A DNA stretch of 29,427 nt, from positions 4,670 through 34,096 of the forward strand of contig JAXINV010000024.1 of assembly GCA_034190465.1 (NCBI GenBank). The letters run 5' to 3'. Under the pieces are notes generated by a model. That model was not told the origin of the DNA. It searched no databases and saw only the letters and a program-made list of their open reading frames with translations. The position numbers and the translations under genes were made by a program. Origin of the DNA: Candidatus Asbonarchaeum danakilense (GTDB lineage: Archaea > Nanohalarchaeota > Nanosalinia > Nanosalinales > Nanoanaerosalinaceae). Of this stretch, positions 1-29,427 are shown in pieces. Position 1 is the first letter of the stretch. Each line of letters begins with the position of its first letter.

Positions 1-77
1 ATACGGGACAACAATTTATCAGTGTCACCTCCACGGCGACCGTGAGGTTTTTGTATCGGCATACCTCGTTCCACTAC

Positions 78-581
78 ATGCACGGAACACGTCCCGCAAC
101 CGTCGCGACACTGGCCCTCGCCGTGGCCCTCGCCGGCTGCCTCGGTGGCACGGACGGGAACGCGACCCAGGTCTACACCAAACACGTGGCCAACGGGAAC
201 GTCACCGTCTGGGTCGACCACCCCGACACCTCGTTCAACATCAGCATCGACATCCGGGACGAGCTCCGGCCGAACAACCTCACCACCGAACAGCAGCGAC
301 GTGTCATCCGGCTCGCGATGCAACGCACCTGCCCCTCCTTCGCAGAGAAGATATACAACAGCTCCGCCAGCGCCGAAGAAACAGCATACTTCAGATCCGG
401 GTACACCAGCAGGACACCCAGCGGCGACGTCCTGGCACAGAACACGACACTGCCCGCGAACGTGCTGCAGGACTACACCGTCCGGAACGCCGTCACAACA
501 CTCATCGCCGGGGAGTCGTGGACCGCCACCTGCCGGATCCACAGCCCCACCAACATCTCCTACAACGTCCAACAGCGGTAG
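78..581 (+). CDS. Secreted lipoprotein, unknown function
   Basis: ATG at 78 gives MHGTRPATVATLALAVALAGC, a signal peptide with a LAGC lipobox. Many N-x-S/T sequons (NAT, NVT, NIS, NLT, NSS, NTT). T-rich TATA-like box ~48-55. Confidence 0.75.
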   Translation: MHGTRPATVATLALAVALAGCLGGTDGNATQVYTKHVANGNVTVWVDHPDTSFNISIDIRDELRPNNLTTEQQRRVIRLAMQRTCPSFAEKIYNSSASAEETAYFRSGYTSRTPSGDVLAQNTTLPANVLQDYTVRNAVTTLIAGESWTATCRIHSPTNISYNVQQR

Positions 582-583
582 GT

Positions 584-1096
584 TCAGTCATCCTCCAGCA
601 TCGACACGATCTTCTCCCTGACCGGGCTCGGCCAGGAGATCTCCGAATCCCTGCCTGTCTTCTCCTCGATGTCAAGCCGGTAGTACTCGAAATCCAGCTG
701 CGCCGAGTCCACCCCCCAGAAATACAGCGGTGCCGTACAGTGGTTGCTGAGCAGCAGCTCCCGGGCCGTCTCACGGCGTTCCTCGTCCTCCACGCGGTGG
801 AACGATCCCGAAGCGATAGCACTTCGCACCTTTGCACCGGGGGAACGGTCGTACACCGCCAGTGAGGCCCGGTGATTGTCCTCCACGTACGCCACCTTCT
901 TCGAGCCCGGGTGCATGCCGAAGATGACATAGATAACATCCTCATCCGGGTCATGCGCATAACAGACCGGGAAACCGTACGGTTCATCCTCCCTGCTGAG
1001 CGATAGCACCCCGCTCTGGTGCTCATCGAGGAACGCATCGATCTCATCCTCCTCCATCGCAACAACATCGCGGTAGTCGATACCGTCATCCGTCAT
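584..1096 (-). CDS. Pyridoxamine 5'-phosphate oxidase-like (NimA/FMN-binding split-barrel) protein
   Basis: MEEDEIDAFLDEHQSGVLSLSREDEPYGFPVCY...SKKVAYVEDNHRASLAVYD...RSAIASG matches the haloarchaeal PNPOx-like pattern. Start taken at the ATG at 1096. Confidence 0.8.
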   Translation of the reverse strand: MTDDGIDYRDVVAMEEDEIDAFLDEHQSGVLSLSREDEPYGFPVCYAHDPDEDVIYVIFGMHPGSKKVAYVEDNHRASLAVYDRSPGAKVRSAIASGSFHRVEDEERRETARELLLSNHCTAPLYFWGVDSAQLDFEYYRLDIEEKTGRDSEISWPSPVREKIVSMLEDD

Positions 1097-1142
1097 CGTC
1101 CTCTGTTTCAGAAGCCAGACTTTTGAATCCTCCGGGGCGGTC

Positions 1143-1170
1143 ACGGCCTCGTCCCCCGATACGGGGCCGT
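1143..1170. terminator. Intergenic hairpin, possible terminator or processing site
   Basis: ACGGCCTCGT-ccccccgat-type loop-ACGGGGCCGT: 10-bp stem with one G-U pair, just downstream of the HD gene stop. Confidence 0.3.
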
Positions 1171-1174
1171 CATG

Positions 1175-1780
1175 TCAGCCGTCCCGCAGCTCGCGGAACC
1201 GTTCCCTGTACAGCATCCCGGATCGGTCGCTGTCCTCCTCCCAGTCCCGCTCCTTCCACCAGGACGTGGCCTCAAACAGTTCCGCCGCTCGATCCAGATC
1301 CCAGCCAGGGAAACGCTCCACCGTCGTCTCCACAACACCATCAGTGCCGAGCACACGCATCTCGATCAGGGCGACCGCCGTGTCCGCCTGCTTCACCCGA
1401 TCCTCAACCGTTGCATCCGGCAGCTCCAGGCCGAGCGCTTCGTAGATCGCTGTGAGCACCCGGTCCTCATGGTCGGCCAGCGTCGCCTCGAACGACGGAT
1501 CGATGTTCTTCGTCGGTCTGGGGACATCACCGAGATACGCCTCCGCGGCGTCGTGCAGCAGTCCGTGAAGCTGCGTCGATCTATCATAGCCCTGCTCCGC
1601 CAGATGGTACGCGACATAGCAGCAGTGCTGGGCGACGCTCTCGTCCGATCCGACATACCTCGTGATCTGTGACAGGTTGCCAACCACGTCATCGAACGAC
1701 ACCGCAGCCGGGTCCGGGTCGGCGAGGTCCAGCTCGTTGCCGGAACGGAGCACCGTGAACATTGTCTCGTCGTAGCCCAT
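1175..1780 (-). CDS. HD-domain phosphohydrolase, YfdR/YfbR-like 5'-deoxynucleotidase
   Basis: SGNELDLADPDPAAVSFDDVVGNLSQITRY...SVAQH...GLLHDAAEAYLGDVPRPTK...VKQAD is the YfdR-type signature. Start uncertain (1807, 1780 or 1762). Confidence 0.85.
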   Translation of the reverse strand: MGYDETMFTVLRSGNELDLADPDPAAVSFDDVVGNLSQITRYVGSDESVAQHCCYVAYHLAEQGYDRSTQLHGLLHDAAEAYLGDVPRPTKNIDPSFEATLADHEDRVLTAIYEALGLELPDATVEDRVKQADTAVALIEMRVLGTDGVVETTVERFPGWDLDRAAELFEATSWWKERDWEEDSDRSGMLYRERFRELRDG

Positions 1781-1854
1781 CCTGGGATCAGTTACCGGGA
1801 CCGACATTTATGGCAGTCACGGTCCAGGTCAGTGCAGCACCCCGTACCCCCGTA

Positions 1855-2136
1855 TCACAGGAACGGGATGATCTGCGTCAGGAACCCGAGGAAACCGTTC
1901 AACAGGCCTTCCGGCGGTCCACGCGTCTTATTGGTCTTCCGCTCCGTCTCGTTTCCCGGGACCGGAGGCGCGCCGATCGACGTGTTGGAACCGCTACCTT
2001 GGCCTGGTATCGGCGGGGCACTGATCGTGCCATCGGTCGTCTCGTTCCCTCCTTCATCCGGGACAGGGGGCGCTGACACCGCTGCCGTAGGCGCCGCAAG
2101 CAACACCAACGCCGCAAGGAGGACCGTCACACGCAT
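1855..2136 (-). CDS. Small secreted Pro/Gly-rich protein with C-terminal amphipathic/hydrophobic tail
   Basis: Signal peptide MRVTVLLAALVLLAAPTAA, three APP(V/I)P repeats, tail GLLNGFLGFLTQIIPFL. Start overlaps the stop of the upstream 710-aa gene. Confidence 0.7.
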   Translation of the reverse strand: MRVTVLLAALVLLAAPTAAVSAPPVPDEGGNETTDGTISAPPIPGQGSGSNTSIGAPPVPGNETERKTNKTRGPPEGLLNGFLGFLTQIIPFL

Positions 2137-4268
2137 CAGCGGTCACCTCCCGACAGTGTGCTGTTAGTCAGGTTCTCTGATCGATCACCCTGGTCGCCTT
2201 CAGGCAGGTTCTCGAACACGCCCAGCGTACAGGCCTCAGCGACGTTGACAAAATACCCCGTCTCCGGGTCCAACTCCGCATCCAACGCATACCGCTCCCA
2301 GCCGTCACTGTACGAGAGCAGTGCCGCGCCCTGGTAGCGCCGCACATCACATTGCGCCTGCAGCTTCGCCAGCGACGTCTCCTGACGTACGCCGATCATA
2401 TTCCATCCGGCCTGGAGCCGCCAAGGACCTTCCGGCCGGCTGCCGGTGTCGATGTCGCGGCTTGTCGTCGCCTGGCCGGCCATTGGCTCTACGGCACCGT
2501 CCTGTGCAGGGCGGAAGTAGGGCGCCCGCTGGACCGTGTAGATCGCCTTGCATGTCCTGCTGCTGTAGACATAGTACCCAAGTCGGGGCTGCAACGTCCT
2601 GGCGTGATGCCAGCCGCCGCTGTACCGCCAGACCCGTTCACCGCGGTAACTGCGGAGACGGCAGTCATCGGTCAGTTCCTGTAGCGGGGTCGGTTCCTTG
2701 ACCGAGATCATGTTCCACCCCGGTTCCAGCGGGATCGTCCGGTTGACAGGTCGTGGCTCCGGCTCCCGAGGCAGGTTCGGTGGCTGCGAAACGTTGCCGA
2801 TGACGATAAACCTCCTGTTGTTCGTCTCATCCGTCTCATCGATCCTGTCAGTCGGATCAACAACAGCTCCGATCGCCGTCATCCCCGTGTCGATCCTGAA
2901 CGTGGCAGAGCCACCTGTCGACGACCGAGAAACGTTCAACAAACGGAGTGACGCGTTCCCGATCTTCGCCGTTCCACCGGGCTGCATCTCAACCCGGCGG
3001 CTGCTCGTCGTCAGAGCGATCGTCCCGCCTTCCTGCCGGGCCAGGGAGAGCGGGACACCGCCGACCCTGAGCTCGGACCTGAACCGGACCGTGACCGTCC
3101 TCGTCCCGTCAACGAACCGCGTGAACCGGTTCACGCCTTCAAGCAAGGAATGGCGTTCCTCCATGCCCGACGGAAGGTACCGGATCGTTGCCTCCGTCTG
3201 ATGGCTGGCGGTGAACGTGTACGTCACGTTATAGCCTCCTTCCACCTGCTGTGTCGTGAAACCTTTCACAGCAAGATCCTGGTCCGGTGTCTCGCGGCTG
3301 AGAACAAGGCGTTCCTCTCCTTCCACCGTATCCTGGTGCTCGCCGTCCAGGATCTCTTCCAGGTACGCCAGCGCCCTGAGATGGCTCCCAGTGTCGTATC
3401 CAGCCACGATAAGGATGTTCGTCGGGTCGGCCAGCGTCTGCAGCAGCGCAGTGTCGGGGTGGTCCATCCACTCAGCGTAGGTCCACGTCTTCCCGTGCTC
3501 GGCGAGATCGCGGACCAGCGGATTAATCGCCGGACTGCCGACAAGGACGACATCGTCGTACTGGTCGTAGATACCCGTCTGCCTGGGGCTGACCAGTTCC
3601 GCATCGAGTTCGTCCACGATCTGCCGGGCCTTCGCCGTAATATTCAGATCGGCGGCATCCGCGACAGCCACAGCATCGCCCCGACCGAGGCGCTCCGGGA
3701 GCTGGCCCAGCGTGAACATTTCTTCCGTGTCATTGGACGGCATCTCCTCGCCTCCGGTGCCGAAGGACGCCTGCTGCAGCGCGATACGCTGCGTGTGGTC
3801 GCCCATGTTGCACCAGTCCTGGCTGTGGTCTGAGACGATGACCGACAGGTTGGCAGTGCCGCTGACACCTGAGACGTTGACCGGTACCGTGACACCCTCC
3901 CAGGTCTCCTCGTCAGGGTTCTCACCGGCACTGAACCGTCTCACTTCGCGTCCGTTGAGCATGATCGCAGGTCCCGGCCCCCAGCTGTCCTTAGACGCGT
4001 CAACAGTAAGCTGGAGGACGGAGACGTTGGCAGGGACCTCGATCATCGCCCTGGCCCCCGCCGTCCCGCAGTAGCCGGTGTCGCCGGTGTTGACCGTGAC
4101 CGCCTGGTTGACCGTCACATCCACAGTATCGTTCAGCGTACATGCAGAATCAGTGGCACACGACGAGATAGGTGTACGGAACGGTCGCCAGTCCTCAGTA
4201 AGAGGAGCAGCTGTTCCGGCTGTTGTGAAGAGAAGCATCGTTGCCAGGAGGAGCATGGTCCATCGCAT
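2136..4268 (-). CDS. Multidomain secreted surface protein (S-layer-like domain, CARDB-like motif, two C-terminal 'LxxGWNMI' repeats)
   Basis: Signal peptide; DDVVLVGSPAINPLVRDL (archaeal S-layer C-terminal-like); VVDPTDRIDETDETNN (CARDB); duplicated LEPGWNMIS...GYYVYSSRTC and LQAGWNMIG...GYFVNVAEAC. Confidence 0.75.
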   Translation of the reverse strand: MRWTMLLLATMLLFTTAGTAAPLTEDWRPFRTPISSCATDSACTLNDTVDVTVNQAVTVNTGDTGYCGTAGARAMIEVPANVSVLQLTVDASKDSWGPGPAIMLNGREVRRFSAGENPDEETWEGVTVPVNVSGVSGTANLSVIVSDHSQDWCNMGDHTQRIALQQASFGTGGEEMPSNDTEEMFTLGQLPERLGRGDAVAVADAADLNITAKARQIVDELDAELVSPRQTGIYDQYDDVVLVGSPAINPLVRDLAEHGKTWTYAEWMDHPDTALLQTLADPTNILIVAGYDTGSHLRALAYLEEILDGEHQDTVEGEERLVLSRETPDQDLAVKGFTTQQVEGGYNVTYTFTASHQTEATIRYLPSGMEERHSLLEGVNRFTRFVDGTRTVTVRFRSELRVGGVPLSLARQEGGTIALTTSSRRVEMQPGGTAKIGNASLRLLNVSRSSTGGSATFRIDTGMTAIGAVVDPTDRIDETDETNNRRFIVIGNVSQPPNLPREPEPRPVNRTIPLEPGWNMISVKEPTPLQELTDDCRLRSYRGERVWRYSGGWHHARTLQPRLGYYVYSSRTCKAIYTVQRAPYFRPAQDGAVEPMAGQATTSRDIDTGSRPEGPWRLQAGWNMIGVRQETSLAKLQAQCDVRRYQGAALLSYSDGWERYALDAELDPETGYFVNVAEACTLGVFENLPEGDQGDRSENLTNSTLSGGDR

Positions 4269-4360
4269 AGTATTTTTACCGGGTAGGGAGGCAAAAAAAG
4301 TTACGGCACACGTCCCAGCCTTTATATGTCGGGAGGCGACATCCAGCCCCGGTGAACAGT

Positions 4361-4480
4361 ATGGCCGATCGAGATGACCTCTTCGACGACGGCGACCTCG
4401 ATGAGAAACTGGACGAAGTAGAACAACGTGTCAAAGAGCTGCAGGACGAAGACGACGACAGCAACCCGCTGCAGCGGTGA
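4361..4480 (+). CDS. Small acidic protein (39 aa), absent from ORF track
   Basis: MADRDDLFDDGDLDEKLDEVEQRVKELQDEDDDSNPLQR*. GGTGA SD-like motif at 4351-4355, TTTATAT box at 4321-4327, host-like acidic composition. Confidence 0.6.
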   Translation: MADRDDLFDDGDLDEKLDEVEQRVKELQDEDDDSNPLQR

Positions 4481-4511
4481 CCGTTCACAGTCACAGAGAA
4501 AGAAATCCACC

Positions 4512-4536
4512 GCGAGGGGGTAAAGAACCCCCTCGC
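4512..4536 (-). terminator. Hairpin terminator between convergent genes
   Basis: Perfect 10-bp stem GCGAGGGGGT-aaaga-ACCCCCTCGC. On the minus strand it is followed by a T-rich tract (gatttctttctct). Confidence 0.55.
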
Positions 4537-4562
4537 CCTTCACCTCACTTCTCCCGTTCCAG

Positions 4563-5129
4563 TCACACATCCGTCGGATCGAAGCCCTGGAACGATGTCG
4601 AACGTGCAAGCGCCGTCGTCCGCTCCTTCACCTCAGCGCCGAACACGTTGCTCGTGTAACTGTCCGTCTCGTTGACCAGCGTATTGGCACGTGACAGCTC
4701 ATCCTTCACCGTCGACGGGTCGACATCCTGGTCGCCGTAGTACCGGTGCTCAGAGGCCTCCAACTCGTCAGCCGCATCCGCCTGTTTCTTCGATGTCGAA
4801 GCGACCCGGAGCGTCCGCTGGAGCATGTCCGCCTCTTCGTCCAGGAACTCCTCGATCCGTTCCTCGTACAGCTCCAGCACCTCCTCCTTCTTCTCCGGCT
4901 CCTCGACCCATCCTTCAATCCTTTCAGGGTCGTAGTCGTCGCCGTACGGCAGCTGCTCGTCCTCGACGAGGCGTGACAGGTACTGTTCCTCCGCTTCCCC
5001 ACCCTCGTGCATGTACTTCATCTGGGCGTAGTCCGCGACCAGTTCAGCGTATTCCTGCGCCTGGTCCAGTGCTGTCCGTGCGTTGTACGCCGCTTCTTCC
5101 GGGCCATCAGGTTCGGCTGCGACTGACAT
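4563..5129 (-). CDS. Acidic helical hypothetical protein
   Basis: 188-aa ORF, very D/E-rich, host-like codons, GGTGA SD-like motif and AT-rich promoter upstream. Confidence 0.75.
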   Translation of the reverse strand: MSVAAEPDGPEEAAYNARTALDQAQEYAELVADYAQMKYMHEGGEAEEQYLSRLVEDEQLPYGDDYDPERIEGWVEEPEKKEEVLELYEERIEEFLDEEADMLQRTLRVASTSKKQADAADELEASEHRYYGDQDVDPSTVKDELSRANTLVNETDSYTSNVFGAEVKERTTALARSTSFQGFDPTDV

Positions 5130-5164
5130 CGGGGTTTCACCTCACCCACCATCATTCGTGGACG

Positions 5165-5260
5165 ATATTTAAAAAGTTAATCTTTATACCGGATTCATTT
5201 AACATTTGTTTGTTTACTGGAATTTCTATTTAACACGGATAGAACGAAGGTGTTTAAATG
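5165..5260. promoter_or_regulatory. AT-rich divergent promoter region
   Basis: Several TTTAAA/TTTATA boxes between divergent ORFs. Inverted repeats TTCTAT..ATAGAA (5224-5244) and ATTTAACAC..GTGTTTAAAT (5228-5259). Confidence 0.55.
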
Positions 5261-5282
5261 CTTGGAGGCTCCAGTTTCCCCC

Positions 5283-6017
5283 ATGGACGAGGACAACGGG
5301 GACAGGTCACTGGCTGAGGAAATCCTCGAACGGGCCGCCATCAGCCATGACGCAGGCAGCGACGACCAGCAGGAGAGCGAACGCCGGGTACGGCGCAACA
5401 GGACAGAACATGAGCTCGAACAGCATCTCGACAAGGACAGCAGCACAGCCCTCTGGACGATCTTCTCCCTGCACGACACCGCCTCCGTCACAGCACAGCA
5501 GCTCCCCGACGGTATCGATCTCATCCTTCAGGAGCAGAGCGGCAGGACCTCCCACTACCCGTTGACCGACCCCACCGGATTCCAGCGCGAGGAACGAGCC
5601 TTCATCCATGGAAGAGCAGAACAGCTCCACGAACTGTTCGAGGCACGGCCTGAACTGTTCCCCACACCCGACAACACCGCCGAAACACGTGTAGCCCGTG
5701 ACACCAGGCCCGGCGACACCGACCGGATCCGGCTGCAGACCCAGCTCGAGGCCAACCTCGATGCCGATGCACGGGCTGCAGTATGGACCGTGCTTGACAT
5801 AGCCCCCCATCTCGACAGCGTCACCGTCAAGGAGGTAGGAAATACGCTTGCACTCATCGGAAGACAGGAGGACCGTCAGAAATCGTACATCCTCCTCGCA
5901 GCGGACAGCACAGGGTTCGACAGCGAGGAACGGCATTACATCTCCGAACACATCGACGATATCGTCGCCCTGTACCACGAGGACCGGGAACTGTATCTTC
6001 AGGATTCAAGGATTTAA
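5283..6017 (+). CDS. Hypothetical protein made of two tandem homologous ~88-aa domains
   Basis: ATG at 5283, ~25 nt after TTTAAAT. Internal duplication LEQHLD..ALWT..SVT..TGFQREER..I..ELF versus LEANLD..AVWT..SVT..TGFDSEER..I..ELY. Confidence 0.75.
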   Translation: MDEDNGDRSLAEEILERAAISHDAGSDDQQESERRVRRNRTEHELEQHLDKDSSTALWTIFSLHDTASVTAQQLPDGIDLILQEQSGRTSHYPLTDPTGFQREERAFIHGRAEQLHELFEARPELFPTPDNTAETRVARDTRPGDTDRIRLQTQLEANLDADARAAVWTVLDIAPHLDSVTVKEVGNTLALIGRQEDRQKSYILLAADSTGFDSEERHYISEHIDDIVALYHEDRELYLQDSRI

Positions 6018-6020
6018 AAA
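6013..6020 (+). promoter_or_regulatory. TATA box of tRNA-Asn
   Basis: TTTAAAAA ~30 nt upstream of the tRNA 5' end. Confidence 0.6.
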
Positions 6021-6048
6021 ACTGCGTTGTGCGTTTCACGTTGCGCGT

Positions 6049-6152
6049 GCCGGGGTAGCTTAGTAGGTAGAGCGCCGCGCTGTTACCCGTGAGGGATCCG
6101 TCCCGACCGGACAGTCACGCGGTGGTCGCAGGTTCGAGCCCTGCCCCCGGCG
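6049..6152 (+). tRNA. tRNA-Asn (GTT) with 31-nt intron at 37/38
   Basis: Acceptor GCCGGGG/CCCCGGC plus discriminator G; D arm TAGCTTAGTAGGTAGAGC; anticodon stem CCGCG/CGCGG with loop CT-GTT-A|A; T arm GCAGG-TTCGAGC-CCTGC. No encoded CCA. Confidence 0.93.
6086..6116 (+). other. tRNA intron with canonical bulge-helix-bulge
   Basis: CTGT (positions 32-35) pairs with intron ACAG; 3-nt bulges TA^C and TC^A; outer helix CCG/CGG. Confidence 0.9.
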
Positions 6153-6220
6153 CTTCCAGATTCTTCAGATACCATCACGCACGGACAGCAGAGAAATCAG
6201 TACATGACCCTGCAGTCCGG

Positions 6221-6610
6221 TCACGGCCTGGTCAGGTAGGCCGTGTCCCTGCCCAGCAGACTGCCGTTCAGGTCGTAGAAACTCGCCTCCACCGTCAGGT
6301 TCGTCCCCACCGGCGTATGGGCCAGCGAGCAGGGGACTCCGGTCGTCGGGTGGACCGTCACGTTGTCCCGGTCGCAGACCGTCCAGCCGATGTCGTTACG
6401 TGTCACAGTGAAGGAAACTTTGCAGCGGGGCTCCGCAGCCGGGGCATGCAGGGGAGCATGCTGGATACGGTCGACAGAAGTGTTCCCACAGCTGACAAAG
6501 ACCTGCGGCGGCAGCCCACCGAACGGGGCGGCGAACGGGCGGAACAGCCAGTACCCCCCAGCAAGGAAGATCACCGCGGCGAGGATCAGCAGGGTGTGAC
6601 GGCGCTGCAT
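6221..6610 (-). CDS. Membrane-anchored extracellular hypothetical protein
   Basis: N-terminal TM (TLLILAAVIFLAGGYWLF), four Cys, N-glycosylation sequons. Confidence 0.65.
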   Translation of the reverse strand: MQRRHTLLILAAVIFLAGGYWLFRPFAAPFGGLPPQVFVSCGNTSVDRIQHAPLHAPAAEPRCKVSFTVTRNDIGWTVCDRDNVTVHPTTGVPCSLAHTPVGTNLTVEASFYDLNGSLLGRDTAYLTRP

Positions 6611-6653
6611 ACAGTTTCGTTTCGGCAGCGTCGGCCTTCAAGCTTTGGGACCG

Positions 6654-7094
6654 TCACCCCTCCAGCCATCCCCGGATCCTACCCAGCAGTGTCGGCTCCA
6701 GTTCCTTGCCGAGCTCGTACTGCAGGTAGCCTCTCACCCGTGGCCCGCCACCGGCCCTGAGCCGGAAATCACCGCCGTCCGCTTCCGGATCGTACTCGAA
6801 GCGGATAAAACCGCCGTCGTCCAGCGTGTACCGGACATCGAAGTCGTCCAGCACCACCTCGTCGTAGTCATCCCGTTCGATCTGCTCCAAATCGTGCCAC
6901 TCCTCCTCGATGCCGTACCGGTCGTGGACCTCGGCCAGAGTGTCATCACCGTGATCCATTCCAAGGCCCTCCGCCGCATCGTCCACACGTTCCAGGTACG
7001 CCGCCGCCACGCGGCTCGCTGCGTGCTCGTCCAGCTCCTCGTCGATCGACCAGACCGCCCGGTACTCCGTTCCCAGGTCCATCACAGACACCAT
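6654..7094 (-). CDS. Acidic hypothetical protein
   Basis: 146-aa D/E-rich ORF with GGAGGAG SD upstream. Confidence 0.75.
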   Translation of the reverse strand: MVSVMDLGTEYRAVWSIDEELDEHAASRVAAAYLERVDDAAEGLGMDHGDDTLAEVHDRYGIEEEWHDLEQIERDDYDEVVLDDFDVRYTLDDGGFIRFEYDPEADGGDFRLRAGGGPRVRGYLQYELGKELEPTLLGRIRGWLEG

Positions 7095-7281
7095 CTACCA
7101 GTGCTCCTCCCGCATCCTTAACTGTACCGCTCCGCGCGGCACAGGTGAACGTTCGTGAATCAGCCAGGGCGGTGCGTGGTACCGGTGAACCCTCCTAGCT
7201 CCCGTCGAGCAGCGGTGAATAACAGGTTCCGCAGCGTCCACCCCATGGTTCAAAAAAGTCGGGGAGAAGCCCGCGTGTACA

Positions 7282-7728
7282 ATGATCGACACACTACGTG
7301 ACGCGCTGGACAGGAACCAGCAGTACGGACTTCTCGGCGTTGCCGTACTCCTCGTCGCCGTCGGCTTCGGTGCAGGATACGTCCTCACAGGCGGCATGGG
7401 AGGCAGCAACCCGTCCGCAAGCACCGGCGAGATCCGGCAGACAGTGCAGAGCTACATGGACCAGCAGCTGGCACAGCAGCGGCAGCAGCTTCGTGCGGTC
7501 GCCAACCAGAGCCAGAACATCAGCATGCGTGACCTCTCCATCGATGCACAGGTCACCACGGTCGCACAGTCCAAGATCGCCGGCCTCTACCTGGTCAACG
7601 TCTCCGTCACCGGGACCGTCCCCAGCAGACTGGGCGGCCTCCGCGACATCAGCCAGGTCCAGACCCTGTACGTCTCAGGCGACGGCAGCTACCTGTTCCA
7701 GCAGCCCACACAGCTCACAGCACAGTGA
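7282..7728 (+). CDS. Membrane-anchored protein with DsbC N-terminal-like domain
   Basis: TM helix, then SKIAGLYLVNVSV...QTLYVSGDGSYLF, resembling the DsbC/DsbG N-terminal motif (GLYEV..YVSxDGxYLF). No CxxC domain. Confidence 0.6.
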   Translation: MIDTLRDALDRNQQYGLLGVAVLLVAVGFGAGYVLTGGMGGSNPSASTGEIRQTVQSYMDQQLAQQRQQLRAVANQSQNISMRDLSIDAQVTTVAQSKIAGLYLVNVSVTGTVPSRLGGLRDISQVQTLYVSGDGSYLFQQPTQLTAQ

Positions 7729-7820
7729 CCCCGTGAGCATCCCGTCCGGACAGCACCACGGACAGCGGCAGCGGTACCGCCATCCGCGCGTTTAAATCAG
7801 TGAGGATACAGTGTCCCCGC

Positions 7821-7976
7821 ATGGGACGCGCCGCACGGTACCGGCGGACCGCCGTCGTCAACGTCCTCGGCAACCTCGGGAAACTCCTCCTCGAGGGCTG
7901 GCTGGGCCTGATCTTCAGCAGCACCGCGCTCCTGGCGGACGCCGTCGACTCTGTCGCAGACCTTCTCACAGCGTGA
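7821..7976 (+). pseudogene. Truncated cation diffusion facilitator (FieF/CDF) N-terminus
   Basis: MGRAARYRRTAVVNVLGNLGKLLLEGWLGLIFSSTALLADAVDSVADLLTA* corresponds to CDF TM1-TM2 with the S-x-ALLADAxxSxxD motif. Stops after 51 aa. TTTAAAT box at 7791-7797. Confidence 0.75.
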
Positions 7977-7993
7977 AACAGTCGATCAACAAG

Positions 7994-8479
7994 TCACTCC
8001 GCCTCGATCCGCTGCCCTCCCGCTACCTCCACGACGTGGAGCTCGATAGCATCACGGAACTCCGCAGCATCCTGCCCCCAGAGCTCGAGCACAGCCTCGT
8101 CCGAGATCGATCCATTGTAACTGAGCATCACCCAGCGTGCGTCCGGGTACCTGCAGGAACCCATGCGGAACTCCTCCGGACACGGTACCGACGGCACGAC
8201 CCCCTGGCTCACGTTGCCACGGGCGACGACCCCGCCATCCCGGAGCAGAACAGTGAACGAACCGAACGGCACCGAGGAATCGTTGATCCCCGGCCTTCGC
8301 TCGACCAGGACGCTCACCTCCGTCGTGTTCCCCGTCTCACCGCGGACCTTCTGTATCTCGACGGGTCCGTCCATCGATCCGTACCTGGGCCCGGCATCGG
8401 TCCGCGATGAGTCATCCGCCGCACCGAGCAGCACCAGGCCGGCGATGACCACGACAGCGACGGCAGCAAGGTAGCGCAT
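7994..8479 (-). CDS. Membrane-anchored/secreted hypothetical protein
   Basis: MRYLAAVAVVVIAGLVLLGAA hydrophobic N-terminus; sequons NTT, NDS, NVS, NGS. Confidence 0.65.
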   Translation of the reverse strand: MRYLAAVAVVVIAGLVLLGAADDSSRTDAGPRYGSMDGPVEIQKVRGETGNTTEVSVLVERRPGINDSSVPFGSFTVLLRDGGVVARGNVSQGVVPSVPCPEEFRMGSCRYPDARWVMLSYNGSISDEAVLELWGQDAAEFRDAIELHVVEVAGGQRIEAE

Positions 8480-8539
8480 CACCGTCAAGAGCGCCGGGTG
8501 GAAAGAAAAAATTTTCGGTCGGCAAACCCGCCTGCCGGA

Positions 8540-9442
8540 TCATCCGTCGATGTACGGGCACAGCCGCGTGACCGTGGCGCCGTTGAACGTGATATCCACC
8601 GTGTTCTCCACACCGTCCAGCAGCGGCTCGATATCGACCGTGCGTCGCTGCATCCGCTCCAGCCGTACCTGCTGCTCCCGGCCATCCACCGTGATCGTCG
8701 CCGTGCCGCCCTTCTGGACCGCCAGAAGCTCAGCCGTGTAGCCGCCAGAACCCGCGCAGTGGAGCTGGGCGACGAACGTGACAGGCGGTGCCGCCCGGTC
8801 GACCTCACTCGTGTAGGACGAAACACGTATCCTCACCGTCTCCGTCGACGGCTCGTTGGGCGACGAAAGGTTCATCGCCGCCACGTAGCCCTGCGCCGTG
8901 TCGATGCACGTGTCCGCCACCAGCGTATCGTTCAGCTGGTTGACCCCGGTCGCGTTGGCGTCATAGAGGTCGCCGGTCGTGAACCGGAACCGGTAGCCCG
9001 CGCATTCGCGGCCCTGCACCGTGCGCATCCCGGTGAACGTCGCGTTCCCCGCCCTCGCCAGTGCTGCCGGGTCCGTGGCCAGCATCGGGAAGTAGATCTC
9101 GTACCTGGACCCGAACCGGCAGTCGGACGCGTTGACCGGGCTGTTCCCCGTCTCGCAGAAAAACGATATCCCACTCGGCCCGTGGCTGTACCGTGACAGC
9201 GTCACGGAGCGGTCGTAGAGCGAGATCGTGAGCTCCTTCCTGTGCCAGTCCCCCGCACTGAAGACGCGGAGCCCCAGCTCGTAGTTGCCGCCGCCACGGG
9301 AGACATCGTAGGTCAGCCGGTACTGGCCGTCACGCTCCACCAGCGTCTGCAGGTCGGGCGCCTGAACGTTACCCTGCGACGTGCAGCCTGCCGCGAGCGC
9401 GGCGAGCAGGAGCAGACCGGCGAGGGCGGATCGGCGGTGCAT
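8540..9442 (-). CDS. Lipoprotein, unknown function
   Basis: MHRRSALAGLLLLAALAAGC lipobox; beta-rich body with several Cys and sequons. RTVQGRECAGYRF...TCIDTAQGY is reminiscent of LolA-like beta-sheet proteins. Confidence 0.75.
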   Translation of the reverse strand: MHRRSALAGLLLLAALAAGCTSQGNVQAPDLQTLVERDGQYRLTYDVSRGGGNYELGLRVFSAGDWHRKELTISLYDRSVTLSRYSHGPSGISFFCETGNSPVNASDCRFGSRYEIYFPMLATDPAALARAGNATFTGMRTVQGRECAGYRFRFTTGDLYDANATGVNQLNDTLVADTCIDTAQGYVAAMNLSSPNEPSTETVRIRVSSYTSEVDRAAPPVTFVAQLHCAGSGGYTAELLAVQKGGTATITVDGREQQVRLERMQRRTVDIEPLLDGVENTVDITFNGATVTRLCPYIDG

Positions 9443-9496
9443 CGCTACAGAAAAATGTAGGGCGACCAGTTGATAAAAACTGGGGGGTTAGCGCAG

Positions 9497-10009
9497 TCAC
9501 AGCCTGTCGAGGCCCATCGCCTCCCAGTGCTCCTCCCTATCGTCCTCCGGGATGGCCGGGTAGTCGCGGCCGAGCTCGACCTCATCAAGCGGGTCGCGCT
9601 CCGTCACCTCGCCGACCCGTTCCAGCGTGTCGAGCACCGCTCCTATCGCGATGTAGGCGTCGTCGAGCGCGGCGTAGTACTCCTCCTCGCTCCTGTCGAC
9701 ATCCGGCATGGCGAACCCCCTGTCCGCGTCGTACTCGATCCCTTCCTCGCGCTCGCGGGGACCGACGTCGTACAGCACGGCCTCGCCGAAGCCGTCGTCA
9801 AAGCATCCCTCCGCCTCAGCGAGCTGTTCCGCGATATCCTGCTCGTACCGGGCCAGCTCCTCCCCGTCGGGCGCGACCTCGCCGTCCATCGCCTCGTCGA
9901 GGAGGTACGAGGCCTGTTCGACAGCTGCGACGTACTCCTTGGTCAGGTTCAGCGCCGCCTCTGCCCGGAGCCGTGCCGTCGCCGCGTCGTCCTCGTAGAG
10001 CGGTCGCAT
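9497..10009 (-). CDS. Acidic hypothetical protein
   Basis: 170-aa very acidic ORF, GAGG SD, TTTAAA upstream at ~10049-10054. Confidence 0.7.
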   Translation of the reverse strand: MRPLYEDDAATARLRAEAALNLTKEYVAAVEQASYLLDEAMDGEVAPDGEELARYEQDIAEQLAEAEGCFDDGFGEAVLYDVGPREREEGIEYDADRGFAMPDVDRSEEEYYAALDDAYIAIGAVLDTLERVGEVTERDPLDEVELGRDYPAIPEDDREEHWEAMGLDRL

Positions 10010-10108
10010 CGTTGTGATTCCTCAGTCATCACTTTTCGTCGTTTTCCGTTTAAAGGTTCGGGCGGAACCGTCACGTCATTTATAATCGTTGACCTCGACC
10101 CGCCACAC

Positions 10109-10546
10109 ATGCCCGAGTTCGCACATCTTCTCGGATGGGTCAGAAAGCAGCCGAACAACAGGACGACGGGCGCAACAACGTACGGCAACGTGGAGCTACC
10201 CCGCCAGGTCGACGGCGAAGAACTTGTCGAAGCGGCAGAGGAAGCCATGGAAGCGTTCGGCGACGAAAACGGCTACAGCACCGCGACACAGTACCGCCGG
10301 CAGCGGTACCTCCCCGAAGAGGGACGCGAGGTGCCCGAATCCACGCGGCTGGAGGCGCGGAACCGTGACGGGCTGCGGAAGCTGTCCGGCCAGTACCGGG
10401 AGGGCTTCTTCCTCGACATCGATCACGAGCGCACCTACGACCAGATCGGGATCGACAAGATCGGCGGCCTGGGCGAGGTCCCGGACACCGAGATCGACGA
10501 CTTCGTCGACGAGCTGTACGACCGGCTCGAGGCCAACGAACATTAA
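10109..10546 (+). CDS. Acidic hypothetical protein
   Basis: True start inferred at ATG 10109 (MPEFAHLLGW...), ~25 nt after TTTATAA (10079-10085). The upstream part of the 358-aa ORF is antisense shadow. Confidence 0.7.
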   Translation: MPEFAHLLGWVRKQPNNRTTGATTYGNVELPRQVDGEELVEAAEEAMEAFGDENGYSTATQYRRQRYLPEEGREVPESTRLEARNRDGLRKLSGQYREGFFLDIDHERTYDQIGIDKIGGLGEVPDTEIDDFVDELYDRLEANEH

Positions 10547-10609
10547 ACCTGCCTTACGCTCCGCCATAAAGCTTAACCGCACCGAACGAGAACTTCCACG
10601 GTACCACCC

Positions 10610-10813
10610 ATGACCCTCCTCCAGCGTGCCGCCGCAGCATACGAGAGCCTCAGCCTGCGGGTGCATGGCCTTGTTTCCGAGATGCTGCAGAGCCCGTTCC
10701 TCCCGCTGCTGACGAAACTCTCCCTCGAGTTCACCGCCCGACCCATCCTGGAGATGAACGGGAAACTGGCGGCCCGCGTCCGGTCCCGTCTCAGGGATAC
10801 TTCAGAGTTTTAA
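10610..10813 (+). CDS. Small hypothetical protein
   Basis: 67-aa ATG-started ORF filling the intergenic gap, GC3-rich codons. Confidence 0.45.
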   Translation: MTLLQRAAAAYESLSLRVHGLVSEMLQSPFLPLLTKLSLEFTARPILEMNGKLAARVRSRLRDTSEF

Positions 10814-10836
10814 ACGCGCAGCCCCCACGGTAGGGT

Positions 10837-11013
10837 ATGGCCACCGCAGCGGTCCTCATCCTCGTTGTCATCCTCGCCCTCGGGTTCGCCGGCACCTATC
10901 TTCTGCTCCGCCGATTCCGGCGACTGCGACGGGAGAAACGAAAGATTGACCGTAAGATCAACAAGATCGAAGAAGAGATCGCCGACCTCCCCGACGACCT
11001 GGAGGAAGACTGA
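10837..11013 (+). CDS. Small single-TM protein with coiled-coil tail (58 aa), first gene of ABC operon; absent from ORF track
   Basis: MATAAVLILVVILALGFAGTYLLLRRFRRLRREKRKIDRKINKIEEEIADLPDDLEED*. The stop overlaps the ABC ATG (TGATG). TTTTAAAC at 10808-10815. Confidence 0.75.
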   Translation: MATAAVLILVVILALGFAGTYLLLRRFRRLRREKRKIDRKINKIEEEIADLPDDLEED

Positions 11014-11708
11014 TGACAGCAGCGATCACGCTCGAGGACGTCACCAAGCACTACCAGATGGGTGAGAACACCGTCAGGGCGCTCCGCGGCGCCTCAGTGC
11101 AGATCGACAGCGGCGAGTTCATCGCCATCATGGGGCCGTCCGGCTCCGGGAAGTCCACCCTGATGAACATGATCGGGGCGCTGGACACGCCGACCGACGG
11201 CACGGTCGAGATTGAAGGCACGGACGTCTCCACCTACTCCGAGGACCAGCTGTCGCGGCTGCGACGGGAGAAGATCGGGTTCGTGTTCCAGCAGTTCAAC
11301 CTCATCCACTCCATGACCGCGATCGAGAACGTGATGCTGCCAATGACGTTCGCCGGGGTTCCCCGCAGCGAACGGAAGCAGCGCGGCCGGGAGATCCTGG
11401 AGAAAGTCGAGCTTGGTGACCGGCTGGACTTCGAGCCCAGCCAGCTGTCCGGCGGCCAGCAGCAGCGGGTCTCGATCGCCAGATCGCTCGCCAACGACCC
11501 CGACATCGTGCTCGCCGACGAGCCAACCGGCAACCTGGACACCGAGACCGGTGACAGGATCATGGAGCTGCTGGAGGAGCTGAACGACGAGGGCAAGACC
11601 ATCGTCATGGTCACGCACGACCCACATGACGCCGAGTTCGCCGAACGGATCGTCAGGATCAAGGACGGAAGGATCGAACCGCCTGAAGACGGAGATGATG
11701 CATCATGA
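11013..11708 (+). CDS. ABC transporter ATP-binding protein (LolD/MacB family)
   Basis: GPSGSGKST, GFVFQQFNL, LSGGQQQRV, LADEPTGNLD, VTHD motifs. Confidence 0.96.
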   Translation: MTAAITLEDVTKHYQMGENTVRALRGASVQIDSGEFIAIMGPSGSGKSTLMNMIGALDTPTDGTVEIEGTDVSTYSEDQLSRLRREKIGFVFQQFNLIHSMTAIENVMLPMTFAGVPRSERKQRGREILEKVELGDRLDFEPSQLSGGQQQRVSIARSLANDPDIVLADEPTGNLDTETGDRIMELLEELNDEGKTIVMVTHDPHDAEFAERIVRIKDGRIEPPEDGDDAS

Positions 11709-12892
11709 ACAAGCACACACTGCTCGCACTGTTACTCATCGCATGTGCCGGGTTCACAGCCGCGGCACAGGGACCGGCCACGAACATCGAGATAACAAAG
11801 ATCAGGACGCAGCCCGTCCCGCTCCAGACAGGTGAGTACGCCGACGTCTGGGTCAAGGTCCGGAACACCGGCAGCATCAGGGCCGACAACGTGACGGTCC
11901 GGTTCCTGGAGACGTTCCCGTTCGCCGCCGACCCCGACGAACAGACCCGCTGGAAGCTGGGCACGCTGATCCCCGGCGAGACCTACCACCTCCACCTGCA
12001 GGTCCGGGTGGACGAGAACGCTGTGCAGGGCACCAACGATCTCCGGTTCAGGTACCGGGTCGACGGCGGCACAGCACTGACAGCGGACGTGCCGCTTGAG
12101 GTCAGGACCGACGACGCAGCACTGGTCATCGAACAGATCGCGATGCCGGACAGGATGGCGCCCGGGACCGCACACTTCGTCAACCTGACGCTGCGGAACC
12201 TGGCGGACTCGTACCTGAAGAACATCGATGTCTCGCTGGGACTGGCCGACGTCCCGCTCGCAACGGCGGACACGACCCGGCAGCGGGTGCAGAAGCTGGC
12301 GCCCGGCGCCACGACCACCGTCAGCTTCCGGCTGGCCTCCGACATCCGGACGGAGAACGGGCTGTACAAGGTTCCGATCACGCTGGCCTACGAGGACGAG
12401 GCAGGCACCTCGTTCAGCGTCGAGCAGGAGACCGGTGTGCTGATCGGTGGCAGGCCGCGGCTCGAGGTCGGGATCAACGAGAACCAGCTCCAGACCGCGG
12501 GATCGACCGGCACAGTGACGCTCCGCCTCATCAACCGGGGAGACGGCCGGGCCAGCTACGTGAAGATGCGCGTCCACGGCACGGAAAGCACGGAGATCAT
12601 CTCGCCGGACACCGTCTACCTCGGCAACATGGACCCCGACGACTACCAGACCGCCGACTTCAAGGTCCACGTCGCAGGGGACGCGGAACGGCTCCGGCTG
12701 CCCGTGACCCTGACATACAAGGATGCCGACGGCGAGACAACCACGCAGAACGTCACGATAACCTCGGAGCTGTACAGCCAGGAGCAGCTGGCATCGTTCC
12801 GTTCCAGCAGCGGGGGCAGCGGGCTGCTGATCGGTGGTATCGTCGTCCTGCTGCTCGTCGGCGGCTACATCTACAGGAGACGCAGACACTGA
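11705..12892 (+). CDS. COG1361-type S-layer-domain protein associated with the ABC exporter
   Basis: Signal peptide, three Ig-like repeats (VRNTG, LRNLA, LINRG; LGTLIPGE / LAPGA / LGNMDPDD), C-terminal TM plus RRRR. Sits between ATPase and permease. Confidence 0.85.
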   Translation: MNKHTLLALLLIACAGFTAAAQGPATNIEITKIRTQPVPLQTGEYADVWVKVRNTGSIRADNVTVRFLETFPFAADPDEQTRWKLGTLIPGETYHLHLQVRVDENAVQGTNDLRFRYRVDGGTALTADVPLEVRTDDAALVIEQIAMPDRMAPGTAHFVNLTLRNLADSYLKNIDVSLGLADVPLATADTTRQRVQKLAPGATTTVSFRLASDIRTENGLYKVPITLAYEDEAGTSFSVEQETGVLIGGRPRLEVGINENQLQTAGSTGTVTLRLINRGDGRASYVKMRVHGTESTEIISPDTVYLGNMDPDDYQTADFKVHVAGDAERLRLPVTLTYKDADGETTTQNVTITSELYSQEQLASFRSSSGGSGLLIGGIVVLLLVGGYIYRRRRH

Positions 12893-14109
12893 TGTACCTG
12901 GACTTCCTCATCCTGTCGCTGAAGAACATCCTGCACCGGAAGCGCCGGTCCTGGCTGACGATCGTCGGGATCCTGATCGGGATCGCAGCAGTCGTCGCGC
13001 TGGTCTCGCTGGGGCAGGGACTGGAGAAGTCCGTCACACAGGAGTTCGAGCGTATCGGCTCCGACAAGATCTTCATCAACCCCGGTGGCAACCCGACCAG
13101 ATCCGGGCAGTTCAGCGGGACGGCGGCACAGCTCAGCGAGGATGACATGCGCGTCGTCGAGCGGACACGCGGTATCGCAGAAGCGGCAGGCGTCGTCATG
13201 TCCTCCGTCCGCATCCACTTCCAGGGCGACTCACAGTATGGCATGGTCATCGGCGCGCCGACAGGCGACCGGGAGTACGAGATCTTCAAGAACAGCTGGA
13301 CGATCGAGATCGCCGAGGGCCGCACCATACGGTCGACAGACCGGTCCAACGTCATGGTCGGCTCCCGGATGGCGGAGAATTTCTTCCAGGACAGCGTCAG
13401 CATCCGCAGCAAGCTCACCATGCTGGGCCAGGACTTCCGGGTCGTCGGAATCATGAAGCCGACAGGCGATCCCTCGGTCGACACGGCGGTCATCATGCCG
13501 ATCGAACGGGCACGGCAGCTGCTCGGCAAGGAGAACAGCTTCGACTGGATCTTCGCCAAGGTCCAGGAGGGCTTCACCCCGGCGCAGGCACAGGAGAACG
13601 TGAAGCAGAACCTGCGGCAGCATCGGAACGTCGACAGGGGCGAGGAGGACTTCACCGTCTCCACCCCGCAGGACCTGATCTCGTCGTTCCAGAACATCCT
13701 GGCGATCATCCAGTTCGTCGTGATCGGTATCGCGTCGATCTCACTGCTTGTCGGCGGTGTCGGCATCATGAACACGATGTACACCTCCGTCACGGAGCGG
13801 ACACGGGAGATCGGTGTGATGAAGGCGGTCGGCGCCACCCGGTACCACATCATGATCATCTTCCTGCTGGAATCCGGGATCATCGGGCTGATAGGAGGGC
13901 TGATCGGTGTCCTGCTCGGGCTCGGCCTGAGCTTCGGCGCCGCGCAGCTCGCTCAGGGCGCCACAGCGCTCTCTATCCGCATCTACCTCACCCCGGACCT
14001 CATCCTCGGGTCGCTGGGCTTCGCGTTCCTCGTCGGCACGGTTTCAGGCGTCCTCCCGGCCCGCAACGCCGCCAAGTTGGATCCGGCCGACGCGCTCAGG
14101 TACGAGTGA
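12892..14109 (+). CDS. ABC transporter permease (MacB/FtsX family)
   Basis: RSWLTIVGILIGIAAVVAL, IASISLLVGGVGIMNTMYTSVTERTREIGVMKAVGA, PARNAAKLDPADALRYE. Confidence 0.96.
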   Translation: MYLDFLILSLKNILHRKRRSWLTIVGILIGIAAVVALVSLGQGLEKSVTQEFERIGSDKIFINPGGNPTRSGQFSGTAAQLSEDDMRVVERTRGIAEAAGVVMSSVRIHFQGDSQYGMVIGAPTGDREYEIFKNSWTIEIAEGRTIRSTDRSNVMVGSRMAENFFQDSVSIRSKLTMLGQDFRVVGIMKPTGDPSVDTAVIMPIERARQLLGKENSFDWIFAKVQEGFTPAQAQENVKQNLRQHRNVDRGEEDFTVSTPQDLISSFQNILAIIQFVVIGIASISLLVGGVGIMNTMYTSVTERTREIGVMKAVGATRYHIMIIFLLESGIIGLIGGLIGVLLGLGLSFGAAQLAQGATALSIRIYLTPDLILGSLGFAFLVGTVSGVLPARNAAKLDPADALRYE

Positions 14110-14160
14110 ATGCGAACACCACCAAAAGATTTAAATATAGTAACTACTATTTAGTAACAC

Positions 14161-14766
14161 ATGTCTCTGGAGTTCGATGACGGACTAGCCTACCGGGACG
14201 GAGCACAACTGGCGACCGTCGTCTGGGTCCAGTACACCGGTGACGACCCCGATCTCAGCGATAGTTACCTTCTGATGAACCGCAACAAAGAGCTGGGGCA
14301 GGGACAGTGGGCAGGGCTCGGCGGGAAGATCGAAGACCAGGACTTCGACAGCAGCGACGAAAAACTATACACGAACGACGACATCAAGGAGGCAGCAGAG
14401 GAAAACGCCATCCGGGAAGCATATGAAGAGGCAAAAATCGGGGTTCAGAACACCGAACATATCGGCAAGGTCAAAAGATACACCCGGCCGGGCAGCGACC
14501 AGGAGAAGAGCTGGGAAATCCACCACTTCATAGCGGAGACCAACGACCTCCCTGATTCATACGAACATCGCGAAGGCGAACTCGACTGGTATAAGCCGGA
14601 CGAGATGGATGAACTCAACTTTGGGATGGCTCATGACGAGTTCATCGACAACGTCCGTGACAGAACGCCGTTCACAGCATGGATCGACGATCTGGAAGGA
14701 CCATACGGTGTAGCAAGCGATGAAGAAGGATACATGATCCAGAAATCAGACGAGAGAGTCCTTTAG
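14161..14766 (+). CDS. Nudix hydrolase (MutT/8-oxo-dGTPase-like)
   Basis: LLMNRNK..GQWAGLGGKIE...E-x7-REAYEEAKI and REGELDWY. AT-rich promoter (TTTAAATA at ~14130). Confidence 0.85.
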   Translation: MSLEFDDGLAYRDGAQLATVVWVQYTGDDPDLSDSYLLMNRNKELGQGQWAGLGGKIEDQDFDSSDEKLYTNDDIKEAAEENAIREAYEEAKIGVQNTEHIGKVKRYTRPGSDQEKSWEIHHFIAETNDLPDSYEHREGELDWYKPDEMDELNFGMAHDEFIDNVRDRTPFTAWIDDLEGPYGVASDEEGYMIQKSDERVL

Positions 14767-14832
14767 TGACAGACTCCGACCGTTCCTGCATCTGGACGAA
14801 CAACGCCAACGGAGAGAAAAAGAAATGACACA

Positions 14833-15720
14833 ATGAACAATCCAGCGGACATCTACCTGATCGGTGAGCAACACACCAACGAGGACCACGCCCAGGCGGA
14901 GGCGGAGATCATCCGCGACCTGGAGCCAGACGTCGTGCTGCGCGAGAGCTTCAACGACCAGGACTGGGACGAGGTCAGGCACAAGATCGAGACCATCGGC
15001 CAGACCTACACGATCGACGAGCTGCAGGACACGATGGAAGAAGAATACGGCGAAGGACGCGTTTTCGACAACGTCGACAAGTTGCTGGAGAAGAACAAGG
15101 GACGCACGGCGGACGGCGTCGTCCCGACCACCGAGAACAAGCTGTACAGCACGCCGTGGCCCGAGATGGATGCCACGACCGTCCGTTACATCGCCGAAGC
15201 GATCCAGGACCAGGCCAACGAGGAGACAGAGGAGTGGTACCGCTGGGCCGCGGAAGACACCGACGGCGACCCGTCGGACGACGACAGGATCGCCACGCTG
15301 CGGACAACGGCAGACACCTACCGGACGTTCCACGACGTGAAGACACGGCCCGGCTCCACCGCACTGCACAGGAGCATGCAGGCAGTCTACGAGCTCCGGG
15401 ACGAGGGCCAGGACGTCACCGCGGGCGGATGCGATATCGACAAGCAGTCATACTTCGGCGACATGGAAGGAGAAGACCTCAAAAAAGCGCTGACCGATGA
15501 TCATGTCATCGCGGAGCGGGAGACCGCGATGGCGGAACAGATGGCCTCCGAAGCGGACGGCAGCGACACGGTCGTCGGAATCATCGGCCGGTACCACGTC
15601 GACGGCGTCCGCGACCGGCTGGAAGCAGCGGGGTACAAGGTCGACGGCGGTGCGATGCCCGGGAACGGCGGCGGTCACGGCTACGAGGACAGGATGCGGT
15701 CGATGTACGGCGACGACTAG
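14833..15720 (+). CDS. TraB/GumN/ChaN (Tiki/EreA superfamily)-like protein
   Basis: IYLIGEQH...EPDVVLRE at the N-terminus and IAERETAMA...VVGIIGRYHVDG at the C-terminus. Confidence 0.65.
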   Translation: MNNPADIYLIGEQHTNEDHAQAEAEIIRDLEPDVVLRESFNDQDWDEVRHKIETIGQTYTIDELQDTMEEEYGEGRVFDNVDKLLEKNKGRTADGVVPTTENKLYSTPWPEMDATTVRYIAEAIQDQANEETEEWYRWAAEDTDGDPSDDDRIATLRTTADTYRTFHDVKTRPGSTALHRSMQAVYELRDEGQDVTAGGCDIDKQSYFGDMEGEDLKKALTDDHVIAERETAMAEQMASEADGSDTVVGIIGRYHVDGVRDRLEAAGYKVDGGAMPGNGGGHGYEDRMRSMYGDD

Positions 15721-15760
15721 TCAACCGCCGAGAAGCAGGACACCGAGCAAAGAGGTACAG

Positions 15761-16249
15761 CTACCGGACGTGCTGGACATCCGACCGCGTGTAGTCCTTA
15801 ATCTCACTCTCGTCGAACCAGATCAATACCTCTTCGCCCGCCTCCTCGAGATTGCCGGAAGCGTGGATGATGTTCTTGACCGCCTTGCCTGCCTCGTCGG
15901 CGTGCTCGAACGAGACATGCGCGAAGTCGCCGCGGATCGTCCCGGGCTGCGCCTCCCTTGGCGCGGTCTCGCCGACCAGCTTGCGGACGTTCTCCACAGC
16001 GTTGACGCCCTCGACGACCATCGCGATGACCGGTCCCTCCTGCATGAACTCCTTCAGGCTCTCATAGAAGTCCTTGCCGACGTGCTCCGAGTAGTGTTTC
16101 TGCAGGATCTCGTCGTCCGCCTGGACCATCTTCATCGCCGCCAGCCGCATGCCGGCGCGTTCGAACCGTTTGATGACATCGCCGACGATGCCACGCTGGA
16201 CAGCGTCCGGCTTGAGAGCTACGAACGTTCGTTCAAGATGTTCTGTCAA
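15761..16249 (-). CDS. ndk: Nucleoside-diphosphate kinase
   Basis: ERTFVALKPDAVQRG, HYSEH, PGTIRGDF, NIIHAS. Start inferred at TTG 16249, after an AGGTGA SD. Confidence 0.95.
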   Translation of the reverse strand: MTEHLERTFVALKPDAVQRGIVGDVIKRFERAGMRLAAMKMVQADDEILQKHYSEHVGKDFYESLKEFMQEGPVIAMVVEGVNAVENVRKLVGETAPREAQPGTIRGDFAHVSFEHADEAGKAVKNIIHASGNLEEAGEEVLIWFDESEIKDYTRSDVQHVR

Positions 16250-16254
16250 TGTTC

Positions 16255-16677
16255 TCACCTGATAGTATCCCATTTCGAGACAGGAGGCGTCGTCTGATCG
16301 CAGCTGAGAAGCGTGATACGCTCGTCCTGCTTCGCCCACTGACGGCAGGTCTTGTTCCTGTACGTCGCCTGTGACGCCCACTCCGTGCCCGAGTAGTTCC
16401 CCTGGCTGCAGTAGTTGTACGCCAGCGCGCCGCACTCCGCCTCGACCCGGCGGTAGTCGTCCGCCGTGCTGATCGGTTGGCACTGCGTAGAACGCTGTTC
16501 GACGCCGAGACAGACGCCTGAAACCTCCGCACCTGCGCAGTACAGCTCCGTGTCACAGTACCCGAAGCTTAACGCATCCTCCTGTGAGAGCGTCACGTTG
16601 TGGAGGCCTGCGACGAGAAGGATGACCGCCACGGTCAGGCCCAGATATTTCCAGTCCCTGTCGAGTTCGATGTCCAT
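16255..16677 (-). CDS. Membrane-anchored Cys-rich protein (8 Cys)
   Basis: TM YLGLTVAVILLVAGL followed by an 8-Cys extracellular domain. Start ambiguous (16689 or 16677). Directly upstream of ndk. Confidence 0.7.
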   Translation of the reverse strand: MDIELDRDWKYLGLTVAVILLVAGLHNVTLSQEDALSFGYCDTELYCAGAEVSGVCLGVEQRSTQCQPISTADDYRRVEAECGALAYNYCSQGNYSGTEWASQATYRNKTCRQWAKQDERITLLSCDQTTPPVSKWDTIR

Positions 16678-16774
16678 CGTGTCCAGCATCGCGAGCAACT
16701 TTTAATAATGTGTCCGGCAGCCCGCGCGGCAAGTAATTTAATACTTGACGCCGCATCTGTGAGCGGTTCTGGCA

Positions 16775-19700
16775 ATGGAGATCGGCACCGTAGAGGGCGC
16801 TGTCAACACAGAAACGTTCCACTTCGAGGCGCACAAGGACGTCGAGAAGTTCGACTTCGTCGCGGTCAAGGCCAACACCGACGAGGCCGAATGGCTGCTC
16901 GCACAGATCGCAGAGGTCGAGAAGAAGCCTCTCAAGGACAGCGACAAGGTCGACGACGCGTACAAGACCGTCGCCTCCGCCAACATCATCGGCTACCGGA
17001 ACAAGGGCCTGCTGAAGAAGCCCCGGTCCGTCATCGAGCCCGACTCCATCGTCTACCGCGCCGACCAGGACCTGATCAGCGACACCCTCGGCCTGGACCA
17101 GAACGGCCTCTACATGGGCCTGCTGCTCACAGATCCCGACATCAAGATCTACATGGACCCCGAGGACCTGTACAAGCACTTCGCCGTCCTCGCGAAGACA
17201 GGCGCCGGCAAGTGCGTGAGCGGAGAGACCCCGATCCTCCTTGCAGACGGTACAACGAAACCGATCAGAGAGATATTCGAAGAACATGCCGCAAGGACCG
17301 TCCACGAGAATGAAGATGAGACGCTCGTCCGGCTCGATGACGTTCAGGTCCAGAGCCTGGACGGCAATCGGCAGATCGGTTCAAGTGAGGCAGTCTTCGG
17401 CTACCGGAAGGAAGAAGACACAGTTATAACGATAACAACCGAATCCGGACGGGAAATCACGGTCTCAGAGGAGCATCCGCTGCTCACCGCGGAGGAAGAC
17501 ATCTCGTTCACCGAGGCAGCGGATCTGGAAGAGGGACACCACATCGCTGTTCCGCGCACCACCGACGCCACAGAGGACGCCACACTCTCCCTCTCTCCAG
17601 ATCTCCAGGCACGAAGCAGTGCCATCGTTGCGGAACGACAGGAAAAACAGCGCCAGTATCAAACAGCGATGGAGATCAGATCTCAGGGCAACGGACCAAC
17701 GACGATATCAGCCATGACGGGTGCAAAGCAGGGAACGGTCGAGAACTGGATATATCACGGTGATCAACCTGCCGCGACCGTCCAGGAAGGGTTGGCTGTC
17801 TCGGAGACCGGGAAACAGATTGAACTGCCCGGGGACCTTACGTCACTGTCCGAATTCCTTGCACTGCTGATAGCAGAGGGGGCTGAACAGTACACCCATT
17901 ACTACCGCGCCATCTTCAGCAACAGCGACCAGCAGTTGCTCGACCGTTTCACTATGCTGACGGAACAGCTCTTCGGTCTTGAGGCCCGGCCCATGGAGGG
18001 GGGCGTATATATCGATTCCAACGCGCTGAAGGCCTTCCTCGACGACATCGGGTACCGGACCTGTCAGCGCTCCGCAACGAAACAGATACCTAACATCGTC
18101 ATGCGTGCCCCACAGGCGGCAAAGAAGGCATTCCTCCAGGCATACTTCGACTGTGACGGCTGGATGGACGATCATGAAGCTTGTGTAATCTCTGCCAGCA
18201 GAGAAATCATCAACCGGCTTGCCTACCTGCTCCTCGAGTTCGGGATCGTCGCTCGTCTCAGGGAGACGGCGAAGACAGCGACCAACAGTGAGCATACAGA
18301 GGATACCTACTACGAACTGGTCATCAGCGGTCGGAACGACCTGGAGCTGTTCGCTGAACGTATCGGTTTCGGGCTGGAGCGGAAACAGGCGAAGCTCCAG
18401 AGCTATCTCGACGGAAGAGAGAGGAACACGAACGTCGATATCATCCCTGTTGACGGTGATGCGATCCGGAACGCGAGAGAGAAACAGGGGCTGAGCCAGC
18501 GGGAACTCGCGTCGGAGATCGACATGTCACAGATGAGCATCAGCCGTTACGAGAACGAGAACAGACGGCCTTCACGGCAGGCCCTCAAGAGACTTGCAGA
18601 CCAGCTCGGGCTGGACCAGTATCACAGACTGAGCACAGCAGATATCAGCTGGGACAGGATAGCAAGCATCGAACGGAAGGACAACCCGGGAACCCATGTC
18701 TACGATCTCACCGTCCGGGATGACCACACCTTCATCGGCGGCTACGGTGGCATCATCAACCATAACTCCTACGCAACAGCCGTCCTCATCGAGGAGCTGC
18801 TGGAAAAGGACTATCCCGTCGTCATCATCGACCCGCACGACGAATACCACAGCCTCACCGAGCCCAACGTCCTCGAGGACGAGGACATGCAGCAGTACGA
18901 CGTCGAGCCGCGGGACTTCCCGACGCAGGAGTACTCGACCAACACCGAGCTCAACCACCGCGCGGAGCAATTGACGTTCTCCTCGAAGAACATGGACGCC
19001 AAGGAGATCCAGCAGGTCGTCCCGACCAACCTGACGAACTCGCAGCTCGGCGTGCTGTACACAGCGCTGAAGGAGCTGAAGAAGCGGGAGAGCTACACCC
19101 TGGACGACGTCATCGAGACCTGCATGGACCAGGACTCCAAGGCCAAGTGGAACCTGATCAACATGCTGGAGACCGTGCGTGACTCCGGGCTGTTCGCGGA
19201 GCAGCCGACCGACCTGGACCAGCTGATCGAGCAGGGTACCGCCACCATCATCAACCTGCGCGGGGTCGACCCCGAGATGCAGGAGACCGTGGTCTACAAG
19301 CTGTCCAAGGAGCTGTTCGAGCGGCGGAAACGCGGCAAGCTGGAGCCGTTCTTCATGGTGATGGAGGAGGCGCACAACTTCGTGCCGGAGAAAGGCATGG
19401 GCAAGGCGATCTGCTCCGACATCCTGCGGAAGATCGCCTCTGAGGGCCGCAAGTTCGGCATGGGGATCGGCGTGATCTCCCAGCGGCCGGCCAACGTCGC
19501 GAAGAACATCCTGTCCCAGTGCAACACCCAGCTCATCATGCGTGTCACCAACCCGAACGACCTGTCCGCCATCTCCCGCAGCTTCGAGGGCGTGACCAGC
19601 GAGGTCGAGGACTCGATCACGAGCCTACCGCCCGGCGTCGGGCTGCTGCTGGGCAAGGAGTACCCGATCATGACCGACATCCGGGTCCGGAAGTCCAAGC

Positions 19701-20386
19701 ACGGCGGCGGGACGAAGGACGTCTCCGAGGAGGAAGGCATCGAGAAGGGCGGCGAAACCCGTGAGGAAGAGAGCCTGACCGCGAAGGCGGAGCAGACCGA
19801 CGTCGAGATCGGGCACGACGACCAGCCCGAGGAAGTTGACGAGCCGGACGAACGGGTCATCGAGGCGTTCACCGCAGCGATGAGCCAGGACGACCTGCCA
19901 CAGGACATGGACGAACCGGTGACCGCGTACTACCCGATCTACATCGTCAAGACGCCTGTCGGGCGGCTGGCGATCGACGCCGAGGACGGCGAGGTGACCG
20001 CCAGAGACCTCAACCTGACCGATCAGGCGGACAGCGTGCTGGACGGCCTGAAGGAGCACGATATGACCAGGGCGGAGCTCTCCGAGCTGACGTCGCTGGA
20101 CGAGGAGACGGTCGGCAAGATCCTGGACCGGCTGCGGGACTACCGCCTCGTGGAGAAGGACGATGAATACTACTCCTACACCGGTGTCGACCTGTTCTCC
20201 CACCAGGTGGAGGAGGTGGACGCCGCCGGCGACCGCGTGATCGACGTCAAGCTCTCCGAGGACGAGGCACGCCAGATCGCGAAGGATGAGCTTGGCAAGG
20301 AGGCGAAGAACGTCCGGCTGGTCTACTACCCGTACTTCAAGACCGGGAACCGGGTGTTCGACGCGGTGCTGGAGAAGGAGGTCTGA
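16775..20386 (+). CDS. HerA-like (DUF87/FtsK-HerA) ATPase with intein and C-terminal wHTH
   Basis: N-terminal HAS-barrel-like region; HFAVLAKTGAGK|S Walker A; IIDPHDEY; FMVMEEAHNF Walker B; EGRKFG; SQRPA; SQCNTQ. Mature extein 685 aa. Confidence 0.92.
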   Translation: MEIGTVEGAVNTETFHFEAHKDVEKFDFVAVKANTDEAEWLLAQIAEVEKKPLKDSDKVDDAYKTVASANIIGYRNKGLLKKPRSVIEPDSIVYRADQDLISDTLGLDQNGLYMGLLLTDPDIKIYMDPEDLYKHFAVLAKTGAGKCVSGETPILLADGTTKPIREIFEEHAARTVHENEDETLVRLDDVQVQSLDGNRQIGSSEAVFGYRKEEDTVITITTESGREITVSEEHPLLTAEEDISFTEAADLEEGHHIAVPRTTDATEDATLSLSPDLQARSSAIVAERQEKQRQYQTAMEIRSQGNGPTTISAMTGAKQGTVENWIYHGDQPAATVQEGLAVSETGKQIELPGDLTSLSEFLALLIAEGAEQYTHYYRAIFSNSDQQLLDRFTMLTEQLFGLEARPMEGGVYIDSNALKAFLDDIGYRTCQRSATKQIPNIVMRAPQAAKKAFLQAYFDCDGWMDDHEACVISASREIINRLAYLLLEFGIVARLRETAKTATNSEHTEDTYYELVISGRNDLELFAERIGFGLERKQAKLQSYLDGRERNTNVDIIPVDGDAIRNAREKQGLSQRELASEIDMSQMSISRYENENRRPSRQALKRLADQLGLDQYHRLSTADISWDRIASIERKDNPGTHVYDLTVRDDHTFIGGYGGIINHNSYATAVLIEELLEKDYPVVIIDPHDEYHSLTEPNVLEDEDMQQYDVEPRDFPTQEYSTNTELNHRAEQLTFSSKNMDAKEIQQVVPTNLTNSQLGVLYTALKELKKRESYTLDDVIETCMDQDSKAKWNLINMLETVRDSGLFAEQPTDLDQLIEQGTATIINLRGVDPEMQETVVYKLSKELFERRKRGKLEPFFMVMEEAHNFVPEKGMGKAICSDILRKIASEGRKFGMGIGVISQRPANVAKNILSQCNTQLIMRVTNPNDLSAISRSFEGVTSEVEDSITSLPPGVGLLLGKEYPIMTDIRVRKSKHGGGTKDVSEEEGIEKGGETREEESLTAKAEQTDVEIGHDDQPEEVDEPDERVIEAFTAAMSQDDLPQDMDEPVTAYYPIYIVKTPVGRLAIDAEDGEVTARDLNLTDQADSVLDGLKEHDMTRAELSELTSLDEETVGKILDRLRDYRLVEKDDEYYSYTGVDLFSHQVEEVDAAGDRVIDVKLSEDEARQIAKDELGKEAKNVRLVYYPYFKTGNRVFDAVLEKEV
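17213..18766 (+). mobile_element. Intein (518 aa) with LAGLIDADG homing endonuclease and HTH domains
   Basis: Starts CVSGETPILLADG after GAGK; block B ITVSEEHPLL; LAGLIDADG blocks FLALLIAEG and FLQAYFDCDG; ends VYDLTVRDDHTFIGG..IINHN with +1 Ser. Confidence 0.96.
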
Positions 20387-20397
20387 CCGCGGCAAGC

Positions 20398-20405
20398 CTT
20401 AAAAT
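20398..20405 (+). promoter_or_regulatory. TATA box of tRNA-Val
   Basis: CTTAAAAT ~28 nt upstream of the tRNA. Confidence 0.5.
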
Positions 20406-20432
20406 GCTTATCGCCTAACAGGACGGTGATAC

Positions 20433-20506
20433 GGGTCGTTGGTCTAGTTGGTCAGGACGTCGCCTTGACGTGGCGAAGGTCGGAGGTTCGAATCCTCCAC
20501 GACCCA
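20433..20506 (+). tRNA. tRNA-Val (GAC)
   Basis: Acceptor GGGTCGT/ACGACCC plus discriminator A; anticodon arm TCGCC-TT GAC GT-GGCGA; T arm GGAGG-TTCGAAT-CCTCC. Confidence 0.95.
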
Positions 20507-20887
20507 TCTCGCTTCTCTCGATGCTTGAAGGAGGATTCGCAACCTCGCAGAAGCACCAGCTTCAACCGGTTCGAATCCTCCACGACCCATTCTTAGAGGC
20601 GAGCCCTTCCCTCTGAAGTTCACCACGTCACAACGTTCCGTTGGAACGTTGTTCGAACCTGCTTCGACCCGAAGCAGGTGAGTTCCACTCTCGCTGGCGC
20701 TCGAGTCCGATTCGAATCCTCCACGACCCATCTACGATAGTTGGAGGGGCAGAAGATCTCCGATCTTCAACCTCCACGACCCACTCCGACGCTTCCGGAG
20801 TAGAAGGAGACGGTTCGCTCCGCGAACCGTCTATGAGATCTGCCGCCTGCATCGTCTGGCAGGCGTTCTGAATCCTCCACGACCCAT
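20485..20887 (+). repeat. Array of tRNA-Val 3'-end direct repeats with unique hairpin spacers
   Basis: Copies end at 20506 (tRNA), 20589, 20730, 20783 and 20886. All share CCTCCACGACCCA; four of five share GAATCCTCCACGACCCAT. Unit lengths 83, 141, 53 and 103 nt. Confidence 0.92.
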
Positions 20888-21062
20888 ACTCTCTCTGTTC
20901 GTCTGGTCTGGGGAGTTCCGCGATGAGGATAGAGCGTTACGCTTTCTCCCGAAGAAGTTCAACCCCCTGCATAAGAATCCGCTCTGCCCTCCCGCCGACC
21001 CTCAATAGTGTGAGTACCCGAGGGTAAGGAATAAATAAATCGGGTGGGAAGCTGCGGGAGAA

Positions 21063-21965
21063 ATGCTTGAGCAGGACGATCTGTCGCGGCGGGACTTCCT
21101 GAAGCTGGGCGGAGCCGCGGCAGTGCTCGGCCCGTCGCTGGCCGTCGGCAAGGAGTACGCCAGCAAGTACATGGAGCAGTTCGAGAACAGCCTGCCGATG
21201 GAGGTCAACGTCTACCAGACGCCCGACGTGGCCGAAACAGCGGCAGCGTACGGCAGGGACGAGCACCATGCGCAGGACGTCGCCGCGGCCTACATCCAGG
21301 ACGCGTTCAATGAGGTCTTCGACCGGACAGGGATCGACGCCGAGGTCCACGTCAACGTCGTCGACGAGCCCGTCGACATGGGCGACCACGACACGACAGA
21401 AGGCATGCTCAAGGACTGGTACGACGAACTCGCCACACGGGAAGACACCGCGTCGCACAGCAACCTGCTCATCCACGGCAACCACTACATGGACGCGCTT
21501 GGCGAGGGAGAATCCGGCTGGGACGGTCCGCTCGGCCACGTCCACAGCTGCGGCACGTCGAGCGAGGTCTCGAACGGGGCCGTCCTCGGCAACGGTTACC
21601 GACTCATCGAACTCGACCCCGAGACGGTCAACGAGACCACGGCGTGGAAGCTCTATGCCGAGGACCTCGACGAGACCATCTACCCGGGGCATCCGCCGGC
21701 AGAATGGGTGGCGTACAGCGCTGCGCACGAGGTCGGGCACAACAGCTGCCTGCACCACGACATGGGCGACGTCACCGTCGAGGACCAGGAGCACGGTCGG
21801 GAGCTCACAGCCAGCGTGATGATGGGCGCATACTACGACGAATTCGCCGATGAGACGAACGGCGGCAGCAGGGTCCCAGAGCCAGAGGAGAACGACGACA
21901 TCTACCTCTCCAACCGGTTCAGCGAGACAGTCGAACAGTTCCTGGCCGAGACATACGGCCAGTGA
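21063..21965 (+). CDS. Tat-exported zinc metalloprotease (metzincin-like)
   Basis: SRRDFLK twin-arginine signal; HEVGHNSCLHH zinc motif; downstream SVMM Met-turn. Confidence 0.8.
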   Translation: MLEQDDLSRRDFLKLGGAAAVLGPSLAVGKEYASKYMEQFENSLPMEVNVYQTPDVAETAAAYGRDEHHAQDVAAAYIQDAFNEVFDRTGIDAEVHVNVVDEPVDMGDHDTTEGMLKDWYDELATREDTASHSNLLIHGNHYMDALGEGESGWDGPLGHVHSCGTSSEVSNGAVLGNGYRLIELDPETVNETTAWKLYAEDLDETIYPGHPPAEWVAYSAAHEVGHNSCLHHDMGDVTVEDQEHGRELTASVMMGAYYDEFADETNGGSRVPEPEENDDIYLSNRFSETVEQFLAETYGQ

Positions 21966-22158
21966 TCGCCGAACAGCACCTGGTAGTGCTCGATCGAACG
22001 GTCCTTCTCCCCGACAGCGATCATCGCGCCGCCGGGCAGCCCGGTCTTGTAGGCATCACCAAGGATACGTTCCTCGCCCTCAGCATAGCCCCTCAGGAGC
22101 GGTGTCCTGCTCCGGATACCAAACTTTTTATGGAACTCTCACGCAGTAGTTAAGGCAC

Positions 22159-22506
22159 ATGGCCGGGTTCAAGCAGTCCATCGTCCTCAGGCAGGACCTT
22201 GGGCTGAGCGAGGGTAAAAAGATATCACAGGCATGTCATGCATGCCTTGGAGCGTTTCAAAAAGCCGGAAACGACGTAATAAATTCCTGGCAGGACAGCG
22301 GGGCGAAAAAGGTCGCCCTCAAGGCCGATGACGAGGAAACGTTGCGGCGTCTCTTTGAACAGGCGAAACGCAAGGACCTCCCTGCCTACCTCGTGACCGA
22401 TGCAGGCAGAACCGAACTGGAGCCCGGCACCGTCACCTGCCTGGGTGTCGGCCCGGCGGACGAAAACGATATCGATGCAGTGACAGGAGAACTCGAGCTG
22501 ATATAG
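22159..22506 (+). CDS. pth2: Peptidyl-tRNA hydrolase Pth2
   Basis: KQSIVLRQDLGLSEGKKISQACHA, KKVALK, DAGRTELEPGTVTCLGVGP. Confidence 0.95.
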   Translation: MAGFKQSIVLRQDLGLSEGKKISQACHACLGAFQKAGNDVINSWQDSGAKKVALKADDEETLRRLFEQAKRKDLPAYLVTDAGRTELEPGTVTCLGVGPADENDIDAVTGELELI

Positions 22507-23673
22507 ATGGACGACGAACACGAACAACTGCCGACGTGGAGCTACCGTTCAGAGACACGGGGCATCGGCGGCGCTATCAAGGAGCAGATCGAGGACTTCG
22601 TCGTGGAGGAAGTCGCCGACCATCCGGTCGGAGACGGGGAACACCTCGTCTTCAAGCTCACCAAGCACAACATGACCACGATGGCCGCCATCCGCGAGCT
22701 GTCCAACATGCTCCACATCTCCCGTGACCGGTTCGGCTACGCCGGGAACAAGGACAAAAGAGGTGTCACGACCCAGTACGTTTCCGTCCGCGGGCTGGAT
22801 GAGGAAGATCTCAACCGCGTGTTCATGCCCAACCTGGAGATCGAGGTCGTCGGCCACGACGGCTACATCAACCTGGGAAGCCTGGACCACAACGAGTTCA
22901 ACATCACGATTCGGTCCATCAACCTGCCCAAGGAGAACGTGGAGAGCCGTGTGGACAGTATCATGGACGAGCTCGACGGCTGGATGCCCAACTACTTCGG
23001 CGACCAGCGGTTCGGCTCCACGCGCCCGATCACACACCAGGTCGGCCGCGAGATTCTGAAAGGCAACTTCGAGGAGGCGGTCTGGACGTACATCGCCAAG
23101 CCGTACGACGAAGAATACGACAAGGTCCGCAAGGTCCGCGAAGACCTGTGGGAGACCCGTGACCCCGAGCAGAAGGCGGAGAAGTTCCCCGAAGAATATC
23201 GGTACGAGAAGATCCTGCTGTACCACATCTCCGAGAACGACGGCGACTACAAGGGCGCCATCAAACGGCTGCCCGAAGGCCTGCAGAAGCTGTTCATCCA
23301 CGCCTACCAGTCCTACGTCTTCAACATCGCACTCAGCGACCTGGTGGAGGACGGGTTCGACGACACTGACGCGGAACTCCCGCTCGTCGGCCACAAGACC
23401 TCGCTCCGTGAAGACAAAGAGGGCGACCAGCGGATCAAAGAGGTGCTGGAGGACGAGGGCATCAACCAGGAGGACTTCAAGCTGCACGACATGCAGCAGC
23501 TCCGGTCAGAGGGCGACTACAGGAAGTGCTTCGTACCCGTCCAGGGATTCGAGCTGGAGGACGTCGACGAGGATGACCTCAACCTGAACAAGAACAAGGC
23601 AGACGTCCGCTTCAACCTCGGCAAAGGCAGCTATGCGACCGTGTTTCTCCGTGAGCTAATGAAGGACGCATGA
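22507..23673 (+). CDS. truD: tRNA pseudouridine(13) synthase TruD
   Basis: EDFVVEE, YAGNKDKRGVTTQ (catalytic Asp), PNYFGDQRFG, HAYQSYVFN, LGKGSYATVFLRE. Confidence 0.96.
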   Translation: MDDEHEQLPTWSYRSETRGIGGAIKEQIEDFVVEEVADHPVGDGEHLVFKLTKHNMTTMAAIRELSNMLHISRDRFGYAGNKDKRGVTTQYVSVRGLDEEDLNRVFMPNLEIEVVGHDGYINLGSLDHNEFNITIRSINLPKENVESRVDSIMDELDGWMPNYFGDQRFGSTRPITHQVGREILKGNFEEAVWTYIAKPYDEEYDKVRKVREDLWETRDPEQKAEKFPEEYRYEKILLYHISENDGDYKGAIKRLPEGLQKLFIHAYQSYVFNIALSDLVEDGFDDTDAELPLVGHKTSLREDKEGDQRIKEVLEDEGINQEDFKLHDMQQLRSEGDYRKCFVPVQGFELEDVDEDDLNLNKNKADVRFNLGKGSYATVFLRELMKDA

Positions 23674-23720
23674 GACAGGCCACCACGATTTAAAAATCTG
23701 GTTTATAAAGTGTGGCTGTC

Positions 23721-24950
23721 ATGTTCATCTGGATCGTCTGGGGCGTCATCGCAGTCTCCGTCTTCATGTCGCTGTTCTGGCTCAATATACTTCAGAAAGA
23801 AGAGGTCGACGTCCGCTCGTACCCTGACCCGGACGAATTCCCGTCAATCTCCGTCCTCATCCCTGCCTACAACGAGGAACGGATCATCGCGGACGCCATC
23901 GACTCGGTCCTGGAACAGGACTACCCCCGGCAGCTGCTGGACATCATCGTCGTCAACGACGGCTCCACCGACGGGACCCAGGAAATCGTCGAGGAGTACG
24001 AGGAACGAGGCGATGTCACCCTGATCAACCAGGAGAACCAGGGCAAGGGCGGGGCGCTGAACACCGGCCTGGAGCACGCCACAGGCGATCTTATTTCTGT
24101 CCAGGACGCTGACTCAGTCATCGAGCCGGACGCGTTCCGGAAGATGGTCGGCCACTTCCAGAAAAGCGACGTCGGCGGTGTCATCGCAGGCATCAAGCCC
24201 CTGGAGACAGATACCGTGTGGAAAAAGCTGCAGCGTGTCGAATACCTGCTGGGCATCCTCTACCGGAGACTGATGTCCGCCATCAACACGTTGTACATCA
24301 CCCCCGGGGCGCTGTCGCTGTACCGGCGGGACCTGGTCAAGGAGTTCGGCGGGTTTGACGAAGACAACCTGACCGAGGACCTGGAGATCGCGCTGCGGTT
24401 GAAGAAGCACGGGTACAACATCGAGATGACCGCCCCCGCTATCACCCGTACCGAGTTCCCGCAAAGCTTCCGGGACCTGATGCGGCAGCGGGTCCGGTGG
24501 TACCGTGGCCTGATCAACAACACCCTCAGGTACCGTGAAATGATTTTTAACCGTGAATACGGACTTTTCGGTACGTTCCAGATGCCGCTCCACCTCGTCT
24601 TCCCGTTCGTGTCGATGATAGGCGCGTTCATGGTCGTGTACGGGATCGGAGAAACCGTCTTCAATTCACTGCTCTGGCTGAGCTCAGCCGGCTTCACGCT
24701 GTACAACCCCTTCGCCGGATACACTCCATACAGGTTCCTCCTCGCCTTCAACGTCAAAGTGTACTTCCCGCTCATCATCGGGGCTATCCTGGTCGGGGCA
24801 CTGATCTACCTGTCACACCGGTACACGGACGAGAAACTGAAACACCCGCTGTCGATTGGCGCATTTTTTATAATTTACTACACGATACTTGGCATATTCT
24901 GGTGCATGGCGGTCGGCCAAGAAATCACGCGACGTGAGAAACGATGGTAG
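23721..24950 (+). CDS. Processive family-2 glycosyltransferase (PgaC/IcaA/cellulose-synthase-like)
   Basis: IPAYNEE, VNDGSTD, GKGGALN, QDADS, TED and QRVRW motifs, with N- and C-terminal TMs. TTTAAAAA/TTTATAAA upstream. Confidence 0.9.
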   Translation: MFIWIVWGVIAVSVFMSLFWLNILQKEEVDVRSYPDPDEFPSISVLIPAYNEERIIADAIDSVLEQDYPRQLLDIIVVNDGSTDGTQEIVEEYEERGDVTLINQENQGKGGALNTGLEHATGDLISVQDADSVIEPDAFRKMVGHFQKSDVGGVIAGIKPLETDTVWKKLQRVEYLLGILYRRLMSAINTLYITPGALSLYRRDLVKEFGGFDEDNLTEDLEIALRLKKHGYNIEMTAPAITRTEFPQSFRDLMRQRVRWYRGLINNTLRYREMIFNREYGLFGTFQMPLHLVFPFVSMIGAFMVVYGIGETVFNSLLWLSSAGFTLYNPFAGYTPYRFLLAFNVKVYFPLIIGAILVGALIYLSHRYTDEKLKHPLSIGAFFIIYYTILGIFWCMAVGQEITRREKRW

Positions 24951-25633
24951 TGACAAAACTCGACTTCCTCAAGGTCATCCTAGCGACAGCAGCGATCTTC
25001 CTGATCGGGCTGGGCTTGGGTTACAGCCTGGACACGTCACGGGTCGCCTACCTGTCCGAGGAGCTCCGGGAACGGACGCTTGAAACGCAGTCGTTCATCG
25101 TCGGGCAGACGTACCTGGACTCAGTTGAGGACCGTGAGAACTTCTGTTCCCTCATGAACGACTGGATCTACCAGGTCGGAAAGAAGACCGCGCAGCTGGG
25201 CAACGACCTGCAGAATTTCGGCAGCGCCAGCATGTTCCACCGCGCCGACTACAAGTACCTACAGAGCAAATACTACCTCTACGAGATCAGGTTCATGCTG
25301 ATGGTCGACCAGTACCGGGACCGGTGCAACAAGGACATCGTCAGCATCATGTACTTCTTCGGCGACAACATCCAGTCGGAACGGCAGGGGAACGTTTTAA
25401 CACAGGTCCGGAAAAACCACCAGGGCGACGTATTTGTCTTCAGCTTCCACACAGAGTCGGAGCAGACCTCTGCGGTGAAAATGCTGGAACGTGACTTCAA
25501 CGTGACGTCGACCCCGGCCATCGTCATCAACCGGGAAAGCGTGTACCGTCGGTATGTCGGAAAGACCGAACTCAACAACCGCGTCGAGGACTACCTCAAC
25601 GGCAACGCGACGAACGCGACAGCGAGGTCGTGA
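24944..25633 (+). CDS. Membrane-anchored protein with C-terminal thioredoxin-like fold, no CxxC
   Basis: N-terminal TM, helical region, then IMYFF..SERQGNVL..VFVFSF..FNVTSTPAIVIN (cis-Pro-type motif). Overlaps the GT2 stop. Confidence 0.6.
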   Translation: MVVTKLDFLKVILATAAIFLIGLGLGYSLDTSRVAYLSEELRERTLETQSFIVGQTYLDSVEDRENFCSLMNDWIYQVGKKTAQLGNDLQNFGSASMFHRADYKYLQSKYYLYEIRFMLMVDQYRDRCNKDIVSIMYFFGDNIQSERQGNVLTQVRKNHQGDVFVFSFHTESEQTSAVKMLERDFNVTSTPAIVINRESVYRRYVGKTELNNRVEDYLNGNATNATARS

Positions 25634-25636
25634 CCT

Positions 25637-26050
25637 ATGCAGGAGACACTGGACAGACTGCGGCAGATCGTCGGCAAGGAGGACATCATCCTCGCGATCT
25701 TCCTCATCGGGATCGGTGGCGTCATCGTCACCATGCAGCAGCCACAGTCCTCCAGCTACACACCATCACAGTTCTGCAAACAGGTCGCGGCAGGCGTGGA
25801 ATCGAACTACACCAACCAGGTCGACAGCATCACCTGCCACTGCGAGTCACCGCGCGGCTACCGCGGCGGCGTGTCGGACAAGGTCGGAAACGTGACCGAC
25901 CTGGAGGACGTACTGGTCTGCGATGTGCAGTACGGCCAGCAGTCCAAGAAGCTCGTCTACCCGCTCCACAGGATCAACAAGACGGAGTACCAGCAGTACA
26001 ACCAGACAGGAACGCTCCCGAACACGACAGGCACGACGACAGTGCGTTAA
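25637..26050 (+). CDS. Membrane-anchored hypothetical protein (4 Cys)
   Basis: TM IILAIFLIGIGGVIV, Cys at FCK, TCHC and VCD, several sequons. Third gene of the operon. Confidence 0.7.
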   Translation: MQETLDRLRQIVGKEDIILAIFLIGIGGVIVTMQQPQSSSYTPSQFCKQVAAGVESNYTNQVDSITCHCESPRGYRGGVSDKVGNVTDLEDVLVCDVQYGQQSKKLVYPLHRINKTEYQQYNQTGTLPNTTGTTTVR

Positions 26051-27033
26051 TCCTCGTCCATGTCCACATCGCCGACCTCGCGGGTGAGCAGCAGCCGGTT
26101 CTTCCTGCCCTCCTTCACCTTCTTCAGCAGGCTTCGCTCCTCAAGGTCCTTGACCAGGCGTGAGATCTTCGCCTTGGAGTAGTCCAGGTTGTCAACCAGC
26201 TCCTTCTGCTCACAGTCCCCGTCCTGCTCGATCAGGTAGCGGAGAACCTCGCGTTCATCGTCCTTCAGCACCGGCATGATGGAGGCGATTGTCTCGCCCT
26301 CCTTCCGGCGGCGCTTGACGTAGAGGTAGAGTACCAGCGAGAGGATGATAAGCACTAGCGCAGCGAGGACGGAGAATTGGTCCGGGAAGATGTCCTCAAA
26401 CACGCGGAGCTCCTGGTACCGGATCTCGAACCGGAGCGATTCACCGAGGGAAAGGTTGTCCTTCCGCCACGTCACCGAAAACCTGCGTCCGCCCTCTGCG
26501 CTCCCAGTGGCGGCGCCGGCCGGGCTGAAAGGTTGAACCTGGTTACCGTTGACGAGACCGTATCCCTCCGGGAGCAGAACACGCAGCACATATTGGTCAG
26601 TGGGGACGAGGATGCGCTGCACATGGCTGAACGTGTAATAGTCCTCGCCCTTGGACAGCATCTCGTTCGGCGTAGTGTACGTTATCGTCACATTGTACGT
26701 CGTGTTGTACCGCCCTGGTTCACACAGGATCTCATTGTCCCGTGCATTGAACTGGCAGGAGATCCTCCCCTCTGTATCGTGTCCCGAAAGCCGGTTCGGG
26801 TCGTGTGAGGACGGGATGAGGACCGAGACCTGTTCAGCGGTGAGCTCGGTGTAGTTCAGATGGATGCTGACCTCTGTCTGTTCGCCGATGTCGATGACCT
26901 CCCGCACCGATCCTATCTCCGTGGCCGCTGACAGTGACGCCAGCGATGCAACCAACACTAGCAGGATGGAGACACGAGCCACGACCGTGGTTGCGCTCTC
27001 CGCCGGGGAAGAAGTACGACCAGCCAGAGCCAT
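26047..27033 (-). CDS. Membrane-tethered winged-HTH regulator (COG2512-like)
   Basis: Signal/TM, extracellular beta domain (LLPEGY), TM, then LKDDEREVL..QKELVDNLDYSKAKISRLVKDLEERSLLKKVKEGRKN. Confidence 0.85.
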   Translation of the reverse strand: MALAGRTSSPAESATTVVARVSILLVLVASLASLSAATEIGSVREVIDIGEQTEVSIHLNYTELTAEQVSVLIPSSHDPNRLSGHDTEGRISCQFNARDNEILCEPGRYNTTYNVTITYTTPNEMLSKGEDYYTFSHVQRILVPTDQYVLRVLLPEGYGLVNGNQVQPFSPAGAATGSAEGGRRFSVTWRKDNLSLGESLRFEIRYQELRVFEDIFPDQFSVLAALVLIILSLVLYLYVKRRRKEGETIASIMPVLKDDEREVLRYLIEQDGDCEQKELVDNLDYSKAKISRLVKDLEERSLLKKVKEGRKNRLLLTREVGDVDMDED

Positions 27034-27077
27034 GGTAACTCCCTTTGCAGGCGCGAAATATAAATATTGCCAGGCAG

Positions 27078-27485
27078 TTACTGCTCGCTGTCCCGCGAGA
27101 TCATCATGCCGCCAGCACCTGACTGGAGGAATTTCTGCATCATCTCCGCGACCAGGTTCAGCGCGTCCTGCGCCTCACCGAGATCGAGCGTGATCTCTTC
27201 CGGACCCTGGACCTCAATCATCGTCGGCCCGTAGTTCATCACCAGTTCGACCAGCGTCGGGAAATCGTCGACAGTGGCCTCGACCTCACAGACTTGAGAA
27301 TAACCTTTGTCGAGTGCCGGGTGAGGATCCTCCACCTTTTCCACGTCCTCGAAGTCCTCGCTCGTTATCTCGACCGTCTCCATCTCCTTCATCTTGTCAA
27401 CATGGTCCCTGAGCGACTCGACAGCAGCGTCCTCCTGTTTTGCAAGGACCTCAAAGATCATCCAGGTGTCGATCCCGTCGGACAT
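27078..27485 (-). CDS. Conserved archaeal hypothetical protein
   Basis: MIFEVLA...YSQVCEVE...LVELVMNYGPTMIEVQGP pattern, acidic composition. Start 27485 or 27515. Confidence 0.7.
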   Translation of the reverse strand: MSDGIDTWMIFEVLAKQEDAAVESLRDHVDKMKEMETVEITSEDFEDVEKVEDPHPALDKGYSQVCEVEATVDDFPTLVELVMNYGPTMIEVQGPEEITLDLGEAQDALNLVAEMMQKFLQSGAGGMMISRDSEQ

Positions 27486-27561
27486 ATCCAGGGACTTCTC
27501 CCTGAACTTTATCAATCCGTCCCGTGGGGGAGAAAGAGAAAAGAGATAGGGACGGCCGATC

Positions 27562-29427
27562 TTACTCGACCGTCACCGTCGTCCGCATCCCGGAATGGAG
27601 CCTGCAGACGATGTCGTACGACCCGGCCTCGTCGAACTCCAGGGTGACGGACTCGCCAGCACCGACATTGACATCGATCCCGGCCTCCTTGATCGTCACC
27701 GTGTGGGCGAACGAGTCGTTGTTCACGAACCGGACCGTCGACCCGGCCTCGACCGTCGGGCTGGACTGGAACGCCGTGCCCTGCATCGTGACCGTTGTAT
27801 CGGGATCGTCCTCCTGTACCACGGCGATGGCCGGCTCAGTGTCGGACGTCTCGTTCTCTGTCTTGTTCTCTGCCGTGATTTTCGCTGGACCGCGACGGGT
27901 CTCGTTGTCCTCCCTGTCGCGTCCATCACCGCCGTCCTCCCTGTCGCGTCCATCACCGCCGTCCTCCCTGTCGCGTGTGACCGTGACGACCCGGGAGGTG
28001 GTCGCGACGGACTCGCCATCGACGACGACGTCGGTCGTCACGGTCCAGTTGCCGGGCTTGGCCTCGAGCCGTGCGCGGAACTCGGAGCCGCCGACACACT
28101 GGATGCCGACGCCGTCACGCTTCGTGTAAGTGACCGTGAACGAGACAGTGCTCGCGTTCGGATCGACACTGTAGTCGACCTTGCCTCGGTAGTTCGGGCT
28201 GCTGAGCCCGAGCTTGCCGCGGGTCTGGACGTAGCCGTCGCCGCCCTTGACCGCGACGTTCGCCTGGCCGGGGGAGAGGTCGTCGATGCACCGGGTCTTG
28301 ATTTCCTGCTCTAAGTCGCGGCCGGTCCGGTCACGGTCCCGGAACCGGTCGCGGCGCTCACGGAGCTGCTCTCTGACGTCGTCAGCTCCCCTGAGACCTT
28401 TCGCGTTCTTGACGAGGTCCTTGACGACTCCGCGGCGCTCGTCCTTGAACTCCTGGATGATCTTCAAGCGTTCCTCGACCGTCATGTTCTGCTGCATCTT
28501 TCCGGCGAACTCCTGGTTCAGCTCCCGGAGCTGCTCGATCTGGTCCTCCATGCCCGTGACCTCGGCACGGACTTCGTCACGGATCGCTGAACGGTTCCCC
28601 TGGATCTTGTCCCAGCGCCCCTCCTTGACCTTGCCGATCACGTCTTGCGAGGCCCGGAGCGATTCCAGGTACTTCCCCGCGCTGTACAGGACACGGGCCT
28701 CATGCAGGTCGTCGCCGAGTTCACTGCTCATGTTTACGTTCTCGACAAGCCGTTCAGCACGCTTCAGAGACGCGTTGGCACGTTCCTGCATCGCCTGTTG
28801 CTTCTGCTGAAGGTCCTGCTTCCATTTCTCGGCAAGGCGCTTGTGTGCCTTGCGGTAGGCTTCAGCGTCCGCCGCCGCGGAGTTTGCGGAGAACCGGGCT
28901 GCTGCCGACGCCTGGATGCCGGCCACCGTCACATCGGCGTCGGTCTGGTTCCGGACCTGTGTCGCGATCTGCTGTGCGAGGTCAGGGTTGCCGACGACGC
29001 GGACCTGTGTGATGTTGCGGGCCTGGATCGCCTGGACCGCGCCGGTGATCTGGTCCTCGCTTCCGACAACGTAGCTGTTCGCGTTGATCGAGTTGACGGC
29101 TGCGATGGAGTATTTAAAGTTCGTCGCCGCGACGATGTTCAGCCGCTGCGACACGTTCATCTGCTGGACCAGTCGGTCGCGGACCTCCTGCTCGACCTGG
29201 TCCTCGCCCTCCGCCGTGACCCGGTTGACCGAGACGCCGAGACCCTGGAACTGGCTCTCGACCTCGCTCGTCAGCGGGGTACCGACGTAGGTTACCGATG
29301 CGACGCCGAGGCTTTCAAGCTGCCCCATCACGCTGACAGGGACCTTCGTGTTCGGCGTCAGGAAGATCGGTACGTTCTCCTGCTGTGCCAGCTCCTTGGC
29401 AACGGAGAGGAGCTCGCCTCTGTCGTC
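27562..29427 (-). CDS. Large surface protein, 5'-truncated by the window: cell-wall-binding-repeat-2-like region, coiled coil, beta domain, C-terminal cupredoxin
   Basis: The frame stays open to the window end (..ELAQQENVPIFLTPNTKVPVSVMGQLESLGVASVTYVG). The C-terminus FVNNDSFAHTVT...YDIVCRLHSGM carries type-1 Cu ligands H, C, H, M. Confidence 0.8.
   Translation of the reverse strand, partial: DDRGELLSVAKELAQQENVPIFLTPNTKVPVSVMGQLESLGVASVTYVGTPLTSEVESQFQGLGVSVNRVTAEGEDQVEQEVRDRLVQQMNVSQRLNIVAATNFKYSIAAVNSINANSYVVGSEDQITGAVQAIQARNITQVRVVGNPDLAQQIATQVRNQTDADVTVAGIQASAAARFSANSAAADAEAYRKAHKRLAEKWKQDLQQKQQAMQERANASLKRAERLVENVNMSSELGDDLHEARVLYSAGKYLESLRASQDVIGKVKEGRWDKIQGNRSAIRDEVRAEVTGMEDQIEQLRELNQEFAGKMQQNMTVEERLKIIQEFKDERRGVVKDLVKNAKGLRGADDVREQLRERRDRFRDRDRTGRDLEQEIKTRCIDDLSPGQANVAVKGGDGYVQTRGKLGLSSPNYRGKVDYSVDPNASTVSFTVTYTKRDGVGIQCVGGSEFRARLEAKPGNWTVTTDVVVDGESVATTSRVVTVTRDREDGGDGRDREDGGDGRDREDNETRRGPAKITAENKTENETSDTEPAIAVVQEDDPDTTVTMQGTAFQSSPTVEAGSTVRFVNNDSFAHTVTIKEAGIDVNVGAGESVTLEFDEAGSYDIVCRLHSGMRTTVTVE
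27907..27976. repeat. 27-bp coding tandem repeat, ~2.6 copies
   Basis: GTCCTCCCTGTCGCGTCCATCACCGCC twice plus a 16-nt partial copy. Encodes an RDREDGGDG linker. Confidence 0.9.

What the first reader, a model, noticed from the sequence alone, without database searches (positions are those of the whole stretch)
20485..20887. CRISPR/integron-like array built from the tRNA-Val 3' end: four extra att-like repeats with unique spacers
Seen: the last ~13-23 nt of tRNA-Val (GGTTCGAATCCTCCACGACCCA+T) recur at 20568-20590, 20711-20731, 20766-20783 (degenerate, TTCAA-CCTCCACGACCCA) and 20866-20887 (1-nt insertion, TTCTGAATCC...). Spacers are mutually unrelated and non-coding; unit lengths are 83, 141, 53 and 103 nt. 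The two copies nearest the tRNA are exact and the distal two are decayed, which suggests polar addition at the tRNA end. Known: tyrosine integrases of archaeal viruses and islands duplicate tRNA 3' ends, but usually once and around kb-scale cargo. Inference: this is either (a) a stack of tiny non-autonomous elements serially inserted at attB by a recombinase in trans, a kind of integration record or att decoy array, or (b) a tRNA-promoter-driven cassette of small structured RNAs delimited by tRNA-like 3' processing sites. No integrase, transposase or cas gene lies in this window.
Basis: partly seen in the sequence, partly recalled or inferred. Interest (0 to 1): 0.88.

Follow-up and report, generated by a model that had tools for sequence, protein, structure and literature searches.

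The report
Hairpin cassettes stacked behind tRNA-Val
Four short non-coding units, each ending in a copy of the tRNA's own tail, are stacked behind a valine tRNA gene of a tiny salt-lake archaeon; similar units flank many tRNA genes in salt-loving archaea, including the model genus Haloferax, and look like small gain-and-loss insertions, not a CRISPR or integron array.

Summary
tRNA-Val(GAC) (20433-20506) is followed by four units of 83, 141, 53 and 103 nt. Each ends in a copy of the tRNA from the T-loop to the discriminator (5 copies of the 13-mer, 0 expected).

It is not a one-off. In this genome and a congener many tRNAs carry such 3' units, and some carry mirror-image 5' units. In the commonest unit type an anti-repeat pairs with the copied T-loop/T-stem around a small inner hairpin.

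Relatives show an empty site. A congener has only an orthologous unit 1, with arms re-matched to its own tRNA. A near-identical strain has the units in another order and lacks unit 2.

The same architecture occurs in four genomes of a second family of the order, in 13 of 13 filtered hits that are all halophilic archaea, and in 22 of 22 Haloferax genomes.

No cas1, reverse transcriptase or Y1 (IS200/IS605-type) transposase was found. The only integrase lies on another contig and does not track the units. No unit matched known phages or plasmids.

Best reading: non-autonomous cassettes that accrete at tRNA ends and keep the tRNA intact; the enzyme is unknown. Main rival: functional pre-tRNA flank structures.

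This scan noted the same at tRNA-Pro of this genome. Eight full-text searches, one of them only for the tycheposon papers, found no description.

The parts
20399..20412 (+). TATA-like promoter element of the tRNA gene (TTAAAATGCTTATC), centred about 31 nt upstream of the tRNA
   Evidence: Read. A similar element is kept at the syntenic place in G001, where it lies distal to the 5' insertions. Its promoter function is inferred, not tested.
20433..20506 (+). tRNA-Val(GAC), intact, no encoded CCA
   Evidence: ARAGORN; Rfam RF00005, 68.8 bits.
20507..20589 (+). Unit 1 (83 nt), hairpin type: linker 20507-20529, anti-repeat 20530-20544, inner hairpin 20550-20563, tRNA-end copy 20568-20589
   Evidence: DNA fold -17.5 kcal/mol, z -4.2, 0 of 200 shuffles as good. 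Its own repeat pairs better than all 20 other tRNAs' repeats. Absent in G004, whose tRNA is followed directly by the sequence that follows copy 1 here. An orthologue is present in G001.
20590..20730 (+). Unit 2 (141 nt), no anti-repeat: three hairpins, then tRNA-end copy 20711-20730. Its start (20593-20615) and end (about 20681-20708) match the G004 tRNA-Val trailer and part of tRNA-Trp introns in another family
   Evidence: Fold z -5.2. Own-repeat pairing is not better than others. Homology seen. Missing from the related strain in run X4.
20731..20783 (+). Unit 3 (53 nt), short hairpin type: anti-repeat 20742-20747, inner hairpin 20752-20768, copy 20771-20783
   Evidence: Fold z -2.65; own repeat pairs best of 20. 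The same inner hairpin lies behind tRNA-Val(CAC) of this genome and tRNA-Gly(GCC) of G025. It lies after unit 4 in the X4 strain.
20784..20886 (+). Unit 4 (103 nt), no anti-repeat: a 5-bp/7-nt-loop hairpin, a 10-bp hairpin, a third hairpin, then copy 20866-20886 with a 1-nt insertion
   Evidence: Fold z -3.4. The first two hairpins resemble the two-hairpin module found beside other tRNA fragments and the G001 sequence after its unit 1. The third hairpin resembles one behind tRNA-Pro(CGG).
20887..21062 (+). Unstructured tail between the last copy and the next gene (a TAT-signal protein starting at 21063)
   Evidence: The part folded (20888-21000) is no better than shuffles (z +0.86). Gene.

Best explanation
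The array is a stack of four small, non-coding, hairpin-rich cassettes that have accumulated at the 3' end of tRNA-Val(GAC). Each ends in a copy of the tRNA from the T-loop to the discriminator, so every addition leaves an intact tRNA and pushes older copies downstream. It is one instance of a class of tRNA-end cassettes that flank many tRNA genes in halophilic archaea: downstream ones ending in the tRNA's 3' end, and in this lineage also upstream mirror images starting with its 5' end. Shown here: cassettes are gained next to the tRNA, lost or reshuffled by recombination between the repeated tRNA ends, sometimes duplicated in tandem, and built from modules shared between different tRNAs and genomes. 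They sit in the parts of the tRNA precursor that would be trimmed off if, as the promoter positions suggest, they are co-transcribed with the tRNA. Inferred: they are selfish or neutral non-autonomous insertions mobilised in trans. The likeliest route is recombination in the near-universal T-loop (or the D-loop for 5' units), as tyrosine integrases do at tRNA genes. In that picture the anti-repeat/copy hairpin is the element's recombination site or its arm. The enzyme and the source of new cassettes are unknown.
For: Boundaries: across the genome, downstream copies start at tRNA position about 53-55 and run to the discriminator (+0 to +2 nt). Upstream copies start at position 1 (42 same-strand self-matches against 3 opposite-strand in the flanks of 43 ARAGORN calls; the 42 include two matches beside 100-N gaps, one locus present on two contigs and a few chance 11-12-mers). 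G001: 27 against 2 for 30 tRNAs. Architecture: linker, anti-repeat, inner hairpin, copy in most of 24 units. The anti-repeat fits its own tRNA (mean -12.2 against -8.3 kcal/mol; for 9 of 24 units no other tRNA's repeat pairs as well). Gain next to the tRNA: G004 tRNA-Val is followed directly by what follows copy 1 here. The first tRNA-Phe unit in G004 corresponds to the second in G000. Turnover: of 17 anticodons with clean flanks in both G000 and G001, 7 have no unit in either and 10 differ in number or side. Strain variation: one X4 contig (95-99% identical pieces) reads tRNA, u1, u4, u3 and lacks u2, with the joint inside the shared 13-mer. Module sharing across tRNAs and genomes. Promoter-like boxes lie distal to the 5' units. 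G001's tRNA-Val(GAC) has the anticodon arm of the GAC type but both ends of the CAC/TAC type, with breakpoints in the D-arm and T-stem. Integrase genes sit about 105 nt behind two G001 tRNAs, so tRNA-targeting elements exist in the genus. No coding capacity and no Rfam family. Closest logic in print: serial integration pushing older elements distally (tycheposon preprint, passages).
Against: No autonomous parent was found. The one tyrosine recombinase of G000 lies on another contig beside an Orc1/Cdc6 gene. It is patchy in the order (34 of 70 genomes), present in many genomes of the family without units, and not found with this query in three unit-bearing but incomplete genomes. The arms of the G001 integrase elements match nothing in G000, and their distal att copies were not found. 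More than a dozen different tRNAs are occupied, and each unit's T-stem and acceptor parts fit its own tRNA. A simple element carrying one att site does not explain that. In Haloferacaceae the tRNA-Ser(CGA) unit keeps its place, length (123-159 nt) and hairpins with compensatory changes (9 of 20 predicted pairs), which looks like constraint. Some growth is plain tandem duplication. No excised form or insertion event was observed.
Confidence: 0.5

Rival explanations
1. The units are functional cis-acting structures of the tRNA precursor or of the tRNA gene, such as terminator, processing or insulator hairpins. They evolve in place by local duplication, gene conversion with the tRNA end and hairpin-templated correction. 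The array would be a locally amplified version of such a flank.
For: In Haloferacaceae, by my reading of the sequences, about 27 of 30 tRNA-Ser(CGA) loci keep a hairpin directly after a T-rich start and 18 of 30 keep the full unit. Hairpin pairs covary (for example CG 6 / GC 5 and AU 6 / CG 5; 9 of 20 pairs). The anti-repeat follows the T-stem variant of the tRNA. The pattern occurs in 22 of 22 Haloferax genomes. Units are not found on phages or plasmids. G000 and G001 share an orthologous unit 1 whose repeat and anti-repeat both changed with the tRNA. Two RNA 3' ends were reported downstream of the H. volcanii tRNA-Pro gene (PMC7237163, passages).
Against: Many tRNAs have no unit (7 of 17 anticodons have none in either congener). 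Number and side differ between congeners for 10 of 17 and between near-identical strains. G004 and the other family members searched lack the array, and the pattern was found in 0 of 50 genomes of the largest family of the order. Copies are truncated or decayed in places (window copies 3 and 4). Mirror-image 5' units and reuse of one module in leaders, trailers and an intron fit DNA insertion better than a single RNA role. The unpaired acceptor part of each copy is also kept, which a hairpin function does not require.
Confidence: 0.27
2. The units are deletion scars. Kb-scale proviruses or plasmids integrated at the tRNA one after another and were later almost wholly deleted, leaving their att-proximal ends.
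For: tRNA-end duplications by kb-scale elements are well documented in haloarchaea and other archaea (PMC3119063, PMC5861418 and PMC9897764, passages). Integrase genes lie next to tRNAs in G001.
Against: First-unit gaps are tightly sized (50-63 nt at 11 tRNAs) and share one architecture, which random deletion would not give. No spacer matches phages, plasmids or the integrase-element arms.
Confidence: 0.08
3. The array is an adaptive or expression array: a CRISPR-like or integron-like record of captured DNA, or a cassette of small RNAs released at tRNA-like 3' ends.
For: Polar order, repeat-delimited units, and hairpins next to the repeats in units 1 and 3. Unit order differs between strains, as with integron cassettes.
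Against: Cas1 and reverse transcriptase were not found in the 92% complete genome. No integrase lies at the array. Spacers are reused structured modules without matches to mobile DNA. The units hold no genes and hit no Rfam family.
Confidence: 0.06
4. The array is an assembly artefact caused by collapsed or mis-joined repeats.
For: Other tRNA arrays of this genome sit beside 100-N gaps or contig ends.
Against: Independent Logan contigs from three runs cover all junctions, and the repeats (13-22 nt) are shorter than the 31-nt index words named in the read tool's description. The same architecture is seen in an 8-contig congener and in named isolates.
Confidence: 0.01

Closest known systems
Serial integration of tyrosine-integrase elements at tRNA genes (attL/attR duplications; tandem accretion as described for tycheposons; integrase-less att-flanked derivatives called CIMEs, a name I recall and that an earlier scan note also uses)
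   Same: A direct repeat of the tRNA's 3' part starting in the T-loop; the tRNA stays intact; newer units lie next to the tRNA and older ones are pushed outward (tycheposon preprint 10.1101/2020.12.28.424599, passages); presence varies between relatives.
   Different: Units are 53-141 nt rather than kilobases, carry no gene, and have a fixed hairpin architecture with an anti-repeat. They occupy more than a dozen tRNAs in a 1.2-Mb genome and also occur as mirror images at 5' ends. No parent element or linked integrase was found.
Integron cassette arrays with folded attC sites
   Same: Repeat-delimited units, an imperfect hairpin with bulges at the unit boundary in units 1 and 3, and a unit order that differs between strains.
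   Different: No intI/attI platform, no ORFs in the units, the boundary sequence is the tRNA's own end, and only some units have the hairpin. Integrons are known from bacteria (recalled).
MITEs, REP-like and palindrome-associated elements of haloarchaea (MITEHsal and PATE elements in PMC7002104 and PMC3119063, passages)
   Same: Short, non-coding, structured, multi-copy, presumably mobilised in trans.
   Different: The units have no terminal inverted repeats with a short target duplication and no matching transposase (Y1 transposase not found, TnpB below cut-off). Insertion is confined to tRNA ends and comes with a 20-22-nt copy of the target.
CRISPR arrays
   Same: Direct repeats with intervening sequences and apparent polar growth.
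   Different: Irregular spacing, repeats equal to a tRNA end, no cas1, and spacers that are reused modules.
Archaeal tRNA introns and split or permuted tRNA genes (PMC3218864, search listing and start of abstract only)
   Same: Extra structured sequence inside or beside tRNA genes that is removed during maturation. Part of unit 2 also occurs inside tRNA-Trp introns of another family.
   Different: The units lie outside an already complete tRNA, and the unit 1 fold does not show the canonical bulge-helix-bulge geometry.

Membership tests
CRISPR array | Near-identical repeats at regular spacing with spacers of similar length | tested here: not met
   Units of 83, 141, 53 and 103 nt; repeats share only 13-22 nt.
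CRISPR array | cas genes (at least cas1) in the genome or beside the array | tested here: not met
   PF01867 was not found in the 92% complete genome; the control search hit 7 known genomes.
CRISPR array | Spacers derived from foreign DNA | tested here: not met
   No match of 20485-20900 in phages or plasmids; spacer modules recur at other tRNAs.
Integron | intI integrase with attI next to the array | tested here: not met
   The only PF00589 hit above cut-off is on contig C45, beside an Orc1/Cdc6 gene.
Integron | Cassettes bounded by imperfect palindromic sites | tested here: inconclusive
   Units 1 and 3 have a bulged hairpin that includes the repeat; units 2 and 4 do not.
Integron | Cassettes usually carry a promoterless ORF | tested here: not met
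   Units are 53-141 nt; the overlapping ORFs have no Pfam match.
tRNA-integrating element (att duplication) | Direct repeat of the tRNA's 3' part on the same strand, with the tRNA left intact | tested here: met
   copies start at position 53-55 and end at the discriminator.
tRNA-integrating element (att duplication) | Integrase gene inside the repeat-bounded segment | tested here: not met
   No ORF with a family match inside the array; integrase hits lie elsewhere.
tRNA-integrating element (att duplication) | Present or absent at the same tRNA among relatives | tested here: met
   G004 and seven other family genomes lack the array. G001 has one unit. The X4 strain has another order.
Non-autonomous att-flanked derivative (CIME-like) | A cognate autonomous element sharing the same att site and arms | tested here: not met
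   The integrase-element arms of G001 have no significant match in G000. No distal att copy was found. No phage or plasmid match.
Non-autonomous att-flanked derivative (CIME-like) | Excision and integration by an integrase supplied in trans | not testable with these tools
   Needs circle-junction PCR or long reads and recombination assays.
IS-derived MITE | Terminal inverted repeats, a short target duplication, and a related transposase | tested here: not met
   Hairpin arms are internal and include the target copy. PF01797 was not found and PF07282 scored below cut-off.
Archaeal tRNA intron (bulge-helix-bulge) | Two 3-nt bulges separated by a 4-bp helix at the boundaries | tested here: inconclusive
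   The unit 1 fold has 10 bp, a 1-nt bulge, 4 bp, then an internal loop. Only minimum-energy folds were inspected.
Any Rfam RNA family | A covariance-model match | tested here: not met
   Only tRNA matched in 20000-21500 at E up to 1.

The most novel reading that the evidence does not exclude
Halophilic archaea, both haloarchaea and some of the nanohaloarchaea that live beside them in salt-lake communities, carry a previously undescribed class of tRNA-end cassettes. The cassettes insert by a mechanism that reads the tRNA gene itself. The generic parts (linker, complement of the T-loop, inner hairpin) travel. The tRNA-specific parts (T-stem strands, acceptor strand) are copied from the target or kept matched to it. 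The resulting folded hairpin acts as the recombination site, much as folded single strands do for integron cassettes and some filamentous phages (recalled). The arrays would then be a cargo-less, archaeal, tRNA-anchored counterpart of cassette systems, and the similar inner hairpins in the two phyla could reflect exchange between them.
Probability: 0.15. Interest if true: 0.85.

Novelty: new variant of a known kind. Interest (0 to 1): 0.64.

Why it matters
If the units are mobile, they are among the smallest site-specific insertions known. They would show how selfish DNA can persist in a 1.2-Mb genome by living only in the trimmed flanks of tRNA genes while always restoring the tRNA. They would also explain contig breaks at tRNA loci in such assemblies and mis-called 'intron-containing' or partial tRNAs. 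If instead they are functional, roughly two in five tRNA genes examined in one Haloferax genome (12 of 30) carry an unrecognised flank element. Either way the question is open to experiment, because the same architecture is present in all 22 Haloferax species genomes searched, a genus with genetics and published 5'- and 3'-end maps. The arm matching between tRNA, copy and anti-repeat is an unusual three-way covariation that needs a mechanism.

Tried and rejected
Rfam scan of 20000-21500 at E up to 1: only the tRNA.

RNA evidence: no RNA holder was listed for the stretch, so expression stayed unchecked.

Phage and plasmid searches: one search used wrong minus-strand coordinates and means nothing. 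The repeat with correct coordinates and the window array gave no match.

Integrase link: the recombinase does not track unit-bearing genomes. A second candidate turned out to be a DEAD-box helicase.

A resemblance I saw by eye between the G001 integrase-element arm and a tRNA-Leu linker was not recovered by BLAST (best E 0.023, in unrelated coding sequence).

Distal att copies of the G001 integrase elements were not found at up to 2 mismatches in 21 nt.

Metagenome scan with the tRNA-Val 20-mer: 56 loci, almost all bacterial tRNA-Lys genes that share the 20-mer and only one nanohaloarchaeal, so it added no array variants.

A general proximal-to-distal decay gradient is not seen.

The idea that the ATGCT-containing linker motif is a promoter rests only on likeness to the tRNA's own upstream box and was not tested.

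A retro-copy origin is unlikely: no CCA follows the copies and no reverse transcriptase was found.

Literature: eight full-text searches (and, which failed on a format slip and was re-sent as 62); only located the tycheposon papers. Passages were read in six papers. None describes short hairpin units ending in tRNA-end copies. Subscription journals and supplements were not seen.
Full report
**What is there.** The window holds one tRNA gene, tRNA-Val(GAC) at 20433-20506 on the + strand. Downstream, the last 13-22 nt of the tRNA recur four times on the same strand. Counting the tRNA's own end, the 13-mer ends at 20506, 20589, 20730, 20783 and 20886: five occurrences against none in 100 shuffles. 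This gives units of 83, 141, 53 and 103 nt, here called u1-u4.
- Copies 1 and 2 are exact from the T-loop onward.
- Copy 3 keeps only the last 13 nt.
- Copy 4 has a 1-nt insertion.
- No CCA follows any copy.
- Each unit folds better than its shuffles as single-stranded DNA (z -4.2, -5.2, -2.65, -3.4). The stretch folded after the array (20888-21000) does not (z +0.86).
- The three ORFs that overlap the array have no Pfam match, and Rfam finds only the tRNA.
- Logan contigs from three runs cover all junctions, so a mis-assembly is unlikely, although one run may be the source of the assembly.

**Not a one-off.** The window lies in a 1.2-Mb, 61% G+C, 92% complete archaeal genome of 81 contigs from salt-lake metagenomes. 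I did not verify the name independently, but relatives in its order have 0.5-1.7-Mb genomes.
- I scanned the flanks (700 nt) of 43 ARAGORN tRNA calls for matches to the tRNA itself. This gave 42 same-strand matches (30 downstream, 12 upstream) against 3 on the opposite strand.
- The 42 include two matches beside 100-N scaffold gaps, one locus present on two contigs, and a few chance 11-12-mers. Some intron-containing ARAGORN calls are false.
- Downstream copies start at tRNA position 53-55 (the T-loop) and run to the discriminator plus 0-2 nt.
- The first copy lies 50-63 nt behind the tRNA at 11 tRNAs.
- Upstream copies start at position 1 and reach the D-arm.
- The same-genus genome G001 (8 contigs) gives 27 same-strand against 2 opposite-strand matches for 30 tRNAs.

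**Architecture.** Most 3' units have, in order: a linker of about 20-25 nt; an anti-repeat complementary to the T-loop and T-stem 3' strand of that particular tRNA; a small inner hairpin whose stem base is GAAR/YTTC; and then the copy.
- The anti-repeat fits its own tRNA. Mean duplex energy with the unit's own copy is -12.2 kcal/mol, against -8.3 with copies from other tRNAs. For 9 of 24 units no other tRNA's copy pairs as well.
- In the window, u1 and u3 are of this type (own copy best against all 20 others). u2 and u4 are not and consist of other hairpin modules.
- The T-stem is a Watson-Crick helix, so the tRNA-specific part of the anti-repeat equals the tRNA's own T-stem 5' strand. The truly generic parts of a unit are therefore the linker, the complement of the T-loop and the inner hairpin.
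- The 5' units are mirror images: copy, hairpin, anti-repeat, linker, tRNA. TATA-like boxes lie upstream of the most distal 5' fragment, so the insertions sit between promoter and tRNA.

**Modules are shared.**
- Pairwise the four window spacers are not significantly alike (best pair u1-u3: score 10; shuffles mean 6.1, max 11).
- u1 is homologous to the first unit behind tRNA-Val(CAC).
- The inner hairpin of u3 recurs behind tRNA-Val(CAC) and behind tRNA-Gly(GCC) of G025, which belongs to another family.
- The last hairpin of u4 resembles one behind tRNA-Pro(CGG).
- The first two hairpins of u4 resemble a two-hairpin module found only beside tRNA fragments (7 of 22 genome hits of its loop motif; the other 15 are chance hits in unrelated, mostly coding-looking sequence).
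- Part of u2 occurs in the tRNA-Val trailer of G004 and inside tRNA-Trp introns of G017 and G023.
- The first units behind tRNA-Phe and tRNA-Pro(CGG) share the hairpin. These two tRNAs have the same T-arm but different acceptor ends, and each copy carries its own tRNA's acceptor end.

**Gain, loss and reshuffling.**
- In G004 the tRNA-Val gene is followed directly by the sequence that follows copy 1 here. G004 therefore shows the empty site for u1.
- The seven other genomes of the family with this tRNA show a single copy of the tRNA's 3' end.
- At tRNA-Phe, the first G004 unit corresponds to the second G000 unit, so again the unit next to the tRNA is the newer one.
- G001 has the syntenic locus with only one 3' unit. 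It is orthologous to u1 in linker and inner hairpin. G001's tRNA-Val(GAC) has a different T-arm and acceptor stem, and both the copy and the anti-repeat of its unit match that version.
- G001's tRNA keeps the anticodon arm of the GAC type but has ends like the CAC/TAC tRNAs. It also has a 5' unit that G000 lacks.
- Of 17 anticodons with clean flanks in both genomes, 7 have no unit in either and 10 differ in number or side. tRNA-Gly(CCC), whose flank in G000 reaches a contig end, has one 3' unit in both.
- In run X4, from a different study, one 3171-nt contig is 95-99% identical in its aligned pieces. It reads: tRNA end, u1, u4, 29 other letters, u3, 118 other letters, downstream gene. u2 is missing, and the joint between u1 and u4 lies inside the shared 13-mer.
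- In Haloferacaceae one locus has near-identical tandem units, so plain unequal recombination also adds units.
- Copy quality does not fall with distance in general.

**How wide.** I used a strict pattern: complement of the T-loop, 8-38 nt, then the T-loop.
- It hits 6 of 70 genomes of the order: G000 and G004 in one family, 4 of 8 in a second family, and 0 of 50 in the largest family. The reversed control has no hits.
- In those relatives the hits lie just behind tRNAs and end with that tRNA's own tail.
13 of them passed a filter requiring a tRNA within 80 nt upstream and a copy that continues to match that tRNA's tail (mostly 12 of 12 or 13 of 13).
- All 13 are halophilic archaea: Haloferax (two), Halorubrum, Natronorubrum, Natronococcus, Natrarchaeobius, Salinigranum and six MAGs or unnamed isolates.
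- None of the 118 viral loci returned passed.
- In one Haloferax genome, 12 of 30 tRNA genes examined have a downstream copy running to within 2 nt of the 3' end, with gaps of 74-125 nt.
- The pattern is present in 22 of 22 Haloferax species genomes, with controls at 0.
- Some Haloferax inner hairpins resemble the nanohaloarchaeal ones.

**The case for constraint.** I fetched tRNA-Ser(CGA) loci from 30 genomes of the Haloferax family.
- 14 have a strict copy ending 123-159 nt downstream.
- 4 more have a full unit with a mutated copy.
- 3 are truncated after the anti-repeat.
- 6 keep only a first hairpin.
- 3 have nothing recognisable (the last four classes are my reading of the sequences).
- The first hairpin differs in sequence between genomes but keeps its pairs. 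RNAalifold finds compensatory changes at 9 of 20 predicted pairs.
- The anti-repeat follows the T-stem variant of the tRNA.
- This fits selection on structure. It also fits replacement by different family members, or gene conversion plus hairpin-templated correction.

**Enzymes.**
- Cas1, reverse transcriptase and the Y1 transposase were not found in G000, and TnpB scored below its cut-off.
- One tyrosine recombinase (457 aa, weak XerA-like) lies on a 4.9-kb contig beside an Orc1/Cdc6 gene.
- It is patchy in the order (34 of 70 genomes) and has 66-68% identical copies in the family without units. It was not found with this query in three unit-bearing but incomplete genomes.
- In G001, related integrase genes lie about 105 nt behind tRNA-Ile and tRNA-Pro(CGG). 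I found no distal copy of those tRNA ends, and their arms match nothing in G000.
- Tyrosine-integrase genes therefore sit beside tRNAs in the genus, but nothing ties them to the units.

**Verdict.**
- The CRISPR/integron framing fails its membership tests.
- I rate 'non-autonomous tRNA-end cassettes that accrete, recombine and are lost' at about 0.5. I rate a functional flank element at about 0.27. The remainder goes to deletion scars, an adaptive or RNA array, and artefact.
- The insertion mechanism is inferred, not shown. The T-loop and D-loop boundaries suggest recombination in those loops.
- The exact tRNA-end boundaries can be explained if only the tRNA itself is conserved between donors and recipients.
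- The matching of arms to each tRNA remains unexplained.
- Eight full-text searches (one only locating the tycheposon papers) and passages from six papers gave only kb-scale tRNA integrations and IS-derived MITEs.
- This scan had already noted the same thing at tRNA-Pro of this genome, and a similar cassette in a candidate-phyla-radiation bacterium.

Noticed in passing
window 16775-20386 (+): The gene just upstream of the tRNA encodes a 1203-aa HerA/DUF87-type helicase interrupted by an intein with a LAGLIDADG domain. It also carries helix-turn-helix domains.
   Followed up: no
L057 (G001:C1) about 1270-1680: G001's tRNA-Val(GAC) looks chimeric: the anticodon arm is identical to G000's, but the acceptor and T-arm are like the CAC/TAC tRNA-Val genes. 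Upstream lie a 5' fragment, the two-hairpin module and a roughly 108-nt three-hairpin structure closed by a 7-bp stem.
   Followed up: partly
L007 (G003:C39) about 120-251: G003's tRNA-Val(GAC) has a roughly 57-nt insertion after the D-loop with no second 5' copy. It is either a non-canonical intron or a disrupted gene.
   Followed up: no
L034 (G023) and L048 (G017), tRNA-Trp introns: The long tRNA-Trp introns contain a module homologous to the start and end of window unit 2 and to the G004 tRNA-Val trailer. The same module thus occurs in an intron and in trailers.
   Followed up: no
window 20387-20399: In the related strain of run X4, 624 other letters lie between the helicase stop codon and the tRNA promoter.
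   Followed up: no
window 20650-20706 and 20836-20872: These two hairpin stretches of units 2 and 4 also match higher-depth contigs in the same samples (7 differences in 57 nt; depth about 58 against 10). The modules therefore exist in more abundant community members.
   Followed up: no
G000 contigs C1 (about 99606), C5 (about 49240), C17 (about 6340); ends of C23, C36, C5, C15: Runs of 100 N and contig ends coincide with tRNA-end repeat arrays, so these arrays fragment the assembly. ARAGORN with introns allowed sometimes joins a tRNA half to a flanking copy.
   Followed up: partly
L068 (G001:C4) and L091 (G001:C2): Integrase genes of the same family as the G000 recombinase lie about 105 nt downstream of tRNA-Ile(GAT) and tRNA-Pro(CGG), preceded by homologous arms. 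Only the N-terminal 150 or so residues matched the query, one with a stop codon inside.
   Followed up: partly
L434, L432, L439, L448 (metagenome contigs): Low-G+C bacterial contigs show tRNA-Lys followed by tandem 106-nt pseudo-copies of the tRNA with inserted hairpins (L434). Others show a terminator, an anti-repeat of the T-arm and a distal partial copy (L439). Related phenomena may therefore exist in bacteria.
   Followed up: no
window 20507-20529 and linkers of other units: Many linkers carry an (A)ATGCT motif 12-16 nt after the tRNA or copy end. It resembles the box upstream of the tRNA itself. Whether it is a promoter or a terminator element is unknown.
   Followed up: no
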